Shown: positions 1 through 64,000 of the stretch, in pieces
Position numbering within the stretch: the stretch's first letter is position 1
Layout of the letters: every line of letters begins with the position of its first letter
Virus record (IMG/VR): IMGVR_UViG_2802429224_000004
Coordinates: 31,285 to 95,284 of that record
Length of the DNA: 64,000 nucleotides
Origin: a virus
Taxonomy: Duplodnaviria > Heunggongvirae > Uroviricota > Caudoviricetes
Direction: 5' to 3' (one strand)
Notes under the pieces: generated by a model
Told to the model about the DNA's origin: nothing
The model's input: the letters and a program-made list of their open reading frames with translations, nothing else
Databases searched by the model: none
Position numbers and translations under genes: made by a program

Positions 1-1011
1 CAACGACGCGACGCCACCGGCCCCCTTCCCTAACAGGCTAAATAATTTGGACAGCAAGCCGCCCTTCTTTTTCCCAGTGTTTTTGGCTATCTGATCAAGG
101 GCGCTGAGAATCTTGTCATTGCCCTCTTTAATTTCGCTGGTCTGATCCTGAAGTTCCTGAACCGTCCGTTTTTGGGTGTTAACCTGAACGACATCGGCAC
201 TATTTTGCGATTTACGCCTAAAAAAACCTTTTCTACGGCTGTTATCGTCATTGCCACGAATCACATCGGCAATAGACTTTCTGGCACCATTAAGCGATCC
301 ACCAACTTCTTTTGATATCCCGCCAAGCTCCTTCCCTGCGGCCCACAATGGACCAGCAACGGCATAACCTAACGCATCGACGGCACGAGTCTCTGAAGGG
401 TTACCTATGCCTTCAGCTACTTTTGACAGTTTTTTTAATAAACCTGATTCAGCATTTAGACGCTCATCATCCTCTTTGCGCCTGGCCTTTTCAGCACGTT
501 CAGCACGGGCATCTTCCGCTGCGGCCTTACTCCCTGACTTTCCAATAAAACGACCACGCGCATCGCGTTGGTTTTGGCTTTTTTGCGCACCGCCTTTTTG
601 ACCGAACATTTCGCGAGCGTGTTCGGCTGCTTCAGTCCGTTGCGCCTTTACATCTTCTGTTATAGCCTTCTTGCGTCGTTTTTTACCCTTTCGCGTAGTT
701 GATTTGGCCTGCTGTTCCTGTTGAGCAACATCCTCCTGAACTACACGAGAAACGTCCCCTAAATTAAGCCGTTTCATTGCGTCAACAATAGGGTCTACTG
801 ATGGCGCTTTGGCCACAAAGTCAGGCCGGGAATTTTCGATTGTGCGATTTAATGCCGACACGCTGCGAGAGACAGGATCAACAGTAGCAACTCGCCCACC
901 TTTCAAATCTTCAACAGCTTCCCGAATACCAGCAAGCTCTTCCAGCTCTTTTGCGCTGGCGGTTTCAACTGTCCTTATAACATCGTCAATGTTGGCGTTT
1001 TTTCGTTCCAT
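1..1011 (-). CDS. Tape-measure-like tail protein, N-terminal part; gene runs off the left edge of the window
   Basis: Hand translation from rc-ATG at 1009-1011 gives MERKNANIDDVIRTVETASAKELEELAGIREAVEDLK..., verified by hand for 40 codons; frame inferred open to position 1. Not in the ORF track because no stop lies inside the window. Position matches P1 sit by synteny. Confidence 0.5.
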   Translation of the reverse strand, partial: MERKNANIDDVIRTVETASAKELEELAGIREAVEDLKGGRVATVDPVSRSVSALNRTIENSRPDFVAKAPSVDPIVDAMKRLNLGDVSRVVQEDVAQQEQQAKSTTRKGKKRRKKAITEDVKAQRTEAAEHAREMFGQKGGAQKSQNQRDARGRFIGKSGSKAAAEDARAERAEKARRKEDDERLNAESGLLKKLSKVAEGIGNPSETRAVDALGYAVAGPLWAAGKELGGISKEVGGSLNGARKSIADVIRGNDDNSRRKGFFRRKSQNSADVVQVNTQKRTVQELQDQTSEIKEGNDKILSALDQIAKNTGKKKGGLLSKLFSLLGKGAGGVASL

Positions 1012-1092
1012 GATCTTATCGCCTACCGTTTCGGTTTAAGTTTTTCTTCCAGTTTCTCCAACAGGAAAAACGCATAGGATTCAGTAAGCCTT

Positions 1093-1974
1093 TCAGCGTC
1101 CTGAATCGGTATACCCCCATACAAAACCAGGTTGGACACTAAGGTCTGATAGCTTTTCAATCCCCACCTGTGGAATGAAGTCGGTAGCCCGAAAGGGCAC
1201 CCACAGACGGGTATACGCACCCTCTGTGGACTCCTTTTTATCCTGATTTGGGCATTTATGCGGCGGGAGACGAAGACGCATTTCACCTTTATCGATGTAG
1301 CACGGTAAACCATGTTCGAGCTTTTCATGAGCCAGTCGGATGTGTGCCGCCAGCTTCATAAATTCAGTATCAATGGCCATCCGTTTAATCGTTTCATAAC
1401 GACGCTCAGCCTGATCTTCACGAGTACCGCTAACATCGTTATAAAGCTCACACTGATAAGCGAATTCCCAAAAACGCAAATCAACGATCGCTTCTTTGAA
1501 TTCCGCGTCGTCTTCAGGTGGCAATGCTGCACGGCGCATCTCCAGCATTTCCATTGCCCAACCATCAAGCGGCACGATACGCCATTGATAAGGAACTCCC
1601 TCTACAGACACCTCAATATCGTCAATGAAAGGTTCCACTTCCAGGACCTGGATATCTTCAGCCAGAGCATTCATATCGCAATCGTAATAATGCTCTTTAC
1701 CGCAATGTTTACAGGTGTAGGTGAATGTCTCGACCGGTGTTTCACGGGAGCCGGTAAATATCCACCATAACGCGGTAATCCGGTCCTGCGCCGTCCATGT
1801 CAGGGGATCATGTTTCGCGGGTTCAGCCAGCAAGGCTTTTAAATACGCCGTTGTCTGTTGTTCTTGTTCCTCCGGTGTTATCGAGTTGAAACGCATCGCA
1901 TCAGCAATATTTGGCTGACGGAACTGGATCAATTCACTTGGCCGCGATGGTAGCGGAAAAAGGGGTAAAAGCAT
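1093..1974 (-). CDS. Phage morphogenesis protein (P1 pmgB-like by position)
   Basis: 293 aa ORF in the minus-strand tail operon; no recognisable domain. Confidence 0.45.
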   Translation of the reverse strand: MLLPLFPLPSRPSELIQFRQPNIADAMRFNSITPEEQEQQTTAYLKALLAEPAKHDPLTWTAQDRITALWWIFTGSRETPVETFTYTCKHCGKEHYYDCDMNALAEDIQVLEVEPFIDDIEVSVEGVPYQWRIVPLDGWAMEMLEMRRAALPPEDDAEFKEAIVDLRFWEFAYQCELYNDVSGTREDQAERRYETIKRMAIDTEFMKLAAHIRLAHEKLEHGLPCYIDKGEMRLRLPPHKCPNQDKKESTEGAYTRLWVPFRATDFIPQVGIEKLSDLSVQPGFVWGYTDSGR

Positions 1975-1988
1975 CCTTGCTCCTTAAT

Positions 1989-2600
1989 TCAAAGAGAAAA
2001 ACTAAAGCCCAGAAGGGAAGCCAAAGAACTTGAGGATTGGTTAAACGTGCTGTGCAATGCGAAGGTCATTGGGAATGACTTAAATTCCGTAACCTGATCC
2101 CGCGCATAGGTGACATCGCCGGTAGTGACCGGAAATACCGTCATCTCATTTTCCAGTTTGGTTAAGCCGGAAGACAGCAACCGATAAATACGCACATTGA
2201 GCAAATATTTAGATGGTATGTTCCCGGTACCGTCAGGATTGATCACCCGACTTTTTGCCGTCTTAAACCAGTCCAAAACGAGGCCATCAACAGTGTCCCT
2301 GACCATCATTGTTATCTGCCCAGGCGAACGCTCCGTTGGCTGAAGGATATTCCCCCCGCCGATTTTAATCGTTTCATATTCGATGCTGTAATCGTGGTAG
2401 GTAATGTCTTTGGCAAAGAAGTCTGCCCCCTCCAGTCCATCAACTTCGACAGAGAACTGCCATCCTTGCGCGAACAGCATTTTGTTCATGATGATTGACG
2501 TCAGCTTACCAACTTCCCGCTCACCAACGCCGGAGCCAAATAATGTCGTCGTTAATGCCGAAGATACATAAGACTTTACTGAAGCAACATTAAGCCCCAT
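1989..2600 (-). CDS. Tail structural protein, possibly tail tube
   Basis: 203 aa ORF, tightly packed in the tail operon. Confidence 0.4.
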   Translation of the reverse strand: MGLNVASVKSYVSSALTTTLFGSGVGEREVGKLTSIIMNKMLFAQGWQFSVEVDGLEGADFFAKDITYHDYSIEYETIKIGGGNILQPTERSPGQITMMVRDTVDGLVLDWFKTAKSRVINPDGTGNIPSKYLLNVRIYRLLSSGLTKLENEMTVFPVTTGDVTYARDQVTEFKSFPMTFALHSTFNQSSSSLASLLGFSFSL

Positions 2601-2610
2601 ATCAGCCCCC

Positions 2611-3201
<591 letters not shown>

Positions 3202-3220
3202 TTAACCGATTCTACGAGTT

Positions 3221-3236
3221 GTCATTTGTTACCGGT
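3221..3236 (-). promoter_or_regulatory. Candidate late promoter motif (GTCATTTGTT core) about 45 nt upstream of the tail operon
   Basis: Shares a TGAC/GTCA-containing motif with sites upstream of the head, baseplate and pacA operons at similar spacing. Confidence 0.3.
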
Positions 3237-3330
3237 CAGTCTACACATTTCAGATGCTGCGTTAAAAAATTCAAGTACTTCAAGTAGCACATCGTCATCA
3301 ACACCCAGCCCCAAGATACGGTGATAAAAT

Positions 3331-4308
3331 TCAAGCCTTAAGAGGCTTTGTGTATGTTCGTGTAATCCAACCAGTAATAAACTCATCCCCTGATTTAACC
3401 TGCACGTAAAGCCATTGACGATCTTTCTTATCTAAAATAGCAACAATTGTGTTTTTGCCAATGCATTCAATCACTTCACTATTTAAAGAAGGGCTGACAT
3501 GTAATCTTACGTTATCACCAGTTATAAACCTAAAACCATTGAGATCTTCCCACTTAATTTCTGTGTTTTCTTTAATTAATTTTTGTTTTGAAATTGGTGC
3601 ATCCTCATATAGGGATACAGAATATGATTCTGTCTTGTGTATTTGCGATAAGATTTGTTCTTTTGCATAATCAGCAATGGCACCAAGCAACACTTCTGTT
3701 AAAAACCACATAATAATAAACTGAAGCGGGTGAGGGAGCGCCTTAAATGAGTCAATAAACGTCGAACTGGATTTATTTAATCCTTTGTCTTGAACATCAC
3801 TTTCGTTGTGAGATGTTTCAATAGCACCTTCAACATAAGCCTGTGCAATTGATGAAAGACCTTGCTCCATTGTTCTATTAAATAGAGATGTCTTTTTTTC
3901 AATATATTGATTTTCTTGTTTTTTTATAATATCTTTTGTTAAATCATCGTAAGTTATATATTCTCGTAAATTTTTAAGTGTAGCCTCCATACTTTCCAAG
4001 CCAGCTTGTTTATTAAAAACTACTATCTGGCTTTGTAATGACAAAGATTTTTCCGACTGTTTCTGAAAATTTTCAACATACTTACGGAAAAGATGGTTTA
4101 TCTCATTCGTTTTTAGTGATGTGTTAAATTTTTTTTGAAGATAATTATCTAATATTTTTTGAGATGTTTTTTCCAAAACTATATGCAATAGATTTTGTTG
4201 CAAAAAATCAAGCGGGGTAGTAAGACCACCCAAACTCACTGATTTTGCTAAATTACTTAACTCGTTATATTTGGAGCTATTAATACTTGCCATCTTATTC
4301 GCCATCAT
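3331..4308 (-). CDS. Membrane protein with one TM helix and a C-terminal SH3b-like domain; strongly AT-rich
   Basis: 325 aa; hydrophobic segment LQFIIMWFLTEVLLGAIADY; C-terminal stretch ...WLYVQVKSGDEFITGWITRTY looks SH3-like; DNA estimated by eye near 30% GC versus about 47% around it. Confidence 0.55.
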   Translation of the reverse strand: MMANKMASINSSKYNELSNLAKSVSLGGLTTPLDFLQQNLLHIVLEKTSQKILDNYLQKKFNTSLKTNEINHLFRKYVENFQKQSEKSLSLQSQIVVFNKQAGLESMEATLKNLREYITYDDLTKDIIKKQENQYIEKKTSLFNRTMEQGLSSIAQAYVEGAIETSHNESDVQDKGLNKSSSTFIDSFKALPHPLQFIIMWFLTEVLLGAIADYAKEQILSQIHKTESYSVSLYEDAPISKQKLIKENTEIKWEDLNGFRFITGDNVRLHVSPSLNSEVIECIGKNTIVAILDKKDRQWLYVQVKSGDEFITGWITRTYTKPLKA

Positions 4309-4801
4309 ATTGTTTTAAACACCCGTCTTTTTTAGCTTCCTTGTAAATACTTGAAATACCATTAAGAGAGAATGATGTGATTCGACGCGATCCGATATAT
4401 ACATCCATGTTTTTTTCTTTTGTGGCTGACGCTGACTTCCAAAAAGAATACCATTCCCTACGATTTGGAGCAGTGTTTTGCGTACCAATATTAAAGCTAT
4501 CCGGACCAACAATTAAGGTAATTACATCAGCTTTACGAGAAATTGTGTCGCGTGTAGAAAAATCAGCATTCTCTTTCCCTCCACTTACATACAAATTTCT
4601 TCCAGCGATATGATCTTCGGAACCTTCCCTTGCTCCAGCATCACAAGAAAAGTTAATTGTATAACCATCGTCATTGGTTGCAGAGATTTCTCTCCACCCT
4701 TGCTCACCTCCTACCGTCCAAACGGTAGAACCTGCCATTGCTGATAATGGCAGAAAAGAGGACATTAATAAAAAGCTATACAATGACTTATACAATTTCA
4801 T
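4295..4801 (-). CDS. Secreted protein with Sec signal peptide
   Basis: 168 aa; N-terminus MKLYKSLYSFLLMSSFLPLSAMAG; overlaps upstream gene by 14 nt (operon). Confidence 0.5.
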   Translation of the reverse strand: MKLYKSLYSFLLMSSFLPLSAMAGSTVWTVGGEQGWREISATNDDGYTINFSCDAGAREGSEDHIAGRNLYVSGGKENADFSTRDTISRKADVITLIVGPDSFNIGTQNTAPNRREWYSFWKSASATKEKNMDVYIGSRRITSFSLNGISSIYKEAKKDGCLKQYDGE

Positions 4802-4889
4802 ATTTTTATCCTTTTGTTTTTAGATATTATAGGCATAGTCCATATTGTTAGATCCACTATGCCCAGAGAATTTAATATTATTTATTAAA

Positions 4890-5381
4890 TTATGGAGCTA
4901 CACCCGGCCCCCTAGCTCGTTCTTCAAGCGTACCCTGCACGTTTTGATGGCGCATTCCCGGGGCGTTTCTGATTGAATCAATGCCATTTCTTCCAACGTC
5001 TTCTTTATTAACGGCATTGCTCGCCACCAGAACGCCCCAGCTAGGGATAGCAAAATCAGGAGCGGTTTCGCATGCCTTTACCATATAATCGAAAGTGCTT
5101 CGATTGATCTCATTTGCGTCTGGATTTAACAGGCGAGAATATTGATATTTAGCATTTTCGTTGGTTGCGACTTTATACAGTTCTTGCTGCACCATCGCTT
5201 CAGAAAGTTTAAGACGTTTCATGTCTGAAAGTAACTTCTTGCGCATGGATTCGTCTTGGCTGACAGCAAAGCCGTAAACGTGCCCAAGGTATTTCGTGTA
5301 GTCGGTACAAATCGCCTTTACACTTGATGCTGCATTAACAGTCCCAGCCATAAATAATAACGGTAGTAATAGTTTTCTCAT
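4890..5381 (-). CDS. Secreted protein with Sec signal peptide (sim-locus position)
   Basis: 163 aa; N-terminus MRKLLLPLLFMAGTVNAASS. Confidence 0.5.
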   Translation of the reverse strand: MRKLLLPLLFMAGTVNAASSVKAICTDYTKYLGHVYGFAVSQDESMRKKLLSDMKRLKLSEAMVQQELYKVATNENAKYQYSRLLNPDANEINRSTFDYMVKACETAPDFAIPSWGVLVASNAVNKEDVGRNGIDSIRNAPGMRHQNVQGTLEERARGPGVAP

Positions 5382-5477
5382 TATAACCTCACCTGCCTTT
5401 TAACTCATTTAGGGTACATATTTTCGCCTTTAAAAAAAAGAGGTTATTAGATCCAGTTGTGTATTTATTAAACAGTA

Positions 5478-5494
5478 AGTGCTCTAATAAATTT
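5478..5494 (+). promoter_or_regulatory. C1 operator (Op51-like), 16/17 match to ATTGCTCTAATAAATTT
   Basis: AGTGCTCTAATAAATTT upstream of c4-icd-ant; position counted from the 5381 start codon. Confidence 0.6.
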
Positions 5495-5694
5495 GTATTT
5501 TTAAGTCGCGAATGCTATCTTTTCGCATCATATTGACCTTTTAATCGTTCAGGCTTATAGTTCCCGCCGTCGTAGCAAATTCTGCGACCGGGTTTAGCAG
5601 CCTGAATACTTACGCGGACAACCGCAGATTTCCGATATTGCGGTATTTTTGTGTCCGTAAACCACGTTACGCCCGAATTATGGTGGGGCGTGAT

Positions 5695-5770
5695 GGGGAG
5701 GCTTCGGCCTGCTGGTTTCGTAAGTGCCAGTCTGCTAACCCCGTCACGTCCTGCCACCTGTTTAGCAGCG
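5695..5770 (+). ncRNA. c4: c4-like antisense repressor RNA of immI (boundaries approximate)
   Basis: UUCG-capped hairpin (AGGC-TTCG-GCCT); loop sequence CGTAAGT is complementary to ACTTACG found both upstream (about 5600) and at the icd RBS (about 5791). Confidence 0.35.
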
Positions 5771-5807
5771 GGTCGCAGGTTGTTTATCAACTTACGAGGC
5801 CGTAACT

Positions 5808-6029
5808 ATGGTTAATGCCAATCCTTGCGCACGCCCAGAATTCATCTGGCGTTTCTATTCCTGTAAAAAACACCACTATCACTTCGTTATCGCAGCAACA
5901 GAAGACGAAGCACGCTCTCAATTGCCTGACGGCCCCTGCATTTTTACTGCCCGTTTTTCAACTAACTCGCGCAATTCACTTAGTTACTGGAACCTCCCCT
6001 TCTCTGCCGACGTTCAGGGGGGTTTATGA
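5808..6029 (+). CDS. icd: Icd-like cell division inhibitor
   Basis: 73 aa; overlaps ant start (ATGA); paralog of the ORF at 55150. Confidence 0.55.
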   Translation: MVNANPCARPEFIWRFYSCKKHHYHFVIAATEDEARSQLPDGPCIFTARFSTNSRNSLSYWNLPFSADVQGGL

Positions 6030-7072
6030 AAAAACCTCTCGTCACCCGTAATGAAATAGCCGAAGCGATCGCCCTGCATACAACCTGTATGCCGACACGG
6101 GAGATCCCCGGCGCAATTGCCAACTATTTCATGATAACCAGGCGTTTTTATACCCGAACAGATAAGGCTGTGATCAACAGGCTACTGATAGCCGAGATCA
6201 GGGATTATTTGATTAAACAAGGACGTCTACGTTACGCAACGGTGGCAGCAGAAATGAGAAAGGAGGCGCGCAGAATGACCGGTAATAATTTGAATGTTGA
6301 AAAACCAGCACCTGTTGCTTCAGCTACGCCATCACCAACTGTGAATGTTATCTCCAACACTGGAGACACAATCGACAGCCAGACACTGTTAAAGATGGTC
6401 AATGAAGCGCGTAAGTTATGTGGGGAACCAGAGGTTCGGAACAACAAATTCATCGAAAAAATACTCGACGAATTAGAAGGTGAGGACGGTTACACAAAAA
6501 GTGCAACCGTGCCGCCAGGTGGCGGTACGCCTATGGTTGTCATAACCATGACCTACAAACAAGCCCTGCGAGTCGCCGCGCGCGAGTCAAAAGCGGTCCG
6601 CCGTTCGCTGATCGACAAACTGGAAGAATTGCAGCAGGCAAACTCCCCTACCCCATCGATCCCCCAAACATTACCAGAAGCCCTACGCCTGGCTGCCGAG
6701 TTAGCAGAACAGAAAATGCAGTTGGAACAACAGCTGGTGGCCGCAGCCCCTAAAGTCGATTTTGCCGACCGGGTATCAGTGGCCAATGGAATCCTGATCG
6801 GGAACTTTGCAAAGGTCGTTGGACTTAAGCAAAACGCCCTTTTCTCATGGTTGCGCCAGAACGGCATTCTCATGGCTTTTGGAGCGCGCAAAAACGTACC
6901 GCGCCAACAGTACATCAACGCCGGGTATTTCACGGTGAAAGAAGTGGTGCTGGATGATGAAAATGGCTACCAGATACGGCTGACGCCCCAATTAACGGGT
7001 AAAGGCCAGCAGTGGTTAACTCGCAAGCTACTTGATGCTGGTTTGTTAAAACCAGTGGCGTCCTTGTCTTAA
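6026..7072 (+). CDS. ant1: Antirepressor Ant (Ant1/Ant2 type)
   Basis: 348 aa; C-terminal KilA-C/Ant domain (QTLPEALRLAAELAEQK...GKGQQWLTRKLLDAGLL) shared with KilA and the 55368 ORF. Confidence 0.7.
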   Translation: MKKPLVTRNEIAEAIALHTTCMPTREIPGAIANYFMITRRFYTRTDKAVINRLLIAEIRDYLIKQGRLRYATVAAEMRKEARRMTGNNLNVEKPAPVASATPSPTVNVISNTGDTIDSQTLLKMVNEARKLCGEPEVRNNKFIEKILDELEGEDGYTKSATVPPGGGTPMVVITMTYKQALRVAARESKAVRRSLIDKLEELQQANSPTPSIPQTLPEALRLAAELAEQKMQLEQQLVAAAPKVDFADRVSVANGILIGNFAKVVGLKQNALFSWLRQNGILMAFGARKNVPRQQYINAGYFTVKEVVLDDENGYQIRLTPQLTGKGQQWLTRKLLDAGLLKPVASLS

Positions 7073-7480
7073 CGTATTCAGACCAGGATTTGCCATAAAT
7101 TACAGGCATGTGTACGATATGCCCAACCCTGTTTTTCAGGGGAGGCGCAACGTTATGCGGGGGTTATGAACTCCTGGATGCGTAGCCTCCAGACAGAAAA
7201 AACCCTCGCTACAACGTTGCATGGAGGCAACCAGCGAGGGCATTCCTTATGTCTGATCAACAAGAGGATAGCCGCAAGCAGTTGCTGTTGCAAGTGTGCG
7301 GATCTTCGTAATGACTCTTCAAAAAGCTTGCAAGTGGATTGTGACCAACATCATTGTTCCTGTCATCATCGGGGCTTCAAGTTCTGTGTTGGCATCAGTG
7401 ATTGCCTCACTTCTCCACATTGCATAACAACATTGAAGGGCGTTAGTTCGCAGTGTAACAGCAGCGCGTTGCGCCCGAAC

Positions 7481-7517
7481 AGGCCACAGGGTAAAACCTG
7501 TGGCCTTTTTCGTTTTA
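7481..7517 (+). terminator. Rho-independent terminator
   Basis: AGGCCACAGG-GTAAAAC-CCTGTGGCCT followed by TTTTCGTTTT. Confidence 0.6.
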
Positions 7518-7625
7518 GCCAGCCACAAATCCACATTGAAAAACGCCTTATACAAAAAAACCTGCCAGCGAACTGGCAGGTTTCTGAGCAGATCGACCAA
7601 CCCGATCTGGATCGGATTGGAAAAA

Positions 7626-7642
7626 TTTGCTCTAATAAATTT
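7626..7642 (+). promoter_or_regulatory. C1 operator (Op53-like), 16/17
   Basis: TTTGCTCTAATAAATTT, 69 nt upstream of the kilA start. Confidence 0.6.
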
Positions 7643-7711
7643 TGTTTTCTTAGTGCAAAGAATCACCATTTCGAGCTGGTGATTGAAGGTTGATGCAAAC
7701 TTGGAGAAAAA

Positions 7712-8512
7712 ATGCAACAAACATTCAATGCGGATATGAATATATCAAACCTTCATCAAAATGTCGATCCTTCAACCACTCTGCCTGTTATTTGTGGTGT
7801 TGAAATTACGACCGACCGCGCTGGCCGTTACAACCTTAATGCTCTACACAGAGCGAGCGGACTCGGTGCCCATAAAGCGCCAGCTCAATGGCTAAGAACG
7901 CTGTCAGCCAAACAGCTCATCGAAGAGCTTGAAAAAGAAACTATGCAGAATTGCATAGTTTCGTTCGAAGGCCGTGGCGGCGGCACTTTTGCCCATGAAT
8001 TGCTCGCTGTGGAGTACGCAGGCTGTATTTCTCCCGCGTTTCGGCTGAAGGTAAACCAGACATTTATCGACTATCGAGCCGGAAGATTACAACCTGCTAT
8101 TCCGCAGAGTCTCCCTGAAGCTCTCCGTTTGGCTGCCGACCTGGCAGAGCAAAAGCAACGGCAGGAGCAAAAAATGCTTATGGATGCACCTAAAGTCGAA
8201 TTCGCCGAACGCGTTGCTACCGCCAGCGGGGTTCTAATCGGCAACTATGCCAAAGTGCTCGGCCTGGGACAAAACTATCTCTTCACCTGGTTGCGTGATA
8301 ACGGAATTCTGATCGCAACCGGTGAACGCAGGAACGTCCCCAAACAAGAATACATATCCCGTGGGTACTTCACCCTCAAAGAAACCGTGATCGATACAAG
8401 CAACGGAAGCAGGATTTCTTTCACGACTCGTATAACCGGCAAAGGTCAGCAGTGGCTAATGAAGCGATTGCTTGATGCTGGTGTGCTGGTACCTGTCGCG
8501 GCTACGCGCTAA
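7712..8512 (+). CDS. kilA: KilA (KilA-N domain plus Ant-type C-terminal domain)
   Basis: 266 aa, same length as P1 KilA as remembered; N-terminal KilA-N-like region, C-terminal GKGQQWLMKRLLDAGVL. Confidence 0.7.
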   Translation: MQQTFNADMNISNLHQNVDPSTTLPVICGVEITTDRAGRYNLNALHRASGLGAHKAPAQWLRTLSAKQLIEELEKETMQNCIVSFEGRGGGTFAHELLAVEYAGCISPAFRLKVNQTFIDYRAGRLQPAIPQSLPEALRLAADLAEQKQRQEQKMLMDAPKVEFAERVATASGVLIGNYAKVLGLGQNYLFTWLRDNGILIATGERRNVPKQEYISRGYFTLKETVIDTSNGSRISFTTRITGKGQQWLMKRLLDAGVLVPVAATR

Positions 8513-8541
8513 CAGACGTAGTAAGAACCACCAGCATTGTA

Positions 8542-9387
8542 ATGCTGGCTAAAGTCACTTTCCTGAGCTGTATAACGATGAGCGATTTTACTTTTTCTGG
8601 CTATGAATTGGCCTGCTTTGTAACACACTCCGGTCTATCCCGTAGCGCCGGGCATATCCTGTCGCAATGTGCAAATCTTGCGGCAACAACCAGTGAATAC
8701 TTCATTCACAAGCCTCACCGCATGATCGCGGCAGAAACTGGTTATAGCCAATCAACCGTCGTTCGCGCATTCCGTGAAGCTGTAAACAAAGGAATCCTGT
8801 CGGTAGAGATTGTTATCGGCGATCACCGTGAACGCCGCGCTAACCTGTACCGGTTTACACCATCCTTTTTAGCCTTTGCTCAACAAGCCAAAAATGCGCT
8901 AATTGAAAGCAAATTAAAGATCTCTTCAGCCGCAACCAAGGTTAAAGCTGTTCTCGCTAAAGCATTGGCTTTATTTGATTTTTTATCCACACCCCCATGT
9001 CAAAATGATACCCCCTCCCCCTGTCAGGATGACGTGGCAATAAAGAATAAGAAGTCACAATTTAAAAAAACAAAAAGATCAGTTTCCGGCGCTGCCGGAA
9101 CGACCAAACTCAAAAAATTGACTTCATGGATCGCTGGGGCAAAAGCAAAGGCCGACAATCTGCGTTTATCCAAAAAACGCGCTCAAAAACATGAGTTCCA
9201 GCAGAAAGTTGAGGCAGCGGCCCGGAAATATGCTTACCTGAAGAGCAAGCGTTCTCCTGATATTGGCGGGATATCAAACTTCGATAATCTGCCGCATTGC
9301 ATGACGGTAAACGAAGCTCTTAATGCGGTTTTAGCCAAAAATAACGATAACGAACAATGGGGTATACCGGCAGGATTCAGAGGGTGA
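8542..9387 (+). CDS. repL: RepL lytic replication initiator (oriL expected inside)
   Basis: 281 aa immediately after kilA; length and synteny match P1 RepL as remembered. Confidence 0.6.
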   Translation: MLAKVTFLSCITMSDFTFSGYELACFVTHSGLSRSAGHILSQCANLAATTSEYFIHKPHRMIAAETGYSQSTVVRAFREAVNKGILSVEIVIGDHRERRANLYRFTPSFLAFAQQAKNALIESKLKISSAATKVKAVLAKALALFDFLSTPPCQNDTPSPCQDDVAIKNKKSQFKKTKRSVSGAAGTTKLKKLTSWIAGAKAKADNLRLSKKRAQKHEFQQKVEAAARKYAYLKSKRSPDIGGISNFDNLPHCMTVNEALNAVLAKNNDNEQWGIPAGFRG

Positions 9388-9437
9388 TAAATTGCTCTAA
9401 TCTGGGGTCACCTGGCGTTTTCAGTTTGAGGTCGGAG

Positions 9438-9683
9438 ATGCAATCTGATTTTTTACAGTTAGCGATCGCTTTTGCCGTATATGTTTGCATTGGCTTCTGT
9501 GTATGCATGATCAGCCGAAAAATGCTTGTCGATATCGACCGCAAAGAACGAGCAGAGGAAATCTTAGTATGGATTTTCTTTGGCGCGGTCTGGCCATTAG
9601 GGATCATGTTTGCTGCAACGTTTCTTCTGATGTGGATATTCACCCTTCCTGGTGATTTCTATAGAAAAAAAGCCAGACATTGA
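9438..9683 (+). CDS. Small membrane protein, about 2 TM helices
   Basis: Start taken at the internal ATG after GAGGTCGGAG; hydrophobic 81 aa. Confidence 0.35.
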   Translation: MQSDFLQLAIAFAVYVCIGFCVCMISRKMLVDIDRKERAEEILVWIFFGAVWPLGIMFAATFLLMWIFTLPGDFYRKKARH

Positions 9684-9806
9684 TACAATCGCTGCGGGTG
9701 CTTGAGGCTATCTGCTTCAGGCATTACCCGAAAAGCAGATAGAAGAAAGCCCCAGATAACATTACGCGTCCGGCAAGACGCTTAACATTAATCTGAGGCC
9801 ACATCT

Positions 9807-10013
9807 ATGCTTAACATACGTAGATTAGCCTCTTACCGACCAAAAGGTCAAGGAGAAGCAGGCTATGAAGCAGCAAAAGGCGATGTTAATCGCCCTGATC
9901 GTCATCTGTTTAACCGTCATTGTGACGGCACTGGTAACGAGGAAAGACCTCTGCGAGGTACGAATCCGAACCGGACAGACGGAGGTCACTGTCTTCACAG
10001 CCTACGAATCTGA
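9807..10013 (+). CDS. mok-like overlapping reading frame of a hok-family locus
   Basis: 68 aa ORF overlapping the hok-like CDS in another frame. Confidence 0.3.
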   Translation: MLNIRRLASYRPKGQGEAGYEAAKGDVNRPDRHLFNRHCDGTGNEERPLRGTNPNRTDGGHCLHSLRI

Positions 10014-10020
10014 AAGGTAA
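9865..10020 (+). CDS. Hok/Gef-family type I toxin (51 aa)
   Basis: Hand translation: MKQQKAMLIALIVICLTVIVTALVTRKDLCEVRIRTGQTEVTVFTAYESER; a GC hairpin follows at about 10028-10047. Too short for the ORF track. Confidence 0.6.
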   Translation: MKQQKAMLIALIVICLTVIVTALVTRKDLCEVRIRTGQTEVTVFTAYESER

Positions 10021-10093
10021 GAGACCTGGCGGGGAGAGATCCCCGCCACTCTTCGTGTGTCAGGTATCCTCAATGCACCCTTTCCTCTCCAAA

Positions 10094-10122
10094 TAAAAAA
10101 GCTCCCGAAGGAGCTTTAAAAT
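10094..10122. terminator. Bidirectional terminator between hok locus and the structural operon
   Basis: A-run, AGCTCC-CGAA-GGAGCT hairpin, T-run. Confidence 0.5.
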
Positions 10123-10136
10123 ACAAGGGATGACTC

Positions 10137-10646
10137 TTAATCCCAGTCAATCCAGTTGTAGACGATACGAAGTGACGGGCGCACAGCGGCAGTCACATCT
10201 TCGGTACCAAAGTCGATTGCATCACTGTAGATTTTGCAGTCCAACATTTCAATTGTTGTAGCAGCTTTTGTCACAGCGTTAACCCCGGAAGATTTGGATT
10301 CAGGGGTCGCAGCCATCGTGATATCAACATAGTCCTTCGCCGCAATGCGATCTTTAATGAACTGAAGAATATCTCCTTCGATAGTCTCCACGCACTGAAC
10401 CTGGATTTCCCCGGAGTTACGGATTGGGCCGTGCTGGTTGAACTTCACACCATTCGGACCATAGTCTTCCACATCCTCGCGGGTCATTTCAGGGATTTGC
10501 GACGTGCGAACCAATACGCTGATATCTTCATAGCCTGCAAAAGTGAGCTGGAATTCAGAAGATACCAGTCGTTCGCCTTTGGCCGCGTTGGCAGTATAGC
10601 GGCCCTTAATAAATTTACGGTTTCCCTTAGTGTTATTGTGTCCCAT
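10137..10646 (-). CDS. Tail or baseplate structural protein
   Basis: 169 aa in the structural operon. Confidence 0.4.
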   Translation of the reverse strand: MGHNNTKGNRKFIKGRYTANAAKGERLVSSEFQLTFAGYEDISVLVRTSQIPEMTREDVEDYGPNGVKFNQHGPIRNSGEIQVQCVETIEGDILQFIKDRIAAKDYVDITMAATPESKSSGVNAVTKAATTIEMLDCKIYSDAIDFGTEDVTAAVRPSLRIVYNWIDWD

Positions 10647-10657
10647 ATAAAATCCTT

Positions 10658-11239
10658 TTACTGGAACGCCCGAACAATATCGGAGCTGTTATATATCGAT
10701 GAACCGGTCAACTGGAGGTTGACGGTGTTTTTCAGGAAATGCCCATTACTATCCCTAGGGGCATCGAGATCGAAACTTAGGTCCTGGATAGCAACATCAA
10801 TGATGTTGATTCGACGGCCAATGTTTAGCGTCACCCGCTCCGGGATTCGACCACCAATACTGGCGTCTTTAAGTTCCGGGCTAATCATTGCTGACAACGC
10901 GGCGATAGCACCTGAAACTTCCGTATATGGGTCAAACAAAGCGATGAAAGTTACTGGCAGCGTGAAAGTCGGCGGTGTTCCCCCTTCCCAAACCATTAAG
11001 CTGTTCCAACGGGCAACAGACGTTGTTTCAGTACCAACCTGCGCAAAACCACCCAGAGCACCAGAAACAGATCCCATGGACATACCGGTAAACGGCGCTT
11101 CCCAATTCTGGGCCATGTTCATTGCCGCTCCCTGGCTGATATATCCGGTAACCTGGTACTGAGAGTTCGTTAAAGTAACTTTCAGATATGGCGATACACC
11201 GTCAGCCTGGCTGTAAACCCCATAAGCTATAGGAGCCAT
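10658..11239 (-). CDS. Tail structural protein
   Basis: 193 aa in the structural operon. Confidence 0.4.
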   Translation of the reverse strand: MAPIAYGVYSQADGVSPYLKVTLTNSQYQVTGYISQGAAMNMAQNWEAPFTGMSMGSVSGALGGFAQVGTETTSVARWNSLMVWEGGTPPTFTLPVTFIALFDPYTEVSGAIAALSAMISPELKDASIGGRIPERVTLNIGRRINIIDVAIQDLSFDLDAPRDSNGHFLKNTVNLQLTGSSIYNSSDIVRAFQ

Positions 11240-11274
11240 TCAAGTTAAAGGCCGGAGTTCTCCGGCCTCCTCCT

Positions 11275-12090
11275 TTAGCCAAGGCGCTTACGGCGCAGTT
11301 TCATTGACTTTTTGCGGGCAAGTTTTGCCGCGCCGGTCTGGGCTTTTCGACGAGCTTTTTTCAGCGCCGATTTTTGAGCCGCAGTCAGACGTTTTTTACG
11401 CAGGCGTTTACGGATGAGTTTGATCTCACCGTTACGAACAACCTTCTTAAATGCTTCAGTCAGCATTTCATCAGAAGTGCCAGCAACAACAAACGCCGCT
11501 TCCAGTTCGTCGCGGTCGTCGCTATCTAAACCAGCGATAGAGGCACCAACATCAGCAGCTGCGTCGTCGTCCTCATCGTCAGCCAGTGCTTCGATCAGGT
11601 CATCATCTACACCGCATGCTGCGAGGAAGTCAGCAACATTTGCCCATGCTTCGTTATAGGCATCGTCCTGTTCTTCTGTAACTTCGGAGTCGTCGTCATC
11701 AGAGATACCAGCGATAGCCTGAACGAAACCATCAAGGGAGTCGAAAGTCAGATCACCGCTATCAGCCCAGGCGAAAACGGCGTCGGCCGCATCACTCAAC
11801 GCATTCTGCATAGCACTTCGATTTGCAGCTTCCAGAATCATCTGGTGCGCCTGTTCGACGGTCCATTCTTTACCGTCTTTCCCTTCCAGGATTTGCTCAG
11901 GAGCCGGGTCAGATGAAACGTCCTCGTTAATCTGTGCCTCAGGTTCCGGATTATTATTAATAACCGGATCGGTTGGCGGTTGGGCACTTGCTCGGGCAGA
12001 CTCCATCAGTTGCACAGGATCAGCGTTCAAAGCGAAACGGGACAGTCCATTCCCTAAAAATGCCCCGGATTGAAAAAAGTTTTTGCTCAT
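11275..12090 (-). CDS. Acidic structural protein with basic C-terminal tail (P1 gp21 position)
   Basis: 271 aa; Asp/Glu-rich centre, Lys/Arg-rich C-terminus. Confidence 0.4.
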   Translation of the reverse strand: MSKNFFQSGAFLGNGLSRFALNADPVQLMESARASAQPPTDPVINNNPEPEAQINEDVSSDPAPEQILEGKDGKEWTVEQAHQMILEAANRSAMQNALSDAADAVFAWADSGDLTFDSLDGFVQAIAGISDDDDSEVTEEQDDAYNEAWANVADFLAACGVDDDLIEALADDEDDDAAADVGASIAGLDSDDRDELEAAFVVAGTSDEMLTEAFKKVVRNGEIKLIRKRLRKKRLTAAQKSALKKARRKAQTGAAKLARKKSMKLRRKRLG

Positions 12091-12099
12091 TGTATTCCC

Positions 12100-13689
12100 T
12101 TACTTAATAAGCAGCGGTACGCCCTGGATACGACGGGCTACACCTGTCGGGCAGCAGGCCCAGACCACTTCCCATTTATCGAATTCCGCCTGCGTAACTT
12201 TCAGCACATACGGTTCTGTACCGTCAGCATCCGGATCACGTGGAGCCACCAGAGCGCCGGAGGCGACAAAGCGATCTAAAAGTTTGGTCATACCTTTAGT
12301 CAGGCCAGCAGCAGTAATGCCGTCCGGGCTATGCTTCATCTGTCTGGCTAACTGGACAAAGAAACGGCTGATTGCGTTCATCAAGGATGGGACGTGCTGG
12401 AAGTGCAGATAGTTATCCTGCGTGCAGCAAGTTAAAGCATCGTCGATGATCATCTGGCCAGAGGTGCCAACAGATACTTTATTGAGACGGCCCTTGACCA
12501 TTGCTTCTTCGTCCGGGGTATCTTCCGGATACAGCGGTTGAATTGACGCACGAGCAATGACGGCACGTTCTTCACCAGCAGGAGAATAATGCCAACCGCC
12601 GACATCGGAGTTTTTCTTAACGCCACGAGCTTTCGCCGCATATGCCACGCCAGACAGACCAAAGACCACACGGGATTGGGTCCATTTGTCTTTGCAGGAG
12701 AACGGATAGTGATAGAAAGAACAGCTTACATAATCGGTACCAAGTAAACCGGTATCTTCAACAGCAGACAGCGCTTCCGTGTATGTCAATGTCGGTTTAA
12801 CATCAAAGAAGCCATCAATCAGGCGATCAGAACAGATATTACCTAACGCGGTGATCGCCGCATTGTCATAGCACCCTAGGCCGAGAACAGCGGTGTACAT
12901 GTACGGGGCATTGTTCAGCACTTTCACCGCACGCAGGTACGCAGCAGTTGATATTTTCGATTGATCACCGTTGGTACCACCGGTGAACGCCAACGATTTT
13001 TTGTTTGTTACTTTCGCTGTCGAAATCAGCTCTTCATTAACAACCGCGCGCAGATATTTAGAACGGGCTTCCAGAGCAGTAGGCAGATAACACAAGCGAC
13101 CCATGTCATCTTTCGCTTCTTCCGCCAAAGACACAGTGTGTGTCTCCAGGGTCGTTACCACACCGAGCGAAGTCGTCTGGGTCAGTTTTAAGAGGAAGCG
13201 TTCATTACCCGCGCTGTCCGCTGTTGCCGTTTCGATGGTTAACTCACGGGTAGGAGAAATACACGGATCACCATCATCAACGTAGATAGCAAAGGCTTCG
13301 CCGCTATCAAGTTCAATTTCAGAACCGTATGGCAACGCACTGTAAGCCGGTTCGCCTGATTCATCGAACATAATAATCGGGAACTTCGCATCATCCGGAA
13401 CAGCACGGACAACATAACCAGACGTTTGCTGAATAGCTTCGTACACATGGCGAATTGGTTCGAACTGTGAGCCGGAAGACGGCTTCAGCGGTTCGCCGAG
13501 AACATCTTCGTAATTGGACTCAGTAACCGCGAGAACAGTAAACGGCTTGCCACGCGCAAATACGCCAATACCAGCCCACAAGCTGCTATTTAATGCAACA
13601 CCGGTAGATAACGTCGCATCGGCATTGATCGGGCTAACCGCGACGCCGGATGCATTACCTAATGACTGTTGAATTGAATATTGAGACAT
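12100..13689 (-). CDS. Contractile tail sheath protein (P1 gp22-like)
   Basis: 529 aa; size and position fit a myovirus sheath gene. Confidence 0.5.
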   Translation of the reverse strand: MSQYSIQQSLGNASGVAVSPINADATLSTGVALNSSLWAGIGVFARGKPFTVLAVTESNYEDVLGEPLKPSSGSQFEPIRHVYEAIQQTSGYVVRAVPDDAKFPIIMFDESGEPAYSALPYGSEIELDSGEAFAIYVDDGDPCISPTRELTIETATADSAGNERFLLKLTQTTSLGVVTTLETHTVSLAEEAKDDMGRLCYLPTALEARSKYLRAVVNEELISTAKVTNKKSLAFTGGTNGDQSKISTAAYLRAVKVLNNAPYMYTAVLGLGCYDNAAITALGNICSDRLIDGFFDVKPTLTYTEALSAVEDTGLLGTDYVSCSFYHYPFSCKDKWTQSRVVFGLSGVAYAAKARGVKKNSDVGGWHYSPAGEERAVIARASIQPLYPEDTPDEEAMVKGRLNKVSVGTSGQMIIDDALTCCTQDNYLHFQHVPSLMNAISRFFVQLARQMKHSPDGITAAGLTKGMTKLLDRFVASGALVAPRDPDADGTEPYVLKVTQAEFDKWEVVWACCPTGVARRIQGVPLLIK

Positions 13690-13749
13690 AACTTTCCCTG
13701 TTATGCGCCCCGCACGGGGGCGCTATGTTAAACGGAGAACTTCCCCTGA

Positions 13750-15477
13750 TTACTCAGAGTCACCGGCATCAATCGTGTCGCCGCTTATGAAGTTAAGCCC
13801 GCCTTTTTTGGCCATTGTCAGCGTTACACGAGTGAAGTAATCAGCGCCGTTGCGTGGGTGCATATCGTTGATAGCCGAACCCCACAGCGTGGTACGGTTG
13901 ACCAGCGCCGGAGTGGTCGGATGCTGGAACGGGATGGCCGGGACAGCATCACCAGTCACGAAGCCTGCTTTACCCGGATTTTCATCACGGACGTAGCACA
14001 GCACATCCATCGAGCTGAACTGAATGTTCTCTGTCGTTAAGTTCTTACAAATACCAGCAGGTACTTCGTACACTTTCACGTTACCGAACAGGGTACCGAT
14101 GTAGTGAACATACGGAGTCTGGATATAGTCTTCGGCTGGCTGGAAGAAATCCTTCGGCAACTGTTTGAAGAAAGATGCTGCATCAGCACCAGCAAACATC
14201 CCCATCGCACCAGAAGATTTAACGCGCTCAATAATGTCGCGATATACAGTCTGGAATTTGCCACGAATGATGGTTGCCCATACATCAAAGGACTGGTTAA
14301 CCGGCAGAGCGATGTCAAAGGTGTCGGTCGCAAGAGTACGCCAGATCATGATGCGAAGACGCAGCATATCCTGTTCATGAGACAGGTATTCCTTCAGGGT
14401 GCGGAACTGTAGGGAACCCAGGTCCAGACCAAATTCACGCTGTGCTTCATACGCCGCCTGTACCGTGTGCTCAGCCGCGATAACGAACTGGCTTGGGAAC
14501 AGGGTGTATTTCTTCATTTCGTGGTTGATCAGCGGGATCAGCTCAGGAGCGGCTTCAATATTGATTTCCGTCTCAATTGCGATCTCAGTGCCTTTATCCG
14601 GCGCTTTGGAGAACGACAGGGCAATCTGACCAATGTTGTAGTTCAGAGAGCAGGTAACAGTGATTTGCTCACCAGCAGCATTAGTAAACGAGTGAAGTAG
14701 GCTGCCGGAACCGTTATCAACAACAGACTTAATACGGTTAACGTAGATGTTAGTGCGACCTTTTCGGATTGGTACATTCTGGCCTTCGAAGTCTTCCATC
14801 TTGAAGGTTGCGGTTTTGCTGGTGCCATCGGAGCTTGCCACCAGCACATAGCGGCGGCGTAACTGGCTGTACACACCGACGGATTGCATGTCCAGAACAT
14901 CACCAGCAGCATAAGAACCAAAAGAGGAACCTGCCACGTTAAAGACTTCATAGATGTCGGACTGGTCACGCGTAACCGGAATGAAGGTACACGCATCAGC
15001 GGTAGCTGCCCCCAACTGAACAGGCAGGATCATCGCGAGGAATAAAGGCAGACGCATAACACCGTCAGAAACGCTCATCATCTCTGCTGCGACGGATTCC
15101 AGCATCGCTTTATTAGTGGCATCCATGCTATTGCGGGTGGACTCAATCAGGCAGTTTTCCAGCGTCTGGTGGCAGGAGGCCAAAATTTCCGGACGCGGCA
15201 TAGATTTATGTGCTGCGGCGTAGTCAGCCAGTGCACTTGCCCACGCTGTAGCGATTTGAGCGGTGGCATTATCAGAGATACCCGCAAAAATTGGGTCTTT
15301 ACGTGCAGCTTCAAGGATAGATGCGGCACGCGCGGCATCATCTTTAATGAATTGGTTATCAGTACCGAACTGCGCAGTGCTTGCCCAGCCAAGCACAGCT
15401 TTAGAGCGTTTTGCGATATCTGCAATACGATTCTGGTATTCGCGTAAGTTACTCAATTTACTCTTCCTTAAACACAA
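13750..15477 (-). CDS. Major head protein candidate (P1 gp23-like); true start may be the TTG at about 15456 after AGGAAG
   Basis: 575 aa; first gene of the operon. Confidence 0.4.
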   Translation of the reverse strand: MCLRKSKLSNLREYQNRIADIAKRSKAVLGWASTAQFGTDNQFIKDDAARAASILEAARKDPIFAGISDNATAQIATAWASALADYAAAHKSMPRPEILASCHQTLENCLIESTRNSMDATNKAMLESVAAEMMSVSDGVMRLPLFLAMILPVQLGAATADACTFIPVTRDQSDIYEVFNVAGSSFGSYAAGDVLDMQSVGVYSQLRRRYVLVASSDGTSKTATFKMEDFEGQNVPIRKGRTNIYVNRIKSVVDNGSGSLLHSFTNAAGEQITVTCSLNYNIGQIALSFSKAPDKGTEIAIETEINIEAAPELIPLINHEMKKYTLFPSQFVIAAEHTVQAAYEAQREFGLDLGSLQFRTLKEYLSHEQDMLRLRIMIWRTLATDTFDIALPVNQSFDVWATIIRGKFQTVYRDIIERVKSSGAMGMFAGADAASFFKQLPKDFFQPAEDYIQTPYVHYIGTLFGNVKVYEVPAGICKNLTTENIQFSSMDVLCYVRDENPGKAGFVTGDAVPAIPFQHPTTPALVNRTTLWGSAINDMHPRNGADYFTRVTLTMAKKGGLNFISGDTIDAGDSE

Positions 15478-15515
15478 GGCACTTGTGTGAATCCCTTTTC
15501 GGAAGAGATTTTATT

Positions 15516-15536
15516 GAAAGTCACTTGTTGACTTTC
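15516..15536 (-). promoter_or_regulatory. Candidate late promoter motif upstream of the head/sheath operon
   Basis: GAAAGTCACTTGTTGACTTTC inverted repeat 40-60 nt upstream of 15477. Confidence 0.3.
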
Positions 15537-15593
15537 TCGTGACAAGCAATTTTTTTATTTTTTTCGGGAGTAGGGGATGAAGGTAAAATCCAA

Positions 15594-15678
15594 GGTGAAA
15601 TCGTGGCGATTTCACCTTGAAATTTTAGAGGGATTTACTTTAAAAACAGTAGTTTAATGGTGAAATTTGAATGGCGAA
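15594..15678. other. parS: parS partition site
   Basis: ParB box A heptamers (ATTTCAC/GTGAAAT) and box B hexamers (TGGCGA) flanking an AT-rich IHF-like stretch, just downstream of parB. Confidence 0.65.
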
Positions 15679-15681
15679 AGT

Positions 15682-16683
15682 TTAAGGCTTCGGCTTTTTA
15701 TCGAGGCTCTTTCTAAGGATATGCCCAATCATCCTGTCGAGTTCTTCCTGTAGCTCTTTTGAAAGTCGATTAAACTCATAAGAAAATGCACGGCCTTTCA
15801 CGCGCTTCCTTGCAAAGCGATCCTTGTCCTCAAATTTCCATAATTCAGTAACTACGGACTTATCTTTAGAACCTTTATCCGTGAGTAGTGAGGCTTCCTT
15901 TGTTATCAAGCGCAGGATTTTATTTTTAACTTCATCTTCGGCCATTTCTTCAATGGATAAGATGTCGTTTATTTCCGGGGATATGTTTTGAATAAGCTGA
16001 TCAAACTCTAAATTCTTGTTCCCCATTTCGTCGCCAACAGCACAAAGCGTTTTGTAGTCCGAAAAGGTTAATTCCGACTGCACAGGGAAAAGGGCGACTA
16101 ATTCTTCCGGAGCACTCGCTGCCTGGAGAGCACGCGTGACCTTCGCCTGAGACAGCCCTTCTTTGGCTGCAATATCCTTCTGACTCATCCCATCATTTTT
16201 CATTCGCATCAAACGCAGACCTATTTCTCGAATGCTGTGCTGCAATGCTGTCTGAACGTCTTTCGCTAAATTTTGCGCTTCCTGAACGCTGATCTCCTGG
16301 TCCGTGACTAAAACCCGCAACCCTACGTTCTCTAAGATGGCAGAAGCTCGACGCCGGGAACCATCCAAAATTTCAATTTTCCCTGTAGCCCGTCTAACAC
16401 CTATTGCAGGGTAAAATTGCTGATGCTTAATAGTGCTTCGGATACTTTTTAATGATTTTGGCGTAAGAGATGCTTGGTCACGCCCGTTGTTATGCTGATC
16501 AACAAAGGTATCGCTTTCTACCTGGTTCGGAGGTATTACCTCTTCAATAAATGTGGCCTGGCGACCAGTTGATAACTTGAATACCTGCTCGACTCGATCG
16601 CCAGAGGCTGAAGAACTATCAAATCCGCTTAATATTGAAGGATTAAGGGTTCGCCCAATTGTTGGTCTGTTTTTCTTTGACAT
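15682..16683 (-). CDS. parB: Partition protein ParB
   Basis: 333 aa; N-terminus MSKKNRPTIGRTLNPSILSGF matches P1 ParB as remembered; followed by parS. Confidence 0.8.
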   Translation of the reverse strand: MSKKNRPTIGRTLNPSILSGFDSSSASGDRVEQVFKLSTGRQATFIEEVIPPNQVESDTFVDQHNNGRDQASLTPKSLKSIRSTIKHQQFYPAIGVRRATGKIEILDGSRRRASAILENVGLRVLVTDQEISVQEAQNLAKDVQTALQHSIREIGLRLMRMKNDGMSQKDIAAKEGLSQAKVTRALQAASAPEELVALFPVQSELTFSDYKTLCAVGDEMGNKNLEFDQLIQNISPEINDILSIEEMAEDEVKNKILRLITKEASLLTDKGSKDKSVVTELWKFEDKDRFARKRVKGRAFSYEFNRLSKELQEELDRMIGHILRKSLDKKPKP

Positions 16684-16699
16684 GGGGGTTTCTTACTCC

Positions 16700-17896
16700 T
16701 CAGTTAGATCTGATAAATTCAATACGGTCAAAAACTGCTTTAGCAAAATCTTCCGCGGCAATTCGCGCGTTCTTCAATGCATCAGCACTACCAACATACG
16801 TTGCCGGGTTAGCTGAAATAACAGTGTCAAAAGACTCGCCGCAACGTTCAAAACCGTCAAGGCGAGGGAGGACGACATCGAGCATATCCCCACCGAACAC
16901 TTCTTTAGCCAGGCTATGGCAATACTTATGATCTGCCTTGTTACTCAACTTGGACATAAAACCAATGTTAGTCGCAAGCTGGCACTCGCAGCCTTCATCC
17001 GAAATGAGTTTCACCAACTCAGGAAGGCGGGCAACGTATTTAAGCGATGAGTGGAAATCGACAGTTGCTGGCGGCAGAGGTGTAAACAGTATATTGGCCG
17101 AGGCCAAAGCATTTTTCAGGAAGGCGTCAAGGTGAGGACCACTATCAACGAGGATAAAGTCATAATCGCTCTTCAGCTTATCAATCACATTTTCTTTCAG
17201 GACAGCATGGATGTTCTGACCCGGTAGATGCTCATTGCACAGCTCTCTCCAATCGGATGCAATAAAGGCATCGTCAATCGACGCAGGCATAACGTCAACC
17301 CCAGGTACAACAGAAGGAACAATAAACTCCTCTAACAGCTCTTCACGGCTTACATTCTGCAACATAGCCTGTGCAGATGTTGCGTTTACGATACCAATAG
17401 AGTGTTTATGGCTTAAAAACATCGTTGCTGAAGATTGCGGATCAAGGTCAATAACCAGAATCCTTAAATCTTCCATCAGAAGATGAGGGTGGGCACGCAT
17501 TGCATGCGCCAGAGAAACCGTCGATACAGTTTTTGACACACCGCCTTTAAGATTGGAGATGAAAATCACATACGCTTCGCTGTAGCGATCCCGGTATTTT
17601 GGCACTCCGCGGTGTTCATATATGTCAATGATGTTCTGAATTGACATCGCATATTTCATTGAAGAGCCAGCAGGGCGTTTATCGAAAACATAACCCTTTT
17701 CTTCCATTTCACTTACGGCATAGTCAACGTTCGCTCGAGTCAGTAGAGGCAATTTTGCCAGTGCCGCTTTCGCATAGACCTGGTAAAACTCGTTCGCGTG
17801 TAGCTCATCCTTTTGCAACTGTACTTGTTCAGTCAGAACATTGAGCATTCTGTTTGCTCTTTGAGCAACCTTGTGAAGCTGGCTGGAATCACTCAT
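16700..17896 (-). CDS. parA: Partition ATPase ParA
   Basis: 398 aa; deviant Walker A KGGVSKT; operon with parB. Confidence 0.8.
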   Translation of the reverse strand: MSDSSQLHKVAQRANRMLNVLTEQVQLQKDELHANEFYQVYAKAALAKLPLLTRANVDYAVSEMEEKGYVFDKRPAGSSMKYAMSIQNIIDIYEHRGVPKYRDRYSEAYVIFISNLKGGVSKTVSTVSLAHAMRAHPHLLMEDLRILVIDLDPQSSATMFLSHKHSIGIVNATSAQAMLQNVSREELLEEFIVPSVVPGVDVMPASIDDAFIASDWRELCNEHLPGQNIHAVLKENVIDKLKSDYDFILVDSGPHLDAFLKNALASANILFTPLPPATVDFHSSLKYVARLPELVKLISDEGCECQLATNIGFMSKLSNKADHKYCHSLAKEVFGGDMLDVVLPRLDGFERCGESFDTVISANPATYVGSADALKNARIAAEDFAKAVFDRIEFIRSN

Positions 17897-18034
17897 CGAA
17901 AGTCATCCTTTATGCTGTATTTTTGAATTTAATTAAAAATGCTGCATAAAATAATAATGTATGCGTAGATGCTTGTACATAGCATTCTCTGCATGTTTGG
18001 TTCATTTTGTACGATTGAGAGTTACAAGGAGGGC

Positions 18035-18057
18035 ACAAAAAAGCCCCGTTCAGGGGC
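18035..18057 (-). terminator. Rho-independent terminator after the T5orf172-domain gene
   Basis: Minus-sense GCCCC-TGAAC-GGGGC followed by TTTTTTG. Confidence 0.55.
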
Positions 18058-18064
18058 ATCAGTG

Positions 18065-18874
18065 TTATTTGTTAAGAGCTGCGAATAATCGTTCGAAATC
18101 GATAGTATCTATAGCACGCGTTAGCGCCGGAAGTTCAGCCTCAAAGCACCCGTTTCGATCGTAAAAGAAGGGACCGAAGAGCGAGGCATGTTGGATTCTA
18201 CTTCGCCCCAGTCCGGACACACAGTTAAGCCCATTACCGGCTAAAAGGCTAAAAAACTTCTCTGGATTATCGTGGTAAAGCTGGGAATCAATGGTGGCGG
18301 TTAACTCTTCCATAGGGAAGCACACCCGCCCTGTCTCCCAGGGATATTTAGTCCGAAGCGTAAACATCGCTTTCAGCAATTCACATTGAGCGCGGATCGC
18401 GTCAGGTTCATAGCCAGATATGGAGACATAAGCCACATCCCTCATTCCTGCGTCATCTTTGAAAGTCACGATAGAAGTAACATCCAGTTCTTTTTCGAAA
18501 GAGCGAGCAGCATCTACTGGACGCTGAAGTAAATCATTCGACTTAATCCGCTCGAGAATCCCTCCCCACATATCATTTAGATATTCGATATGAGCCAAAA
18601 CCTTATCAAGACACTCTCGTGTAAACCATTCAGTATGCCCGCCACCGGCGCTTTTCTCCCACGGCGCATTCCAGGGGAAAAAGGTTGCGTGTAAAGCCCG
18701 CTCAAGATTAACTATTGCCAAACGCGTACCACGATAGACCCGTGAAAGTGCAAAATCGGGACTCACTTGTAGCCCTTTAAACCGTGCCAATGGACCACAT
18801 GAAATGCCGATTTTAAAAGTATCTCCGTTCTCCGGCACCAGAACGTAGAGGTAGTGTTGTTTCTCTTCTTGCAT
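18065..18874 (-). CDS. T5orf172 / GIY-YIG-like domain protein with uncharacterised C-terminal domain
   Basis: 269 aa; N-terminal pattern YLYVL...FKIGIS...R...L......GHTEWF; ATG start abuts the incA iterons; own terminator. Confidence 0.6.
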   Translation of the reverse strand: MQEEKQHYLYVLVPENGDTFKIGISCGPLARFKGLQVSPDFALSRVYRGTRLAIVNLERALHATFFPWNAPWEKSAGGGHTEWFTRECLDKVLAHIEYLNDMWGGILERIKSNDLLQRPVDAARSFEKELDVTSIVTFKDDAGMRDVAYVSISGYEPDAIRAQCELLKAMFTLRTKYPWETGRVCFPMEELTATIDSQLYHDNPEKFFSLLAGNGLNCVSGLGRSRIQHASLFGPFFYDRNGCFEAELPALTRAIDTIDFERLFAALNK

Positions 18875-18889
18875 ATCAATACCACTGCT

Positions 18890-19166
18890 TGATGAGAACC
18901 GCGCAAATGTTGACTATGCGCGAAAGTTAATGTGAATAGTTGACTATGCGCGATGTGACTACAGTCAAAAGTTGACTGTAGTCGATTTAACTCCACCAAA
19001 AATCGACTATGTAAGATATTGTCGGGAGAAACGTTGACTATACGCGATGAAATGACCCTAAAAGCCATCTCAATAGCGACTTGCAGAATATTGACGCCAG
19101 CAAAAATCCACCAGCGTCAACGAATGTCGCCTATAGTCAACTTCTCGCTATCGCATATAGTCAATA
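18890..19166. repeat. incA-like iteron array downstream of repA
   Basis: About 7-9 copies of TCGCG(T/C)ATAGTCAAC-like repeats in both orientations. Confidence 0.55.
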
Positions 19167-20051
19167 TTATGGATTGCGCTTATGGATCTGGAAGCCGATT
19201 TTCCTGCCGTTTTTTATCTCTGAAAATTTAAGATATTCAATAGCTTCCAAATCTTTCATAGCTTTTCTGATAACGCTATTTTGCACGCTAACGGATGATT
19301 TGAGATTAAGCCTTGCTCTAAGGCGCTCAATGCTGACAGGTGCCGGGTTGGCGGGTAGAGCCTCAAAGAATGTATACAGTACCTTGGCCGTCTCTTTGCG
19401 CCCGAGCTTATCCAGCATCTTCAGCTTCAGGATTCGCTTATAGTCAACATAGTAAAGTTCAGATAGCTGTTTCTGCGGCTGGATCTCGATAACATCAAGC
19501 TCGGTATTCAGGCTGCTATATGCCAACAAGTTGACGTTAATGTTATTGAGATGACCTTTTGCCGCCGGGAAGCGGAATTTGACAACTGTCTGCTGAATGC
19601 GTGTCAGAGAGTCATCAATACTTTTACGGAACGCCTTTGAAAGGCGCTTACGTGGATAGCCGCATCGATCGGCAAACTCGGAGAATGGCAGGGTGATTAT
19701 GCCGTCATCATCAGGTGCGTAGTCAAACAACGCGGAGGTTATGCCCACCCACACCTTAAAATCAGTATCCATATCCAGGCGTGGACCATGTATTTCAATT
19801 CCCTCATAGCCTTCCTGCTCAACAATTTTGAGGCTTGATAGTTCTTCGGTTGCGTTCGTTGTGTTTGTAGTAACTGACGATCCGCGACGTAGTGCCACAT
19901 TGGTAGATTTTAAGGTTGGCACAAACACACCTAAGCGCAACAAAGCGATGGGTTGTATAGTGCTATTGTTATTGGGTTTCAGGCTGTGGATTTCTCCTGT
20001 ATTTCCTGCAACTTCTTCAACGCTAAGGAAGCCTTTATTTTCTTCCGGCAT
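19167..20051 (-). CDS. repA: Plasmid replication initiator RepA (start set at internal ATG; track ORF extends to 20108 from TTG)
   Basis: Flanked by iteron arrays; region QPIALLRLGVFVP resembles P1 RepA as remembered. Confidence 0.6.
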   Translation of the reverse strand: MPEENKGFLSVEEVAGNTGEIHSLKPNNNSTIQPIALLRLGVFVPTLKSTNVALRRGSSVTTNTTNATEELSSLKIVEQEGYEGIEIHGPRLDMDTDFKVWVGITSALFDYAPDDDGIITLPFSEFADRCGYPRKRLSKAFRKSIDDSLTRIQQTVVKFRFPAAKGHLNNINVNLLAYSSLNTELDVIEIQPQKQLSELYYVDYKRILKLKMLDKLGRKETAKVLYTFFEALPANPAPVSIERLRARLNLKSSVSVQNSVIRKAMKDLEAIEYLKFSEIKNGRKIGFQIHKRNP

Positions 20052-20130
20052 CGTGGTTTCTCCATATGTGGCGCGGCCTGGCGTCATCTGGATTGCAGTT
20101 ATCAACAACTGTGAATAGTCAGGCTCTAAA

Positions 20131-20232
20131 ATCGCGTACAGTCAATGTTTCTGTCGCGTATAGTCAACAATAAATCGCGTGCAGTCAACAATAAATCGTG
20201 CACAGTCAACATAAAATCGCGTATAGTCAATG
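20131..20232. repeat. incC iterons of the plasmid origin (5 copies, about 21-bp spacing)
   Basis: ATCGCGTACAGTCAATG, GTCGCGTATAGTCAACA, ATCGCGTGCAGTCAACA, ATCGTGCACAGTCAACA, ATCGCGTATAGTCAATG. Confidence 0.6.
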
Positions 20233-20239
20233 TTGATCC

Positions 20240-20345
20240 CATTTCAGGCCAGAAATGGCGCGGCTTACAGCGATCCGGGATCTTCTTTGGATCTTCCTAG
20301 GTTCTCTTTAGGATCTGTTTATTGGATCTATGCTGTGGATAAGTT
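20240..20345. other. oriR-like origin segment with GATC cluster and DnaA box
   Basis: Five GATC sites within about 70 bp and TTATCCACA (reverse strand) at about 20331. Confidence 0.45.
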
Positions 20346-20385
20346 GAATAAACCGGCCAATAAAGCCGGTTGGAAGGAAGCCGTA

Positions 20386-20778
20386 TTATTCTACGCTTTC
20401 GATAAGAAGACCATGTTCATAACATTTAAGCTCATCGCCTTCGTACAGGAATTGGTATCCAATACCACCATTTTCATGGACATTAGGGAATAACTCATAA
20501 CTCACTGAAGAGCAAATCACACCAATGCAGCGATCAACGCCTTCTCGTTCTTCAGTGCTGAAAAAATCCTCTTCGGTAAGAACATGAGTACATTGCTCAT
20601 CAGCATAGGTCGGAAATATATGCTCGATGCAATCCGGGTGTTTTAAACCAAGCTGATCGGCAAGCTCGAAAGCATGACGGTATTGTTCAGATCCTGGCTT
20701 GCCAACAGTGATGTGCTCAATTTTGTAGATTGAAGTCGCTTTGTTGATAGTTTGCTTTACTGTTACTTTATCAGACAT
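20386..20778 (-). CDS. Hypothetical protein (P1 upfA position)
   Basis: 130 aa ORF upstream of the origin. Confidence 0.4.
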   Translation of the reverse strand: MSDKVTVKQTINKATSIYKIEHITVGKPGSEQYRHAFELADQLGLKHPDCIEHIFPTYADEQCTHVLTEEDFFSTEEREGVDRCIGVICSSVSYELFPNVHENGGIGYQFLYEGDELKCYEHGLLIESVE

Positions 20779-20789
20779 AAAAATCCCTT

Positions 20790-21122
20790 TTAGTTACCGC
20801 TGATAGCGCGGTTGTAATCATTAACGTTGCGATTCTTCCTGTTAATCCCCATCAGCATCGTTTCTGTATCAAGGATATAGGCTGGCAGATCATCAAAATA
20901 TTCACTGCTAAACTCTGGCATCCTGCACATAAATGCACTTTTGGGGGCAGGGTGGTTAACCTTTGTCGGCGTCGGCGTTAAATTCGCTGATCGACTCCCG
21001 GAGCAACCGCTGAGTGTCAGCAGGAATGCGCTGGCGAACATTACCCGCCGCAACCAGTTGTTTCTGAACTTCTGCTTTTCGTTCCATTTGCCTGTCAGCA
21101 TACTTGGCTTGCTCTGATTCAT
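20790..21122 (-). CDS. Lipoprotein (P1 mlp position)
   Basis: Lipobox LLTLSGCSG. Confidence 0.45.
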   Translation of the reverse strand: MNQSKPSMLTGKWNEKQKFRNNWLRRVMFASAFLLTLSGCSGSRSANLTPTPTKVNHPAPKSAFMCRMPEFSSEYFDDLPAYILDTETMLMGINRKNRNVNDYNRAISGN

Positions 21123-21405
21123 TTTTCACTTCCTGGCTGTGAAAATGTTGATCTGCTTTGTTCATCGTCTCAATGGTCTGGTTAAGATCCATTATTGACT
21201 TATCACGTTCCTTAACAGCCTGATCAAGACTGCCAATTTTCTCGATGGCTTGCTTTAGCTGATGACGTTCCCATGCAAACCCAGCACCAACAAGTGCGCA
21301 AATCAGAACAAGAACACCAGTAGCAGCAAGTTTCTCCTTCAAAGACAAAGCTGTTTTTAACGTAGAAAAGAATGACATGTCTTCCTCCTGAAGAAAAATT
21401 ATCAA
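20956..21405 (-). CDS. Membrane-anchored or periplasmic protein; overlaps the neighbouring ORF in another frame
   Basis: 149 aa; hydrophobic segment GVLVLICALVGAGFAW. Confidence 0.3.
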   Translation of the reverse strand: MIIFLQEEDMSFFSTLKTALSLKEKLAATGVLVLICALVGAGFAWERHQLKQAIEKIGSLDQAVKERDKSIMDLNQTIETMNKADQHFHSQEVKNESEQAKYADRQMERKAEVQKQLVAAGNVRQRIPADTQRLLRESISEFNADADKG

Positions 21406-21417
21406 TGAAGTCCTTTG

Positions 21418-22263
21418 TTACTGTGCCGCTTTGTTTAATTCATCAAGAACAGAATCAGGAACCAAAGCGGCGACTGCGCTGGATGTGCTGGTCTTATTTG
21501 CTGATGCCTCCGCAAGCGCGGTACCAATAGCATGGTTATAAGCAGTTATGGCTATGCTGGCGCTTTCCTTCGCCCGTTCATACTGCTGTTGCAATGCAAC
21601 TGTGGGCGCTGTTGTTTGGTTGAAAACTCCCCCAAACTGTTCAGTTGCTACTTTCAGTGCTTCAATTTGCTTTTCTGTTAGTGCTGGTGGGGGAGTGGCA
21701 GTACCTCCGCCTGAATCAGAGCCTGACGAGTTTCCTGAGCCAGTGTTAAGGGTCTGGTTAATATCTCCCATAGCAGCAACTAAACTTGATGTATTAAGCG
21801 CGTTTACAGCGTCCTCAAGCGATTTAGTAATAGTCACATCACCAATGGCAATAGAGATCGGCAGTTCTGATACTTCTCGCTCATTAGCACGGCAATAAAC
21901 ATCCCAACCAATATCGAGTTGAAGCAGCATTGACAGATCTGCATAACCAGCCAACAGGTCCGCGTGCTTAGTTGCCAGTTCTCCAATGTTCGTTAAGCCG
22001 GTTGTGGTTGTTCTGATCGTTGAAACATAGCTGGTAATAGTGTCGGGATAGACAATTGCATCCAGAATTAATCCGGTCAATTCTTCTGCAAGCAGTTTTG
22101 CTGTGTTAGCACTGTTTCGTGCCGATGTTATGGCACCAGGTGTTTTCATCCCACCGGCGGCGGCCAATTTTTTATATGCGGATAACTGGTAGTCTTTTTC
22201 CAGCATGATATCTCCTAACTTACCTGAACCAGGCCGTCTCCGGACGCTACGGTAGATCCGCAT
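21418..22263 (-). CDS. Hypothetical protein (P1 upfB position)
   Basis: 281 aa ORF. Confidence 0.45.
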   Translation of the reverse strand: MRIYRSVRRRPGSGKLGDIMLEKDYQLSAYKKLAAAGGMKTPGAITSARNSANTAKLLAEELTGLILDAIVYPDTITSYVSTIRTTTTGLTNIGELATKHADLLAGYADLSMLLQLDIGWDVYCRANEREVSELPISIAIGDVTITKSLEDAVNALNTSSLVAAMGDINQTLNTGSGNSSGSDSGGGTATPPPALTEKQIEALKVATEQFGGVFNQTTAPTVALQQQYERAKESASIAITAYNHAIGTALAEASANKTSTSSAVAALVPDSVLDELNKAAQ

Positions 22264-22499
22264 GAAACAGGGTCACCAACGCATACGATCCCTTTACCAT
22301 TGACGGTAAACCATGCCCTGGTTGATATAGCTTGCCCACTGTGCGTGCTGTTTCCATCGGTATGCTGTGCATATTGCTTACCATCAACTAACACTTCGAC
22401 TCCGTTGACTTTAAGTAGTGGTTCACTCTCTACAGGAGGCCTGGATGGGAATCCTCCGTGCCCCGAACAAATGCTGTCTTTTGTTGCAATACTTGCCAC
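22215..22499 (-). CDS. Hypothetical protein (P1 upfC position)
   Basis: 94 aa ORF. Confidence 0.35.
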   Translation of the reverse strand: MASIATKDSICSGHGGFPSRPPVESEPLLKVNGVEVLVDGKQYAQHTDGNSTHSGQAISTRAWFTVNGKGIVCVGDPVSCGSTVASGDGLVQVS

Positions 22500-22580
22500 G
22501 TCATCACCAATTATTTGCTCTGATTTTCGTTATTTTAACTCAGGTTGTTTGTGGTCTACATGGCGTTTTTCTATTGTAAA

Positions 22581-22597
22581 ATTGCTCTAATAAATAT
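22581..22597 (+). promoter_or_regulatory. C1 operator, 16/17
   Basis: ATTGCTCTAATAAATAT at the head of the small ORF-rdgC-dmt operon. Confidence 0.6.
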
Positions 22598-22668
22598 TGT
22601 TTTTTATGTCGTATTTTCGGTACCATTCAGCCATCGCCCTTCAATGGGCATTTGTTTGGAGTCGTCAG

Positions 22669-22953
22669 ATGCAGATGGAGCTAATAAGCCGCAAAGAGTT
22701 CGATAGCCGTGTAACCAGCGGTGAACTCGACAATTTGCAGGCTATCAAGGTGAAAGAAGGCTTTTGCCTCATTGGGAATCAGAGCGGAACAAATCGCGTT
22801 TTTATGCTTCGCCGTACGGATTTGAAGCCATTTGTCTGGAAGAACGAAATTGGTCCCAGCTCATACGCTCAAACGAGGGGGTGCCACAACCTGGCCTTTT
22901 TCTACAAAGACGAGCTTTCTGTGGTTGATATTCAAGGGTTACAACATGTTTAA
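22669..22953 (+). CDS. Small hypothetical protein (start set at internal ATG)
   Basis: Roughly 94 aa from [11 protein letters not shown]... Confidence 0.35.
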
Positions 22954-23851
22954 GCACTGGAAAAACATTACTATTTATAAACTTTCTCGTGAGGCGGATC
23001 TGACCGATTTAGAAGCTAAAAAGAAAATGATCCTTTTCACGCCATGCTGTAGTCAGGATATGGTCAAGTTCGGTTTTGTATCTCCATTTGGTGATAATTC
23101 CGAAGTTATCGCTATGCATGGAAATGGTTTTATCCTTGTTGAAGCAAAGCGCGAAACAAAAATTCTTCCCCCGCCGGTTATCCAGCGAGCTATTCAAGAA
23201 AAAATTGAAAAACTTGAGCAAGAACAAGCGCGTAAACTGAAGAAAACAGAGAAGGACTCCCTGAAAGACGAAGTTCTGCATTCTCTTCTGCCACGGGCTT
23301 TTTCAAAGTTTTCTGTTATCCAGGCGATCTACGACGGTTCAACTAAACGTATCTATATCAATGCCAGCGCGCGGCAGGCAGAGGATATGCTCGCGCTTAT
23401 GCGTAAATCTCTGGGTTCTCTTCCTGTTGTTCCCCTAAGTGTTGAAAATCCCATTGAATTAACGCTGACCGACTGGGTACGTGATGGTAGTGCTCCACAG
23501 GGATTTCAAATGGGGGATGCGGCAGAACTTAAGGCAGTGCTTGAGGATGGCGGTATTGCCCGAGTGAAAAAGCAGGATTTGGGAAGCGATGAAATTTCCA
23601 CACACCTGGAAGCTGGCAAGCTCGTCACTAAGTTGGCACTCGACTGGCAGAACCGCATTAAATTTACACTGGACCATAACTTCAGCCTTACCAGCGTCAA
23701 ATTTGCGGATGAATTGCTTGAGCAGAACTCTGATATTGATAGTGAAGATGTAGCGCAGCGACTGGACGCAGATTTCTTCCTGTTGACCAGTGAAATTTCG
23801 TGCCTGGTTGATGCTCTGGTAAATGCCCTTGGTGGAGAGGCTAAGCAGTGA
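22946..23851 (+). CDS. rdgC: RdgC-family recombination-associated protein
   Basis: 302 aa from [16 protein letters not shown]...; [25 protein letters not shown] and [13 protein letters not shown] match E. coli RdgC as remembered. Confidence 0.7.
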
Positions 23852-26112
23852 AAGAGCTGTGCTATGGATCTGTTTGCAGTGGAATTGAAGCCGCGAGTAT
23901 TGCCTGGGAACCGTTGGGTATGCGTCCGGCGTGGTTTGCTGAAATCGAGCCTTTTCCATCTGCCGTTCTTGCGCACCGCTGGCCCCATGTCGCCAACCTT
24001 GGCGACATGACAAAACTTGCCAAAAAAGTCCTGGCTGGGGAAATCGAATCCCCTGATGTGCTCGTCGGGGGAACACCTTGTCAGGCATTCAGTATCGCTG
24101 GATTACGTGGTGGGCTTGATGATGAGCGTGGCGCGCTAACTTTAAAGTATGTGGAGCTTGCAAATGCAATTGACGACAAACGGGCTGAGTCATTTCTCAA
24201 ACCAGCCGTTATCGTCTGGGAAAATGTCCCAGGAGTCTTGTCATCGGCAGATAACGCCTTCGGATGTTTCCTTGCCGGATTGGCTGGAGAAGATGCGCCA
24301 TTTGAACCAGGTGATCGACCTGAATCAGGAAAAAGTAACGCGTTCTGGCGGTGGGATGGCAAAACCGGTTGCCATGCTCCAAAGTGGCCGCAGTGTGGTT
24401 GTATTTATGGACCGCAGCGAAAAGTGGCCTGGAGAATCCTTGATGCCCAATACTTCGGAGTGGCACAACGACGCCGACGCGTGTTTGTTGTCGCAAGTGC
24501 TCGAACAGACCTCGATCCCGCAACGGTACTTTTTGAGTTCGAAGGCGTGCGCCGGAATATTGCGCCGAGCCGAAAAAAGAAGGAAATCACTTCCGCCATT
24601 ATTGCAAATGGCGCTGCAATCAGTGGCGAAAGCCTAAATCTATGCCTACACGCTGACATGCCACCCGGTATGAAATCGACGAAAGCCGTAAACGCTTTCA
24701 GGATGGCAGCATTTGGGGAATATATTGACGATGAAACCGCATCGACAGTAAAGGCAAGAGATTTTAAAGATGCCACTGACCTTGCCGTTTTTAGCAGCAC
24801 AGGAGCAGGTTTTTGGTCAGAAGGGCATGGTACATTGCGGGCACGTGAGCAAGAAAGCCATGAGCATCTTGTTACATTGGCTTTTCCTGAGCGTATGAGC
24901 GGTACACAACATGCTGCAACTAAGAATACTTCACCATCTCTAATGGCTAAAAATCCAACAGCTGTTTGCTATGAAGTAAGAAACGCAGAAGTAGCTGTCC
25001 GCCGTCTTACCCCTGTCGAATGTGAAAGGCTGCAAGGTTTTCCTGATGGGCATACGTTGATCCCGACGGAAAAGCGTAAAAAAGTTAATTCAGATGAACT
25101 GGCATACCTTCGCAAAAACTATCCTGATTTGAGCGAAGAAGAGGCCGCGATGCTTGCAGCTGACGGACCGCGTTACAAAGCGATCGGCAATAGTATGGCG
25201 ATACCAGTAATGCGCTGGATTGGCGATCGGATTACCAAGGCTGCATGTCGGCAGAATGAAGGGAATGAAACAAAAGAGCGAAAAGTTAAACCAGCGGCAG
25301 AATTCGAACGGTCCATATTCAAATGGGCTGGTGGAAAATTTGGTGTTCTGGAACAAATCTTTCGCTATTTGCCAGAAGGGAAGCGCCTGATTGAACCTTT
25401 CGTCGGTGGCGGAGCTGTCTTCATGAATGCCGGATACAAGGAAAATCTGCTAAATGATGTGAATGCTGACCTGATTAACTTTTACAAGACTTTGCAACGT
25501 GAGGAACGTTCACTTATCACTCTGGCGCATCGGTTTTTCCAGGACTACAACACACAGGAAGGATACCTGGCAGTACGGAATGCGTTTAACAAACAAGTCT
25601 ATGATGATTTACATCGCGCAGCGGCGTTTTTGTTCCTGAACCGACATTGTTTTAACGGATTGACGCGTTACAACCAAGCCGGTGAGTTCAATGTCGGTTA
25701 TGGGAAGTATAAAACTCCGTATTTCCCATTGCAGGAGATGGAAGCCTTCCTTGGTGCGGAAGGGCGTTCTGAGTTTGTATGTGGTGATTTTGCTGCGGTG
25801 ATTGAAGCTGCCGGAGAAGGAGATGTCATTTTTTGCGATCCGCCATATGAACCGCTTCCAAATACAGAGGGATTCACGAACTATTCCGGTCATGACTTTA
25901 AGTTTGAAGAGCAAAAACGCCTGGTGTCTCTGTTGACGGATGCTCATCGCCGAGGTGCAAAGGTTCTAATTACTAACAGTGGCGCGCCAAATATCAGAGA
26001 GCTTTATCATGACAGTGGCTTCAGAGTGGAACCTCTTTTTGCCAGACGTTCTGTGTCTTGTAAGGGGGACACTCGAGGTGTAGCTCATGACGTTTTAGGT
26101 ATATTGCTCTAA
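23848..26112 (+). CDS. dmt: Bifunctional DNA methyltransferase Dmt: N-terminal C5-cytosine domain, C-terminal Dam-like N6-adenine domain
   Basis: 754 aa; [12 protein letters not shown] (PCQ motif) and [11 protein letters not shown] (ENV motif); later [12 protein letters not shown]...EPFVGGGAV and DPPY. Confidence 0.8.
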
Positions 26113-26119
26113 TAAATTT
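26103..26119 (+). promoter_or_regulatory. C1 operator, perfect 17/17 (Op72-like, ban operon)
   Basis: ATTGCTCTAATAAATTT overlapping the dmt stop codon. Confidence 0.7.
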
Positions 26120-26293
26120 ATTAGTGTAATATCGCCTCAATGAATCGTGATTTATAGAGCGATTTAGCTGTTAGCCGCGACAGGCGCGGCGGTAAGCATG
26201 GCTGGGCCTAGTCCTCCCAGACAAACCACCGAGTTGCCAGGTTGACCATGCGCCTAAGTGGCAACACCGAAGTGCGTTACGAGCTTCCAGTTT

Positions 26294-26318
26294 GCCCATC
26301 TTCGGGTGGGCGTTTTTT
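26294..26318 (+). terminator. Rho-independent terminator or attenuator about 180 nt downstream of the operator
   Basis: GCCCATC-TTCG-GGTGGGC followed by GTTTTTT. Confidence 0.55.
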
Positions 26319-26498
26319 CAGGGTTTTCGTCATGGTTAGCGACTTTGCGGCGGTTTAGAAACTGACCATTAAAGTAAATGCAAACGATGATCTGATGATG
26401 GCAGCGGCCTAAGAAGCCAGACGCCACGGGGTATGAGTCGTCCCCCGTCAAAAAATCGACCGCAGAGTGTCCCCGTCTGTGTATTAGGGAACGGGGAG

Positions 26499-26579
26499 GC
26501 ACAACAGGTAAGGGCGCTGGTGTGATTAACCAGATGAACGAGAAGGGGCCATCTGTTGGTCAGCGTCCTTTCCTGTTGC
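26499..26579 (+). other. Structured hairpin element Y1
   Basis: GCACAACAGGTAAGGGCG pairs with CGTCCTTTCCTGTTGCG around an internal hairpin. Confidence 0.35.
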
Positions 26580-26783
26580 GTCTTCTTTTCAGCGTAACAG
26601 CGGTGCTTAACAGCACTTTGGGTACAGTTCCACGAATTTACGGGTATATCCCGTCATGCTGAAAGCGCTAATCACGCTGGAAGCCAGGGTTATGCATCCC
26701 CTGTTACCGAATTGCAGCCAGGGCGCGGTGCGCCGAAAAGCATACGGAGGTGGAAGCCCTCGCCGGAGACGTACCCGGCAAGT

Positions 26784-26858
26784 GATGGTGTAGCTCAGCG
26801 GTAGAGCAGTTGGCTGTTAACCAACTGGTCGGTGGTTCGAATCCACCCACCATCGCCA
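26784..26858 (+). tRNA. tRNA-Asn (anticodon GTT)
   Basis: Hand-folded cloverleaf: acceptor GATGGTG/CACCATC, D-arm GCTC...GAGC, anticodon loop CTGTTAA, T-arm GGTGG-TTCGAAT-CCACC, CCA encoded. Confidence 0.8.
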
Positions 26859-26860
26859 AT

Positions 26861-26993
26861 GCCGGTTTAGCTCAGTGGGAGAGCACGAGAGCCAAAGCAT
26901 CGTTTCTACTTCGGTAGACAGCCTTGCTGGTCAAATGACAACGATTCGATGTTAGGCCAGAGGTCAGCGGTTCGAATCCGTTAACCGGCACCA
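26861..26993 (+). other. Atypical 133-nt tRNA-like element lacking a recognisable anticodon arm
   Basis: Canonical acceptor (GCCGGTT/AACCGGC), D-arm, AGGTC variable loop, T-arm GGTTCGAATCC and ACCA, but about 60 extra nt in the centre including a TCTAC-TTCG-GTAGA hairpin. Confidence 0.35.
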
Positions 26994-26995
26994 GC

Positions 26996-27081
26996 ACAAC
27001 AGGTAAGGGTATTTTGCGACGTCGGAGATCGCCGAGCTTGGCAGAGGGTTCGAATCCCTACGAAGTACCCTTACCGTTGTG
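26996..27081 (+). other. Structured hairpin element Y2
   Basis: CACAACAGGTAAGGGTA pairs with TACCCTTACCGTTGTG; contains an AGGG-TTCGAAT-CCCT T-arm-like hairpin. Confidence 0.35.
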
Positions 27082-27226
27082 AGGAAGTGCAGCTCTTTGA
27101 AGCAACCAGAAGATAAGCATCTGGCTTCACCACATAAACCGCAGGAACGACCAATAAACGGTAGTCCGTATGGAGAACACCCCGTTGAGGAAGAGGCCTG
27201 GCCGGAACCGTAACCGGCACTACAAC

Positions 27227-27308
27227 GTTGAGAACACTGGCGTAACGGGGTCATATCCCAATCTATGAATAAATGTCGCGAGGCAGCGTGACAACCAGTG
27301 TTCTCAAC
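27227..27308 (+). other. Structured hairpin element A
   Basis: Perfect 14-bp stem GTTGAGAACACTGG/CCAGTGTTCTCAAC; loop carries GTAACGGGGTCATATCCCAATCTA. Confidence 0.35.
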
Positions 27309-27497
27309 ATTGTGGTGAATGCACAGGCTGATGTGCCGCAACTACAGTAGTGCGCGCTTTGCGGGGCTTGCTACAACCCTGTGTCGGAGTTCAGCACCGA
27401 CCATCACAGTTTGATTCTCTGGCATGAGCATAACGCTGAAATAAGTCCAGTCTGGTGCGGCCCGATCACCCGCCGTTAGCTCCACGAAACGGAGCAC

Positions 27498-27574
27498 GTA
27501 ACAGGTAAGAGCATTCTCCTGTAACGGGTTCATATCCCAATCTACAGGTCCACCAAGAATGCTCTTTCCGTTGC
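27498..27574 (+). other. Structured hairpin element Y3
   Basis: GTAACAGGTAAGAGCATTCT pairs with AGAATGCTCTTTCCGTTGC; inner stem CCTGTA/TACAGG; loop carries GTAACGGGTTCATATCCCAATCTA. Confidence 0.35.
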
Positions 27575-27725
27575 GGTGAATGCGGCTAAGCGCACGCGGG
27601 GAAATGGTTATATCAGTCCATTCATTTCTCCTTGTTTCCCCGTCCACGGTGGATAACCAGCCAAAGGACACCGGGAGGCACCCGGCACCGCAGCTTTTTT
27701 ATTCGTTAAATAATGGAGTGAGAGG

Positions 27726-27962
27726 ATGCAGAACAATCCGAACAAATGTCGAACGCTATGGGTGCGGTTATATATTTATGCCGTCCTCTGTTTGATTGTG
27801 TCACTGGTTCTGTATGTTTGGCTTTTGCCAAATATGATCTCATCTAACAGCACAATACTTGTATTGTTGGGAGTCCTTCTCGCGCTCATTTACCCGGCTT
27901 TCGCAGTAGTCTTTTTTCGTGAAAAAACCAGGAAATTAATTAATGAAAAAAACGTTGATTAG
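27726..27962 (+). CDS. Small membrane protein (P1 upl-like)
   Basis: 78 aa, two hydrophobic helices, immediately upstream of the lipoprotein gene. Confidence 0.45.
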   Translation: MQNNPNKCRTLWVRLYIYAVLCLIVSLVLYVWLLPNMISSNSTILVLLGVLLALIYPAFAVVFFREKTRKLINEKNVD

Positions 27963-28770
27963 TGCAGCGATTATTTTGGGTTCTTTATGTCTGACCGGAT
28001 GCGATCGGGTAGAGCCAGGTAACGTAGGGATCAAAGTAAATAAGCTGGGGGATGATAAAGGTATCGGTGAAGTAGTTGGTGTTGGTCGCTACTGGACAGG
28101 CTTGAATACTGAAGTTTATATCTTCCCGACCTTTAAGCAAATGAAGACATACGATGAGCCGTTCAGCTTCCAGATGAGCGACGGAACAACCATTGGTTAC
28201 CACATCGGCGTAGCCTACAAGGTTGATCCAGCAAAAGTCACAACGGTATTTCAGACCTATCGCAAAGGTGTAGATGATATTACTGATACCGATCTACGCC
28301 AGAAGGTTGCAGATGCTCTGAACCGGTTAGCCAGCAAAATGACCACCGACAAATTTATCGACGGTGGCAAATCTGAATTGCTTGATGCAGCCCTTAAAGA
28401 CATTCAGGAAGAAATGACGCCAATCGGCATTCAGGTGATGAGCCTCTCTTATGTAGGTAAGCCAGAATATCCGCCAACAGTTATTGACAGTATTAACGCC
28501 AAAGTTACGGCAAACCAAAAAACCCTGCAACGCGAGCAAGAGGTCAAACAACGTGAAGCAGAGGCCAACATGCTGCGCGCGGAAGCTGCCGGACAGGCTG
28601 ATGCTATTCGCACAAAAGCCCAGGCCGAAGCTGATGCCATTCGTTTACGTGGTGAAGCTCTGCGCCAGAACCCCGGTGTTATGGAGTTGGAAGCGATCAA
28701 CAAATGGAACGGTACATTACCGCAGTATATGACCAGTAATGCCGCTGTTCCGTTTGTTCCGGTGAAATAA
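27943..28770 (+). CDS. SPFH/band-7 domain lipoprotein (P1 plp-like)
   Basis: 275 aa; lipobox LCLTGC; coiled Ala/Glu-rich C-terminus. Confidence 0.55.
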   Translation: MKKTLISAAIILGSLCLTGCDRVEPGNVGIKVNKLGDDKGIGEVVGVGRYWTGLNTEVYIFPTFKQMKTYDEPFSFQMSDGTTIGYHIGVAYKVDPAKVTTVFQTYRKGVDDITDTDLRQKVADALNRLASKMTTDKFIDGGKSELLDAALKDIQEEMTPIGIQVMSLSYVGKPEYPPTVIDSINAKVTANQKTLQREQEVKQREAEANMLRAEAAGQADAIRTKAQAEADAIRLRGEALRQNPGVMELEAINKWNGTLPQYMTSNAAVPFVPVK

Positions 28771-28797
28771 AAGCGTAAGCAAAATTGGCAGTAATCC

Positions 28798-28873
28798 GGC
28801 CCTTTAGCTCAGTGGTTAGAGCTGGCGACTCATAATCGCACGGTCACCGGTTCAAGTCCGGTAGGGGCCACCA
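28798..28873 (+). tRNA. tRNA-Ile2 / Met-type (anticodon CAT)
   Basis: Hand-folded cloverleaf; anticodon loop CTCATAA; T-arm ACCGG-TTCAAGT-CCGGT; close to E. coli ileX as remembered. Confidence 0.75.
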
Positions 28874-29158
28874 TATTTGGTTGTAACACGGCGTCTGGCA
28901 CATGCGTCGTTAGCGGTCTGGTGACGTTAAAGGGGTTACCTTTTCCCCTAGCTCAGGCAACAAACCAGGTAGCCGGAATGTGCAAGTCACCGTTGGAGGG
29001 ATAGCGGATACAGGGACTCACCATCCTGGCGATTCGGTGTGACAGCCGGGAAGAGTCCGGCGCATTAATCCTGATTTTCTGGTGATGACTCATATCGTTA
29101 GGAGTGATTTGAGTATGCCGATTATATCTGACATTCAGCACGCCTGGGTGGAGTGCTA

Positions 29159-42352: not shown

Positions 42353-43057
42353 ATGAAAGGCGAAGTGAAAGAACGCGGGATGATTTTTAACGATGAGATG
42401 GTCCGAGCCATCCTCGAAGGAAGGAAAACGCAGACTCGCCGACCTGTAAAAAATGTCAGGGCGGATAACTGCCTGGTTATCCGTAAACCGACAAAGAAAC
42501 GCAATGGTGTCTATACCCACGTTATGGATGCACCGAAACATGGTTTATGCCCGTTCGGTAACGTTGGTGATCGCATATGGGTCCGTGAAGCGTGGGCGAT
42601 ATTAGGCAATGAGGATGGTTGCAGTGTGGACTGGAACGACAACCTTTGTCGTGGCGATGAGAAGAACGCAGCAAGGATTTATCGGGCCAGTTGCGAGCAA
42701 AAGCCTGGTGATTACGGCCTGTGGTCGATACCCGATGATGCCGACTGGAAACCTCACACTGTGAATGAAAAGTTTGATGGCGGGTGGTGTCCATCAATTC
42801 ACATGCCGCGCTGGGCATCGCGCATTCTTCTGGAAATTACCGACGTGCGTGTGGAACGGCTGCATGACATGAGCGAGGCAGATGCTAAAGCAGAAGGCGC
42901 AACTCCGGCGACGTACAAGATTACGCCACCTGAAGCTGTTTATCGCGTTGGTTTTGGTGATATCTGGCGCAGTATTTACGGGCAGGATAACTGGCTATCT
43001 AACCCGTTGGTATGGGTAATAGAGTTTAAGCGTATTCAGGGGGCAACCAGTGAGTGA
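42353..43057 (+). CDS. ASCH-like domain protein
   Basis: 234 aa; MIFNDEMVRAILEGRKTQTRRP. Confidence 0.4.
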   Translation: MKGEVKERGMIFNDEMVRAILEGRKTQTRRPVKNVRADNCLVIRKPTKKRNGVYTHVMDAPKHGLCPFGNVGDRIWVREAWAILGNEDGCSVDWNDNLCRGDEKNAARIYRASCEQKPGDYGLWSIPDDADWKPHTVNEKFDGGWCPSIHMPRWASRILLEITDVRVERLHDMSEADAKAEGATPATYKITPPEAVYRVGFGDIWRSIYGQDNWLSNPLVWVIEFKRIQGATSE

Positions 43058-43316
43058 GTCAAAATGCCAAATTAATGGCAACAAGATAGAACCGTGCGCG
43101 GCGTTGACGCAATCCCTGGAGCATGACGCTGAATACACGACGCGAAAAGGTCTGCTGAAATACAAAATCTATAACCATGCATTAATTCATTCACAAGACC
43201 TGATCATGCTGCGGTCTGGTGAATTTTCTAAATCACCGATTCGAATTTCATTTTGCCCGTTCTGTGGTGAAAGTCTGAAAACGTGGGAAGCGGAGGCAAC
43301 CAGTGAGCAAAATTAA
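43050..43316 (+). CDS. Small Cys-containing protein
   Basis: 88 aa. Confidence 0.35.
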   Translation: MSESKCQINGNKIEPCAALTQSLEHDAEYTTRKGLLKYKIYNHALIHSQDLIMLRSGEFSKSPIRISFCPFCGESLKTWEAEATSEQN

Positions 43317-43944
43317 CTACCAGGTACTACGTGAGATAGCAAAACAGGCAACACAGGGCGAATGGGTCGCATTTATTTCGACGGGTACTGGTACGTATGC
43401 GGTGCATACGCCCGGTGATAAACGATGTGAAGACGTTATCAAATGGCCCGGCTTTGACGGACAGAAAAACGCAGAGAACAACGCTCGTTATATCGCAGCT
43501 TTCAACCCTGCAGTAGTGCAGGCACTGCTGGATGAGCGGGAAGCCCAAAGCAAACGCATTGCAGAGATGGAGACTAATCTTGCGGCGCTGGCAGCGGAGA
43601 ATGCGAGACTGAAGGTGATGTGTGAGGACCGCCGCAGGTTCATCATGAAAGGGGTGCAACTGGGGTATATCAAGGTGCCAAAAGCGGAAACAGATCCGGA
43701 CCTTGAGACAATTCGTATTGCTATATCACCACAAAAGCCCATTCCAGCCACCGATGCTTTTTTGGCTGAAGTAAGGGCGCAGGGGGTAGAGATGATGCGC
43801 GAACACCCATCAATCAAACTTTGCTCTTTGACGCACATATGTGATGAGTTAGCCGCCCAGCTTCGAAAAGGAGAGCTGCATATGATGTTTGACGCTGGCA
43901 TTCACATCAAAGGAGAAGAGCATGGAAATAAAACCAGAAGATGA
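43303..43944 (+). CDS. Hypothetical protein with coiled-coil segment
   Basis: 213 aa. Confidence 0.4.
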   Translation: MSKINYQVLREIAKQATQGEWVAFISTGTGTYAVHTPGDKRCEDVIKWPGFDGQKNAENNARYIAAFNPAVVQALLDEREAQSKRIAEMETNLAALAAENARLKVMCEDRRRFIMKGVQLGYIKVPKAETDPDLETIRIAISPQKPIPATDAFLAEVRAQGVEMMREHPSIKLCSLTHICDELAAQLRKGELHMMFDAGIHIKGEEHGNKTRR

Positions 43945-44281
43945 GTTAAGTAATATTGTTTTATTTCCGGTAAAAGAGGATGACCCACGTAATCAGGTTA
44001 ATTTTCTTTATGAACCATCGGAAAGACCATATTGCCATCATGCCTCTGTCCGGGTTGATGAAAAAGAGCGTCAGGTCCGCTGTAAAATCTGCGGTGCAGT
44101 TGTGGAGCCATTTGACTGGATGCTCTCTGTTGCGAAAAGAGAAACCAGGCTGGCAGATGATGTAAAACTATTGCGCCAGGAGGAACAGGAAAGGCGAAAA
44201 AATATAGAAAAGCTAATTCAGATTGAGCGTAACGCGAAAGCGCGGATACGCAGAGCGACAAAATCCAGAACTGAATATTAA
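43889..44281 (+). CDS. Zn-ribbon-like protein
   Basis: 130 aa; CHH...CKICGAV. Confidence 0.4.
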   Translation: MTLAFTSKEKSMEIKPEDELSNIVLFPVKEDDPRNQVNFLYEPSERPYCHHASVRVDEKERQVRCKICGAVVEPFDWMLSVAKRETRLADDVKLLRQEEQERRKNIEKLIQIERNAKARIRRATKSRTEY

Positions 44282-44326
44282 ATCAGCACTGTAAATAAAA
44301 TTTAATCCTTAACCGGAGGTATATCT

Positions 44327-44539
44327 ATGTTAAATACACAGAAAACCATTAACGCGGAAAAATATAACGAGTGGGTAAAAAAATTCTCTGAGCAGATTTT
44401 TAAAATTACTGCTGACGAGAATGTAGCAAAAAATGAATTAGAGCCGTGGACACCTGAAGGAACCGACCCAAATTATTGCTGGTGGGAGGTTGATCCGGTT
44501 GATGCTGCAAATGAAGCCATGAGTTACCACAACGATTAA
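44327..44539 (+). CDS. Small hypothetical protein
   Basis: 70 aa; RBS GGAGGT upstream. Confidence 0.4.
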   Translation: MLNTQKTINAEKYNEWVKKFSEQIFKITADENVAKNELEPWTPEGTDPNYCWWEVDPVDAANEAMSYHND

Positions 44540-44851
44540 TGTCGGGATGCCGCCCGAAAGGGCGGTAATAAAAATGGCTGAACTAATCGGAGAACAAAAC
44601 GATGAAAAACCGTAAGGCAAAGATGCTGATAGCAAAGCCCGGGCAGCGTATCCGTATCTCAAATCGGCTTGTTATTTACTATAGATATCTGGGTTTTAGG
44701 GGGTGTTCCTCTATTCGTTTTTACGGTGTCTGGCGGAGCAGAAGCGCGGCGCAAAACCGCTGGAAAAACCACTTGCGCACTAAAGGAGAGTGAGGTGCCT
44801 ACACTATTCAGGAAGCTACACAATAAAATTAACCCACATAAGGAAACAGAT

Positions 44852-45256
44852 ATGGCAACTATTACCAGAGAAAGCGCAGAGATTAAATCATTCATCACTG
44901 GCTTTCTGAGCGATGCGGCGCACGATAACCAATCTTCAAACAGTCTGCTTGCTAATGTGTTTCGTATCGCGCTGGCATCGCTGGAAGCAAAACCAATAGG
45001 TGCATTCCACATTGCAGAACAGCAAGTTGACGGTACAAGTGACTACCTCAAGGATGGAGAATGGCCTATTGATAATGGAATTATTGAGGTCTACGCCGCT
45101 CCCCCCGTTCCCGTAATACAGGCTGATGTCGCGCAAGCAATTGAAAATCTCAAGCAGAAGTTAGTGGAATGCAATCGCTATAACTACTGCGCAGATGCAG
45201 TTAAAGGTGTTGAGGATGCCTGCCGCGCAGCCATGCTTCAGGGGAAAGGGAAGTGA
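44852..45256 (+). CDS. Hypothetical protein (start set at internal ATG with AAGGAAACA RBS)
   Basis: Track ORF 44669..45256 trimmed to MATITRES... Confidence 0.4.
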   Translation: MATITRESAEIKSFITGFLSDAAHDNQSSNSLLANVFRIALASLEAKPIGAFHIAEQQVDGTSDYLKDGEWPIDNGIIEVYAAPPVPVIQADVAQAIENLKQKLVECNRYNYCADAVKGVEDACRAAMLQGKGK

Positions 45257-45257
45257 T

Positions 45258-45659
45258 ATGACCACTATAACCGATAAGAAACAGTATCCAGGCGAGCAAT
45301 ATCTTAATGAGCTGATCACCAACATAGAGTTTGCTGCAAGGGCACCAGTTGAAGTCGTGAGAGCGATGGCAGCAGAGCTACAGAAGCGGCGAGAAGCTGA
45401 TGGCGCAGAACCTGTAAGCCAAACTTACAAGTTGAACGAGCTGTCGGGCAACTCTCCGGTAACTCCGGATGGTTGGATAAGCTGTAGTGAGCGAATGCCC
45501 GCTCAAGATGATTGGATTTTAATTTATTCAAAGCACGGTGAGTATATGGCAGGCCAGGTGCAAGGGGAATACGTGGAGTTGAGCGACGGCACTTTATCGT
45601 GGTTAGGGAACGCCTTGTTCTGGATGCTGCTGCCAGAACCGCCCCAGGAGGCAGGTTAA
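45258..45659 (+). CDS. DUF551-like phage protein
   Basis: Start set at MTTITDKK; motif WISCSERMP. Confidence 0.4.
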   Translation: MTTITDKKQYPGEQYLNELITNIEFAARAPVEVVRAMAAELQKRREADGAEPVSQTYKLNELSGNSPVTPDGWISCSERMPAQDDWILIYSKHGEYMAGQVQGEYVELSDGTLSWLGNALFWMLLPEPPQEAG

Positions 45660-45726
45660 TGAGCTGGCCTGAAGCATTCACCACGGTAGGAATTGCAATG
45701 GCGGTAGCACTGGTTTTGTATTCAAT

Positions 45727-45978
45727 TTGTCGCTGGGGATAACGATGGGGAAAATAACTTTTGTTGTTGAGTTTGAGGATGGTAAAGAGCCACCTGTTAG
45801 CGCCAATCTTGATGTTGCTGGCGGCAGGCTTGTTTCGGTTCTATTTGGTGACTACCGAGATGATTTCTTCCAACCAGAAGAAGTTGATGTAGTGCGAGAA
45901 GCATTAAACGAGCTAAGTGTTGATAACGATGATGCTCATGCGGAAATCATCAAAAAAATGGAACTGCTAACTCACTAA
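45727..45978 (+). CDS. Small hypothetical protein
   Basis: 83 aa. Confidence 0.35.
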   Translation: MSLGITMGKITFVVEFEDGKEPPVSANLDVAGGRLVSVLFGDYRDDFFQPEEVDVVREALNELSVDNDDAHAEIIKKMELLTH

Positions 45979-46026
45979 ATTATCAATTATGGTGCTATCA
46001 CCTACGACACCGAGAGAAAATTTATA

Positions 46027-46146
46027 ATGTCAAAAGTAAATGTTTTTATTTTTTCAGCAATTGTAGGTTTTGGTTTTTCTGCTGGAGTGCAGATTTATAT
46101 TGCGTGGGAAAAAATCATCAACTACGCATGGAGTTGTTTTATTCAG
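46027..46146 (+). CDS. Small hydrophobic peptide (39 aa), not in the ORF track
   Basis: Hand translation MSKVNVFIFSAIVGFGFSAGVQIYIAWEKIINYAWSCFIQ. Confidence 0.25.
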
Positions 46147-46175
46147 TGAGGTAAGTATGTGGAGAGGTAATAGTC

Positions 46176-46451
46176 ATGGCAAAAGCCATGATGATACTTA
46201 CCGAATATCAGTTTGACCATAAAACCAATAAATCACGTTCAGTATATTTGCTTCGGCACAATAGCCGCGTAAGGAATACCGTGCTGGAGCAAAATCTGAC
46301 CGTTGAAATGGATAAATTTGGGAACTTCAAGCCAACAATTGCGCTTGATGATTTCCCGCGTGGTTTAAGCGAAAGAGAAGCCATGCTGAAATTAGCAGAA
46401 TGGCTTCAGAGGTTAAGTATTGTTATTGAAGATAACTGGAGCCAACCATAA
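46176..46451 (+). CDS. Hypothetical protein
   Basis: 91 aa. Confidence 0.4.
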   Translation: MAKAMMILTEYQFDHKTNKSRSVYLLRHNSRVRNTVLEQNLTVEMDKFGNFKPTIALDDFPRGLSEREAMLKLAEWLQRLSIVIEDNWSQP

Positions 46452-46627
46452 TGAAAAACAGAAAGAAATTTTGGATTACTTTTTTGTTTGTATGCCTTTG
46501 CGGTTTATTTGTTTTGTTGGCTGGTGGTGTTGAATGGGGAACGCTTGAATGTGGAGCTGGGAGTGGATTTACGCTTCTTGCAGCCTGGGTTATCGCTGGC
46601 GTTCAGTCTGGAGGAGGGTATTACTAA
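46451..46627 (+). CDS. Small membrane protein (58 aa), not in the ORF track
   Basis: Hand translation MKNRKKFWITFLFVCLCGLFVLLAGGVEWGTLECGAGSGFTLLAAWVIAGVQSGGGYY. Confidence 0.3.
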   Translation: MKNRKKFWITFLFVCLCGLFVLLAGGVEWGTLECGAGSGFTLLAAWVIAGVQSGGGYY

Positions 46628-46706
46628 GTAATTTTATTACCCCCTTCATAACGGATATCACGCTCGTGATAACGGATATTCCAATTTTGATAACGGATAA
46701 GGCCAA

Positions 46707-46916
46707 ATGAAGCATTTTTTAAGGTTGGCATTTGTTCTGGCGCTATTTGCTCCTCCGGCTGCAATGGCTGGAGAACAGCAGCACTGTGTAACTGAATCAG
46801 AGAATCTTGTAATAGTCACTCAATGCGATGACGGAACGGTGACCGTGGTTAATGTACGAGATAACCGTGTAGCCGTGTGTCGTAAAGGCGAATCATGTAA
46901 GGAAATACAGCTATGA
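46707..46916 (+). CDS. Small secreted protein
   Basis: 69 aa; signal peptide MKHFLRLAFVLALFAPPAAMA. Confidence 0.4.
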   Translation: MKHFLRLAFVLALFAPPAAMAGEQQHCVTESENLVIVTQCDDGTVTVVNVRDNRVAVCRKGESCKEIQL

Positions 46917-47668
46917 CCAGAATCACTAAAGAGCGTATATCAGAGATTATTTCCCGTATTGAAATGTATGGTCACGGTGCTGGATATACGGCAGATGAAG
47001 TATTGGCGCTTGCCAAAATAGCGTTAGCGCCTTGCAAGGATGGTAACGGAATGACACTGATTGACTTTTTAGTGAAGGAATTATCTAAGGGGGCTGGATG
47101 GCCTGATGGAAAAGGTTTTTGCTATCTATCCATTCCGCTGGCAGGTTGTAGTTGGGCTACGGTTCGTTTTGATACGCGCTACAAAAATTACCAACCATCA
47201 AAGAATTATTCATTTGATGGCATTATTTGCGATATCAGTGACTTTGATCGCAGTGCGTTCACATCGGTTGTCACTCGTGAACAGTATGAAGCAGCTCGCA
47301 TAGCGTCTCAGAAAGTCGAGTTCAATGGTGATGAACTTGAAAGTAAGGCTTACAAGTTAGATTTTGAGCAATGGCTGGAACAGCAACGCGGGAAAATCGA
47401 TGTGGACTGCGGTTGTGTGTCTGCGGAAACATTCATGCACTGGTTGCGGGTAGCTTATGAGGCTGGTAACCATCCGGATCTTCCGGATAGTTCCCAACAA
47501 GCGCCCAGGAAAAGCGTAAAAAACACTCTGGAAAGAGGCTATCTTGAGGCCGCATTAAAGATTAAGCCGGGCCATACGCTAGGCGTCATTGATGCCATGT
47601 TAGTTCATGAAATGGCTAAGGCTTTATTGCCACTGGTAGCAGATCAACATGAGGCTAGTCATGCATGA
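46913..47668 (+). CDS. Hypothetical protein
   Basis: 251 aa. Confidence 0.45.
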   Translation: MTRITKERISEIISRIEMYGHGAGYTADEVLALAKIALAPCKDGNGMTLIDFLVKELSKGAGWPDGKGFCYLSIPLAGCSWATVRFDTRYKNYQPSKNYSFDGIICDISDFDRSAFTSVVTREQYEAARIASQKVEFNGDELESKAYKLDFEQWLEQQRGKIDVDCGCVSAETFMHWLRVAYEAGNHPDLPDSSQQAPRKSVKNTLERGYLEAALKIKPGHTLGVIDAMLVHEMAKALLPLVADQHEASHA

Positions 47669-47939
47669 TTCTCCCACGTCCGCGCCCACCGAAAATGGAG
47701 AAAAAAGGATGATTAATGGCTATCAGCCGCATACCCCAGAAATACAAGGGAGCGAGGGGCTTAAACCACCACCAGCACCACGTATTCCGCCTGTAGCAAG
47801 GAATGCATCATTACGACGAGACTTAATATTAGCCTTGTCGCCCGTTCTGGCTGCCCGCCAGGATTGGGTGAGTAATGATGACCTGGCAGAAAAAATCACA
47901 TCGCTGGTGGATAAAATTCTGGATAAAGCTGATATCTGA
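47649..47939 (+). CDS. Hypothetical protein
   Basis: 96 aa. Confidence 0.3.
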   Translation: MRLVMHDSPTSAPTENGEKRMINGYQPHTPEIQGSEGLKPPPAPRIPPVARNASLRRDLILALSPVLAARQDWVSNDDLAEKITSLVDKILDKADI

Positions 47940-47978
47940 TCACCATGCTAAAATCCCCTCAATTCACAGAGGGGATTT

Positions 47979-48251
47979 TTGTATATGTTGCATAGAGTTT
48001 TATGGAAAAGCGTTATTGTCGGCGCGATGTTGGCAGTGTCTGGATGTGCGATGGTGCAATACAATGACGGTGAAAAGGTAAGCATCCAGTCAGATGGCTG
48101 GTATGGGCTGGATAGCCTGCAAAAAACCGCAGATAAAGCCTGTCAGCAATATGGGAAGTCTAAAGCCGTATATCAGCATAGCGCGAACGCTAACCCTCAT
48201 CTTGCGCCCGGTTCGGGTGTTCAGAACACCATCTGGAAATGTGAGCCTTAA
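47979..48251 (+). CDS. Lipoprotein (P1 uhr position)
   Basis: Lipobox AVSGC. Confidence 0.4.
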
Positions 48252-48253
48252 AC

Positions 48254-48505
48254 ATGAGCGACTGGAATATTGCAGCCAAAAGTCAGGAAGAACGGGATAA
48301 GGTTAACGTTGATTTGGCTGCCAGCGGTGTGGCGTACAAAGAGCGATTGAACATACCTGTCATAGCTGAACAGGTAGCCCGCGAGCAACCGGAGAACCTG
48401 CGTGTCTATTTTATGGAACGGCTGCGGCACTATCGGCAGTTAAGCCTCCAGTTGCCAAAAGGGAATGATCTAGTATATCAGAAAGATGATATAGCCAAAA
48501 AATAA
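48254..48505 (+). CDS. hot: Hot, homolog of DNA polymerase III theta subunit
   Basis: 83 aa; [33 protein letters not shown] resembles E. coli HolE as remembered. Confidence 0.7.
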
Positions 48506-48564
48506 CGCGACCCAGGCGAGCACAAAGCATTGCTCTGTTGCACGCACCGAGCCTCTTTAATGCA

Positions 48565-48584
48565 TGCTGTATATATAAACAGCA
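48565..48584 (+). promoter_or_regulatory. LexA (SOS) box upstream of humD
   Basis: TGCTGTATATATAAACAGCA fits CTGT-N8-ACAG. Confidence 0.6.
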
Positions 48585-48602
48585 TTTTGAAGTGAAAACG
48601 CT

Positions 48603-48988
48603 ATGGGCTTCCCTTCTCCTGCGGCGGATTACGCTGAACGCCGCATATCTCTTGATCAGCACCTAATCAGGCATCCATCAGCCACCTACTTCATGCGGGC
48701 GGCTGACAGCCATTACCGCGAAGGCATCTTGCAAGGGGCGTTGCTGGTGGTAGATTCCTCACTCCAGTTGATGGTTCGCTGCTTGTATGTGCTATAGAGG
48801 GTGAATATCGCGTAAAAAGATACCGGAAGTATCCGCGCCAGCACCTGGAGGATTTAAGCACCGGGAAGAAAGAGGCGTTACCAGTAGATGACGATGGTTA
48901 CACGGGTAGTAATGCTGTTTTTGGTGTGATCACCCACATTATCAATGACGCCAGGGGCGGTGAATTTGATGATAGTCCTGCTATATGA
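48603..48988 (+). pseudogene. humD: humD (UmuD'-like, peptidase S24) interrupted by a 1-nt frameshift near 48760
   Basis: Frame 1 reads ...GALLVVDSSLQLMVRCLYVL then stop at 48797; a second frame continues ...TPVDGSLLVCAIEGEYRVKRY...VFGVITHIIN to a stop at 48988. Joined, they resemble UmuD'. Confidence 0.5.
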
Positions 48989-49122
48989 TTTGTTTTCATA
49001 GAAACCATAGAGAGGCATGACTGGACCTATATCGCCCAGGCCATTTAAATGATTCCTCCCATTAGACGCGGTTACTCACTTGAAGATAAGATGAGGTTAT
49101 AATTCTCTTTTTAGGTGCGCGA

Positions 49123-49545
49123 ATGAGTTCGTCTGCTTTTGTCACTGTTGTCACTGGAGTAAGCGTTTTTGTCCTAGGTCGACTCATCATCAAGGGGGTT
49201 GAGTCTTACATTTCATTCAAGGAACAGTTGGGGGAAATATCGCATCTGTTATTGTCTAACCAAGCAAAGCTATCGAATCCCGGCTCTGACTTAAAACAAG
49301 AAATCATCCATGATTTGAAAGATGCGGCAGCACAGTTACGGGTGAAGTACGAACTATTACCTTTCTATATCAAAATGTTACCCATCGGTTTTCGCCTTGT
49401 TCCATCAGAAACTGAAATTCGTAAAGCGGCGCAAGAATTGAATCGGATAGCCTCAATACATGATGGTAAAACCGGAGGGCTGCCATATGAGCACATAGCC
49501 AAGATTGGACTACTGCTCAGAATTCCAACCACTTATTCTGCTTAA
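49123..49545 (+). CDS. Membrane-anchored protein of unknown function
   Basis: 140 aa; N-terminal TM helix SAFVTVVTGVSVFVLGRLII; GC by eye about 42%. Confidence 0.45.
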   Translation: MSSSAFVTVVTGVSVFVLGRLIIKGVESYISFKEQLGEISHLLLSNQAKLSNPGSDLKQEIIHDLKDAAAQLRVKYELLPFYIKMLPIGFRLVPSETEIRKAAQELNRIASIHDGKTGGLPYEHIAKIGLLLRIPTTYSA

Positions 49546-49653
49546 TCCCAGCAATTGCAAGACTGCATCTCGAGGATTTAAGGCACCAAGAAGTGGTATC
49601 CAGCATCATTAAAACCTATAATTGCGTACACATAACGAGTACACGAGGTGTTT

Positions 49654-49875
49654 ATGCAATCCATTAACTTCCGTACCGCGCGTGGCAACCTTTCTGAAGT
49701 GCTCAACAATGTTGAAGCTGGGGAAGAGATTGAAATCACCCGCAGAGGCCGTGAGCCAGCAGTAATTGTCAGCAAGGCTACTTTCGAAGCCTACAAAAAA
49801 GCAGCGCTGGATGCTGAATTTGCATCCCTGTTTGACACCCTGGACTCCACCAACAAGGAACTGGTTAACCGATAA
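49654..49875 (+). CDS. phd: Phd antitoxin
   Basis: 73 aa [39 protein letters not shown]...; GTGTAC-type palindromes upstream. Confidence 0.85.
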
Positions 49876-50255
49876 TGAGGCATATATCACCGGAAGAACT
49901 TATTGCGCTTCATGATGCGAATATAAGCCGCTACGGCGGCCTGCCGGGAATGTCAGATCCGGGTAGGGCAGAGGCCATTATCGGGAGAGTTCAGGCCAGA
50001 GTTGCCTACGAAGAGATCACCGACCTTTTCGAAGTCTCCGCCACCTACCTAGTGGCTACAGCGAGAGGGCATATATTCAATGATGCCAATAAGCGTACCG
50101 CGCTAAACAGTGCGCTGCTATTTCTACGCCGTAACGGGGTGCAGGTATTTGATTCACCTGAACTGGCAGACCTTACCGTAGGCGCTGCGACTGGCGAGAT
50201 ATCTGTATCTTCTGTCGCCGACACGTTACGTAGATTGTATGGTTCCGCGGAGTAG
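49875..50255 (+). CDS. doc: Doc toxin (Fic domain)
   Basis: 126 aa; start overlaps phd stop (TAATG); [11 protein letters not shown] Fic-like motif. Confidence 0.85.
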
Positions 50256-50259
50256 ATTA

Positions 50260-50439
50260 ATGGCACGTAAATACAACAAATTGTCCCGTGAAGCGTTAAA
50301 GATGCTTCTTGATGGCGTGAGTCGCCGCGAGGTAAAGCAATACCTGGTTGGTAAGCAAATTGGTGCCAGGACCGCTATTGCTGTGTTATGCCGTCAGGAA
50401 ATGGTTGTGCTTAAACAGAGAATGCCGGGCAGCAGATAA
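50260..50439 (+). CDS. Small basic protein downstream of doc
   Basis: Start set at MARKYNKL... Confidence 0.3.
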   Translation: MARKYNKLSREALKMLLDGVSRREVKQYLVGKQIGARTAIAVLCRQEMVVLKQRMPGSR

Positions 50440-50466
50440 AGCCCAATCAGTGATGAAAGGTGTGAT

Positions 50467-51510
50467 GTGAAAGCCGTAATTACTCCCTTTGTACAAAAAG
50501 AGCTTGGCGTCGCCACATTCAAAGTGGATCAGGAAGTCAGAAAGCTGGTGGAGGCTGGCCGTAAATTTATTATGGAGCCGGTGCCGCGTGAGTTAATCGA
50601 GCACATGGACGACGGCCTCGTTGTTTCCGAGCAAACTATGGCAACAAATGAGGCGTTGCAGCCGTTTTTTAACAGCGATGAACTGTTTCGTCGTCTTGGT
50701 GGAATTGACGCGCTGGTGGCGTGGTTGCGTAGGAAAGAGGGGCAATGCCAGGCCGCAGATCGTAGCTGGTGTGACAACCATATTGTCCACGCAGAACGAG
50801 ACAATAGCGCGGTGTTGTTGTGCTGGCATCACGATAACCATTACCGGATGCGTGGTTTTAATGAGCTGAAAGAAACGCTGCATAATAATCGCGTTAACTG
50901 GATACTGGATGTCGCCCGTCAGGAAATGGGGCTTTCAGATGGCCATGATTTAAGTATTCAGGAACTGTGTTGGTGGGCTTTCATGCGCGACATGATGCAC
51001 CTGATGCCGGAAGAAGTCTGCCGTATATCAATAAATAAGATTAAGGCTGCAACGCAGGATAGCGGATCTCTGAAAGAGGCGGATATTCGCCCGTATGACG
51101 ATCGCGCTACAGCATATGTTCAGATGATGGAAGAACGCGCCGCGCCGATGCGTGCAAAAGTATGCCCTGTGAATGTTGACTCCGACCCCGGCATGGCGCA
51201 TTTCAAAATCCCAAAACTGCAATCGCTAAAATTACCTGAGTACATGGACTTTGTTGCTTCCCGTCCATGCTGTGGGTGTGGAGCTGCGGGAGTTGGCGCT
51301 CACATTACGCCTTATATCGTTCGTCATAGTCGATTATGCGCGCATGACATTTACGCAATTCCTCTGTGCCAGTCATGCCAGCGTGATATTGAGCGTGACC
51401 GCGATAATTGGGAGAAAACGCACGGCAGGCTGGCGATGCATCAACGATTGTTCTTTGATTACGCGCTTGGAGTCGGCGCTATCACAAGTCATTCGTCGAG
51501 CGTTAGATAA
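50467..51510 (+). CDS. Cys-rich protein (P1 pdcB position)
   Basis: 347 aa; several CxxC pairs. Confidence 0.45.
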
Positions 51511-51511
51511 A

Positions 51512-51528
51512 ATTGCTCTAATGTGTTG
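51512..51528 (+). promoter_or_regulatory. C1 operator-like site, 13/17, upstream of lpa
   Basis: ATTGCTCTAATGTGTTG. Confidence 0.4.
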
Positions 51529-51598
51529 CTATTTCCTTAATCGAGGGTATTATATTCCACGTTGATTAGTTTACATGGGCTAATCAGTAGGTGACAGG

Positions 51599-52051
51599 AT
51601 GTTACTTAACTGGCAGGGACGCCACTTCATGGAAATAAATCACTCACGAATAACATCGTATGAGATTGCGGATTACATGATCCGCACTAAATCTCTTCTA
51701 TCAGCGAAAGAACTCGCAGCAATCCTTGAAAAGGAATACCCGCATCTGGATGTCGATAAGCGCGACGTTTATCTGCGCTTAAAGGCTATCGCTGTGTCTA
51801 AGTATTCGTCTGTTTTGATTGACGATAGTACGCGCCCACGTAGATTTCAGATCCACTCGCTGAACCCTGAATTCTTTCGCCGCAGCCGCGCTCCGCGCAG
51901 ATTTGATGAAAAACTCCAGAACGAACTCTATATGACGCAGGACGAAAAGGAACGCCGGGAGCACCTGCCTTGGGTAATGGTGCGTCAACTTTTCAATAAG
52001 GTGGCCCGTCAGCACCGTCATTACGGTAATGCCACATCTGCACGTATCTGA
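51599..52051 (+). CDS. lpa: Late promoter activator Lpa candidate
   Basis: 150 aa between the doc region and pacA, preceded by an operator-like site. Confidence 0.5.
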   Translation: MLLNWQGRHFMEINHSRITSYEIADYMIRTKSLLSAKELAAILEKEYPHLDVDKRDVYLRLKAIAVSKYSSVLIDDSTRPRRFQIHSLNPEFFRRSRAPRRFDEKLQNELYMTQDEKERREHLPWVMVRQLFNKVARQHRHYGNATSARI

Positions 52052-52073
52052 TTGCTTGCCCGTTCCGGGTCTT

Positions 52074-52092
52074 TTGACATGTGACTTTCGTT
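52074..52092 (+). promoter_or_regulatory. Candidate late promoter motif upstream of pacA
   Basis: TTGACATGTGACTTTCG, about 45 nt upstream of the GTG start. Confidence 0.3.
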
Positions 52093-52133
52093 ACCCTCGC
52101 GTCAAAAAGAGTTTTATACGAAAGGAAGCATAA

Positions 52134-53327
52134 GTGACCTGGGACGATCACAAGAAGAATTTTGCTCGCCTGGCGCGAGATGGTGGTTACACCATCGCAC
52201 AATATGCCGCCGAGTTTAATCTCAACCCAAACACAGCACGTCGTTATCTCCGTGCCTTCAAAGAAGACAGCGGAACAGCGGACAGTCGCAAGCCAAATAA
52301 GCCAGTCAGGAAGCCACTAAAAAGCATGATCATTGATCACTCTAATGATCAACATGCGGGTGATTACATTGCGGCTGAAATAGCGGAAAAACAAAGAGTT
52401 AATGCCGTTATCAGTGCCGCAGTCGAGAATGCGAAGCGCCAAAATAAGCGCATAAATGATCGTTCAGATGATCATGACGTGATCACCCGCGCCCACCGGA
52501 CCTTACGTGATCGCCTGGAACGCGACACCCTGGATGATGATGGTGAACGCTTTGAATTCGAAGCTGGCGATTACCTGATAGATAACGTTGAAGCGCGGAA
52601 GGCCGCGCGCGCTATGTTGCGTCGTTCCGGAGCTGATGTTCTGGAAACCACTCTTCTGGAAAAGTCACTTTCTCATCTCCTTATGCTGGAGAACGCCAGG
52701 GATACGTGTATTCGCTTGGTGCAGGAAATGCGCGATCAGCAAAAAGACGATGATGAAGGAACTCCGCCTGAATACCGTATCGCGAGCATGCTTAACAGTT
52801 GTTCTGCGCAGATAAGCAGTCTGATCAACACAATTTACAGCATCCGGAATAACTATCGAAAAGAAAGCCGGGAGGCGGAAAAACACGCTTTGTCTATGGG
52901 GCAAGCAGGCATCGTTAAGCTGGCATACGAACGAAAGCGTGAAAATAACTGGTCTGTGCTGGAAGCGGCTGAATTCATCGAGGCGCATGGCGGGAAAGTG
53001 CCGCCCCTGATGCTGGAGCAAATCAAAGCCGATCTGCGTGCTCCTAAGACCAATACCGATGATGAGGAAAACCAAACAGCATCTGGCGCTCCATCACTTG
53101 AAGATCTGGATAAAATCGCGCGAGAACGGGCCGCCAGCCGCCGCGCTGATGCCGCATTGTGGATTGAGCATCGTAGAGAAGAAATTGCCGATATCGTCGA
53201 TACAGGCGGTTATGGTGATGTCGATGCGGAAGGCGCATCAAACGAAGCATGGCTTGAACAGGATCTGGACGAAGACGAGGAGGAAGACGAAGAAGTTACC
53301 CGCAAACTGTACGGGGATGATGATTAA
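52134..53327 (+). CDS. pacA: Terminase small subunit PacA
   Basis: 397 aa, same length as P1 PacA as remembered; contains the pac site. Confidence 0.75.
52326..52486 (+). other. pac: pac packaging site
   Basis: Two clusters of three (T/A)GATC(A/G) elements: GATC at about 52328, 52335, 52347 and 52458, 52470, 52481. Confidence 0.65.
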
Positions 53328-54811
53328 TGGCCAGAAGTTGCGTAACGGACCCTCGTTGGCGCGAGCTGGTGGCGCTATATCGTTATGACTGGATTGCGGC
53401 CGCTGATGTGTTGTTTGGGAAGACACCAACCTGGCAGCAGGATGAGATCATTGAGTCCACGCAGCAGGACGGCAGTTGGACAAGTGTGACCTCCGGCCAT
53501 GGTACTGGTAAGTCGGATATGACGAGTATCATTGCAATACTCTTCATCATGTTTTTCCCCGGCGCTCGCGTCATTCTGGTCGCTAACAAAAGACAGCAAG
53601 TCCTTGATGGTATTTTCAAATACATAAAGAGCAATTGGGCTACTGCTGTTAGCAGATTCCCGTGGTTGTCGAAGTATTTCATTCTTACAGAAACGTCTTT
53701 TTTTGAGGTGACTGGCAAGGGTGTTTGGACAATATTGATAAAGTCCTGTCGCCCCGGAAATGAGGAGGCGTTGGCTGGTGAACACGCCGATCATCTCTTG
53801 TATATCATCGACGAAGCGTCGGGTGTGAGTGATAAAGCATTCAGTGTGATAACAGGTGCGCTGACCGGTAAGGATAACCGTATTCTGCTTCTTTCCCAGC
53901 CTACGCGACCTTCAGGCTATTTCTACGATTCACACCACAGACTAGCTATTCGCCCGGGAAATCCTGATGGATTGTTTACTGCGATAATACTGAATAGTGA
54001 AGAATCTCCGCTTGTAGATGCAAAATTTATACGAGCAAAACTTGCGGAGTATGGCGGTCGTGATAACCCCATGTACATGATCAAAGTACGTGGTGAATTT
54101 CCCAAATCTCAAGATGGCTTTCTTCTTGGTCGTGATGAGGTTGAGCGGGCGACGCGGCGAAAGGTCAAGATTGCCAAAGGATGGGGCTGGGTTGCATGTG
54201 TTGACGTTGCTGGTGGCACAGGACGAGATAAGTCCGTTATTAATATCATGATGGTGTCCGGCCAGCGAAATAAACGCCGTGTAATCAACTATCGTATGCT
54301 GGAATACACAGACGTTACAGAAACGCAGTTAGCCGCCAAGATTTTCGCAGAATGTAACCCAGAACGGTTCCCGAACATAACCATAGCTATTGATGGCGAT
54401 GGCTTGGGGAAATCGACGGCTGATCTGATGTACGAACGCTATGGTATTACCGTCCAGCGTATCCGCTGGGGTAAAAAGATGCACAGCCGCGAAGATAAAA
54501 GCCTTTATTACGATATGCGCGCTTTCGCGAATATTCAGGCGGCAGAAGCTGTAAAATCAGGGCGTATGCGGCTTGATAAGGGGGCTGCGACTATAGAGGA
54601 AGCATCAAAGATACCGGTAGGGATAAATTCCGCAGGTCAATGGAAGGTGATGACAAAGGAAGATATGAAGAAAAAACTCAACCTGCACTCACCGGACCAT
54701 TGGGATACATATTGTTTCGCTATGTTGGCGAACTATGTTCCCCAGGATGAAGTGCTTAGCGTCGAAGACGAAGAACAGGTTGATGAAGCTCTGGCATGGC
54801 TTAATGAGTAA
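53327..54811 (+). CDS. pacB: Terminase large subunit PacB
   Basis: 494 aa; Walker A-like GHGTGKS; start overlaps pacA stop. Confidence 0.8.
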
Positions 54812-54814
54812 AAA

Positions 54815-54831
54815 CTTGCTCTAATAAATTG
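54815..54831 (+). promoter_or_regulatory. C1 operator, 15/17, heading the second immI-like module
   Basis: CTTGCTCTAATAAATTG, 4 nt after the pacB stop. Confidence 0.55.
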
Positions 54832-55025
54832 TGTTTTTTGACTGCCGATGTTACATTGAACCTGACCTCTTGCGCCTTGAGGCATTTTCGGTTTATGCTT
54901 ATCAGGCACCTCATTAAAACGGGTGCCGGGATTGGCCTCCCGCTTAAGTCTAAGGCGATACAGACGCCGCTCGCGTCTTTTTTTGTATCGGCGTACACGC
55001 ACACCTCTACAATGGTGGGCTGTAT

Positions 55026-55105
55026 GGGGCTACCTTCGGGTAGGCTGGTTACCTTGGACGCCAGTAAGGCCAACTCCGTACAGTCCACCGCCAGCAAGAT
55101 TGGTC
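55026..55105 (+). ncRNA. Second c4-like antisense RNA with a different targeting loop (boundaries approximate)
   Basis: CTACC-TTCG-GGTAG hairpin; loop CCTTGGACG is complementary (with G-U pairs) to GTCTAAGG upstream (about 54952) and CGTCTAAGG at the icd-like RBS (about 55131). Confidence 0.3.
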
Positions 55106-55149
55106 TCTTCTGCGGTGGTTACATACCAACGTCTAAGGAGGCTGCCATT

Positions 55150-55371
55150 ATGGCTACTACCCCTACCCCAGCTCACCCTGAATTCATCTGGCGCTTTTAC
55201 TCCTGCCAGAAACGCCACTATCACTTCGTTATTGCACCGACAGAAGATGAGGCCCGCTCTCAGCTTCCTGACGCCCCATGTATTTTCTCTGCCCGTTTTT
55301 CCACTGATTCACGCAATTCTCTCAGTTACTGGTGCCTCCCTGTTAATGCTTCTGCTCAGGAGGGACTATGA
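55150..55371 (+). CDS. Icd-like protein, second copy
   Basis: 73 aa; PEFIWRFYSCQKRHYHFVIAPTEDEARSQLPDAPCIF; same overlap (ATGA) with the downstream gene as the first icd. Confidence 0.5.
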   Translation: MATTPTPAHPEFIWRFYSCQKRHYHFVIAPTEDEARSQLPDAPCIFSARFSTDSRNSLSYWCLPVNASAQEGL

Positions 55372-56480
55372 GAACGTCATTAGTCACCCGTGAAGAAATG
55401 ATTGAGGCAATTGAACAGCACACTGCCTGTATCAGTACCAGGGATATACCAGGCGTTATAGCCAACTACTTCATGATCACCAAACAACTTTACCGGAGAA
55501 AGGACAAGAACGCGGTTCACCGTATCCTGCTGTCTGATATCCGCGAATACCTGCTCGAACAGGGTCATTTGAATTACGCAACCGTCGCAGCCGAAGCACG
55601 CAAGGAGGCACACAGAATGAAAGCAACTAACGTTAAATCAGAAAAAATTCATGCACCTTCAGTTCAGAAATCGGAGCTGGTGGTTGCTCAAAATCAGCCG
55701 GATGAAATTCCCGTTCTGGAATGGCAGGGAGTACGTGTCGTAACAACCGAAACTCTTGCTAAGGGGTACGGAACCGATGAAGGCAATATTCGTAAAAATT
55801 TGTCTTGCAACTCCGATCGCTTTGAAGAAGGTAAACACTACTTTCTTTTAACTGGTTCAAAATTAAAGGAATTTAAGAACAGAGTTACTTTTAGTAACTC
55901 TGTTGGTAAGAACGCCAGAAACCTCACTCTCTGGACGGAACGCGGCGCAGCCCGCCACGCTAAAATGATCGAAACCGATCAGGCATGGGCATTCTTTGAA
56001 AAACTGGAAGACAGCTACTTCCGGCAAAAAGAACAGCAACCGGTCGCAATCCCTCAGACGCTTCCCGAAGCTCTGCGCCTGGCTGCCGAACTGGCTGAAC
56101 AAAAGCAACTTCTGGAACAGAAAGCCCACCAGCTAAATCAGCAGCTGGTGGCCGCCGCTCCTAAAGTCGATTTTGCCGACCGGGTATCAGTAGCTAAAGG
56201 GATCCTGATTGGGAATTTTGCAAAGGTCGTTGGACTTAAACAAAATGCGCTGTTTGCCTGGTTACGGGAGAACGGCATTCTGATAGCGTCCGGCGGACGT
56301 AAAAATGTACCGTTCCAGCAATTCATCAATGCCGGGTATTTCACGGTGAAAGAAGTGGTGCTGGATGATGAAGATGGCTACCAGATACGGCTGACACCTC
56401 AGTTAACAGGGAAAGGCCAACAGTGGTTGACGCGTAAACTGCTCGATGCTGGCTTGTTAAAACCGGTGGCGGCTGAATAA
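55368..56480 (+). CDS. Antirepressor-like protein (shared Ant N-terminus, ORF6N-like middle domain, KilA-C/Ant C-terminal domain)
   Basis: 370 aa; ends and N-terminal 85 aa parallel the 6026 Ant, middle domain differs. Confidence 0.65.
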   Translation: MRTSLVTREEMIEAIEQHTACISTRDIPGVIANYFMITKQLYRRKDKNAVHRILLSDIREYLLEQGHLNYATVAAEARKEAHRMKATNVKSEKIHAPSVQKSELVVAQNQPDEIPVLEWQGVRVVTTETLAKGYGTDEGNIRKNLSCNSDRFEEGKHYFLLTGSKLKEFKNRVTFSNSVGKNARNLTLWTERGAARHAKMIETDQAWAFFEKLEDSYFRQKEQQPVAIPQTLPEALRLAAELAEQKQLLEQKAHQLNQQLVAAAPKVDFADRVSVAKGILIGNFAKVVGLKQNALFAWLRENGILIASGGRKNVPFQQFINAGYFTVKEVVLDDEDGYQIRLTPQLTGKGQQWLTRKLLDAGLLKPVAAE

Positions 56481-56512
56481 TGGAAGAATGCCCGGTTGAT
56501 GCCGGGCATAAT

Positions 56513-57364
56513 TTATTGCGCGCTTTCGGGGTTGTCGTTTACTGGCTGCCCCTTCTTAGTTTTACGGCTGCGCGTAACTGATGCGGCTGATTTGACCTTT
56601 TTCTCTTCGCGAGTGATGGCAATTTGTTTTTTTACGTTTTCAATATCTGCCATGCGATATATTTTCGCCTGTGGCCAGCGGTCGCAGATGATTGGCTCTA
56701 TAGAGTCGTAAATGCTAAATTTTGCTTTCTCAAACTCGCCATTGATGATGATCCCATCGCGGAGAGTTTCATCACAAATAAATACGCCACATAATGGGAC
56801 GTGATAACTAACTGATTTACCGCCATTATAGTTAGGGCTGCTGGAAATGTAGTGGACGCGGAGCATAGTCTCGCTAAAGCCGTGTACGCGCATACGGAAT
56901 TTCTCATCTTCCGGATACTGCATCATTAGCTCTTTCGTTGTTTCTAGGTTCTCTATGTACTTTGCGCTATGTTCGCTAATGCCTGCGCTTTTTTGAATTC
57001 GAATATCTCTGTCGATCAGATGGATAATACGACCGGCAGTCATATTTACGCTATTAACAGCCTCCGTCCGATAAGTCGTTACTTTCCGCACACCACGAAG
57101 GATGTTAGGCACTGGATATAAAATAGTCTTTGGGATATTGAGGTCTGGGTACTGTTCCAGTTCCCGCGCCATTAAAGTCCATTTATCAATTTCAGCCTGA
57201 ATGCTGTCCGTTTCTTTGAACGGCAGAACGACAACCGGGCGAACAGGACGACCGTCGCTGGCGGCATCAACGTGTTGGGCGCGTGCAACAGCTTTTTTTA
57301 GAAAGAGATCCCTGAAGCTGACGAACTCCTGGTACAGTTGTTCGCCGTAGACATAATTTATCAT
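56513..57364 (-). CDS. c1: C1 repressor of lysis (immC)
   Basis: 283 aa, same length as P1 C1 as remembered; convergent with pacB side, followed upstream by coi and operators. Confidence 0.85.
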   Translation of the reverse strand: MINYVYGEQLYQEFVSFRDLFLKKAVARAQHVDAASDGRPVRPVVVLPFKETDSIQAEIDKWTLMARELEQYPDLNIPKTILYPVPNILRGVRKVTTYRTEAVNSVNMTAGRIIHLIDRDIRIQKSAGISEHSAKYIENLETTKELMMQYPEDEKFRMRVHGFSETMLRVHYISSSPNYNGGKSVSYHVPLCGVFICDETLRDGIIINGEFEKAKFSIYDSIEPIICDRWPQAKIYRMADIENVKKQIAITREEKKVKSAASVTRSRKTKKGQPVNDNPESAQ

Positions 57365-57458
57365 TGATCCTCCTCCAGAATTGACATGGCCAACAACTCA
57401 CAGCGGATTACACTGGGAGTTGTTGGCCATCATTATAGAAGGATCCAACGAAAATAAT

Positions 57459-57475
57459 AGATTTATTAGTGCATT
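57459..57475 (-). promoter_or_regulatory. C1 operator-like site, 14/17, between coi and c1
   Basis: Reverse complement reads AATGCACTAATAAATCT; overlaps the coi stop. Confidence 0.4.
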
Positions 57476-57684
57476 TATTGTGAGTCTGGCTGGTTAGTGG
57501 CCATGAGATATTCGATTGTGTCAGTGAGATCATCCAGGTCGTCTTGGGTGATGCGGTACTCCTGATTGGATATCTTTGAGTAGTGTTCAGCAATGGCGCG
57601 GGCAGCGTCGGTTTCGGCGGGGTCTACAGATAAAGCGTTAGAGCAATGTCTAACGTCGTCGATGGTTGGTGGAATGAAAGCCAT
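57475..57684 (-). CDS. coi: Coi, C1 inactivator
   Basis: 69 aa immediately upstream of c1 on the same strand. Confidence 0.7.
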   Translation of the reverse strand: MAFIPPTIDDVRHCSNALSVDPAETDAARAIAEHYSKISNQEYRITQDDLDDLTDTIEYLMATNQPDSQ

Positions 57685-57922
57685 AATTATGCCTCACTGT
57701 ATTTACAACACAGAGCCTGAAGCTCTGACCTACTGTTTCACCCATGATCCATGCTGGGGTAATCTAACAACATTGCGCTGTGTGTAAGATGAGCAATGCA
57801 TAGCTGTAATGCCGTTGTATAAGGTTTCCCTGTTTGCTCATTTCCTTCTGAGCCGCTCTACAACGCTGAAGACACATTAAATAGTGAATCCAAAGTCGTA
57901 TTACGAAACGGCGGCAAAACTA

Positions 57923-57939
57923 TAATTTATTAGAGCAAT
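57923..57939 (-). promoter_or_regulatory. C1 operator (Op99-type), 16/17
   Basis: Reverse complement reads ATTGCTCTAATAAATTA. Confidence 0.6.
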
Positions 57940-58005
57940 TGTCAAACAACTATGAAAAACAATCCAGTTTTTGGCTGGTGGAGTGGGATTTTTCTCTCAA
58001 AATTT

Positions 58006-58022
58006 ATTGCTCTAATAATTCT
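58006..58022 (+). promoter_or_regulatory. C1 operator (Op99-type), 15/17
   Basis: ATTGCTCTAATAATTCT, 43 nt before loxP. Confidence 0.55.
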
Positions 58023-58065
58023 TGATTTTTATGCACAGCTGGACGTAAACTCCTCTTCAGACCTA

Positions 58066-58099
58066 ATAACTTCGTATAGCATACATTATACGAAGTTAT
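58066..58099. other. loxP: loxP recombination site (34 bp)
   Basis: ATAACTTCGTATA-GCATACAT-TATACGAAGTTAT; coordinates counted back from the 58289 start codon. Confidence 0.95.
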
Positions 58100-58288
58100 A
58101 TTAAGGGTTATTGAACATGATCAATTTACCTGTAAATCCATACAGTTCAATACCTTATCAGGTTAAATAGTGATCACTTGATCATTTGATCAAGGTTGCG
58201 CTACGTAAAATCTGCGAAATGTTGGCAGTGTTAGTGCTCCAGATTTCGCGTAGCGCACTTAGCACCACCAATCAATCAGAGGTGAAAA

Positions 58289-58510
58289 ATGGGATATTCA
58301 GCTGCTAAAGTGTCCACTCATCTTGAGCTTGAGAAAAACCGTGGTTACTGGCGGGCAAAAGGGTTTGATCGTGATAGTTGCCAACTGTCATTATCGCGCG
58401 GTGAAGAGAAAATAGAACGCACGCGCGGTCGCTGGCGTTTCTATGACGAGAACCATAAACAGGTAAAGGCAGAGCCGATCCTGTACACTTTACTTAAAAC
58501 CATTATCTGA
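58289..58510 (+). CDS. Hypothetical ORF in the cre upstream region (may be non-coding)
   Basis: 73 aa ORF overlapping the GATC cluster and inverted repeat of the cre regulatory region. Confidence 0.25.
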   Translation: MGYSAAKVSTHLELEKNRGYWRAKGFDRDSCQLSLSRGEEKIERTRGRWRFYDENHKQVKAEPILYTLLKTII

Positions 58511-58517
58511 GTGTTAA

Positions 58518-59549
58518 ATGTCCAATTTACTGACCGTACACCAAAATTTGCCTGCATTACCGGTCGATGCAATGAGTGATGAGGTTCGCAAGAACCTGAT
58601 GGACATGTTCAGGGATCGCCAGGCGTTTTCTGAGCATACCTGGAAAATGCTTCTGTCCGTTTGCCGGTCGTGGGCGGCATGGTGCAAGTTGAATAACCGG
58701 AAATGGTTTCCCGCAGAACCTGAAGATGTTCGCGATTATCTTCTATATCTTCAGGCGCGCGGTCTGGCAGTAAAAACTATCCAGCAACATTTGGGCCAGC
58801 TAAACATGCTTCATCGTCGGTCCGGGCTGCCACGACCAAGTGACAGTAATGCTGTTTCACTGGTCATGCGGCGGATTCGAAAAGAAAACGTTGATGCCGG
58901 TGAACGTGCAAAACAGGCATTGGCGTTCGAACGCACTGATTTCGACCAGGTTCGTTCACTCATGGAAAATAGCGATCGCTGCCAGGATATACGGAATCTG
59001 GCGTTTCTGGGGATTGCTTATAACACCCTGTTACGTATAGCCGAAATTGCCAGGATCAGGGTTAAAGATATCTCACGTACTGACGGTGGGAGAATGTTAA
59101 TCCATATTGGCAGAACGAAAACGCTGGTTAGCACCGCAGGTGTAGAGAAGGCACTTAGCCTGGGGGTAACTAAACTGGTCGAGCGATGGATTTCTGTCTC
59201 TGGTGTGGCTGATGATCCGAATAACTACTTGTTTTGCCGTGTCAGAAAAAATGGTGTTGCCGCGCCATCTGCCACCTGCCAGCTATCAACTCGCGCCCTG
59301 GAAGGGATTTTTGAAGCAACTCATCGATTGATTTACGGCGCTAAGGATGACTCTGGTCAGAGATACCTGGCCTGGTCTGGACACAGTGCCCGTGTCGGAG
59401 CCGCGCGAGATATGGCCCGCGCCGGAGTTTCAATACCGGAGATCATGCAAGCTGGTGGCTGGACCAACGTAAATATTGTCATGAACTATATCCGTAACCT
59501 GGATAGTGAAACAGGGGCAATGGTGCGCCTGCTGGAAGATGGTGATTAG
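58518..59549 (+). CDS. cre: Cre site-specific recombinase
   Basis: 343 aa; near-identical to P1 Cre as remembered, with 2 substitutions (PVDAMSDEV, PSATCQLS). Confidence 0.95.
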   Translation: MSNLLTVHQNLPALPVDAMSDEVRKNLMDMFRDRQAFSEHTWKMLLSVCRSWAAWCKLNNRKWFPAEPEDVRDYLLYLQARGLAVKTIQQHLGQLNMLHRRSGLPRPSDSNAVSLVMRRIRKENVDAGERAKQALAFERTDFDQVRSLMENSDRCQDIRNLAFLGIAYNTLLRIAEIARIRVKDISRTDGGRMLIHIGRTKTLVSTAGVEKALSLGVTKLVERWISVSGVADDPNNYLFCRVRKNGVAAPSATCQLSTRALEGIFEATHRLIYGAKDDSGQRYLAWSGHSARVGAARDMARAGVSIPEIMQAGGWTNVNIVMNYIRNLDSETGAMVRLLEDGD

Positions 59550-59599
59550 CCGTCAATATATAAGAAATTGCTATAATTATTTGATATTTATGGTGACAT

Positions 59600-59911
59600 A
59601 TGAGAAAGGATTTCGACATCGGCGGAAAATATGTAGTGCTGTCTGTAAGCACTAATATTCAGTCGCCAGCCGTCATTGTCACTGTAAAGTTAAGCGATAG
59701 AATGGCTGATATTGACTCAATATCTGTTGCGTTCCCTGTCAAAAGTATTCGTAGTGCTGAACATTTCGTGATGAATGCCACCGAGGAAGAAGCACGGCGC
59801 GGTTTTGCCAAAGTGATGTCTGAGTTTGGCGAATTTTTGGGGCACGTTGACAAAGCCCTCTCAATCAGTTCAGCAAGGTCCAAAGCGTTAACAGCTTCCA
59901 TGCTGAAATAA
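59600..59911 (+). CDS. cra: Cra-like small protein
   Basis: 103 aa ORF directly after cre. Confidence 0.4.
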   Translation: MRKDFDIGGKYVVLSVSTNIQSPAVIVTVKLSDRMADIDSISVAFPVKSIRSAEHFVMNATEEEARRGFAKVMSEFGEFLGHVDKALSISSARSKALTASMLK

Positions 59912-60043
59912 AAAAAAGCCTGGCAAGGAGCCAGGCTGCACAAAAGAGCGGGTTTGTATTCCGCATCCAATCAATCAAGAAGGAGTATAGCACACAGGTA
60001 CTGAAGTGAAAAAATGTGATTCGCGATTAACTAAATATCTATC

Positions 60044-60060
60044 ATTGCTCTAATTGATTG
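60044..60060 (+). promoter_or_regulatory. C1 operator-like site (Op2-type), 14/17, upstream of ref
   Basis: ATTGCTCTAATTGATTG with an overlapping second half-site. Confidence 0.45.
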
Positions 60061-60150
60061 CTATAATTGAGCCGCAGTTTTGTCAACTACGAAGACGTTG
60101 CCATTACTTCACTCCTTGACATCATTGGCGGCCATTAGGCCGCCTTTTTT

Positions 60151-60717
60151 TTGCCATATGAAAACAATCGAACAAAAATTGAACAGTGCCGCAAGTGGCA
60201 GAAGGCAGCCAGAGAACGAGCGATCGCTCGGCAACGGGAGAAGTTGGCTGATCCGGCCTGGCGAGAATCTCAATATCAGAAAATGCGGAATACTATCGAC
60301 CGCCGTATCGCTAAACAGAAAGAGCGCCCACCAGCCAGCAAAACGCGGAAAAGCGCGGTAAAAATAAAATCTCGTGACTTGAAGGGACGAACACCGACGG
60401 CGGAGGAACGGCGCATAGCCAATGCTCTTGGCGCTCTCCCCTGCATTGCCTGCTATATGCATGGAGTAATATCTGAAGAGGTGTCTCTGCACCATATCTC
60501 CGGTCGTACCGCGCCTGGTTGTCACAAAAAGCAATTGCCACTTTGTAGATGGCACCACCAGCATGCAGCACCGGCTGAAGTAAGAGAAAAATACCCCTGG
60601 CTGGTCCCTGTTCATGCCGATGGTGTGGTTGGAGGCAAGAAAGAATTCACCTTGCTGAACAAGTCAGAGATGGAGTTGCTGGCTGACGCCTATGAAATGG
60701 CAAACATCATGCACTAA
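60151..60717 (+). CDS. ref: Ref, HNH-type RecA-dependent nuclease; N-terminus appears frameshifted in an A5 run
   Basis: HNH-like C-terminus (CIACYMHG...HH...CRWHH); the ATG at 60158 reads MKTIEQK in the +1 frame and would join the ORF if the A-run at 60174-60178 were A6, giving 186 aa. Confidence 0.6.
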   Translation: MPYENNRTKIEQCRKWQKAARERAIARQREKLADPAWRESQYQKMRNTIDRRIAKQKERPPASKTRKSAVKIKSRDLKGRTPTAEERRIANALGALPCIACYMHGVISEEVSLHHISGRTAPGCHKKQLPLCRWHHQHAAPAEVREKYPWLVPVHADGVVGGKKEFTLLNKSEMELLADAYEMANIMH

Positions 60718-60795
60718 TAAATATATTATTTTTAATATTAAATGATTGACAACTGACAAGTGACTTGAGTCAGAATCATCACACGCCCGGTACGG

Positions 60796-61548
60796 ATGGA
60801 TCCCTTTTCAAATATTCCATGGACGGCACAGTCTGAGTACCGGGCGCTACCTTCTGTTGTATTGCTAAGCCGCCGCTGGTGGCTTTTCTTTTTTGTAGGG
60901 GGCGCTATGGATAAGAAAATATGCGTTGTTTCAATGAGCGTCGGCAAACCGGCGTCAATGACTGCTGCATGGATCAACAATGAGCTGATAATGGCTGAGC
61001 GGACCAGCTACCCTGAACGCCGCCGCGATATGGAACTCCAGCTGCTGCGCGAATTGCGAGAAAAAGAGGAAAAGGGTTTTATCGTGCTGGTGGAAGAGGA
61101 AAACAGCTTTATTACCGGTCGAGTTGGCCAGCGTGTAAGGTTGCGTGATCCCTTCATGAACGGTAGACCGGTACTGATTGAAGCAATGCAGATTTACAAG
61201 GAATTGGAACGCCAGAAAGCGATCAAGTTACCGCGCAAGGAATCCGGCAAATACATCCTCCACCAAAGCATCTTCGATTCCGAACATGACAAAAAAGGCG
61301 ATGAATTTTTCAACATCAACTGGAGCGAAATAACGACAGAGCACGTTCTGACGTTGTTATGCTGCTTCGCAACGGAATACAACAACGTTGCAAACTCCGA
61401 CTACATCAGGGCAATGGCTGGAGAAGTTGAGCCACGCCAGGAACCATCGTTACTAAGCCCACTGATTAACATAATTCGCGGCACACAGAGACTTGCGGAA
61501 AAAAGCGTTCCACATGGAATCTTAACTGGAAAGGGAAACTATTTTTAA
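60796..61548 (+). CDS. Mat-like protein (alternative start at ATG 60907)
   Basis: 250 aa ORF between ref and the convergent res gene. Confidence 0.4.
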   Translation: MDPFSNIPWTAQSEYRALPSVVLLSRRWWLFFFVGGAMDKKICVVSMSVGKPASMTAAWINNELIMAERTSYPERRRDMELQLLRELREKEEKGFIVLVEEENSFITGRVGQRVRLRDPFMNGRPVLIEAMQIYKELERQKAIKLPRKESGKYILHQSIFDSEHDKKGDEFFNINWSEITTEHVLTLLCCFATEYNNVANSDYIRAMAGEVEPRQEPSLLSPLINIIRGTQRLAEKSVPHGILTGKGNYF

Positions 61549-61589
61549 CGACCTGAGCGCCACTTCTTTCAGGTCGTGTTGGATGTCAT

Positions 61590-61614
61590 AAAAAGGAGGT
61601 TTTCACCTCCTTTT
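61590..61614. terminator. Bidirectional terminator between mat and res
   Basis: AAAA-AGGAGGT-TTTC-ACCTCCT-TTTT. Confidence 0.55.
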
Positions 61615-61623
61615 AAACTGGAA

Positions 61624-64000
61624 TTATGGTAATGCGCTCTTGATTAACTGATAAATATCATCATTAGCAAACTGCGTTTTGAATTCAACTTTAACAGACT
61701 GACTTATTTGATTGAAAAGCGCCTGGGCATGTTCAATTTTCTTTTTTTCTTCAAGCCGTAAACTATCCTTACTATCTACGTTTTTTGTTTCAATGATAAA
61801 GTTAAGATAATCACCTTCTGCTGTTTTTACAACATAAGCAAAATCGGGTGAGTAAGTGTATCCACCAGCTACCGGGATCTTAATAGAATTCTTCGGTATC
61901 TTTGAAAAAACAACAACAGACTGGATCTCTCTATCTGTTATATTACGCCTTTCAAGCTCTGAATCATAAAAAACTTCTTCAAAAAGATAAGTATCTAATG
62001 GTGCTTTTGAATTATCCTGTAATACACCAAGATCACTTGATAATACCTCGTCTAGAGGCTTACCATCAGCATTTGTGAACTTTGTGGGATGAATTGAACC
62101 CGAAATCAAATTATATCCGAGGCTGAATTTATTAAACGAATTGTTCAACAAATACTTACTAAAACCAGATTTAATTTTTCTGATTGTTTGAATATTCAGG
62201 TATTCAGTGATATTAATAGTGTCTTTTATATCACAAAAAACTTTATGTAAAGTATCGTGTTTAACAAAAATAGTCTGTGATAAGTTATCGAGAAACTCTC
62301 GATAACTCATTGTGTTTAGCTTAGCAAAGTCATCGTCATCACTAACAATGCTTTTCGACATTGCCATATCATTGTGGATGTAAATTTTATCAATGCGAGT
62401 ATGAACGCCTGATTTGGTAAATCGTTCTGTTTCTTCGAGCATGAATGACTTGAAAATGGATAAAAACTCATTTTCACTGTTTATTTTGTACTCAATCACC
62501 GCTTTTTGATTGATTAATTCCCATAGTTCTTTCAGCTCACTGAACTTACCAACACGCATTTTAGTGCGTCTTTTTCCATCAGTAGCTTTTTTGATTTTAC
62601 CTGGTTTCACTCCTATAGGGAATGCTGCTGGATATTTGGATTTTAAGCGGCTGTAGGCATCTGAATCTTTGAAATTATCATTGTCATCAATGATTTCATC
62701 ATTGAAAAGTTCATTCATTAGTGCTCTGGATGAAAGCTCAGGATACTGAGCCCTGATTTGTTCCTTAAGCTCTTGAGTAAACTTACTTGGAACCCTTTCT
62801 TTGAAAGAACTCTCATTGACCTCTTTAACAAGTGAGTCAACAAAATCCTTTTCTGTAAAATCGACATAATATTTAAGGGTAAAATTGCGGTCTTTCACTC
62901 GACACATGTATTCATTCACAGGAAGACGCAAACCGCGCCCTACCTCTTGAAGCTTGGATGTGGTACTACCGCTCGAACGGAGCTTACAGATCTGAAAGAC
63001 ATTAGGATTATCCCATCCCTCACGCAACGTCCATTTGGAGAAAATGAAACGACGTGGATTATCTAAAGACAGCAAAAGCTCTTTGTCATGAAGGATTTCG
63101 TTGATTTCCTTCTCGATTTTATCATCCTTATCACTGTTATCTTTTGAAAAATAACCGCCATGAACGGAAGATATATCTTTAACTGTTTTTTCAAGATAGT
63201 TACTATAAAACTCATCTTTTTCTATTTTTAACAGTTCATTAGCTTCTGCCAAAACATATTCTTCGAACTTAGCTTTCAAACTTCCGGCAATATTATTACC
63301 GTCACGATAACCTTCAATATCATCAATAAAGAAAAGAGTAAGAGGCTTTATGCGTGGCCTTTGTGTCAGAAACTCTTTTTCTAACTTAAAGTGTTCTTTG
63401 ATAGCTTTCCTCATCATGCTGTCAGCAAGTGTCTGATCGTAAGAATAGGGGTTTATTGAGCAACCAATTTTTAGCTCAATACCATTACTCAACACTACTG
63501 TATTCTTGCCTAAGGCATCAAGAGTTAAATCGTGAATAGCACTATGTGTCTTAGATAGAGATTCGCCTTTTGTTAACTTAAATAAAGTTTTCTTGTTATT
63601 TTCATTTAGCTCAAATGTAACTTCTTCCCCATCAGATTTAATGAACTTTAGGTTGGCGTCACCATCACCAACAATATCCTCAATGTACGCATCAATACCT
63701 TTAACAAGGTCTTCATTAAATGCATCCACAGCTGTAAGTCGATAAACTAAATTCTTATAGCCTTCACTAAAGGTCGCACCGTAGCGGATAATATATTGAG
63801 CATTAAACTTCTCTATATTTTCCCATGTCTTTTTACCAGTAGGAAATTTATGTGGTTCATCAATGATAATGAATGGTTTTACCGCACCAAGAGCTGAAAA
63901 GGGAGAATCAAAATGATTGTCAAGCAAGCCAACATCATAAGTGGAATTTAAATTCTTAGAGTGAATCATTCCCGTGTTAATAACAAGAACATGTATATAT
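61624..64000 (-). CDS. res: Type III restriction enzyme Res subunit, C-terminal about 790 aa; N-terminus lies beyond the right edge
   Basis: Helicase motifs IIIDEPHKF (DEPH) and REGWDNPNV...LRSSGSTTSKLQEVGRGLRL, plus a C-terminal PD-(D/E)xK-like GYTYSPDFAYV...IIETK. Confidence 0.75.
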   Translation of the reverse strand, partial: YIHVLVINTGMIHSKNLNSTYDVGLLDNHFDSPFSALGAVKPFIIIDEPHKFPTGKKTWENIEKFNAQYIIRYGATFSEGYKNLVYRLTAVDAFNEDLVKGIDAYIEDIVGDGDANLKFIKSDGEEVTFELNENNKKTLFKLTKGESLSKTHSAIHDLTLDALGKNTVVLSNGIELKIGCSINPYSYDQTLADSMMRKAIKEHFKLEKEFLTQRPRIKPLTLFFIDDIEGYRDGNNIAGSLKAKFEEYVLAEANELLKIEKDEFYSNYLEKTVKDISSVHGGYFSKDNSDKDDKIEKEINEILHDKELLLSLDNPRRFIFSKWTLREGWDNPNVFQICKLRSSGSTTSKLQEVGRGLRLPVNEYMCRVKDRNFTLKYYVDFTEKDFVDSLVKEVNESSFKERVPSKFTQELKEQIRAQYPELSSRALMNELFNDEIIDDNDNFKDSDAYSRLKSKYPAAFPIGVKPGKIKKATDGKRRTKMRVGKFSELKELWELINQKAVIEYKINSENEFLSIFKSFMLEETERFTKSGVHTRIDKIYIHNDMAMSKSIVSDDDDFAKLNTMSYREFLDNLSQTIFVKHDTLHKVFCDIKDTINITEYLNIQTIRKIKSGFSKYLLNNSFNKFSLGYNLISGSIHPTKFTNADGKPLDEVLSSDLGVLQDNSKAPLDTYLFEEVFYDSELERRNITDREIQSVVVFSKIPKNSIKIPVAGGYTYSPDFAYVVKTAEGDYLNFIIETKNVDSKDSLRLEEKKKIEHAQALFNQISQSVKVEFKTQFANDDIYQLIKSALP

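What the first reader, a model, noticed from the sequence alone, without database searches (positions are those of the whole stretch)
3331..5381. AT-rich three-gene module at the sim position
Between the tail operon and immI, where P1 carries the sim superimmunity genes, there are three minus-strand genes. The first (325 aa) is about 30% GC by eye against about 47% for the backbone, and encodes a cytoplasmic helical domain, one TM helix and a periplasmic SH3b-like domain. The other two (168 and 163 aa) have Sec signal peptides. The composition and the exported or membrane topology fit a swapped-in superinfection-exclusion or envelope-acting cargo.
Basis: partly seen in the sequence, partly recalled or inferred. 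Interest (0 to 1): 0.5.

Follow-up and report, generated by a model that had tools for sequence, protein, structure and literature searches.

The report
Uncharacterised envelope-protein cassette in P1's sim slot
In this P1-like phage-plasmid, the known hypervariable, AT-rich slot that holds the sim superinfection-exclusion genes in phage P1 instead carries a recurrent three-gene mosaic for exported or membrane proteins of unknown function, which may be an alternative way of blocking incoming phages.

Summary
Three minus-strand ORFs (3331-4308, 4295-4801, 4890-5381) lie between pmgC and c4/icd/ant. ORF1 is 32% GC against 46.8% for the window, the lowest-GC kilobase in it.

This is the published hypervariable, low-GC sim slot of P1-like phage-plasmids; P1's own simB and simC are equally AT-rich.

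The cassette is a nested mosaic, not one swapped-in unit.
- ORF3 is the resident first gene of the slot, 3'-truncated here. P1's 52-aa simA is a 5' relic of such a gene.
- ORF2 is a YfjT/YkfB-family periplasmic protein.
- ORF1 carries a C-terminal SH3_3 domain, one borderline hydrophobic segment and a fast-evolving N-terminal helical region. It also occurs alone in other prophages.

None is homologous to SimB or SimC, to a PADLOC defence family, or to a solved structure. All three are under purifying selection.

YfjT-family genes occur in 177 of about 506 P1-type plasmids in PLSDB, SimC in 141, and the SH3 gene in 64.

Every product seen at this slot, in six allele types, is exported or membrane-bound. 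An envelope-level, Sim-like exclusion role is therefore the best guess, but it is inferred, not shown. ORF1's membrane topology is unresolved.

Overall: an ordinary locus with uncharacterised cargo, of modest interest.

The parts
3331..4308 (-). ORF1, 325 aa, SH3_3-domain protein; 32.2% GC. This is a rare N-terminal allele of a family seen almost only in enterobacterial prophages and phage-plasmids.
   Evidence: ORF. GC. PHROG 7086 at E = 1.7e-129, function unknown. 31 clusters of homologues, all Escherichia, Citrobacter and relatives. RefSeq calls relatives 'SH3 domain-containing protein'.
3352..3516 (-). SH3_3 (bacterial SH3) domain of ORF1, aa 265-319. It is part of a C-terminal 140-aa module that aligns across the family without a single indel.
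   Evidence: Pfam PF08239 at E = 8.2e-6, 26.4 bits against a gathering score of 27. 28 of 28 family members match, best 1.5e-9. Gap-free C-terminal alignment. dN/dS 0.16-0.28. Not confirmed by structure or by a PDB profile search.
3667..3729 (-). The single hydrophobic segment of ORF1 (aa 194-214, LQFIIMWFLTEVLLGAIADYA). It may be a transmembrane helix; its orientation is unresolved.
   Evidence: Maximum Kyte-Doolittle 19-residue score 1.76. Family range over 20 residues is 0.97-2.01, with a conserved central E, Q or K. Mean K+R in the 15-aa flanks is 1.15 on the N side and 2.15 on the C side.
3754..4308 (-). Variable N-terminal region of ORF1 (aa 1-185), predicted helical at low confidence and the most AT-rich part (30% GC). 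The stretch 4064-4294 has no DNA similarity to the 344-, 357- or 389-aa alleles.
   Evidence: Alignment A1 shows length and repeat variation, including ~19-aa tandem repeats in Citrobacter alleles. blastn breakpoints. dN/dS about 0.6 for aa 72-185. Helices in the low-confidence model.
4295..4801 (-). ORF2, 168 aa, a YfjT/YkfB-family protein with a Sec-type leader (aa 1-23, cleavage AMA|G) and two conserved cysteines (C53, C161). It overlaps the ORF1 start by 14 nt.
   Evidence: ORF. PF27224 (YfjT) is precomputed on the 98%-identical cluster representative and on relatives. RefSeq name. 27% identity to E. coli K-12 YfjT. Only 22 clusters found in 1.84 billion proteins. Family alignment A8. dN/dS 0.09-0.12.
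4830..4865 (-). 10-bp stem hairpin in the ORF3-ORF2 intergenic spacer, lying inside the AT-rich inserted piece. Its role is unknown; it could be an mRNA processing or attenuation element.
   Evidence: RNA fold of 4802-4895(-): -17.6 kcal/mol, z = -3.55, and 0 of 200 shuffles fold as well. It is identical in relatives, so there is no covariation to test.
4890..5381 (-). ORF3, 163 aa, a 'SimA-domain' protein. It has a Sec-type leader (aa 1-17, cleavage VNA|A) and a confidently predicted all-helical domain (aa 20-130) with invariant C25 and C104. It is 3'-truncated relative to the 215-246-aa family members.
5242..5381 (-). 5' part of ORF3 that is shared with P1, where it is annotated as simA.
   Evidence: blastn homology to P1 resumes at 5242. 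SimA aa 10-49 are 92.5% identical to ORF3 aa 1-40. The DNA alignment shows divergence after codon ~40 and that the simB ATG coincides with the Met46 codon of ORF3.
5446..5494 (.). Conserved control region. It holds the equivalent of P1's predicted PsimA promoter (5446-5472, minus strand) and the C1 operator Oc4 (5478-5494, AGTGCTCTAATAAATTT on the plus strand), which also controls the divergent c4-icd-ant operon.
   Evidence: Positions transferred from the P1 annotation using the blastn offset. Near-identical sequence in the window, P1, Ro157c2 and pUPEC957C-2. The promoter is predicted in the P1 record and was not tested here.
3209..3238 (-). Left edge of the variable slot. It holds the equivalent of the P1 late promoter LPsit (3209-3227), which drives pmgC-tub-pmgB-sit. 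Backbone homology to P1, P7 and Ro157c2 ends at 3230-3238.
   Evidence: P1 annotation. blastn breakpoints. Sequences compared.
3333..3348 (-). Weak terminator-like hairpin that overlaps the ORF1 stop codon.
   Evidence: Consensus scan only: 4 terminator-like sites found against 2.0 expected from shuffles, so the evidence is weak.

Best explanation
**Shown.** This is the hypervariable cargo slot of P1-like phage-plasmids, between the late tail operon (pmgC) and immI (c4-icd-ant), where P1 itself carries simA, simB and simC. Here it holds a nested mosaic.
- ORF3 is the conserved first gene of the slot. It encodes a disulfide-containing helical protein with a Sec leader. It is expressed from the same conserved upstream region as sim, which includes C1 operator Oc4. 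In this window it is cut short after codon 161.
- An AT-rich inserted segment follows. It carries a YfjT/YkfB-family secreted protein (ORF2) and, tightly coupled to it, an SH3_3-domain protein with one hydrophobic segment and a fast-evolving N-terminal helical region (ORF1).
- P1's simA is a 5' relic of an ORF3-type gene that was overwritten by simB-simC.

**Inferred.** The cassette is accessory cargo, transcribed leftward from the sim-type promoter region. Its products act in the cell envelope. Their most likely job is the one known for this slot in P1: blocking superinfecting phage after adsorption, at the stage of periplasmic passage or DNA entry. They would do this with proteins unrelated to SimB and SimC. 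On this view ORF2 and ORF3 are soluble periplasmic factors. ORF1 would be membrane-anchored and possibly peptidoglycan-binding through its SH3 domain, and it can also work on its own.
For: **Position and junctions.**
- Position and flanks.
- Junctions at about 3230-3238, 4902 and 5242.
- The region upstream of ORF3 (predicted PsimA, Oc4, ribosome-binding site) is nearly identical to P1.

**Envelope theme.** Every product seen at this slot in six allele types is exported or membrane-bound:
- SimB and SimC of P1;
- upf50.0 and the lipoprotein upf50.5 of P7;
- gp34 and gp35 of Ro157c2;
- ORF2 and ORF3 here;
- the 116-aa multi-TM protein of the L009-type allele.

**Known function of the slot.** P1 Sim is reported to cause superinfection exclusion (Kliem and Dreiseikelmann 1989; Devlin et al. 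1982, as cited in PMC8546580). The sim genes are non-essential (PMC10695390).

**The genes are functional.** dN/dS is 0.05-0.28 for ORF2, ORF3 and the ORF1 C-terminus.

**Arms-race pattern in ORF1.**
- The N-terminal region has dN/dS of about 0.6.
- It exists as several unrelated alleles and varies in repeat number.

**ORF1 behaves as a moron.** It occurs alone, on the strand opposite its neighbours, in Citrobacter phage-plasmids and in a lambdoid nin region.

**Prevalence and restriction.**
- PLSDB counts are 177 (YfjT family), 141 (SimC) and 64 (SH3 gene) among about 506 P1-type plasmids.
- The families are almost confined to phage elements.
Against: - There is no functional evidence of any kind for these proteins.
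- There is no sequence or profile similarity to SimB or SimC.
- There is no match to any PADLOC or NCBIfam family or to a solved or viral predicted structure.
- ORF1 topology is unresolved, so its SH3 domain could be cytoplasmic.
- ORF3 is truncated here and may be partly disabled.
- Signal peptides were judged by inspection, not by a trained predictor.
- The promoter is a prediction carried over from the P1 record.
- To my recollection, which I could not check here, sim gives its phenotype mainly from multicopy clones. So even the paradigm's natural role is uncertain.
- YfjT homologues also sit in non-P1 cryptic elements (CP4-57), where an anti-P1 role is not obvious.
Confidence: 0.45

Rival explanations
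1. Abortive-infection or other anti-phage defence against unrelated phages. ORF1 would be a membrane effector or sensor whose variable N-terminal domain recognises a phage component. ORF2 and ORF3 would be accessory or independent.
For: - ORF1 occurs as a lone, oppositely oriented gene in prophage accessory positions typical of defence morons.
- Its N-terminal domain evolves fast and varies in repeats, while the C-terminal module is conserved.
- Its neighbour in the lambdoid locus has a weak PADLOC candidate hit, PDC-S29 at E = 4.7e-4.
- Other P1 variable regions hold defence genes, for example the type III res gene at 61624-63969.
Against: - No PADLOC hit for ORF1, ORF2 or ORF3, or for distant ORF1 homologues.
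- No enzymatic or NTPase domain in any of the three.
- The two other proteins carry export signals, which points to the periplasm rather than to cytoplasmic sensing.
Confidence: 0.2
2. Lysogenic-conversion cargo unrelated to phage resistance. The envelope proteins would alter host cell-wall or outer-membrane physiology, stress tolerance or host interaction, benefiting the carrier strain.
For: - The proteins are exported or membrane-bound.
- SH3_3 domains commonly accompany cell-wall-binding proteins. The only PHROG cross-hit is to an amidase family, through the SH3 region.
- YfjT homologues sit in the K-12 cryptic elements CP4-57 and, by family name, CP4-6, next to a small membrane protein and a lipoprotein.
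- Carriers include STEC, UPEC and E. albertii isolates.
Against: - The families are almost confined to phage and phage-plasmid DNA: 2 of 185,579 species representatives for ORF1 and 22 clusters worldwide for YfjT.
- No virulence or enzyme domain was found.
- The slot's only characterised occupant acts on phage.
Confidence: 0.15
3. An accessory function in the phage's own lytic cycle, such as lysis timing, cell-wall handling at release or injection, or tail assembly. On this view the genes would be expressed with the adjacent late tail operon.
For: - The genes are on the same strand as pmgC-tub-pmgB-sit and immediately upstream of it.
- An SH3 domain could bind peptidoglycan.
- The downstream tape-measure protein Sit carries an SLT transglycosylase domain.
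Against: - The late promoter LPsit lies downstream of the cassette (window 3209-3227).
- The slot is replaceable by unrelated genes in viable phages P1, P7 and Ro157c2.
- The sim genes are non-essential.
- ORF1 occurs in lambdoid and other phages with different tails.
Confidence: 0.1
4. Decaying remnants: recombination debris in a hotspot with no current function.
For: - ORF3 is 3'-truncated here.
- P1 simA is a 52-aa relic.
- Frameshifted and partial family members exist in the databases.
- ORF1 here carries a rare N-terminal allele seen only in read-archive assemblies.
Against: - All three frames are intact.
- dN/dS is 0.05-0.28.
- The same cassette is kept at 91-97% DNA identity in more than 30 complete plasmids from several species.
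Confidence: 0.05

Closest known systems
P1 sim locus (simA-simB-simC; SimC = Sim superinfection-exclusion protein)
   Same: - Same genomic slot and same strand.
- Same conserved upstream region with C1 operator Oc4.
- Similar low GC.
- Non-essential accessory status.
- Products with N-terminal export signals.
- ORF3 aa 1-40 are 92.5% identical to SimA aa 10-49.
   Different: - No detectable homology of ORF1, ORF2 or the rest of ORF3 to SimB or SimC, by BLASTP or profile comparison.
- Three differently built proteins.
- An exclusion phenotype has not been tested.
YfjT/YkfB family (Pfam PF27224; E. coli K-12 cryptic prophages CP4-57 and, by family name, CP4-6)
   Same: ORF2 has the family's size (about 145-168 aa), Sec leader, two conserved cysteines and conserved W/G/FW motifs. 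It is 27% identical to K-12 YfjT.
   Different: - The family itself has no known function.
- The K-12 gene sits in a different operon (ypjK-yfjS-yfjT) in an integrative element.
- ORF2 belongs to a divergent sub-branch, only 28% identical to the other P1-slot YfjT types.
Other alleles of the same slot: P7 upf50.5/upf50.0; Ro157c2YLVW gp35/gp34; the 116-aa TM protein + YfjT(158) + SH3(344) cassette
   Same: - Same junctions with the backbone.
- All encode exported or membrane proteins.
- Ro157c2 gp35 is the full-length form of ORF3, and gp34 is a YfjT homologue.
- The L009-type cassette shares the YfjT-SH3 gene order.
   Different: - The P7 genes are unrelated (DUF5384 plus a lipoprotein).
- Ro157c2 lacks the SH3 gene.
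- The L009 type replaces ORF3 with a multi-TM protein.
- The window's ORF1 has its own N-terminal allele.
Prophage-encoded envelope-level exclusion proteins in general (T4 Imm and Sp, P22 SieA, HK97 gp15, Cor/Llp-type lipoproteins); cited from general knowledge, not tested here
   Same: Small accessory prophage genes that encode periplasmic or inner-membrane proteins and sit in variable moron positions.
   Different: No sequence or structural relationship was found or tested beyond negative PDB, BFVD and PADLOC searches. The resemblance is one of concept only.

Membership tests
P1 Sim (SimC) superinfection-exclusion system | Homology to SimC (264-aa processed periplasmic protein) or SimB | tested here: not met
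   BLASTP gave no hit at E <= 10 other than noise. hhalign of the ORF1, ORF2 and ORF3 family profiles against SimC or SimB gave probability below 2%, with only leader peptides aligned.
P1 Sim (SimC) superinfection-exclusion system | Located between pmgC and the c4-icd-ant operon, downstream of the conserved PsimA/Oc4 region | tested here: met
   Flank homology of 93-98% to P1, with breakpoints at 3230 and 5242. Upstream region aligned.
P1 Sim (SimC) superinfection-exclusion system | Blocks P1 infection after adsorption and does not block transfection | not testable with these tools
   This needs plating, adsorption and DNA-entry assays.
SimA-domain protein family (RefSeq name; PHROG 3933) | Conserved N-terminal leader plus CTDYTKYLGHVYGF motif and the helical domain with C25 and C104 | tested here: met
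   ORF3 is 97-99% identical to RefSeq 'simA domain protein' entries. PHROG 3933 at E = 8.5e-114. Invariant columns.
YfjT/YkfB family (PF27224) | Match to the family model, or homology to K-12 YfjT | tested here: met
   PF27224 is precomputed on the 98%-identical representative P0032. BLASTP to K-12 YfjT gives 27% identity over 150 aa, E = 1.5e-4 in a small database. The local Pfam copy lacks the model, so there was no direct hit.
YfjT/YkfB family (PF27224) | Sec leader and two conserved cysteines in a mature domain of about 125 aa | tested here: met
   Alignment A8: C53 is invariant and C161 is present in at least 90% of members; all members have a hydrophobic leader ending in an A-x-A-like motif.
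Bacterial SH3 domain (Pfam SH3_3, PF08239) | Score at or above the Pfam gathering threshold | tested here: inconclusive
   The window protein scores 26.4 bits against a cut-off of 27. All 28 family members hit at E <= 0.01, best 1.5e-9. Precomputed PF08239 is on record for most homologues.
Bacterial SH3 domain (Pfam SH3_3, PF08239) | SH3-like beta-barrel fold | tested here: inconclusive
   The AlphaFold model had mean pLDDT 38 and only two strands were modelled. A profile search of PDB sequences found nothing.
Known anti-phage defence systems (PADLOC-DB 2.0) | Match to any component model | tested here: not met
   No hit for ORF1 or ORF2. ORF3 had only a noise hit at E = 0.038. Distant ORF1 homologues had none.
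PTP-like phytase (PF14566) | Catalytic C-x5-R P-loop | tested here: not met
   ORF3 scores 26.7 bits against a cut-off of 27, over helical profile positions 48-132 only. The aligned cysteine lies in KACETAPDF, with no arginine at position +6 (direct reading of the sequence). The Salmonella family member has no hit.

The most novel reading that the evidence does not exclude
The YfjT-family protein, the SimA-domain protein and the SH3 protein are new, Sim-unrelated families of periplasm- or membrane-acting superinfection-exclusion or anti-injection factors.
- They would alternate with simBC at one recombination slot in natural P1-like plasmids. The YfjT type is at least as common as sim itself.
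- ORF1's fast-evolving, repeat-variable N-terminal region would set specificity.
- By extension this would give a first function to the E. coli y-genes yfjT and ykfB.
Probability: 0.3. Interest if true: 0.6.

Novelty: new variant of a known kind. Interest (0 to 1): 0.35.

Why it matters
P1 is a workhorse phage, and P1-like phage-plasmids are common carriers of resistance genes in Enterobacteriaceae. The sim slot is one of their eight known variable regions.

The reference simBC genes are only one of several alternatives at this slot. YfjT-family cassettes are at least as frequent: 177 against 141 of about 506 P1-type plasmids in PLSDB.

If these cassettes control which phages or phage-plasmids can enter a lysogen, they would shape incompatibility and competition among these elements, and they would affect phage-therapy host range.

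The analysis also recasts P1 simA as a gene relic rather than a superimmunity accessory gene. It offers a testable lead for the orphan E. coli genes yfjT and ykfB.

None of this is surprising in kind. Accessory envelope genes in a prophage hotspot are expected.

Tried and rejected
**Homology to Sim.** BLASTP and hhalign were negative, apart from the match between the ORF3 5' end and simA.

**Defence-system and family annotation.**
- PADLOC and NCBIfam gave nothing.
- Pfam gave only SH3_3 and a near-threshold PTP-like phytase hit on ORF3. I rejected the latter because the C-x5-R motif is absent and other family members do not hit.

**Structure.**
- The ORF1 model failed (pLDDT 38), so I did not run a fold search on it.
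- ORF2 could not be modelled usefully. The only homologues that may be submitted for modelling are more than 77% identical.
- The AFDB library was unavailable.
- Sequence and profile searches of the PDB were negative for all three proteins and for the SH3 and YfjT profiles.

**Repeats and signals.**
- No meaningful direct or inverted repeats flank the cassette, so there is no sign of a transposon or an att site.
- The promoter scan found fewer sites than shuffled sequence gives.

**ORF1 topology.** The positive-inside rule gave no clear answer.

**Literature.**
- Nothing was found on this cassette or on YfjT/YkfB function.
- The Lobocka 2004 P1 genome paper is not held.

**A single obligate three-gene system.** I rejected this because ORF3+YfjT occurs without the SH3 gene, the SH3 gene occurs without the other two, and the cassette types reassort.
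Full report
**1. What is there**

The window is a P1-like (Punavirus) phage-plasmid. Flanks of the finding are 93-98% identical to P1, P7 and related records.

Three minus-strand ORFs occupy 3331-4308 (325 aa), 4295-4801 (168 aa) and 4890-5381 (163 aa). They lie between pmgC (2611-3177) and icd/ant1 (5808-6029, 6026-7072). The P1 reference has simC, simB and simA in this position.

The composition claim holds.

| Region | GC | GC3 |
|---|---|---|
| ORF1 | 32.2% | 25.8% |
| ORF2 | 38.5% | 29.0% |
| ORF3 | 44.9% | 41.5% |
| Whole window | 46.8% | – |

The lowest-GC 978-bp stretch of the entire window starts at 3401. It is 31.5% GC, against a mean of 46.9% with sd 3.7. ORF3 is therefore not AT-rich. 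The trough is ORF1 plus ORF2.

**2. The slot is a known variable, low-GC region**

- A survey of 77 P1-like phage-plasmids lists simC-simB-simA as one of eight highly variable regions. It notes that simABC is among the low-GC ones (PMC9603915).
- P1's own simC is 33.6% GC and simB 31.5%.
- CRISPRi mapping scored simA, simB and simC as non-essential (PMC10695390).
- Sim is cited as a superinfection-exclusion protein that may stop DNA injection (Devlin 1982; Kliem and Dreiseikelmann 1989, as cited in PMC8546580).

**3. The cassette is a nested mosaic**

blastn breakpoints:
- Backbone homology to P1, P7 and Ro157c2YLVW ends at 3230-3238. That is just past the equivalent of late promoter LPsit (3209-3227).
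- It resumes at 5480 for P7, upstream of ORF3.
- It resumes at 5242 for P1, inside ORF3 at about codon 46.
- It resumes at 4902 for Ro157c2, in the last codons of ORF3.

The junction with P1:
- P1 is essentially identical to the window through the Oc4 operator, the predicted PsimA, the ribosome-binding site and the first ~40 codons of ORF3. It then diverges.
- The P1 simB ATG coincides with the Met46 codon of ORF3, within a shared AATCCATGCG.
- SimA aa 10-49 are 92.5% identical to ORF3 aa 1-40.
- P1 simA (52 aa) is therefore the 5' stump of an ORF3-type gene that simB-simC overwrote.
- In the window, the upstream in-frame ATG used for the P1 simA annotation is followed by TAA. ORF3 therefore starts at 5381, six bases after GGTGAGG.

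The junction with Ro157c2:
- The window-type ORF3 follows the 215-aa Ro157c2 gp35 to codon 161. It then ends three codons into AT-rich DNA.
- ORF3 here is therefore 3'-truncated.
- Full-length relatives are 179-246 aa and carry extra cysteine-paired C-terminal modules.

Within ORF1, the stretch 4064-4294 (the first ~80 codons) has no DNA similarity to the 344-, 357- and 389-aa alleles in other plasmids. The 325-aa allele matches only read-archive assemblies (P0001 at 99%, P0002 at 80%).

**4. The three proteins**

*ORF3.*
- RefSeq calls it 'simA domain protein'; it belongs to PHROG 3933.
- It has a Sec-type leader (MRKLLLPLLFMAGTVNA|A).
- AlphaFold models an all-helical domain at aa 20-130 with pLDDT of about 96. 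C25 and C104 are invariant.
- A near-threshold PTP-like phytase hit (26.7 bits against 27) lacks the C-x5-R motif and was rejected.

*ORF2.*
- It belongs to the YfjT/YkfB family (PF27224 by precomputed annotation; RefSeq name).
- It has a leader ending AMA|G and two conserved cysteines.
- It is 27% identical to K-12 YfjT. That gene lies in the CP4-57 gene run ypjK-yfjS(lipoprotein)-yfjT.
- The family is tiny: 22 clusters at E <= 1e-3 among 1.84 billion representative proteins. Nearly all full-length members are about 145-166 aa.
- There is no PDB relative.

*ORF1.*
- All 28 family members scanned hit Pfam SH3_3, the best at 1.5e-9. The window copy scores 26.4 bits against a cut-off of 27.
- The C-terminal 140 aa comprise the hydrophobic segment, a linker and the SH3 domain. 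They align across the family without any indel.
- The N-terminal region varies in sequence, length (318-481 aa in total) and tandem-repeat number.
- Topology is unresolved, for three reasons:
  - The hydrophobic segment is borderline and has a conserved central E, Q or K.
  - Mean K+R in the flanks is 1.15 on the N side and 2.15 on the C side.
  - The AlphaFold model failed, with pLDDT 38.

*Selection (Nei-Gojobori dN/dS).*

| Region | dN/dS |
|---|---|
| ORF2 | 0.09-0.12 |
| ORF3 | 0.05-0.12 |
| ORF1, C-terminal 140 aa | 0.16-0.28 |
| ORF1, aa 72-185 | about 0.6 |

All three are real genes. The ORF1 N-terminal region is relaxed or diversifying.

**5. Distribution and linkage**

tblastn counts in PLSDB:

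| Query | Plasmid records |
|---|---|
| P1-type PmgC at >= 90% identity | about 506 |
| YfjT-family gene | 177 |
| SimC | 141 |
| ORF1 C-terminal module | 64 |

The window-type cassette is found at 91-97% DNA identity in 32 of 5426 complete E. coli genomes. It also occurs in Salmonella, E. albertii and E. fergusonii plasmids.

Alleles seen at the slot:
- P1: simA', simB, simC.
- P7: upf50.5 (lipoprotein), upf50.0.
- Ro157c2: ORF3-long + YfjT.
- Salmonella: ORF3-long + a YfjT fragment.
- Window type: ORF3 + YfjT(168) + SH3.
- L009 type: 116-aa multi-TM protein + YfjT(158) + SH3(344).

Every product is exported or membrane-bound, by annotation or by leader inspection.

Linkage of the SH3 gene:
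- In the 27 P1-like loci fetched here that reach upstream of it, the SH3 gene lies between a YfjT gene and pmgC. YfjT and SH3 subtypes reassort.
- Outside P1-likes the SH3 gene stands alone on the strand opposite its neighbours. This is seen in Citrobacter phage-plasmids and in a lambdoid nin region.
- ORF1 relatives were found in only 2 of 185,579 species-representative genomes, and in 24 IMG/VR contigs.

It is therefore not an obligate three-gene system.

**6. How it most likely works**

Shown:
- The genomic position.
- The shared upstream control region.
- The mosaic history.
- That the three ORFs are functional genes.
- Export-type leaders on ORF2 and ORF3.
- The SH3_3 signature in ORF1.
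- Restriction of the families to phage elements.

Inferred:
- The genes are transcribed leftward from the sim-type promoter region.
- Their products work in the envelope.
- The slot is specialised for envelope-level functions. The one characterised example is Sim-mediated exclusion of superinfecting P1.

The best single hypothesis is an alternative, non-homologous exclusion or anti-entry cassette (confidence about 0.45).

Rival hypotheses:
- Abortive-infection-type defence centred on ORF1 (0.2).
- Phage-unrelated lysogenic conversion of the envelope (0.15).
- A lytic-cycle accessory role (0.1).
- Decay (0.05).

No tool result discriminates directly between exclusion and the first two rivals. 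Plating, DNA-entry and localisation experiments would.

**7. Comparison with what is known, and verdict**

- The cassette is not a member of the SimB/SimC family. The homology test was negative.
- ORF2 is a member of the uncharacterised YfjT family.
- ORF3 is a member of the 'SimA-domain' family.
- ORF1 carries a probable SH3_3 domain.
- The cassette is already present, as hypothetical proteins, in dozens of annotated records.
- The variability and low GC of the slot are published.

What this analysis adds:
- The junction anatomy, with simA as a relic and ORF3 truncated here.
- The allele census.
- The independence and fast-evolving N-terminus of ORF1.
- The uniform envelope theme at the slot.

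It is a new variant of a known kind. Interest is modest (0.35).

Noticed in passing
window 5242-5381; L001 (P1) 3414-3572: P1's annotated simA (52 aa, 'putative superimmunity accessory function') appears to be the 5' stump of a larger 'SimA-domain' gene of 163-246 aa. The simB ATG sits on what is the Met46 codon of the intact gene.
   Followed up: yes
window 5399-5407: The upstream in-frame ATG that the P1 record uses as the simA start is followed by TAA in this window (ATG AGT TAA, where P1 has ATG AGT TAT). Only the ATG at 5381, six bases after GGTGAGG, can start ORF3.
   Followed up: partly
window 4830-4865 (-): A 10-bp stem hairpin lies in the ORF3-ORF2 spacer. Its z-score is -3.55 against shuffles. 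It is identical in related plasmids, so there is no covariation to test, and its role is unknown.
   Followed up: partly
window 61624-63969 (-): This is a second AT-rich patch (33-37% GC). It is a 781-aa ORF that looks like a type III restriction Res subunit. It falls in the res-mod variable region of P1-like elements and ends near the window edge. Identity is judged from the translation; no search was run.
   Followed up: no
L014 4001-6728 (lambdoid contig, Logan SRR25912373): A distant ORF1 homologue (385 aa) sits with a 380-aa unknown protein on the strand opposite to the nin-region genes. It lies between the lambda-P-like replication gene and the DUF1367/RusA/Q genes. The neighbour has a weak PADLOC candidate hit (PDC-S29, E = 4.7e-4).
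   Followed up: partly
L008 4001-5446 and homologues P0029-P0031 (Citrobacter): ORF1-family alleles of 458-481 aa contain up to about nine tandem copies of a ~19-aa unit (LSERITKLAQGSTIADSVS). Copy number differs between close relatives.
   Followed up: partly
L041 10446-11616 (E. coli K-12 CP4-57): K-12 yfjT follows ypjK (a small membrane protein) and yfjS (an inner-membrane lipoprotein), downstream of the regulator yfjR. This is another envelope-protein gene run in a cryptic element that contains a YfjT-family gene.
   Followed up: no
L016 (MAG labelled Candidatus Paenibacillus intestinavium, contig DXHF01000172.1): A 2.8-kb contig in a Firmicute MAG carries the P1-type ORF3-YfjT-SH3-pmgC arrangement at 97-99% protein identity to E. 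coli elements. This is almost certainly binning contamination.
   Followed up: no

Follow-up and report, generated by a model that had tools for sequence, protein, structure and literature searches.

A predicted type I toxin-antitoxin locus (hok/mok/sok, hokD/hokW subfamily) in the repL-bplB interval of a P1-like plasmid prophage

Introduction

An open reading frame of 51 codons downstream of repL in a P1-like plasmid prophage raises the question of whether it is the toxin gene of a complete hok/sok system and, if so, what such a system does on an element that also carries phd-doc. The element is represented by the IMG/VR record IMGVR_UViG_2802429224_000004, of which we analysed a stretch of 64,000 nucleotides (positions 31,285 to 95,284 of the record; hereafter the window, with positions counted from its first letter). 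A first-pass annotation made from the letters alone had described an unannotated hok/mok-type locus at 9780-10050, and had proposed that it would give the plasmid a second post-segregational killing system.

We compared the locus with hokW of phage 933W, one R1-type locus and 64 further unique relatives from phage contigs, and took the structure and conservation statistics from an alignment of 65 unique related loci. [quoted passage not shown] The hok/sok locus is a common and already named feature of P1-like phage-plasmids; the additions made here to the known module are the full coordinates of its RNA elements, a wider span, an R1-like mok register and figures for its prevalence.

Results

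The 51-amino-acid sequence quoted in the first-pass annotation was found on the plus strand (Table 1) and is the only hok copy within the window. It matched the Pfam family HOK_GEF (PF01848) over all 42 positions of the profile (E = 2.4e-22; 78.7 bits, the cut-off being 22) and PHROG 251, described as 'MokW-like host killing' (E = 4.9e-32), and the similarity to Hok that a database search was meant to check was in this way borne out. Hok/Gef toxins are small (~50 residues), and their domain combines a transmembrane helix at the N-terminus with a periplasmic Cys that is conserved; by its size and its full-length Pfam match the product is a member of this family. Its coding region is the best-conserved part of the module (entropy of 0.064 bits per column across the 65 loci). 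The identical protein occurs under the name HokD in at least 1000 public contigs. Its scores against two NCBIfam models were below the curated cut-offs (Hok family HMM NF007279, 49.5 against 73; HokA HMM, 38.1 against 89), yet PGAP calls the protein HokD, so the name must stem from another rule; the assignment of the ORF to Hok is unambiguous and is left unchanged by these scores. The protein is nearly identical (96% over 50 residues) to HokD (RelF) of the Qin prophage of E. coli K-12, and this near identity accounts for the gene name hokD given by PGAP. Pedersen and Gerdes are said to have described the K-12 hokD copy in 1999 as one without the upstream mok/sok/tac region; the locus found here (P1-type) has that region in full.

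Table 1. Features of the hok/mok/sok cassette and of its surroundings (window positions).
Feature	Position	Strand	Remarks
kilA	7712-8512		local gene order
repL	8542-9387		local gene order
81-aa membrane ORF	9438-9683	+	GGAG ribosome-binding site; phrog_3772, E = 5e-52; hydrophobic, probably membrane-spanning stretches
Predicted hok promoter	9662..9689	+	-35 TAGAAA 9662-9667, 16-nt spacer, extended -10 TGaTACAAT ending at 9689; promoter scan
Predicted full-length mok-hok mRNA	9696..10117	+	5' end by homology (start of the Rfam leader match); 3' end at or before the backbone hairpin 10098-10117
tac (translational activator element), GGGTGCTTGAGG	9696..9707	+	invariant in 65 loci; pairs with fbi
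Local tac partner in the nascent metastable hairpin (9696-9729)	9714..9729	+	from the fold of the truncated mRNA; putative role by R1 analogy
ucb / anti-SD box, AAGCCCCAGAT	9747..9757	+	pairs with the mok SD (closed form), can pair with tac (open form); helix 5 of the full-length fold
Predicted Sok RNA, ~70-75 nt	9741..9815	-	single-stranded 5' leader, long hairpin, U-rich tail GGGGCUUUCUUCU; both ends approximate
mok Shine-Dalgarno GAGG	9795..9798	+	8 nt before the mok ATG; invariant (65 loci)
Sok-target hairpin, mok AUG in stem	9803-9825	+	inner hairpin 89.9% paired (65 loci); Rfam structure line
mok leader ORF, 68 codons	9807..10013	+	+1 frame relative to hok; ATG 58 nt 5' of the hok ATG
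Predicted sok promoter	9822..9851	-	-35 TTGACC 9851-9846, 18-nt spacer, -10 TAATCT 9827-9822
dcb GCCTC	9828-9832	+	closes the Sok-target hairpin; open-form partner of the mok SD region; SD-dcb 100% paired (65 loci)
hok toxin gene (HokD/HokW type), 51 aa	9865..10020	+	PF01848, phrog_251; GGAG Shine-Dalgarno 9852-9855
GC-rich 3' stem-loop, GGCGGGGAGAGATCCCCGCC	10028..10047	+	9-bp stem; helix 17, 92.1% paired across loci
3' segment pairing with the mok initiation region 9807-9824 (closed form)	10050..10067	+	helix 6; three pairs changed on both sides, 79% paired
fbi (fold-back inhibitory element), CCTCAATGCACCC	10068..10080	+	complementary to tac, with a one-base bulge
P1 backbone hairpin	10098..10117	.	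strong bplB terminator (-); terminator scan found the minus strand only
bplB	10137-10646	-	3' of hok/sok in local order
phd	49654-49872		in window
doc	49875-50252		in window

The overlapping mok-like frame claimed for the locus proved to be a leader ORF with its own Shine-Dalgarno sequence, an upstream start and a reading frame that continues through the hok initiation region, and its predicted product matched phrog_37205. Its spacing and frame are those of R1, in which the mok ATG (116-118) precedes the hok ATG (174-176) by 58 nt, the mok Shine-Dalgarno sequence is also GAGG and translation of mok is required only up to the hok initiation region (PMC9841398). In the lambdoid hokW type, to which 52 of the 65 unique loci belong, the upstream ATG lies 57 nt from that of hok and in frame with it, giving an extended Hok of 70 amino acids. 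The P1-type loci, 12 in all with the one in the window included, have an extra T (9848, in AAAGGTCAAGG) that brings the distance to 58 nt and produces the +1-frame ORF of 68 codons; the same T turns the sok -35 TTGCCT of lambdoid hokW into TTGACC and brings the spacer to 18 nt. The out-of-frame mok is not a defect, because both registers exist and R1 proper has the 58-nt one. The notion that mok is generally out of frame was ruled out by an IncFII locus with a Hok identical to that of R1, in which the upstream start is in frame at 57 nt.

Two further observations concern the reading frames. Three loci had a T as at 9848 but also lacked one nucleotide close to the sok -10, a compensating deletion by which both frame and spacing are restored. 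The +1 frame was without a stop for 49 codons across hok (9864-10013) in all 65 loci, among them 53 with an upstream start in frame with hok, which thus do not use the +1 frame; the third frame across hok runs into an immediate stop. The open +1 frame may be left over from an ancestral mok that was out of frame, or the hok sequence itself may impose it.

Upstream of the leader, the -10 of the hok promoter aligned with TAGAAT of 933W hokW, and transcription is expected to start near G9696. Homology with the lambdoid hokW loci extended exactly from this -10 to the last base of fbi, and comparison with the relatives set the conserved module at 9687-10080, or at ~9662-10117 with promoter and terminator; the span flagged in the first-pass annotation covers part of the locus and was too narrow. 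The GC hairpin reported at the 3' end was found as a stem-loop (helix 17); among the 65 loci one of its pairs had both partners changed and six had a single partner changed. It does not act as a terminator. In R1 the role of the 3' stem-loop comes from mutagenesis (PMC9841398), and by analogy the GC hairpin would be the terminal hairpin of the processed, active mRNA and would block 3'-5' exonucleases. The hairpin that follows fbi is part of the P1 backbone; as only TTTAAAAT comes after it on the plus strand, it is at best a weak hok terminator.

The RNA of 390 nt from 9696 to 10085 had a predicted fold of -160 kcal/mol (z = -9.67), with none of 100 shuffled sequences folding as well, and in the minimum-energy structure a 12-bp tac-fbi helix closed the 5' and 3' ends. 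In the alignment of 65 sequences 92.8% of the pair cells were paired, compared to 37-44% when the partners were slid. Ten pairs were changed on both sides; such pairs occurred in the 5' hairpin, the Sok-target stem and the 3' stem-loop, and also in one coding-region helix and in the helix that the 3' segment forms with the mok initiation region. The tac-fbi helix was paired in 100% of the loci, with changes only from G-C to G-U, and all seven tac-ucb pairs were invariant. Compensatory changes sought across the 65 loci in tac-fbi, tac-ucb and SD-dcb were not found, these helices being invariant or changed on one side; they are backed by conservation and complementarity, and covariation speaks neither for nor against them. 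In a fold of the mRNA without its 3' end (9696-10050), tac refolded locally and the stretch just 3' of the mok start codon was freed. The predicted duplex energies were -21.0 kcal/mol for tac with fbi, -19.4 for tac with its metastable partner and -16.2 for the mok initiation region with the 3' segment, and the weaker duplexes were those of the SD with the anti-SD box (-11.5), tac with ucb (-10.7) and the SD with dcb (-9.3). The tac-fbi lock, the alternative pairings and the 3' stem-loop of a hok/sok mRNA were all found, by fold, by complementarity and by the SD/dcb stem of the Rfam structure. For the R1-type locus, the minimum-energy duplex of tac with its own 3' UTR was a split and uninformative pairing. 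The sequence elements, the conservation and the complementarities of the ~9662-10117 cassette are direct observations.

The minus strand around 9780-9860, where a sok-like promoter had been suggested as a check, holds a predicted promoter (Table 1) that was placed via homology to sokW and R1. Its block of TTGACC, 18 nt and TAATCT is conserved across the 65 loci and homologous to the sokW promoter. A generic sigma-70 scan detected the hok promoter and no minus-strand sok promoter; a TAATCT -10 with an 18-nt spacer is too weak for such a scan. This -10 is positionally homologous to the sokW -10 TAACCT, which Takada et al. mutated (primer YO-421) to silence the sokW promoter, and SokW was seen on a northern blot in the same study (PMC8621323). 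The predicted Sok matched in position the annotated 71-nt sokW of 933W, and its fold (-30.3 kcal/mol) had a z-score of -4.84.

The Rfam family RF01794 matched 9696-9870 end to end, with a score of 115.7 bits (gathering score 59) and an E-value of 3.5e-27. As the match is on the plus strand and the consensus ends at the hok AUG, the family models the hok mRNA leader and not the antisense RNA, and the 'sok' match was discounted as direct evidence of a Sok gene. RF01794 bears the name 'sok antitoxin (CssrC)' and strand calls are easily misread, the real Sok gene being the reverse complement of part of the match.

By far the most variable stretch of the 65 loci, which are otherwise 82-99% identical, was 9800-9814 at the mok start and the predicted Sok 5' leader, with a mean column entropy of 0.88 bits compared to 0.06 in the hok coding region. 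Twenty sequence variants were found over 9801-9824, and the partner segment 10050-10067 changes along with them. The number of matching hok places per E. coli genome had a median of two and reached ten. The stretch 9800-9814, recognised by the single-stranded leader of Sok, may set the specificity between Sok and hok among the hok loci of one genome.

The closest characterised locus is hokW-sokW (with mokW) of the Stx lambdoid phages 933W and Sp5, with 88.8% nucleotide identity over exactly 9687-10080. The tac, ucb, SD, dcb and fbi blocks are common to both, the sok promoters are homologous, and the Hok of the P1-type locus differs from HokW in a few C-terminal residues. The two loci differ in the mok register and the sok -35 described above, in the sequence of the Sok 5' leader and mok-start segment, and in their host, which is an integrated lambdoid prophage for hokW-sokW and a plasmid prophage for the P1-type locus. 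HokW is toxic and located in the inner membrane, SokW neutralises it and both RNAs have been detected (PMC8621323). The archetype, hok/sok (parB) of R1, has the same architecture and order of elements as the P1-type locus, and shares with it a +1-frame mok whose start precedes that of hok by 58 nt, a GAGG SD, a dcb that overlaps the sok -10 and a low-copy plasmid replicon as carrier. The complementarity of the 5' and 3' ends is kept, whereas their sequences differ (GGCGCUU/AAGCGCC in the R1 type, GGGUGCUU/AAUGCACCC in the P1-type), and the two Hok proteins are only ~42% identical. In the R1 leader the 5' hairpin is longer and the Sok-target stem shorter, and R1 has its own terminator after fbi, whereas in the P1-type locus the next hairpin is that of the P1 backbone.

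The cassette is part of a 0.69-kb segment that separates repL from bplB. It is downstream of repL, as had been stated, and directly so; the phd and doc genes, which had also been named, are both inside the window. Identity to the reference P1 genome ended at 9401, inside the C1 operator Op55/Orlf, and resumed at ~10093 at the bplB terminator, so the segment replaces rlfA-rlfB-pmgF of P1; at the Op55 junction (9391-9407) the sequence here is ATTGCTCTAAT followed directly by CTGGGG, compared to ATTGCTCTAATTATAAC in P1. The slot that the segment occupies is a variable one of the P1 backbone. The same arrangement was found in 254 of the 507 repL-bearing plasmids in PLSDB and in 235 of the 509 complete E. 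coli genomes that carry repL. In these plasmids and genomes the gene has the PGAP name hokD, and one phage record calls it 'MokW'; annotation of mok and sok was absent from the P1-like records inspected. The description of the locus as unannotated is right for the present record and wrong for its sister plasmids, hundreds of which carry a PGAP hokD. Searches of the literature on P1-like elements and phage-plasmids, RCS47 and SJ46 included, turned up no discussion of a hok gene in an element of the P1 type.

A weak terminator-like hairpin was seen on the plus strand at 9640-9655 (TCACCCTTCCTGGTGA then TTTCTATAGA), at the 3' end of the 81-aa ORF and immediately ahead of the hok -35. Read-through from the kilA-repL operon into hok/sok could be reduced in part by this hairpin.

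Discussion

Judged by its family membership and by the integrity of its elements, the P1-type locus is very likely an active type I toxin-antitoxin system; its transcription, processing, toxicity and biological role we infer. A modest constitutive promoter would yield a stable hok mRNA of ~385-420 nt. At full length this mRNA would be inert, with tac paired to fbi, the mok start region held by 10050-10067 and the mok SD held by the anti-SD box. Slow trimming of the 3' end back to the stem-loop 10028-10047 would remove fbi, upon which the 5' end would refold and expose the mok ribosome-binding site in the Sok-target hairpin. There it would be met by Sok, a short-lived RNA of ~70-75 nt supplied by the minus-strand promoter (9851-9822), which would pair, stop mok translation and trigger cleavage. 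Once Sok is no longer made, ribosomes translating mok would open the hok start, and the 51-aa Hok would enter the inner membrane and kill the cell.

The most likely role of the P1-type cassette, by analogy, is the killing of plasmid-free segregants of a unit-copy plasmid prophage, which we propose because of the family membership and the plasmid context. The context, a plasmid prophage carrying repL and phd-doc, fits post-segregational killing. Like hok/sok, phd-doc of P1 is a toxin-antitoxin system of this plasmid prophage that can kill segregants without the plasmid, but it shares neither sequence nor mechanism with hok/sok (its antitoxin is a protein that ClpXP degrades, and its toxin inhibits translation), and it is present in the reference P1 genome, whereas the hok cassette between repL and bplB is absent there. 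Segregant killing by both R1 hok-sok and P1 phd-doc has been observed in single cells, and after plasmid loss the onset of killing is at ~30 min for Hok and takes hours for type II systems such as phd-doc. The cassette would then be the fast-acting partner of the slower phd-doc, and its earlier description as a second addiction module is, on these parallels, a reasonable reading.

A role in the lytic cycle is a possible but distinctly less probable reason for the retention of an intact hok/sok. On induction Sok would be gone and Hok would permeabilise the membrane early, making lysis faster and phage release higher. The nearest tested relative is in fact tied to lysis on induction and not to plasmid stability: hokW-sokW was shown to speed lysis and phage release in the Stx phage Sp5, its deletion delayed growth arrest by ~40 min and halved phage release, and SokW vanished after mitomycin C in a RecA-dependent manner (PMC8621323). 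Most relatives are located in integrated lambdoid prophages, in which plasmid stabilisation is irrelevant, and the P1-type cassette lies directly 3' of the C1-repressed kilA-repL lytic-replication operon in the same orientation. However, the effect in Sp5 was modest (about two-fold), P1 possesses lysis genes of its own, and the terminator-like hairpin stands between the upstream ORF and hok. Help in lysis is also compatible with segregant killing, and both may apply.

Because the cassette is 3' of and co-oriented with the C1-repressed kilA-repL, and because the backbone junction cuts the C1 operator Op55, one could also imagine it wired to the P1 lytic switch, although we consider this doubtful. 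Read-through after inactivation of C1 would oppose the convergent sok promoter, lower Sok and free Hok during induction. If true, P1-like phages would have an induction-coupled membrane permeabiliser, and the loss of SokW in Sp5, so far unexplained, would have a concrete mechanism.

Phage exclusion is an unlikely role. A superinfecting lytic phage would stop host transcription, Sok would decay and Hok would kill the cell before the cycle of the invader ends. High-copy R1 hok-sok cut the plating efficiency of T4 by 42% and its plaque size by ~85%, according to the summary of that work given in PMC8621323, and the 0.69-kb segment lies in a variable slot of the P1 backbone. The R1 effect was, however, weak and needed a high copy number, whereas the P1 prophage is unit-copy; no PADLOC defence model was matched, and no feature sets the P1-type locus apart from an ordinary hok/sok. 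That the cassette is an inactive, functionless remnant, as are several of the hok loci in the chromosome of laboratory E. coli, is highly improbable. The sok promoter hexamers are weak, and the upstream ATG is out of frame with hok here, whereas most close relatives have it in frame; yet none of the regulatory elements is missing or damaged, the mok register equals that of functional R1, the hok coding region is the most conserved of the module, and the retention in hundreds of plasmids of an intact hok that would be lethal if unrepressed argues for a working Sok.

About half of the sequenced P1-like phage-plasmids, unlike the reference P1, appear to have two mechanistically different toxin-antitoxin modules, a fast and RNA-controlled hok/sok and a slower and protein-controlled phd-doc, which is relevant to the persistence of P1-like elements with resistance genes. 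The chief value of the result is in annotation quality, as the record is without a gene that PGAP names hokD in hundreds of sister plasmids. The locus is an ordinary one, and a hok/sok in a P1-like plasmid raises no new question.

A last observation concerns the 81-aa ORF upstream of hok, for which no Pfam, NCBIfam or PADLOC match was found. In the program-made list of reading frames it is stretched back to 9357, inside repL. It always accompanies the hok cassette in P1-like plasmids, and the exact 81-aa protein is recorded only for Escherichia sp. MOD1-EC5948 (WP_105288833.1).

Follow-up and report, generated by a model that had tools for sequence, protein, structure and literature searches.

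What does a nuclease-like gene do between the replication-control iterons and the partition operon of a P1-like phage-plasmid? The question arises from a 64,000-nucleotide stretch of DNA (the window, by which we mean the whole stretch), which belongs to a P1-like phage-plasmid of the SJ46/RCS47/JL22 type (98.3-98.9% identity across 4.8 kb). The original prediction described an extra 269-aa gene with its own terminator in the gap between incA and par of P1, and its range, 18035-18874, indeed holds an ORF together with a terminator-like hairpin. The existence of the gene is not new: databases name a GIY-YIG nuclease family protein and two papers list an unknown ORF. The same gene goes under the names PHROG 2876, JL22 gp57 and the "2 orfs" of pSvP1, and we found no function for it in the literature. 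As argued below, it most likely acts selfishly or competitively rather than for plasmid housekeeping. The features of the locus are as follows.

16700..17998, minus strand: parA and the Ppar region, P1-type, 99% identical to P1
17999..20247, no strand: exchanged replicon cassette, with P1 homology on both sides (left 99.2%, right 94.1% identity)
18033..18057, minus strand: intrinsic-terminator-like hairpin and T run directly 3' of the ORF, from the sequence
18065..18874, minus strand: the 269-aa ORF, ATG start, annotated elsewhere as GIY-YIG/T5orf172
18068..18493, minus strand: C-terminal domain, aa 128-269, family-specific, winged-helix-like in the model
18494..18559, minus strand: linker, aa 106-127, of low confidence in the model and of different length in the four family types
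18560..18874, minus strand: predicted N-terminal T5orf172/GIY-YIG nuclease domain, aa 1-105
18905..19165, no strand: incA-like array with six clear iterons, flanked by the repA' stop and the ORF start
19167..20051, minus strand: repA', 294 aa from the annotated ATG, a Rep3/RepB-family initiator of the "p0111" replicon type
20127..20234, no strand: upstream of repA', five origin iterons with a spacing of 21 bp, from the sequence

The surroundings of the gene proved not to be those of P1. Homology to P1 ends at window position 17998, just upstream of the Ppar -35. It restarts at 20248, within oriR, where the incC iterons give way to the Dam/DnaA part. What has been exchanged is therefore a single block made up of origin iterons, repA', incA-like iterons and the ORF, in which 2249 bp of the window stand in place of 1491 bp of P1 (incC iterons, repA, incA and spacer). 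The left junction lies 66 bp beyond the ORF stop codon and about 100 bp upstream of the parA ATG. The p0111 cassette, so typed by PlasmidFinder, is thus a four-part unit. It is RepFIB-like and unlike the P1 replicon: the repA' product shares only 42% identity with P1 RepA and about 47% with RepFIB, and the iteron sequences (core TCGCGTATAGTCAAC) differ from those of P1. In general plan it resembles the IncY replicon of P1 and P7 (oriR-incC-repA-incA), sharing with it a set of five origin iterons, an initiator of the Rep3 family and, downstream, a control array in which iterons occur in both orientations, here four inverted (18905-19047) and two in origin orientation (19125-19165). Replacement of the P1 IncY replicon core by a RepFIB-like block is already in the literature. 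The plasmid pSvP1 was described as having "2 orfs inserted between repA and parA" (PMC6906374); an independent insertion beside an IncY repA was ruled out, since pSvP1 has the same p0111 cassette with a K176* allele of the gene.

The IncY replicons of P1 and P7 have no gene from incA to Ppar, where the window has the ORF. In reference P1 the distance from Ppar to incA iteron 1 is about 190 bp; in P7 only 110 bp lie between the parA ATG and incA, and homology between P1 and P7 starts exactly at incA iteron 1. Annotated records of both phages lack the gene in the repA-parA interval, so it is not a housekeeping gene at this position in either. A tblastn search of a phage collection with the ORF returned 12 records only, all within the p0111-type cassette set of the window. 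The claim of an extra gene in the P1 gap therefore stands as far as its absence from P1 and P7 is concerned, but the whole 2249-bp block has been swapped, and the adjoining iterons and repA, which had been taken for those of P1, belong to the RepFIB-like p0111 replicon. The start codon does adjoin the iterons as described, the ATG (18874) being 33 bp from the nearest one (18908-18923).

The N-terminal part of the protein bears out the predicted T5orf172 pattern. Pfam T5orf172 (PF10544) matches aa 8-85 with 26.8 bits (E=7.9e-6), above the gathering cut-off of 20 bits, and PHROG 681, "endonuclease", matches aa 4-100 (E=1e-9); the full-length product falls into PHROG 2876, to which PHROG assigns no function. 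The motifs quoted earlier, YLYVL, FKIGIS, R31 and GHTEWF, are present, and the domain has the alpha/beta fold of GIY-YIG enzymes. Residues Y8, Y10, K21, G23, R31, H62, E82, W83 and F84 do not vary among the four types of the family described below, which thus conserve the first-motif Tyr, second-motif Gly and catalytic Arg and Glu (Y10, G23, R31 and E82); catalytic roles were given to Y10, K21, G23, R31 and E82 from motif order and spacing. The gene quite probably encodes a modular DNA endonuclease, in which the T5orf172 domain, of the GIY-YIG superfamily, would carry out catalysis, a flexible linker would join it to a targeting domain, and the fast-evolving C-terminal domain, possibly of winged-helix type, would recognize the target. 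The GC content of the ORF (47.3%, compared with 46.8% for the window) is as ordinary as had been stated.

The terminator-like hairpin, GCCCCTGAACGGGGC then TTTTTTGTGC (18057-18043, minus strand), lies 8 nt after the stop codon, and a comparable hairpin and T run follow the gene in a locus from a faecal metagenome (L006). This predicted terminator would shield Ppar and parA from upstream transcription. A consensus promoter scan of the coding strand within 300 bp of the ORF, between repA and the ORF, found no promoter; by eye, only poor candidates were seen. Control by the phage repressor was considered and rejected, the nearest of the 15 C1-operator-like sites in the window being at 22581. A search of the region for structured RNA gave a single match, at chance level (DUF2800 RNA, E=0.56). 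Database labels for the gene differ, from "GIY-YIG nuclease family protein" and "T5orf172 domain-containing protein" to "terminase small subunit" or none. The terminase label is very likely an error, because Pfam and PHROG searches gave no terminase-family match.

How widespread the family is was assessed by searching 5.8 billion clusters through a word index and 1.84 billion representatives in full with HMMER, covering about 15 billion proteins overall. Some 160 T5orf172-type proteins match the N-terminal domain only (aa 5-105; representative search). Whole-protein relatives comprise just three other types, P0004 (44% identity), P0009 (28%) and P0011 (29%), and in the 1.84 billion representatives the C-terminal domain was found only in these three and in fragments. 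A hidden Markov model built from the four C-terminal domains recovered no further member among the best 150 T5orf172 matches, and a scan of GTDB genomes for the C-terminal family yielded no more than a single E. coli-type copy and a weak, unrelated match. In PLSDB the gene is present in 401 plasmids, all at 90% identity or more, and RepA' at 90% identity or more in 396 plasmids. The other types derive from a Logan assembly (L003), Salmonella enterica GCA_007478465.1 (L004/L005) and the faecal metagenome (L006). A synteny comparison of P1-like elements, as the original prediction had proposed, places all four types between repA/iterons and parA.

This confinement bears on the possibility that the gene is an anti-phage or anti-plasmid defence nuclease, an accessory cargo that would cut unrelated invading DNA and so protect the lysogen. 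Defence genes usually move among many kinds of elements and loci, while this family occupies one position in one element family among the ~15 billion proteins. T5orf172/GIY-YIG domains are known from conflict systems such as ICP1 Odn, rapid evolution of the protein and frequent loss of the gene are both common traits of defence genes, and phage-plasmids are reported to carry defence genes (PMC13221032). Searches for known defence families were nevertheless negative (no family in PADLOC-DB 2.0 at E up to 1, no NCBIfam match of the ORF), the gene stands single without partner genes, and it covaries with the replicon cassette. A role in defence is therefore unlikely.

The covariation of ORF type with RepA and cassette type is well seen in L003 and L005. 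Their backbones are 96-99% identical (gp23 99%, ParA 100%, ParB 98%, UpfB 98%), whereas their cassettes differ, RepA being 40% and the ORFs 29% identical. One junction precedes the parA ATG by about 100 bp and the other precedes the repA ATG by about 180-200 bp, the same places as between the window and P1. The RepA of L003 is 83% identical to RepA' of the window and that of L005 is 83% identical to P1 RepA; since L005 has its own type of ORF, P0009, IncY-like cassettes come in versions that contain the gene and versions that lack it. In L006 a third RepA type is joined to a P7-type par, and the iteron-array architecture of the window is repeated in L003, L005, L006 and P7. Partition modules of P1 and P7 type assort independently of the rep cassettes, and these combinations place the ORF at the seam of two independently assorting modules, replication and partition.

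A fixed position between control iterons and Ppar, with the last (inverted) iteron ending 21-33 bp before the ORF ATG in all four cassette types, and covariation with RepA would also suit an accessory replicon or partition factor: a domesticated binder or nickase acting on the incA-like iterons, RepA or Ppar, which would tune copy number, handcuffing or par expression. The protein has a weak C-terminal likeness to Rep WH1, a dimerization and iteron-binding domain, and a precedent exists in CapR, where a T5orf172-related homing endonuclease has been turned into a repressor (PMC10448857). However, the window and L003 share the iteron sequence and have 83% identical RepA, but their C-terminal domains are just 33% identical, which argues that this domain is not constrained by its own iterons or RepA; if it bound either of them, it would be expected to have been conserved alongside. 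Across the four types, identity is 34-65% in the N-terminal domain and 15-33% in the C-terminal domain. The catalytic residues, needless for a pure binding role, are kept.

The nature of the C-terminal domain was explored by sequence and structure. It had been described as containing no recognized domain, and the C-terminal 160 aa of the ORF gave zero matches in family libraries. Pfam found nothing in the C-terminal domains of the four types, with no Rep3_N match even at E up to 10, and a PDB sequence search with these domains found nothing either. A structure model from a five-sequence alignment (mean pLDDT 74; an earlier one from a 3-sequence alignment, with pLDDT 58, was set aside) shows two domains and a low-confidence linker (about aa 113-127, with pLDDT below 50 at aa 117-127). 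Its C-terminal domain consists of helix 157-175, strand 183-187, three short helices at 188-211 and a hairpin at 216-231, an order that fits a winged-helix-like fold. Outside GIY-YIG, the best fold matches are Rep initiator WH1 domains, all weak, and hhalign of the family against the five cassette RepA proteins gave a probability of 0.1%; the Rep-WH1 likeness suggested by the model is a lead only. The structure prediction called for earlier has thus delivered a winged-helix-like model, but only a weak Rep WH1 fold match and no sequence relatives outside the family. That the protein arose by recent fusion with the DNA-binding domain of a RepA, in the manner of Odn, was rejected, hhalign, Pfam and PDB sequence searches all being negative. 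Foldseek matches in BFVD are phage T5orf172 proteins, including CapR-type homing endonuclease candidates and ICP1 ORF88 (Odn). Pfam detected no CxxC...CxC zinc-finger repeats (CapR/DUF723/DUF4397) in the C-terminal domain of any of the four types; C88 is the sole invariant Cys, with none beyond it.

The gene is dispensable. Present in the window, L003, L005 and L006, it is absent from P1, P7 and L011, a Salmonella Newport plasmid whose RepA is 98.6% identical to that of L006. The absence from L011 is demonstrably a clean deletion: 892 bp of L006 (5129-6020) are exchanged for 11 bp, the first ~10 ORF codons (ATGAACCAGACAAACGATCTCTATTTGTAT...) remain, and the gene body and terminator are gone. 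A remnant in the P1 spacer was sought by tblastn with all four types and rejected, only chance-level matches being returned; in a local DNA alignment the spacer scored 23 against L005 (shuffled mean 19.4, sd 2.3). No pristine empty site was found, as L011 is a deletion derivative and the P1 spacer contains neither a remnant nor an alignable counterpart. P1 either lost the gene or never had it. Because divergent ORFs reside in three other P1-like lineages and absence in one lineage is by deletion, we regard the gene as an old but dispensable cassette component, missing from P1 and P7; a recent insertion is not supported.

Variation was analyzed in 50 p0111-type loci drawn from IMG/VR, RefSeq and phage records, to which the window was added, with the following counts.

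ORF: 38 non-synonymous and 28 synonymous variants
repA': 4 non-synonymous and 48 synonymous variants
parA: 3 non-synonymous and 51 synonymous variants
parB: 23 non-synonymous and 81 synonymous variants

The 40 intact copies of the ORF encode 24 distinct proteins, with amino-acid changes spread evenly over both domains (17 each). Pairwise dN/dS ranges from 0.13 to 1.3 for the ORF compared with 0-0.08 for its neighbors. Ten of the 49 assessable copies are disrupted, by nonsense alleles (S112* in five loci, W68*, K176* in pSvP1 and Q228* in SJ46), by indels (L010) or by an IS200/IS605 TnpB insertion with a 229-bp deletion (L055). SJ46 is an inducible phage. The gene is under relaxed short-term constraint. 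That 10/49 copies are disrupted while repA', parA and parB are strongly constrained, and that elements do without the gene (P1, P7, the L011 deletion, SJ46 Q228*, pSvP1 K176*), speaks further against an accessory replicon or partition factor, which we hold to be very unlikely.

The same data raise the possibility of a decaying passenger, a gene that had a function in the past, has none now in the E. coli/Salmonella p0111 lineage and persists by linkage to repA'. Non-synonymous exceed synonymous variants 1.36-fold, many of the changes occur in one copy only and at positions that are conserved elsewhere (P14L, G77S, T81A), 20% of copies are disrupted and no promoter is evident. Yet some 80% of copies remain intact, a complete lack of constraint would be expected to raise the ratio to ~2.5-3 (an estimate from site counts), and the four deeply diverged types keep length, frame and catalytic motif, which indicates long-term selection. 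This explanation also describes the present state of the gene and not its purpose, and as a full account we consider it improbable; relaxed constraint and 20% disrupted copies nevertheless fit a gene losing its function in E. coli equally well. Recurrent selection is argued by the intact ORFs of 269-296 aa and the catalytic motif retained in four deeply diverged cassettes. Such long-term retention is as expected of homing endonuclease cycles or episodic conflict.

Our preferred reading is that the gene encodes a site-specific endonuclease serving its linked cassette in encounters with related elements, although we would put the chances of this a little below even. It draws on the catalytic motif, the modular layout with a fast-changing second domain, the position at a recombination seam beside essential genes, the confinement to one locus with polymorphism, decay and persistence, and on the precedent of Odn, a T5orf172 nuclease aimed at a rival Rep/iteron module. 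Taken jointly, the features of the gene match the description of T5orf172 homing endonuclease candidates (PMC10448857) and of GIY-YIG homing enzymes at large. Located at the par-proximal end of an exchangeable replicon cassette, on the boundary of the replication and partition modules, the putative nuclease would cut the DNA of co-resident or incoming related elements that have a different cassette or lack the gene. The break may be repaired from the encoding cassette, resulting in a homing-endonuclease-like drive of the linked replicon, or the rival element may be lost. When no susceptible partner is around, there would be little selection on the gene and it would decay. The P0009 type is rare (two contigs, and none among 72,556 plasmid records) although IncY P1-like plasmids without the gene are common (31/55; PMC9603915). 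This counts against an actively spreading homing element, which would be expected to be more frequent.

Several known systems show parts of this arrangement. In I-TevI and the Seg-type enzymes of T4, a catalytic domain of ~90-100 aa forms the N-terminus and is joined through a linker to a DNA-binding domain at the C-terminus; the free-standing GIY-YIG homing genes of T4 sit between conserved genes and lead to exclusion or co-conversion of neighboring markers. The ORF has the same order of catalytic N-terminus, linker and putative DNA-binding C-terminal domain; its catalytic domain, however, belongs to another GIY-YIG subfamily, the DNA-binding domain is unrelated and there is no sequence match. 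Homing endonuclease candidates of the T5orf172 group in ICP1, T5-like and other phages (Barth, Dunham & Seed 2023; PMC10448857) are alike in having the catalytic domain at one end and a variable targeting region at the other, in being intergenic, beside essential genes and at exchange boundaries, and in their patchy presence among relatives. They are unlike the ORF in that 87% of them use CapR, DUF723 or DUF4397 zinc-finger repeats (PMC10448857), whereas the ORF has a C-terminal domain of its own, of ~140 aa and without conserved Cys pairs. The ORF also resides in the plasmid maintenance region of a temperate phage-plasmid and not among lytic-phage genes, and homing here is putative.

Another precedent is Odn (ICP1 Gp88), a T5orf172 nuclease fused to a Rep-type DNA-binding domain, which acts where replicon modules (Rep and iterons) swap between elements; its targeting domain is N-terminal and 42% identical to the RepA_N domain of the target PLE (PMC8263062). 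ICP1 ORF88 is among the Foldseek matches of our ORF, and the best non-nuclease folds are Rep WH1. The ORF differs from Odn in that its targeting domain would be C-terminal, with no sequence likeness to the five cassette RepA proteins (0.1%) and a weak fold likeness. A bolder extension, in our estimation unlikely, is that every P1-like replicon cassette is armed with a "replicon weapon" of its own, the equivalent of Odn on a plasmid, in which a T5orf172 nuclease would be directed against the iterons of a rival cassette or the RepA bound to them. A Rep-WH1-like C-terminal domain would recognize the rival iteron region or the RepA on it, the cut rival would be lost or converted to the cassette of the attacker, and RepA occupancy of the iterons adjoining the start codon could gate expression of the gene. 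If true, this would account for the exchange of entire rep cassettes instead of single genes between near-identical backbones.

We did not find in the literature that the gene is a conserved though optional fourth part of the rep cassette, seen in at least four types of cassette, that its C-terminal domain is unique to the family and, according to the model, possibly Rep-WH1-like, or that its population genetics resemble those of a selfish or conflict gene. Should the gene be a decaying passenger, the lesson would be smaller: a four-part p0111 cassette and inconsistent database labels. P1-like phage-plasmids are common carriers of ESBL and other resistance genes, and they are typed by two replicon types, IncY and p0111. 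If the nuclease biases which cassette survives an encounter of two such elements, it would provide a mechanism behind replicon swapping and incompatibility. The favored reading, if true, would add a new DNA-targeting domain fused to a GIY-YIG-type nuclease, and would extend conflict of the homing-endonuclease and Odn type from lytic phages and their satellites to the maintenance regions of plasmids.

The entire plasmid replicon core of the window (origin iterons, repA and control iterons) lies at 17999-20247 and is of the RepFIB-like 'p0111' type rather than the IncY type of P1. The parts that are of P1 type are the par operon and the DnaA-box/GATC portion of oriR, which starts at 20248. Both junctions of the cassette coincide in position with those of L003 and L005, an independent Salmonella-lineage pair of P1-like loci with near-identical backbones and different rep cassettes.

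The control-iteron region also contains the following repeat, located about 55 bp past the stop codon of repA', the initiator gene of the window.

19085-19115, minus strand: imperfect inverted repeat TTGACGCTGG...CTGGCGTCAA

A related copy is found at 18987-19007 (repeat family D8). The inverted repeat may act as a weak terminator for repA or as a site to which a protein binds. Many C1 operator sites are typical of P1 immunity circuitry, and a search of the window with the P1 consensus ATTGCTCTAATAAATTT, allowing up to three mismatches, returned 15 matches (0.4 expected by chance) spanning 5478-60060, none of which lies within 3.7 kb of the nuclease gene.

P1 itself has a spacer of approximately 190 bp between the parA promoter, Ppar, and incA iteron 1 (L001 6381-6570, corresponding to P1 61297-61486), which resembles none of the four types of the ORF. 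This spacer is missing from P7 (comparison region L059 3433-3541), and homology between the two phages starts exactly at incA iteron 1.

The nuclease gene has been lost or disrupted in several P1-like elements. A clean deletion of 892 bp removed it from the Salmonella Newport plasmid L011, leaving about ten initial codons and the sequence immediately past the terminator.

L011 (NZ_CP077703.1) 6165-6175, against 5129-6020 of the P1-like locus L006: nuclease-gene deletion, by sequence comparison

Within the gene at L055 (IMGVR_UViG_2645727563_000002), an IS200/IS605-type element at 5295-7057 takes the place of 229 bp (window 18352-18580); its 392-aa ORF, with the N-terminus MLRATKVRIYPTPEQ..., is presumably TnpB-like. 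Nonsense alleles are carried by the reference phage SJ46 (Q228*; L050, 103,445 bp) and by pSvP1 (K176*; L013, NZ_MN510446.1 48296-49105). Since tblastn shows such copies as a single full-length piece, the 391 near-full-length plasmid matches that it returned exceed the true number of intact nuclease genes.

Database labels for the gene are uneven. The gene is without any annotation in three 'P1' records (MH422554, MH445380 and MH445381), and in phage phi456 (OR339795.1 39982-40788) it is labelled 'terminase small subunit', which is very likely an annotation error because its protein has no terminase-family match in Pfam or PHROGs. The 'IncHI1B' typing (MOB-suite, via PLSDB) of five plasmids with the p0111 cassette (L007-L010 and L013) looks like a mislabel arising from distant Rep similarity.

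A relative of the L006-type RepA (75.6% identity) occurs in F-like conjugative plasmids, as in the IncFIA plasmid L012 (NZ_CP027439.1 4001-4888), where the gene downstream is for antirestriction and the nuclease gene is absent. P1-like cassettes thus have their Rep types, but not the nuclease, in common with ordinary plasmids.

Follow-up and report, generated by a model that had tools for sequence, protein, structure and literature searches.

An unannotated family of phage RNA hairpins with a near-invariant stem and variable cargo, putatively RNase III-type punctuation of non-coding leaders

The four long hairpins Y1, Y2, A and Y3 of a P1-like leader are homologous plus-strand RNA elements that belong to one widespread phage family, and the pairing of their stem is under selection on that strand. 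The family is unannotated, and one of its copies lies in the well-studied phage lambda. Of the functions weighed below, the best-supported is that of putative RNase III-type punctuation in a polycistronic non-coding leader, to which we assign a probability of about 0.5.

Results

Four stable hairpins in an untranslated leader

The window analysed here is the whole 64,000-nucleotide stretch, and the coordinates below refer to features on its plus strand. All four hairpins of the original prediction are present with small coordinate shifts, namely Y1 at 26500-26580 (MFE -43.2 kcal/mol, z -5.3), Y2 at 26995-27081 (MFE -42.1 kcal/mol, z -5.4), A at 27218-27317 (MFE -48.8 kcal/mol, z -8.2) and Y3 at 27497-27575 (MFE -35.6 kcal/mol, z -6.1). 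For none of them did a shuffled sequence fold as well (0/200), and the segments between the hairpins had z-scores of about 0 against shuffles. When inverted repeats no more than 160 nt apart were ranked over the whole window, A came out on top, and Y3 and Y2 were also listed. The arms of A are 23 nt long, longer than had been given before; its stem can be aligned to that of the family with several two-sided changes, which makes it a diverged member. As had been claimed, the interval holds no credible plus-strand ORF (none longer than 71 aa within 26113-27725).

The Rfam scan that had been proposed as a check left every hairpin unexplained, at the gathering score as well as at E <= 10, and returned only spurious matches to miRNA precursors. 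YrlA (RF02553), which like Y2 combines a long terminal stem with a tRNA-like T/D module, was considered and rejected, as no hairpin matched it at E <= 10 and its sole hit (20.5 bits) fell at the junction of tRNA-Asn and the tRNA-like element described below. The stem sequence is not described in any literature that we found.

A near-fixed stem closes unrelated cargos

The closing-stem motif predicted to be shared by Y1, Y2 and Y3, AACAGGTAAG(G/A)G, was indeed found three times, in these same hairpins (repeat families D2 and D7), the 5' arm of the family being CACAACAGGUAAGGGC in Y1. Family members were gathered by arm-anchored searches in Python; a stem covariance model, R1, recovered Y3 (27.2 bits, E 2e-5) and Y1 alone, because the model window was too short for long cargos. 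At least 87 different hairpins are closed by one basal stem, CACAAC-A-GGUAAGAGCAUUG / CAGUGCUCUUUCC-GUUGUG, and they come from P1-like plasmids, lambdoid prophages, T1-like phages and Enterobacterales genomes. The stem forms a helix of about 19 bp, composed of 6 bp, a bulged A and 13 bp with a U.U or U-A position among them.

Selection on RNA structure, which had been argued from the window, is borne out by the family. Across 57 distinct stems, 94.2% of the cells are paired, compared with 38-55% in slid controls, and double (two-sided) changes occur at 11 of the 19 stem pairs, a result matched by none of 500 shuffles. The outermost 6 bp covary as CACAAC/GUUGUG, CGUAAC/GUUGCG and ACUAUC/GAUAGU. 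The plus strand often has G.U or U.G wobbles (at one pair, in 41 of the 57 stems), which would be mismatches if the minus strand folded. Compensatory changes together with wobbles on the plus strand only argue for a folded single strand rather than for double-stranded end recognition.

The apical cargo, by comparison, ranges from 21 to 109 nt and is unrelated among variants: its identity is 0.437 against 0.422 for shuffled cargos, and the 87 unique hairpins form 42 cargo clusters. The proposed picture of a conserved loop on changing stems therefore holds for A versus Y3, which share the predicted motif GTAACGGG(G/T)TCATATCCCAATCTA at 96% (repeat family D4), and is reversed family-wide, where a near-invariant stem carries hypervariable loops. 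T-loop-like motifs are present in 13 of the 87 cargos; the loops of A and Y3 read UCAUAU, without A58. The Y2 cargo contains a canonical T-arm (GGGUUCGAAUCCC) as well as a D-arm-like hairpin. The suggestion of degenerate tRNA-derived elements suits only this cargo and a minority of others with D-arm- or T-arm-like parts, and no hairpin, Y2 included, matches a tRNA model. Two related cargos, those of L182 and L174, keep a small hairpin via compensatory changes. In Ro157c2YLVW, a close P1 relative, the Y2 stem shows compensatory changes and its cargo has been replaced, and Y3 tolerates a 13-nt deletion within the cargo.

Genomic setting and the copy in phage lambda

The P1 hairpins lie in a long untranslated leader downstream of the C1-repressed Pban promoter and its C1 operator, and those of lambda and lambdoid prophages between tR' and the holin gene (S in lambda); the E308 prophage provides a second lambdoid example, between Q and the holin gene. 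Throughout the family, 62 of 157 copies come directly after a T-run terminator, and in 121 of 157 the hairpin is followed on its 3' side by an S-type module with conserved 5' and 3' ends. Other hairpins border on tRNAs or a tmRNA-like module. All listed copies are co-oriented with transcription, and the same upstream context can be joined to differing cargos and differing downstream modules. The modules that the hairpins part are tRNAs, STnc100/PasD-like sRNAs and the tmRNA-like module.

The lambda copy (J02459, 44787-44861) begins 6 nt past tR', and no other dsRNA stem in the late leader is as long. Its stem, CACAACAGGTAAGAGCATTG...CAGTGCTCTTTCCGTTGTG, is homologous to the AACAGGTAAG(A/G)G...C(C/T)TT(A/T)CC(T)GTTG stem of Y1-Y3. 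Lambda and the family thus have in common the stem sequence, a position in an untranslated, co-oriented leader (in lambda directly after the terminator) and a double-stranded stem of about two turns (19 pairs, with extra pairs in many cargos). One or more RNase III processing sites were reportedly located in the lambda late (PR') leader by Daniels, Subbarao, Blattner and Lozeron in 1988, and we infer that they lie within the hairpin at 44787-44861. That work concerned one phage, whereas the family described here has variable cargo and extends to P1-like, T1-like and Enterobacterales prophage-type contexts.

tRNAs and small modules between the hairpins

ARAGORN and Rfam call tRNAs in the window at 26784-26858 and 28798-28873 only, the former being tRNA-Asn (GTT; 75.5 bits with the Rfam tRNA model). 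The trnT slot next to it is occupied by a 133-nt tRNA-like element (26861-26993) that encodes CCA and has an acceptor, a D and a T arm but lacks the anticodon arm; neither ARAGORN nor the Rfam tRNA model calls it. In P1 the slot is filled by a normal 76-nt tRNA-Thr, and the 133-nt allele is full-length in only 11 of 662 related plasmids. The hairpins had been described as packed against both tRNA-type genes; this applies to Y2 alone, which starts 1 nt past the CCA of the 133-nt element, and no hairpin abuts tRNA-Asn.

Y2-type hairpins in P1-like loci are followed by a short stem-closed module, at 27079-27135 in the window (GUGAGGAAG...CUUCACCAC), which folds no better than shuffles. The S-type module S1 (GUGGUGAAUGCACAGGCUGAUGUGC ... 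GUCGGAGUUCAGCACCGAC CAUCAC) occupies 27311-27409 and is closed by a 7-bp stem. At 27572-27701, module S2 ends in an intrinsic terminator and resembles STnc100/PasD, Hfq-bound prophage sRNAs that are encoded beside Q: it matches positions 31-147 of the 206 in Rfam model RF02076 with 37.8 bits and E 3e-6, below the gathering score of 47. Besides the model match and the terminator end, the likeness includes the location of PasD beside Q in lambdoid prophages, as for the Y/S arrays; the Y hairpins, in contrast, are outside the STnc100 family. No Y hairpin lies upstream of canonical STnc100 copies; this counts against the RNase III model and is the reason why we rejected the idea that model positions 1-30 represent a Y 3' arm.

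A tmRNA-like module upstream of Y1

The first element of the interval, absent from the original prediction, is a module of about 180 nt (26321-26498) just 5' of Y1. In every P1-like copy Y1 is found 3' of this module, and the Y2 cargo also adjoins it in two loci, L079 and L098. Its 5' arm (26323-26369) is antisense to nt 56-106 of host tmRNA. With E. coli K-12 ssrA, RNAduplex gives -45.1 kcal/mol (shuffles, -20.4 +- 4.1), and the local antisense alignment scores 33 (shuffles, 15.8 +- 2.2). The arm has no conserved internal structure, its GUUUUCG is invariant in 34 unique copies, and it is the sole ssrA-antisense segment of the leader; the Y cargos were considered as ssrA antisense and rejected for want of any match.

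The arm is followed at 26380-26412 by a tmRNA-style frame with GCA as resume codon, a tag of 10 codons (ANDDLMMAAA; ANDDLMMVAA in P1) and TAA as stop. UAAAU precedes the resume codon, with UA at -5/-4 (compare UAGUC in E. coli tmRNA). The 34 unique copies encode 15 different tags. Each tag has 10 codons before its stop, which is TAA except for a single TAG, and each fits the pattern AN(D/E)x....(A/V)A. The stop codon lies within a helix (26399-26426), behind which come two pseudoknots of the H type, at 26427-26460 and 26462-26498. The stems show covariation across 15 diverse phage copies (CGGGG/CCCCG, CAAGG/CCUUG, GAGG/CCUC), and loops pair downstream as GUCG/CGAC, CCGA/UCGG and CCAG/CUGG. The module hence resembles the message domain of tmRNA (SsrA, two-piece forms included) in its resume-codon context, GCA codon, 10-codon ANDxxxxxxA tag frame, stop within a helix and two downstream pseudoknots. 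It differs from tmRNAs in having no tRNA-like domain and in bearing an antisense arm of about 48 nt that tmRNAs do not possess.

Rfam tmRNA models, tmRNA_permuted included, gave sub-threshold scores on the module (21-33 bits against a gathering score of 47), and ARAGORN reported no tmRNA in the window or in six other phage loci. A tRNA-like domain (G3:U70 acceptor, CCA) for the module was not found, nor do its flanks hold one; the shortest copy, in Aeromonas phage pAh6-C, sits in a 277-nt gap with no T-arm. Two candidates for this domain were rejected: the Y2-type cargo has no CCA and too long a stem, and the 133-nt tRNA-like element has C3-G70 and is a rare allele. The arms of pAh6-C and L098 are weak points for docking, at -24 and -26 kcal/mol, and the divergent host tmRNA predicted to match the pAh6-C arm was found in no genome. 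We found no published description of the module, its tags or any phage anti-tmRNA.

Discussion

A processed polycistronic RNA with RNase III sites, one of the options named in the original prediction, is favoured indirectly, by the homology of the hairpins to the one just after tR' in the lambda late leader, for which RNase III sites have been reported. RNase III would be the reader of the stem, with the basal helix as its recognition and cleavage platform. A cut low in the stem would part the adjoining RNAs and thereby release the modules, and the same cut would leave the apical hairpin released, or capped, as a small stable RNA, in a manner comparable to the processing of T7 early RNAs, rRNA precursors and pri-miRNAs. 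In the RNase III hairpins of T7 early RNAs and rRNA operons, as in pri-miRNAs cut by Drosha, long imperfect stems stand between functional RNAs or genes, the enzyme recognises the lower stem, and the apical part is freed or kept as a protective 3' hairpin. Those sites have little sequence in common, whereas here 19 bp are near-fixed beneath a tip of 21-109 nt. In vivo, RNase III is specific for both sequence and structure, which could account for the conserved stem sequence. PasA, a related prophage sRNA, is reportedly cut out of a longer transcript.

The stem is more invariant in sequence than usual RNase III substrates, so another sequence-specific reader is possible. The bulged A and the U.U pair could restrict cutting to one strand or block it.

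The hairpins might instead remain uncut, as structural clamps that prevent misfolding of the modules, block 3' exonucleases and exclude Rho from the 1.5-kb untranslated leader. Unusual stability is indeed confined to the hairpins and tRNAs, and the hairpins always stand between stem-closed modules, but stability is all that a clamp needs, and this would not call for a near-invariant sequence whose bulged A and U.U position stay fixed from one unrelated phage to the next; we consider this reading unlikely. If function resided in the cargo, the stem would be a scaffold presenting separately selected small RNAs, which might serve as decoys, imitate tRNAs or base-pair through their loops. The discrete cargo clusters, the T-loop-like motifs and the compensated hairpin of L182 and L174 fit such a scaffold, as does the 24-nt motif that A and Y3 keep at 96% despite diverged stems, and some cargos accordingly have a function left unexplained by the RNase III model. 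As a general account the scaffold seems to us about as unlikely as the clamp, given that a deletion in Y3 and a swap of the whole Y2 cargo are tolerated in a close P1 relative, that no cargo is antisense to ssrA and that targets are not known.

A role at the DNA level, with the 20-bp arms serving as recombinase homologies for swapping RNA modules or the hairpins being mobile DNA of MITE or attC type, would explain why identical upstream contexts are joined to different cargos and downstream modules. The hairpins are also loosely attC-like, in that a folded single strand ends in AAC...GUU, one base is extrahelical and the terminal structure varies. We nevertheless hold this to be improbable. 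An integron attC was rejected because its AAC/GTT core is not invariant here (L143 and L156 have ACTATC...GATAGT), and every copy is oriented with transcription; we noticed neither an integrase nor a transposase among the genes viewed at a few loci. A MITE was rejected on account of the unrelated interiors, the two-sided compensatory changes and the wobbles specific to the plus strand, and no target-site duplications were noticed in the listed flanks, which were not searched systematically. Very improbable, in our view, is an origin of the hairpins as decayed genes of a variable phage tRNA array. Although the tRNA cluster varies among P1 relatives (Asn/Thr, Asn/Tyr/Thr, Ser/Thr/Asn) and Y2 carries its canonical T-arm and D-arm-like hairpin, ARAGORN and the Rfam tRNA model (RF00005) are negative on all hairpins, most cargos have no tRNA feature, the conserved part is a long stem absent from any tRNA, and no intermediates between this stem and an acceptor stem were seen. 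We see next to no chance that the conservation reflects minus-strand protein genes. Such genes are annotated as plp and upl in P1 records, and minus-strand ORFs of 125 and 109 aa in the window match them, yet the homologous DNA is split over two frames in at least seven (plp) and at least four (upl) relatives, and in Ro157c2YLVW about 160 nt are inserted, besides the 13-nt deletion and the cargo swap. Of 40 listed records, 39 have no RefSeq PGAP gene under the match and one has a 'hypothetical protein'. Judged from these comparisons, the P1 plp and upl ORFs over the region are not conserved as reading frames.

Within the RNase III reading, the flanking Y hairpins would be the gates that free the tmRNA-like module, and we propose, as a speculation that we regard as doubtful, that the module is a phage 'tag-swap' RNA acting through host tmRNA. 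Its arm would dock onto nt 56-106 of host tmRNA over about 40 bp, unfolding PK1 and masking the host resume codon; the phage resume codon would then lie 12 nt past the docking helix, compared with 10 nt from PK1 to the resume codon in native tmRNA. The phage tag, stop-codon helix and pseudoknots would become the template while host tmRNA would still provide the alanyl-tRNA-like domain and SmpB, and products of stalled ribosomes would receive a phage tag (...VAA, ...AAA or ...AVA) instead of ANDENYALAA. A weaker version, counted separately from the tag swap and tentatively entertained as a reasonable possibility, is that the arm does no more than block tmRNA, or turns it into a substrate of RNase III.

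Few phages have been studied as thoroughly as P1 and lambda, and this region is still unannotated in them or filled with doubtful ORFs (plp, upl, orf-64). To recognise a single family in P1-like, lambdoid and T1-like phages, its stem fixed and its cargo free, would provide a common grammar for their non-coding leaders. It would also supply a concrete class of RNase III substrates and offer a way to locate small RNAs between the hairpins. One such inter-hairpin RNA appears to target or re-programme host trans-translation, which, if confirmed, would be a new kind of phage-host interaction.

The hairpins of the dmt-ban leader

The window comes from a P1-like phage-plasmid. Its interval 26100-27720 is ~98% identical to phage P1 68664-70199, and its 27420-27700 portion is 100% identical to one E. 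coli plasmid. In the P1 record the C1-controlled Pban promoters, where dmt ends, open the interval, and a 'dicF-like region', tRNA-Asn and tRNA-Thr follow; the minus-strand ORFs plp and upl overlie hairpins Y2, A and Y3. Small ORFs, a tRNA (CAT) and ban lie 3' of the interval. The modules of the window are arranged in the order terminator, tmRNA-like module, Y1, ~200 nt, tRNA-Asn, tRNA-like element, Y2, a short module, ~80 nt, A, S1, ~90 nt, Y3 and S2 with a terminator, S1 being the S-type module 3' of A and S2 the STnc100/PasD-like sRNA module 3' of Y3. A strong terminator hairpin (26294-26320) closes the counterpart of the 'dicF-like region' (26228-26320), which matched no family at E <= 10 in an Rfam scan. 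The tRNA-Thr slot is occupied by a 133-nt tRNA-like element (26861-26993), called by neither ARAGORN nor Rfam, with acceptor, D and T arms, an encoded CCA, and a branched 79-nt insert replacing the anticodon arm; of 662 related plasmids, only 11 carry it at full length. Elsewhere in the window, Rfam identifies two C4 antisense RNAs with a1/b1 targets, sok, and isrK beside the second C4, and the loxP site forms a perfect 13-nt inverted repeat (jointly at 5555-5761, 9696-9870, 54906-55095 and 58066-58099).

Four + strand hairpins, Y1 (26500-26580, z -5.3), Y2 (26995-27081, z -5.4), A (27218-27317, z -8.2) and Y3 (27497-27575, z -6.1), fold 16-25 kcal/mol below dinucleotide shuffles, with none of 200 shuffles as good in any case. 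All four lie close to where the original prediction had placed them, and the closing-stem motif common to Y1-Y3 and the loop motif common to A and Y3 are exactly as it described. Its picture of a densely structured interval holds for the hairpins and tRNAs but not for the segments between the hairpins, which fold no better than shuffles (z +0.4 to -2.5); the dense structure is thus carried by the four hairpins and the tRNAs. Within the entire 64 kb, no short-range inverted repeat ranks above hairpin A, which aligns to the family stem with several two-sided changes; it is a diverged family member and not a separate type. A and Y3 share a 96% conserved motif, ACGGGNUCAUAUCCCAAUCUA (27242-27265 and 27521-27544), in their cargo, as we call the variable apical part between the conserved stem arms. 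The same motif recurs in the cargos of two database loci, L182 and L174, with compensatory changes (GGGC/ACCC, GGCU/AGCC). In Ro157c2YLVW, a relative of P1, the Y2 stem is changed from GGUAAGGGUA/UACCCUUACC to GGUAAGAGCA/UGCUCUUACC in a compensatory manner with the entire interior swapped, and the Y3 loop is shorter by 13 nt.

A fixed stem with a free cargo

IMG/VR was scanned with AACAGGTAAGRGCATT and complete hairpins were extracted, giving at least 87 unique sequences of 67-155 nt. All share the closing stem CACAAC-A-GGUAAGAGCAUUG ... CAGUGCUCUUUCC-GUUGUG, with variants in the outer 6 bp. The cargos fall into at least 42 clusters; among the matches listed, they span 21-109 nt, resemble one another no more than shuffled sequences do (identity 0.437 versus 0.422), and carry a T-loop-like motif in 13 of the 87 hairpins.

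For the covariation check on homologues, 57 distinct arm pairs among the matches listed were aligned with the cargo removed and the arms joined by GAAA. The selection on RNA structure proposed earlier was upheld: 94.2% of cells were paired and 11 of 19 stem pairs had two-sided changes, while none of 500 column shuffles attained any of the measures and slid-structure controls reached only 38-55% pairing. The outer 6 bp covary (CACAAC/GUUGUG, CGUAAC/GUUGCG, ACUAUC/GAUAGU), and one stem position is U.U in 43 and U-A in 13 of these 57 arm pairs. Since G.U and U.G pairs are frequent when the stems are read as + strand, this is the folding strand. These results show that Y elements are folded + strand RNA under selection for pairing, with a lower stem nearly fixed in sequence.

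Distribution

As a gauge of P1-like plasmids, 619 of the 5426 complete E. coli genomes match the Y3/S2 segment, mostly on plasmids; in 400 the match covers at least 80% of the segment. A single variant resides in lambdoid prophages of 340 of the 5426 E. coli chromosomes, in a 510-nt gap between the antiterminator Q and the holin gene. Klebsiella siphovirus ZX4 has the same stem; in Drexlerviridae phage CS01 the hairpin 5' of the module scores weakly with the stem model (13.5 bits), and Ackermannviridae and Chaseviridae phages have analogous hairpins with other stem sequences. The same design, with stem CACAUCUUAGAGGACAUUG...CAGUGUCCUCUAAGAUGUG, is seen in Ackermannviridae PhiSH19 (locus L005, ~980-1100) and KNP4 (locus L008, ~1080-1160), with a T-arm-bearing cargo in one.

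Bacterial genomes with the family include Serratia, Yersinia, Rahnella, Klebsiella, Superficieibacter and Pectobacterium; of the 120 genome-scan hits, 17 comprised a complete hairpin, and the others were chance 16-mers that lack the 3' arm. Several small contigs of non-enteric assemblies are identical to one context, that of phage lambda (J02459 44743-44922, 100%). Six genome contigs identical or nearly so to the lambda late leader (L266, L273, L276, L337, L347 and L355), from assemblies of several species, three of them named Pseudoxanthomonas, Pseudomonas and Chromatiales MAG, are probably lambda DNA contamination.

Context of the hairpins

Among the matches listed, 157 hairpin instances were assigned to contexts. 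Directly 3' of a T-run terminator lie 62 of the 157, with 18 following the small hairpin CUCCACGAAACGGAG, 12 a tmRNA-like module and 5 a tRNA CCA end. Downstream, an S-type module, which starts with GUGAAUGCGCAGGCUGAUGCGC or a variant and ends in a small hairpin and CACCAC, follows in 121 of 157 and a tmRNA-like module in 9. One upstream context is combined with differing cargos and differing downstream modules; the arrays are mosaics, and tRNA genes are frequent neighbours.

S2 (27572-27701) gives a sub-threshold hit to Rfam STnc100 (37.8 bits, E 3e-6). The module carries an intrinsic terminator, and its 7-bp closing stem, on whose 3' strand a small hairpin is stacked, gives it a tRNA-like outline. 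Both STnc100 and PasD are prophage sRNAs bound by Hfq; PasD adjoins Q, and PasA has been reported to be cut out of a longer transcript. In E. coli strains, chromosomal CRISPR arrays hold spacers that match positions 27661-27694 at 100% (hits H189 and H190).

Hairpin function

Y hairpins sit between functional RNAs, in leaders transcribed during lytic growth, and the simplest reader of a ~20-bp helix is RNase III. The lambda late leader carries one family member (44787-44861 of J02459), 6 nt 3' of the terminator tR' (6S RNA); overlapped by the unassigned 'orf-64' only, it is the longest double-stranded element there. An RNase III site was reportedly mapped in lambda in a 1988 study by Daniels et al., and the enzyme is said to process lambda late RNA; we infer that this site is probably the lambda hairpin. 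Together with the sequence and structure preferences that set RNase III substrates apart from other stems in vivo, the reported lambda processing favors this enzyme as the reader.

We estimate at about 0.5 the probability that Y hairpins are RNase III-type punctuation hairpins cleaved in the lower stem. Such a cut would separate neighboring RNA modules and release the apical hairpin; in Y2, which begins 1 nt past a CCA, it would trim tRNA-Thr-type 3' trailers. T7 RNase III sites with internal loops are cut on one strand only, and the bulge and U.U pair might confine cutting likewise.

Not all rivals exclude this reading or one another. That the hairpins serve as uncut clamps seems unlikely, and slightly less credit goes to cargo display, with the cargo as the functional part; the A/Y3 motif is itself probably a small hairpin with a function of its own, and its conservation suggests that some cargos are functional. 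A DNA-level role, as recombination linkers or mobile DNA, is improbable, though short identical arms would favor module exchange whatever the RNA role, and an origin as decayed tRNAs is more doubtful still.

Least credible of all are protein genes. The plp/upl-equivalent minus-strand ORFs (26964-27341 and 27342-27671), with Cys/Arg/Ser-rich translations, are frame-broken in many relatives: homologous DNA is split over two frames in at least 7 (plp) and at least 4 (upl), Ro157c2YLVW has frame-breaking indels, and the RefSeq gene under the match is 'none' in 39 of 40 listed records. These ORFs are probably not genes, and conservation of the region is at the RNA level.

A tmRNA-like module with an antisense arm

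Upstream of Y1, window 26335-26498 has 71-88% matches in the intergenic DNA of numerous unrelated phages. Alignment of 7, later 34 unique copies defined a module of ~170-180 nt (26321-26498; arm 26323-26369, tag 26380-26412), spread over P1-like, lambdoid, N4-like, T1-like, Ackermannviridae and Chaseviridae phages. The module carries UAAAU|GCA AAC GAU... and a 10-codon frame with a stop (TAA, once TAG); the 34 copies encode 15 different tags, among them ANDDLMMAAA in the window and ANDDLMMVAA in P1, compared with ANDENYALAA in E. coli tmRNA. A helix encloses the stop codon, and two H-type pseudoknots show abundant covariation. ARAGORN called no tmRNA at the module, Rfam tmRNA models scored below threshold, and the shortest copy, in a 277-nt gap, is without a tRNA-like domain.

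The arm (first 48 nt), in which no conserved internal structure was found, is antisense to nt 56-106 of E. coli K-12 ssrA, the tmRNA gene, covering the 3' half of PK1, the linker, the resume codon and codons 2-6; complementarity to ssrA occurs nowhere else in the leader. With E. coli ssrA as the sole target whatever the phage's host, the predicted duplex lies between -42 and -50 kcal/mol for 11 of the 15 diverse copies, versus -12 to -20 ± 3-4 for shuffles. GUUUUCG, complementary to host CGAAAAC, is invariant, two variant groups keep the pairing in a different register, and the arm shows no match to the tag codons of the phage itself. The phage GCA lies 12 nt 3' of the arm, compared with a PK1-to-GCA spacing of 10 nt in tmRNA. 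Weak points are the arms of pAh6-C and of locus L098, which pair poorly with E. coli ssrA (-24 and -26 kcal/mol), and no genome searched carries the host sequence predicted from the pAh6-C arm.

The module may be an antisense block of host tmRNA (or target it to RNase III), or effect a 'tag-swap', with the phage RNA docking and providing the template. At most loci it is flanked by Y hairpins, and at several AGUUUUCG follows directly on the 3' arm of the Y hairpin upstream, so that Y processing would free the antisense arm. In a 2014 census, the only phages with ssrA were mycobacteriophages and Bacillus phage G, and searchable literature yielded no description of the module or its tags and no report of a phage anti-tmRNA.

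Apart from the probable lambda site, neither the hairpin family itself nor its fixed stem with free cargo, its occurrence across P1-like, lambdoid and T1-like phages or its proposed role as an RNA-module separator was found in Rfam or searchable literature. The tmRNA-like antisense module would, if confirmed, be categorically new.

Follow-up and report, generated by a model that had tools for sequence, protein, structure and literature searches.

A 133-nt tRNA-like gene behind tRNA-Asn in a P1-like Caudoviricetes genome lacks an anticodon arm and probably encodes a functional non-decoding RNA of a previously undescribed family, in which a complete tRNA body carries a conserved module in place of the anticodon arm and the invariant junction of that module acts as a partner-binding payload. 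The element lies at 26861-26993 of the window, a 64,000-nt stretch of IMG/VR record IMGVR_UViG_2802429224_000004, and all features described below are on its plus strand. The element looks like a selected non-decoding RNA and not a broken tRNA, since the same module was found in other tRNA bodies of unrelated phages.

A tRNA body in the ban operon

ARAGORN places tRNA-Asn (GUU), which scores 75.5 bits with the Rfam tRNA model, at 26784-26858, and the element starts 2 nt past its end. The 5′ part reads GCCGGTT-TA-GCTC-AGTGGGA-GAGC-A and the 3′ part AGGTC-AGCGG-TTCGAAT-CCGTT-AACCGGC-A-CCA, so the tRNA-like start and end that a preliminary description of this DNA had reported are as described. 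Acceptor stem, D arm, variable loop, T arm and encoded CCA are all intact. The 5′ strand of the acceptor stem (26861-26867) pairs with 26983-26989, with 99% of cells in the family alignment paired and compensatory double changes in six of seven pairs. The D arm (26870-26884), with A14 and G18G19, is 100% paired in its stem and has one compensatory pair, and the T arm (26966-26982) is also 100% paired with compensatory changes in three of five pairs. Between module and T arm, the variable loop AGGUC (26961-26965) is invariant across the family. The 3′ strand of the acceptor stem is followed by discriminator A and the encoded CCA (26983-26993), as read from the sequence and the family alignment; among 14 variants NCCA is encoded in nine, NCCC in three and NCCT in one, with NCCA or NCC kept in all 14.

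The element has the parts of a canonical L-shaped tRNA body (a 7-bp acceptor stem, a D arm and a T arm with a GTTCRANYC loop), its stems being 99-100% paired. When the 74-77-nt interior of each variant was replaced in silico by the P1 anticodon arm, ARAGORN at default stringency called a tRNA in 14/14 variants compared to 0/14 shuffled frames. The frame is a genuine tRNA body. The whole gene scored 156.7 bits with the covariance model of the family, and in E. coli plasmids the identical span carries the PGAP annotation tRNA-OTHER.

The element is part of the ban operon, whose P2ban/P1ban promoters and C1 operator ATTGCTCTAATAAATTT (26103-26119) lie at 26087-26132, features that are annotated in the P1 record NC_005856. 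Positions 26040-26800 of the window are 99% identical to P1, as are the 745 nt upstream of the element, C1 operator included. tRNA-Asn diverges from the P1 tRNA-Asn although its flanks are 99% identical, and it belongs together with the element to one imported cassette, a mosaic patch of about 200 bp in otherwise 99% P1-identical DNA.

The preliminary description had suggested that the element may be the tRNA-Thr gene of P1 in disrupted form, to be checked by alignment. The alignment shows that it is allelic to tRNA-Thr(UGU) of P1, P7, RCS47 and pLF82, with a frame common to all and the anticodon arm replaced by the module. The P1 gene (trnT) and its orthologues in P7, RCS47, D6 and the SSU5-like pLF82 occupy the same slot, 2 nt past tRNA-Asn in the ban operon with the same flanks; their acceptor stem, D arm and T arm are nearly equal to those of the element and the CCA is the same. 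The best frame-only matches of the covariance model were also P1-type tRNA-Thr genes. The P1 gene differs, however, in having a 17-nt arm (CCTGC-CTTGTAA-GCAGG) where the element has a 75-nt module, and in a variable loop of ATGTC compared to AGGTC. Positions 27-43 are exactly replaced; the body concerned is that of tRNA-Thr(UGU) in the P1- and SSU5-like carriers and a tRNA-Ile-like one in Gamaleyaviruses. The allelic relationship proposed earlier therefore holds, but decay or accident does not account for the element, given that the whole arm is replaced and that the module is conserved in unrelated phages and stands in a second frame. The stem mismatches and lineage-specific disruption of a tRNA pseudogene were not found, the stems being intact in 14/14 variants.

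A structured module in place of the anticodon arm

ARAGORN made no call at the element in default mode or in the intron mode that had been proposed as a check, and the Rfam tRNA model RF00005 gave no match over 26861-26993 even at E ≤ 10, falling short of the gathering score of 29 bits. A 5-7-5 hairpin was sought in every 17-nt window of the interior in all registers and was found in none of the 14 family members, in agreement with the earlier reading of the sequence. The canonical anticodon arm (5-bp stem, 7-nt loop, U33, purine 37) is absent from the element, and the replacement of a 17-nt anticodon arm by a 75-nt module results in an RNA unable to decode.

A tRNA with a group I intron in its anticodon loop or a bulge-helix-bulge intron, or one processed in some other way, would decode once the extra sequence was removed, and both the position of the element in a tRNA-Thr or tRNA-Ile slot and the PGAP/tRNAscan-SE label (tRNA, type undetermined) would suit it. 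However, exhaustive excision of single segments restored a 5-7-5 arm with U33 and R37 in 0/14 variants, and in 13/14 not even a 5-bp stem was possible. Since no excision rebuilds the anticodon arm, the element is not an intron-containing tRNA; this suggestion of the preliminary description was rejected on the excision test together with the intron and relaxed modes of ARAGORN, whose forced low-threshold intron models were inconsistent between homologues (Ser, Val, Leu, His, Lys). The 17-nt arm of tRNA-Thr is wholly replaced, with the 27-43 C-G pair as sole remnant. Rfam gave no intron match and no group I intron signal at the element, and the net added length compared to a tRNA is only 57-58 nt, much too small for a group I intron, the core of which (P3-P8) typically exceeds 200 nt. 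We regard a tRNA matured by splicing or other processing as extremely improbable.

The module spans 26886-26960, as delimited by alignments to the tRNA-Thr of P1, P7, RCS47 and pLF82 and to Gamaleyavirus tRNA-Ile. It forms an irregular stem of about 14 bp capped by a compact four-way junction of three short hairpins with zero linker nucleotides. Its proximal part is an irregular stem with an internal loop, the 5′ side of which (CGAGAG-CC-AAA, 26886-26896) faces 26953-26960 (TA-GGC-CAG). Here GCC/GGC is conserved with one compensatory change, and the other positions are mostly non-Watson-Crick, yet Watson-Crick in variant L010. A K-turn at the proximal CGAGAG/CCAG was not adopted because L010 has a regular helix in this region. 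The module stem (P1) follows with its 5′ strand GCAUCGUU (26897-26904), which pairs with 26947-26952 and 26940-26941 with 100% of cells paired; the pair between alignment columns 40 and 94 in this stem is CG in eight sequences, GC in five and UA in one. The 3′ strand with its 5-nt bulge (AA-(CGAUU)-CGAUGU, 26940-26952) contains a CGAU duplication that permits two registers. One of them (helix a) has two mismatches compared to none for helix b plus two A-U pairs, and was kept only as a possible alternative conformer.

Hairpin 1 (UCUAC-UUCG-GUAGA, 26905-26918), already noticed in the preliminary description, is invariant in 14/14 sequences, including those from scans not requiring it. Hairpin 2 (CAGC-loop-GCUG, 26919-26929) and hairpin 3 (GUC-loop-GAC, 26930-26939) have invariant stems, with a loop of 3-4 nt that varies in sequence and length in the former and a variable loop of 3-4 nt in the latter.

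RNAalifold recovered the cloverleaf frame and the module independently. In the consensus structure 92.9% of cells were paired compared to 83.1% in shuffles, with 0/500 shuffles reaching the observed value, and double changes were present in 12 consensus pairs while slid controls were paired at 28-40%. Three compensatory acceptor pairs differ between two N4-like carriers (Jgk1 and L017). Covariation among frames could partly stem from independent capture of already different tRNAs and not from selection after capture. Counting against the fold, the consensus lies 5-13 kcal/mol higher than the predicted minimum free energy when nearest-neighbour energies are used. The single-sequence minimum is driven by pairing of the GAUUCGA of the module with the element's own T loop, and inspection of the alignment showed that this pairing is not conserved in Jgk1 or L010.

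Spread of the family and constraint on the module

The gene family comprises 14 distinct sequences, all of 133-135 nt. Carriers are P1-like IncY plasmids of E. albertii, SSU5/pSTM_Phi-like phage-plasmids of E. coli and Salmonella, the N4-like Gamaleyavirus Jgk1, an N4-like contig of 70 kb, another contig of 43 kb and contigs of jumbo size; uncultured phages among the carriers include contigs of 135-370 kb. Every copy is set in a tRNA array. Family members scored 120-162 bits with the covariance model compared to at most 57 bits for ordinary tRNAs. The sequence of the element occurs identically in at least three E. albertii plasmids and three viral contigs, with diverged copies elsewhere, which excludes a one-off insertion or an assembly error; neither these nor a standard tRNA fold, the findings that would have ended the case for an unusual RNA, were encountered. 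The family is not in Rfam. No description of the element came up in the literature searched, and part of the hairpin-1 sequence, looked up literally, led only to unrelated papers. A genome-contig scan gave no family member among the matches listed, which were GC-rich chance matches, and a scan with the pattern GCTGGTC..GACAACGA added nothing among the matches listed.

Within the module, 0/36 columns of the junction helices and the UUCG loop vary, an apparent invariance that is inflated by the gathering of members largely through exact-match patterns, each block having been left free in at least one scan. By comparison, 7/8 columns vary in the loops of hairpins 2 and 3 (p = 2e-7) and 19/24 in the acceptor and T stems (p = 2e-11). 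The junction helices are invariant while the hairpin loops vary freely, which indicates selection at the sequence level.

Selfish or neutral DNA would give a different account of this distribution, with a small palindromic cassette spreading into phage tRNA genes by recombination through the conserved sequences of D arm and T arm and inactivating them, the invariant helices being a recognition site at the DNA level or a sign of recent spread and the RNA being functionless. Several observations fit this account. Inverted repeats of 6 bp (ATCGTT...AACGAT) flank the module, its hairpins are palindromic, and it is present in different tRNA frames; it arrived in a patch of about 200 bp amid 99% P1-identical DNA; the allele is rare, being carried by 11/253 plasmids with this tRNA-Thr-type gene; and tRNA-Thr is evidently dispensable for these phages. 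However, the boundaries of the replacement are identical, with no insertion with target duplication, and no mobility gene was found beside the element. Changes have saturated the hairpin loops but left the stems untouched, which indicates that the copies are old and constrained. The tRNA frames of the carriers have kept perfect pairing, related carriers differing by compensatory changes, the length is held at 133-135 nt, and no module was found outside a tRNA frame in the pattern scans. Taken with these observations, a functionless cassette is unlikely.

No consistent protein-gene companion was found among the carriers. The downstream ORFs of L007 and L010, both about 203 aa long, are unrelated, and Pfam gave no RNA-handling domain on the neighbouring ORFs tested.

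A scaffolded RNA and its possible role

The structure of the family, the selection on it and its intact tRNA body favour a tRNA-like RNA with another role, the last of the suggestions in the preliminary description. Such an RNA would be co-transcribed with tRNA-Asn from the C1-repressed ban promoters upon derepression of the prophage. Like the neighbouring tRNAs, it would gain its 5′ end, 2 nt past tRNA-Asn, through a cut by RNase P and its 3′ end through trimming to the encoded CCA. The elbow formed by the D and T arms would give an L-shaped body resistant to nucleases, and this body may serve as a scaffold for processing and stability, perhaps also as a recognition handle, without reading codons. 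The invariant junction would then be the payload that binds a specific conserved partner, most plausibly a protein, and a candidate role is that of a decoy or inhibitor of a host factor acting on tRNAs.

Alternatively, the element could be an aminoacylatable tRNA-like RNA outside normal decoding, either a CCA-charged amino-acid donor or a mimic that binds the ribosome or EF-Tu as tmRNA does, with the module as an identity or targeting element. An intact acceptor stem with NCCA or NCC in all variants, an intact elbow and a frame closest to tRNA-Thr genes are in line with charging. However, members differ in the discriminator and in acceptor pairs 2-71 to 6-67, which leaves the frame without a conserved synthetase identity set, and E. 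coli ThrRS depends on anticodon bases, which the element lacks. With an arm that exceeds an anticodon stem by about 14 bp and ends in a junction knob, the RNA should not fit the tRNA sites of the ribosome. A tmRNA would combine a tRNA-Ala-like domain with a reading frame for a tag peptide; the tmRNA search by ARAGORN was negative, and neither a tag ORF nor any other conserved ORF was found. A mini-ORF (MTTIRC, 26935-26955) was rejected since its ATG start codon is absent in Jgk1 and L010. A charged RNA of this kind is accordingly quite improbable.

Hairpin 1 also resembles the stem of the Cas12a (type V-A) crRNA handle, and a CRISPR-related RNA on a tRNA scaffold could act as an RNA anti-CRISPR or a guide. 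The segment cgUUUCUACU-UCG-GUAGAc has UUUCUACU and GUAGA in common with the V-A repeat end AAUUUCUACUGUUGUAGAU, a repeat sequence confirmed in the supplement of PMC10651486, and about 30 nt follow hairpin 1 at the place of a spacer. Phages do carry RNA anti-CRISPRs, the solitary repeat units termed Racrs, which like the proposed decoy are small RNAs that mimic a host RNA and disable a host system (PMC10651486). The validated V-A Racrs are, however, near-complete 36-nt repeats from Moraxella prophages with 34-36/36 positions matching (PMC10651486). The element has no full repeat and is itself set within a tRNA body. Its match is only about 13 nt, limited to TTTCTACT and GTAGA against ...AATTTCTACTGTTGTAGAT, and the AAUU at the 5′ side of the handle is absent. 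The likeness is real but short, and the element was not assigned to the Racrs. Phages that are unrelated have the spacer-like stretch in conserved form, folded into hairpins whose loops contain indels, and the only Rfam match, to CRISPR-DR26 (E = 7), is meaningless. Cas12a is not known to be a feature of typical E. coli and Salmonella or of E. albertii. The sole E. coli match of the spacer-like stretch, considered as an antisense or guide target, was 20 nt in the ylaC-pdeB intergenic region, in sense with the flanking genes and not starting from the handle, and was judged to be chance. A CRISPR-related role is very unlikely.

The non-decoding, tRNA-scaffolded RNA that we favour has partial parallels in known systems. 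The T4 species 1 and species 2 RNAs (rnaC, 139 nt; rnaD, 119 nt, from annotation) are stable small RNAs that end a phage tRNA cluster, and the element shares with them a place in a phage tRNA array, a size of about 120-140 nt and tRNA-like termini. In rnaC an acceptor-like terminal stem, together with a T arm of canonical form (CCGGG-TTCGAAT-CCCGG), surrounds a long non-tRNA interior, but the D-arm consensus is missing and the terminal stem is imperfect. The interiors of the T4 RNAs are unrelated to that of the element. The covariance model gave no match at rnaC or rnaD on the T4 locus, and homology to them was rejected. YrlA and other bacterial Y RNAs (RF02553) and the tRNA-like domain of tmRNA are further non-coding RNAs that mimic parts of tRNA (T arm, D arm, acceptor) to engage tRNA-recognising proteins. 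The ends of YrlA, however, form a Ro-binding helix with the acceptor-like stem closed, whereas those of the element pair as a true acceptor stem that carries CCA; with the Rfam YrlA model the score was 20.5 bits compared to a threshold of 69, and the match ran from the T arm of tRNA-Asn to the D arm of the element. A parallel in design is the engineered tRNA scaffold, in which an RNA that substitutes for the anticodon arm is stably expressed in E. coli, host tRNA-processing enzymes maturing the grafted RNA and the tRNA fold protecting it (PMC3753655, PMC3401473). The principle of grafting a structured foreign RNA for the anticodon arm is the same, but the scaffold is man-made while the element is natural, conserved and present in several tRNA frames.

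More speculatively, the module may be a horizontally exchangeable RNA payload by which ordinary tRNA genes of phages, those for Thr and Ile and possibly further ones, become effector RNAs on a tRNA scaffold, as a natural counterpart of the laboratory design. The invariant four-way junction would then trap or inhibit a conserved host factor such as a tRNA-directed defence nuclease. This would represent a new RNA-based anti-defence class in phage tRNA arrays, an idea we put forward only tentatively.

The usual view of phage tRNA arrays is that of toolkits of ordinary tRNAs that serve codon usage or counter-defence. The element indicates that a tRNA slot can hold a conserved non-decoding RNA with the tRNA body kept only as a chassis. 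The family accounts for the recurrent "tRNA-OTHER" annotation and could enter Rfam. Should the RNA prove to be expressed and to have a partner, it would be a new class of phage small RNA and a natural precedent for the tRNA-scaffold strategy of biotechnology, and it would offer, in Escherichia P1-like phage-plasmids, a tractable model for the role of stable non-tRNA RNAs in phage tRNA clusters.

The element and its surroundings in the window

The 133-nt tRNA-like element (window 26861-26993) starts after a gap of 2 nt from tRNA-Asn(GUU) (26784-26858), and its preliminary description proved base-exact against the window sequence. It consists of an acceptor 5' strand (26861-26867), a D arm (26870-26884), an A at position 26 (26885), a 75-nt interior (the module, 26886-26960), a variable loop AGGTC (26961-26965), a T arm AGCGG-TTCGAAT-CCGTT (26966-26982), an acceptor 3' strand (26983-26989) and a discriminator A with CCA (26990-26993). 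ARAGORN called tRNA-Asn(GUU) and a tRNA with a CAT anticodon (28798-28873; P1's trnI) with no call between them, the Rfam tRNA model did not match the element even at E<=10, and the module alone matched zero Rfam families. The plp ORF overlaps the final 30 nt of the element on the opposite strand, likewise in P1.

The 745 nt 5' of the element, which hold the P2ban/P1ban promoters and the C1 operator, have 99% identity to P1, and the element is therefore part of the C1-controlled (repressed) ban operon. Divergence from P1 is limited to a patch of approximately 200 bp spanning tRNA-Asn and the element, which resembles an imported cassette.

Rfam matches in the window, a P1-type phage-plasmid, were C4 antisense RNA (two copies, one with an a1/b1 target and the other with isrK before it), isrK and the antitoxin RNA sok (5555-5761, 9696-9870, 54906-55095), all ordinary P1-type immunity and addiction RNAs. 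Just 3' of the element, a T-arm-like segment (GAGGGTTCGAATCCCT; 27018-27067) with a weak match to the mascRNA model may be a tRNA remnant. A tRNA-Ser(UGA) located ~230 nt downstream of the element copy in E. albertii plasmid pEA36_1 is absent from the window. The plp ORF region contains a long inverted repeat with near-perfect arms (CAACGTTGAGAACACTGG ... CCAGTGTTCTCAACATTG; 27207-27327), the source of spurious miRNA-model matches on both strands. The slot at 27943-28770 is a variable position in the ban operon, holding a 275-aa SPFH/Band 7 protein (Pfam E = 1e-30) in the window, tciA (TerB-like) in P1 and a 'putative serine protease' in RCS47.

Distribution of the family and its tRNA bodies

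Full-length elements were found in 11 PLSDB plasmids: three E. albertii IncY P1-like (100% identity), five E. coli SSU5-like and three Salmonella SSU5/pSTM_Phi-like. Six complete E. coli RefSeq plasmids carry the element, with exactly these 133 nt labeled "tRNA-OTHER" by PGAP, and it also occurs in the Gamaleyavirus Jgk1 and in uncultured viral and metagenomic contigs of 43 kb to several hundred kb, whose lineages share only tRNAs with known phages. De-duplication left 14 distinct sequences of 133-135 nt, gathered largely with exact patterns, so that invariance is inflated and more diverged relatives were possibly missed; the Jgk1 and plasmid copies were retrieved independently by BLAST. Scans keyed to different interior segments, one leaving hairpin 1 of the module (UCUAC-UUCG-GUAGA, 26905-26918) unconstrained and others hairpins 2 (CAGC-loop-GCUG) and 3 (GUC-loop-GAC), retrieved the same member set and no interior outside a tRNA frame. 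Every copy is located in a tRNA array. The element is thus a member of a family and no accident, and an insertion or assembly error peculiar to this record, as once considered, does not account for 14 distinct sequences across plasmids, Jgk1 and uncultured contigs.

In P1, P7 and RCS47 a 76-nt tRNA-Thr(UGU) gene occupies the slot of the element. Alignment showed the acceptor stem, D arm, T arm and flanks in common, with the 17-nt anticodon arm CCTGC-CTTGTAA-GCAGG wholly exchanged for the 75-nt interior. The proposal of a disrupted P1 tRNA-Thr was correct regarding slot and frame, but the element is not a degraded pseudogene, as ARAGORN (default) called a tRNA in 14/14 frames after the swap to a normal arm and in 0/14 shuffled controls. 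The suggestion of an intron-containing tRNA failed: the interior forms no 5-7-5 hairpin whatever the register, no single excision yields a 5-7-5 arm with U33 and R37 (0/14 variants), and even a 5-bp stem was unobtainable in 13/14. ARAGORN intron mode gave no call; models appeared only at 80% thresholds and contradicted one another (Ser, Val, Leu, His and Lys).

tRNA-Thr(UGU) is again the allelic alternative in SSU5-like plasmids, with equal frame and flanks (order Asn-Thr-Ser in pLF82 versus Asn-element-Ser in pSTM_Phi). The Gamaleyaviruses ST4 and PBM-3 have a tRNA-Ile(AAU) in the slot that carries the downstream flank of Jgk1, and the frame of this tRNA (GTCCGCT...AGGTC-ACTGG...AGTGGAC) is visibly related to that of the Jgk1 element (GTCCGTT...AGGTC-ATTGG...AACGGAC). 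Both lineages have the same boundaries, with positions 27-43 exchanged and position 26 and the variable loop retained. In jumbo-size contigs the frame and neighboring tRNA(CAT) genes have a common T arm and different acceptor stems, a link that is only suggestive.

Other tRNA-like genes were observed near these loci. Adjoining tRNA-Ile, ST4 (L288 1667-1739) and PBM-3 (L287 1674-1749) carry a 73-76-nt gene with an abnormal anticodon loop (ARAGORN 'tRNA-???' with a 2-nt anticodon; annotated tRNA-Thr or tRNA-OTHER), a non-canonical tRNA-like gene distinct from the element. Just 5' of the element in jumbo-size contigs (L019 1779-1887, 1895-2001 and ~2005-2085; also L270 and L269) are more tRNA-like pieces with a D-arm or T-arm consensus, one with a 6-bp acceptor-like stem, that gave no ARAGORN call and weak matches (16-27 bits) to a covariance model built on the family. 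The two that were folded scored no higher than shuffles and, by eye, were without proper acceptor stems.

Structure and sequence constraint

RNAalifold on the 14 sequences returned a cloverleaf frame, a GCC/GGC segment, a 6-bp helix (GCAUCG/CGAUGU in the window) and the three hairpins. Paired cells amounted to 92.9% compared to 83.1% in shuffles (0/500 as high) and 28-40% in slid controls, with both-sided changes in 12 pairs. Compensatory changes affected 6/7 acceptor, 3/5 T-stem and one D-stem pair, and one pair of the 6-bp helix is CG in eight sequences, GC in five and UA in one. Two N4-like carriers, Jgk1 and the 70-kb contig L017, differ by three compensatory acceptor-pair changes.

Due to a CGAU-U-CGAU duplication on the module 3' strand two registers are possible; the 6-bp helix plus two A-U pairs fits 14/14 sequences, whereas the alternative has two mismatches. 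In the preferred register, the predicted module is a stem of 8 bp that carries a bulge of 5 nt and leads directly into a four-way junction with zero linker nucleotides. The core-proximal CGAGAG/CCAG is mostly non-Watson-Crick and is a regular helix in the variant L010. By nearest-neighbor energies the consensus fold lies 5-13 kcal/mol above the MFE of each sequence; the window MFE pairs the module with the element's own T loop, a pairing rejected on alignment inspection as it is not kept in Jgk1 or L010.

Variable columns numbered 0/36 in the junction helices and UUCG loop, in sequences gathered largely with exact patterns, compared to 7/8 in the hairpin 2 and 3 loops, which also vary in length (Fisher P = 2e-7), and 19/24 in the acceptor and T stems, with pairing always preserved (P = 2e-11). 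Change has thus reached saturation in the loops, and constraint acts on the structure of the tRNA body and on the sequence of the junction.

Possible role and relation to known RNAs

The elements form a conserved family of complete tRNA bodies with no anticodon, a sequence-constrained four-way junction and residence in tRNA arrays. The element RNA would be transcribed jointly with tRNA-Asn; RNase P would cut it free, its 3' end would be trimmed back to the encoded CCA, and an L-shaped fold would make it stable. The tRNA body may serve as a chassis for the module, exactly the scheme by which the laboratory tRNA scaffold works (PMC3753655, PMC3401473).

Invariant helices with free loops suit recognition by a specific partner, most probably a protein, more than they suit an antisense seed. 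Over 20 nt (CTGGTCAAATGACAACGATT) the module (26927-26946) matches exactly the intergenic region between ylaC and pdeB in ~1,530 E. coli chromosomes (L267 2501-2520); the match lies directly after a hairpin and in the sense of both flanking genes. It looks fortuitous, and an antisense RNA with this target was rejected. No protein gene consistently accompanies the element, as one of a two-gene system would. A mini-ORF (26935-26955; ATG ACA ACG ATT CGA TGT TAG, MTTIRC*) has several variant substitutions at third codon positions, but its ATG is missing in Jgk1 and L010 and its stop is lost in L015 (another variant) and Jgk1. Hairpin 1 and its 5' flank (UUUCUACU-UCG-GUAGA) resemble the type V-A repeat end AAUUUCUACUGUUGUAGAU, confirmed in the supplement of PMC10651486; the match covers only ~13 nt, and the validated V-A Racrs (RNA anti-CRISPRs) come from Moraxella prophages and are near-complete repeats (PMC10651486), which leaves a Racr a low-probability reading.

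Phage tRNA arrays are increasingly tied to counter-defence. Given this, and a Tad2-like (Thoeris anti-defence 2) domain protein (L017 2203-2697) ~1 kb 3' of one copy, after an N4 Gp49-family gene, it is an attractive speculation that the element is a decoy or inhibitor of a tRNA-handling host factor.

No family in Rfam 15 describes the element, no description was found in the searchable literature, and public annotation goes no further than "tRNA-OTHER". Broadly, it falls among the tRNA-like non-coding RNAs, a known kind in which T4 species 1 RNA (rnaC) is the nearest natural precedent. In rnaC, too, a T arm and an acceptor-like stem enclose a long interior, and its gene lies where a tRNA cluster ends; the covariance model had no match at rnaC/rnaD, and homology was rejected. 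The structure and distribution of the family are solid, and what is new is that a full, covarying tRNA body is retained while only the anticodon arm is exchanged, for a module common to unrelated phages and tRNA identities.

Follow-up and report, generated by a model that had tools for sequence, protein, structure and literature searches.

Does the humD gene of this phage-plasmid still encode a UmuD'-like protein, and if its reading frame is broken, is the break a genuine mutation? The gene spans positions 48603-48988 of the window (by which we mean the whole stretch of 64,000 nucleotides that was analysed), and it lies just behind a predicted LexA operator. Our reading of the sequence is that the locus is the humD of a P1/D6-related phage-plasmid and that it was probably inactivated by the recent deletion of one 4-nucleotide repeat unit. 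The features that bear on the question are listed in Table 1.

Table 1. Features of the humD locus and its neighbours, in window coordinates.
Feature	Position	Strand	Basis or remark
hot	48254..48505	+	DNA polymerase III theta-subunit homologue, 83 aa; intact; directly upstream of humD
LexA (SOS) box TGCTGTATATATAAACAGCA	48565..48584	.	CTGT-N8-ACAG core at 48567-48582; the humD ATG is 19 nt further on
Shine-Dalgarno-like motif GAAGTG, weakened	48589..48594	+	alignments with P1 (GAGGTG) and D6 (GAGGT)
humD 5' fragment	48603..48797	+	codons 1-53 (48603-48761) HumD-like, then 11 out-of-frame codons and TAG; 64 aa
4-nt deletion site	48759..48765	+	TCACTCC in the window; alignments and blastn gap list; exact place within the repeat is ambiguous
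humD 3' fragment	48761..48988	+	Thr55 to Ile129 and TGA, in the -1 (+2) frame; includes Lys73
140-aa gene of the D6 orf109 type	49123..49545	+	between humD and phd; context, outside the lesion
phd-doc addiction module	49648..50255	+	phd 49648-49875, doc 49875-50255; conserved neighbour downstream of humD

Judged by its sequence, the window is a phage-plasmid of mosaic composition with P1 and D6 among its relatives. A stretch of about 24 kb around humD is 94-96% identical to many P1-like plasmids from E. coli, and the annotated phage that is closest to the humD region is D6 (megablast against a phage collection). The local gene order is hot, LexA box, humD, the 140-aa gene, phd, and doc. As in P1, hot lies upstream and phd-doc lies downstream; the differences from P1 are that lxr is absent and that a gene of the D6 orf109 type has been inserted. 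The hot product matches Pfam DNA_pol3_theta (115 bits) and NCBIfam PRK10969 (103 bits), and phd-doc is syntenic with both D6 and P1, with a DNA identity of 96-97%. The 140-aa protein has a hydrophobic N-terminus and matches phrog_7512 (unknown function; E = 1.6e-74), and searches of Pfam, NCBIfam, and PADLOC gave no match to it. Its gene is found in D6 and in some plasmids and is absent from P1. No umuC partner gene adjoins humD in the neighbourhood that we examined (47500-50255).

In P1 and in the plasmid NZ_CP013030.1, lxr is a divergent, LexA-regulated gene between hot and humD. At this site in the window (48505-48603), the stop codon of hot is only 97 nt from the humD ATG, versus a 573-nt lxr in P1, so lxr is absent. 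With lxr gone, humD is the LexA box's only target. The hot gene of D6 is annotated at only 147 nt (2895-3041 of locus L001) and lacks the 3' part that the window's hot has; this shortening would be another sign of decay in the hot-humD region.

The reading frame that begins at the humD ATG starts with MGFPSPAADY and ends in ...VVDSSLQLMVRCLYVL*. It stops after 64 codons instead of continuing for about 129, and the rest of the gene is in another frame. That frame (-1, or +2) reads TPVDGSLLVCAIEGEYRVKRY..., with no internal stop, through the TGA at 48986-48988. The initial annotation had the ends and translations of both frames right, and the break that it had placed near 48760 is indeed at 48759-48765. 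It had also described the lesion as a single-base frameshift, and this we rejected. In every alignment (to D6, P1, two E. coli plasmids, and a metagenomic relative, L005), 4 nt are missing from the window. The alignment to P1 humD had been proposed as a check; when run, it showed this 4-nt gap and not the loss of one base.

The site is a short tandem TCAC repeat, and the remark that the break does not lie in a homopolymer was correct. The closest intact allele reads TCACTCACTCC here, D6 reads TCACTTACTCC, and P1 reads TCGCTTACTCC; the window sequence across the deletion is GATTCCTCACTCCAG. In loci L005 and L007, GATTCC TCAC TCAC TCC GGT encodes Ser-Ser-Leu-Thr-Pro-Val, and the window has GATTCC TCAC TCC AGT. 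One tetranucleotide unit is gone (TCAC TCAC TC has become TCAC TC), which takes the repeat from 2.5 units in the closest allele to 1.5 units in the window. If the ancestor was of the D6 type (TCACTTACTCC), a deletion between 3-nt ACT repeats would give the identical product. The net shift in frame is -1, and what has been lost is Leu54 and one base. Among related loci from IMG/VR, SSLTPV is invariant at the lesion site in 80 of 80 (the best 80 of 406). On the far side of the break, no ORF of 30 amino acids or more ends at 48988, and any ATG, GTG, or TTG in this frame is fewer than 30 codons from the stop. With no usable start, the 3' half is not translatable separately, and we rejected its independent translation.

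What would the gene encode if it were intact? Putting the TCAC unit back gives a protein of 129 aa whose match to the HumD equivalog model NCBIfam NF051876 (curated cutoff of 120 bits) reaches 213 bits and covers residues 1-128 of 129. The unrepaired 64-aa ORF reaches 93.3 bits, which is below the cutoff, and matches across residues 1-57 only. Because the repaired protein passes and the encoded one fails, the gene is humD by descent and encodes no member of the family. The initial annotation had stated that the two frames, when joined, give a UmuD'-like protein. As to identity this is borne out by the score of the repaired protein, but plain joining falls short of that protein: since 4 nt are missing, it gives a product without Leu54.

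The repaired protein belongs to the S24 fold family. Its residues 2-118 align with UmuD' (1umu) from chain residue 1 onward (E = 2.5e-23), and against full-length UmuD it aligns to residues 25-136. The segment GFPSPAADY, which begins at residue 2 of the query, corresponds to residue 1 of 1umu_A and to residue 25 of the full-length UmuD in 8gmt_B. In other words, the protein has a pre-processed start: it begins at the equivalent of UmuD Gly25, without the cleavable N-terminal arm. Counted on the UmuD sequence, its Ser36 corresponds to UmuD Ser60 and its Lys73 to UmuD Lys97. The break, at residues 53/54 (UmuD 77/78), separates Ser36 from Lys73 and removes 76 of the 129 residues. The 64-aa product keeps Ser36 but has neither Lys73 nor any of the C-terminal half of the S24 fold. 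Devoid of residues 54-129 and hence of the counterpart of Lys97, it would be expected to have lost UmuD'-like function, and we predict that the window copy can no longer substitute for UmuD' in UmuC-dependent SOS mutagenesis.

The near-consensus SOS box that had been reported before humD is confirmed: the 20-mer TGCTGTATATATAAACAGCA has a perfect CTGT-N8-ACAG core and differs from the 20-nt LexA consensus at 3 positions, and it occupies the same alignment columns as the LexA protein_bind feature in the annotation of P1. It is the only match with at most 3 mismatches in the 64-kb window (0 expected by chance). All 80 related loci that were kept (the best 80 of 406 in IMG/VR) have a CTGT-N8-ACAG pattern in the 60 nt before humD. 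The P1 annotation has its LexA site serving both lxr and humD, and the predicted operator of the window stands immediately upstream of humD as well. The P1 box is flanked by TA...TA and the window box by TG...CA. A simple scan found no sigma-70 promoter overlapping the box, so LexA control of the window copy rests on homology to P1. The motif at the Shine-Dalgarno position, GAAGTG, occurs in none of the 80 related loci (best 80 of 406), almost all of which have GAGGTG or GAGGT. It may be relevant as a weakened ribosome-binding signal, as far as the alignments indicate.

The core pattern alone occurs 3 times in the window, versus 0.65 expected. The second occurrence (core CTGTAAATCCATACAG) is in a LexA-type box at 58128-58147 that adjoins loxP and is the counterpart of the LexA site that the P1 annotation puts over the P2coi promoter. 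With one box near humD and one near loxP, both LexA sites of the P1 regions that we examined are conserved in the window element. The third occurrence, CTGTTAGCCGCGACAG, is at 26168-26183, just downstream of dmt and near the P1 ban operator/promoter stretch. Given the GC-rich spacer, this match is probably fortuitous rather than a LexA site.

Is the deletion real? It could be that humD is intact in reality and that the 4-nt gap arose during sequencing, polishing, or assembly, or during laboratory propagation of a clone. We consider this unlikely, if serious enough to be weighed with care. The allele is a singleton among the records and contigs that were searched: megablast against the phage, plasmid, and E. 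coli complete-genome collections found no copy of it with an identity of at least 95%; pattern scans of genome, viral, and metagenome contigs, with 0-4 nt permitted at the site, gave no exact match; and an exact-match lookup of the 64-aa product returned no record. The remainder of the gene also looks functional (dN/dS of 0.06-0.11 and no other stops), which would suit an artefact and equally fits a very recent mutation. On the other hand, the lesion is the loss of a 4-nt repeat unit and not an error in the length of a homopolymer, and losses of this kind are not known as a usual error mode of either short or long reads.

The rest of the window also speaks against an artefact. We compared the window with the 109 annotated genes of its closest plasmid, NZ_CP013030.1, and 79 of these matched. 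Among the 79 comparable genes, 66 are full length in one frame, and the remaining 13 are accounted for by mosaic replacement, the window edge, paralogues, and an in-frame difference in the length of dmt. Only humD has adjacent matches in different frames, that is, it is the sole two-frame split. Differences whose length is not a multiple of three gather outside coding sequence, as expected for variation that has been filtered by selection and unlike random error: 20 of the 27 such indels relative to the references lie outside homolog-supported coding sequence, which makes up 70% of the window. As for the other seven, four compensate each other in a variable segment of the antirepressor and two are in the first codons of genes. 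The pattern of indels and splits argues for real, selection-filtered variation in an accurate assembly, at least as judged from these comparisons. We infer that the 4-nt deletion is likely a genuine mutation in biological DNA. The suggestion that humD may be a genuine pseudogene is indirectly supported by its being the only split among 79 genes, by the position of 20 of 27 such indels outside homolog-supported coding sequence, and by the kind of lesion, but no second copy of the allele turned up in the collections searched, so an assembly or laboratory artefact keeps some probability.

Several other differences turned up in the same comparison. A naive six-frame comparison of ORFs gave extra frame splits, which might have pointed to a low-quality assembly; these proved to be no gene disruptions in the window, and we rejected that explanation. 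The split at 26174-26559 is in a region that is non-coding in P1. The split at 10277-10688 goes back to an ORF whose frame is interrupted in the reference but not in the window. Here the window has a single intact ORF of 169 aa on the minus strand (10137-10646), and the NZ_CP013030.1 counterpart consists of two overlapping ORFs in different frames, with no listed gene and with 1-nt differences at 10306 and 10414; the broken copy is probably the one in the reference.

At about 52048, at the very end of lpa or just past it, the window lacks another 4 nt that P1 and NZ_CP013030.1 have. The lpa ORF (51599-52051) is still 150 aa long, and there is a 1-nt insertion (52116) in the spacer between lpa and pacA. 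Two genes have a 1-nt indel relative to NZ_CP013030.1 within their first few codons: ref (60151-60717; indel at 60179), whose ORF in the window starts with TTG, and a hypothetical gene for a 97-aa protein (46179-46448; indel at 46189). These indels probably change the start codon or the N-terminus without breaking the genes. The dmt gene (23848-26112) encodes 754 aa, as implied by the P1 dmt coordinates, and the NZ_CP013030.1 version encodes 1095 aa; an in-frame block of about 1 kb accounts for the extra length.

If the deletion is real, how old is it? The repaired gene has a dN/dS of 0.055-0.11 relative to D6, P1, and CP013030, in both halves, and the 76 codons that are now untranslated contain no stop. 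Low dN/dS and the lack of a downstream stop indicate that purifying selection acted on the gene until very recently, and with no other damage to operator or coding sequence, the loss is recent. The allele itself has a mixed history. Codons 1-52 are divergent from D6 (dS of 0.63), and from about 48822 (alignment column 283) to past the end of the gene the DNA is identical to D6. With a divergent 5' third and a 3' part identical to D6, the humD allele of the window is a mosaic.

Disruption of humD is an exception among the relatives: the gene is intact in 80 of 80 related loci that were kept, which are the best-scoring of 406 from IMG/VR and hence biased toward intact genes. C-terminally truncated, frameshifted, and internally deleted variants of HumD are present among the protein search matches. 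(A tblastn survey of plasmids with humD gave at least 5000 records, dominated by homologues of the umuD/mucA type.) One of the variants, P0070, is a chimeric HumD of 119 aa that is found on six contigs from separate samples (metagenome, Logan, and NCBI). In the P0070 loci L005-L009, some 63 nt of unrelated sequence (8020-8082 in L005) stand in place of positions 48252-48714 of the window (463 nt). The replacement takes out hot, the LexA box, and humD codons 1 to about 37. From 48715 on, the DNA of L005 and L006 is 98.4% identical to the window. P0070 is the nearest allele in the 3' part of humD and has the flanking genes of the window, and its humD is likewise disrupted; it differs from the window in that it keeps the 4-nt repeat site (TCACTCACTCC) and has another lesion. 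Going by these alignments, P0070 is an independent inactivation in the lineage with the nearest 3' allele.

Because sister lineages bear two different lesions (a 4-nt slippage and a 463-nt replacement), we tentatively raise the possibility that humD, and hot with it, has been lost repeatedly and independently in the D6-like branch of P1-type phage-plasmids. If so, a constitutively active analogue of UmuD' would be neutral or costly to these elements in some hosts, such as hosts that lack umuC or hosts that are harmed by extra SOS mutagenesis. A genome-wide CRISPRi screen of P1 scored humD as non-essential (PMC10695390), and P1-like phage-plasmids have eight hypervariable regions, one of which runs from pmgT to humD (PMC9603915).

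Could the broken gene still be of use to the element? The 64-aa fragment might have a function of its own, for example by interfering with the host's UmuD/UmuD' or UmuC, or the repeat might act as a reversible on/off switch. Since neither the LexA box nor the ATG has been lost, SOS induction would still produce the fragment, which keeps the conserved N-terminal segment GFPSPAADY...HPSATYF. Nevertheless, we find either role very improbable. More than half of the S24 fold is missing, the fragment is encoded in no other genome by exact-match lookup, and the Shine-Dalgarno motif has, if anything, been weakened. For a switch, the repeat is too short: 1.5 units are left in the window and there are 2.5 in the closest intact allele, and the tracts of known contingency loci are far longer than 1.5-2.5 units. 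Furthermore, contingency genes have a long tract whose length varies, and in the 80 related loci (best 80 of 406) we see an imperfect TC(A/G)CTTAC of constant length.

That a full-length protein is made from the split gene by -1/+2 ribosomal frameshifting or other recoding is negligibly probable, even though the downstream frame is open for 76 codons and perfectly HumD-like: direct reading of 48700-48797 finds no X XXY YYZ slippery heptamer between the last stop in the -1 frame and the stop in the 0 frame, the fold of 48740-48860 is no more stable than shuffled sequences (z = +0.98), which gives no unusually stable downstream RNA structure, there is no Rfam element, and the protein is in a single frame in 80 of 80 related loci (best 80 of 406) and in all aligned relatives, so that the two-frame arrangement is not conserved. 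We rejected a programmed -1 frameshift on these four grounds.

We return to recent inactivation of humD by a repeat-unit deletion, and the sequence of events would be as follows. In intact relatives, humD encodes a 129-aa, pre-processed analogue of UmuD' that should be derepressed when LexA is cleaved, and this HumD would pair with the host's UmuC for translesion synthesis of the Pol V type and for mutagenesis. In the window lineage, replication slippage most likely dropped one TCAC unit from TCAC TCAC TC, which would have removed Leu54 and one base and shifted the frame. Upon SOS induction, only a 64-aa fragment (53 native and 11 out-of-frame residues) would then be made, and we would not expect it to work as UmuD', since it lacks Lys73 and half of the S24 fold, the C-terminal one. 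The loss would be tolerated because humD is a dispensable accessory gene. Overall, we see here a known gene and a known operator with an ordinary, recent, and probably genuine slippage deletion, and no new kind of system.

Rather than two hypothetical ORFs, the annotation of the locus should show a humD pseudogene that results from a 4-nt deletion and is preceded by a LexA operator. Likewise, the window element should not be assumed to enhance the SOS mutagenesis of its host. If the deletion is real, it is one more case of a dispensable humD decaying in natural P1/D6-like phage-plasmids, which would agree with the non-essentiality in the CRISPRi screen (PMC10695390) and with the hypervariability of the pmgT-to-humD stretch (PMC9603915). 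Beyond annotation, the significance is slight.

How does this locus compare with known systems of the UmuD' type? The HumD of P1 (P1_gp103 in NC_005856) is alike in its position upstream of phd-doc, in the alignment columns of its LexA box, and in its N-terminus, MGFPSPAADY. P1 HumD and the repaired window protein are both 129 aa, and their genes differ by 11 non-synonymous versus 33 synonymous changes. P1 HumD is intact, whereas in the window copy codons 53-55 bear the 4-nt deletion and the product is cut to 64 aa. Also, P1 has lxr between hot and humD, whereas the window has no lxr and has an extra gene for a 140-aa protein between humD and phd. McLenigan and colleagues are said to have reported in 1999 (J Bacteriol 181:7005) that P1 HumD is a functional homologue of UmuD'.

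By DNA, phage D6 (NC_050154) is the closest annotated phage. Its orf108 is UmuD-like, and the order orf109-phd-doc is as in the window. However, the humD of D6 is intact and its 5' third is unlike that of the window, and its hot has 147 nt whereas the window has a full-length hot. With the UmuD' of E. coli (1umu, 1i4v, and 1ay9; UmuD in 8gmt), the repaired protein has the S24 fold family in common. UmuD is a precursor of 139 aa that needs RecA-stimulated self-cleavage, and HumD begins at the cleavage product. Unlike UmuD', the window copy ends at the equivalent of UmuD residue 77.
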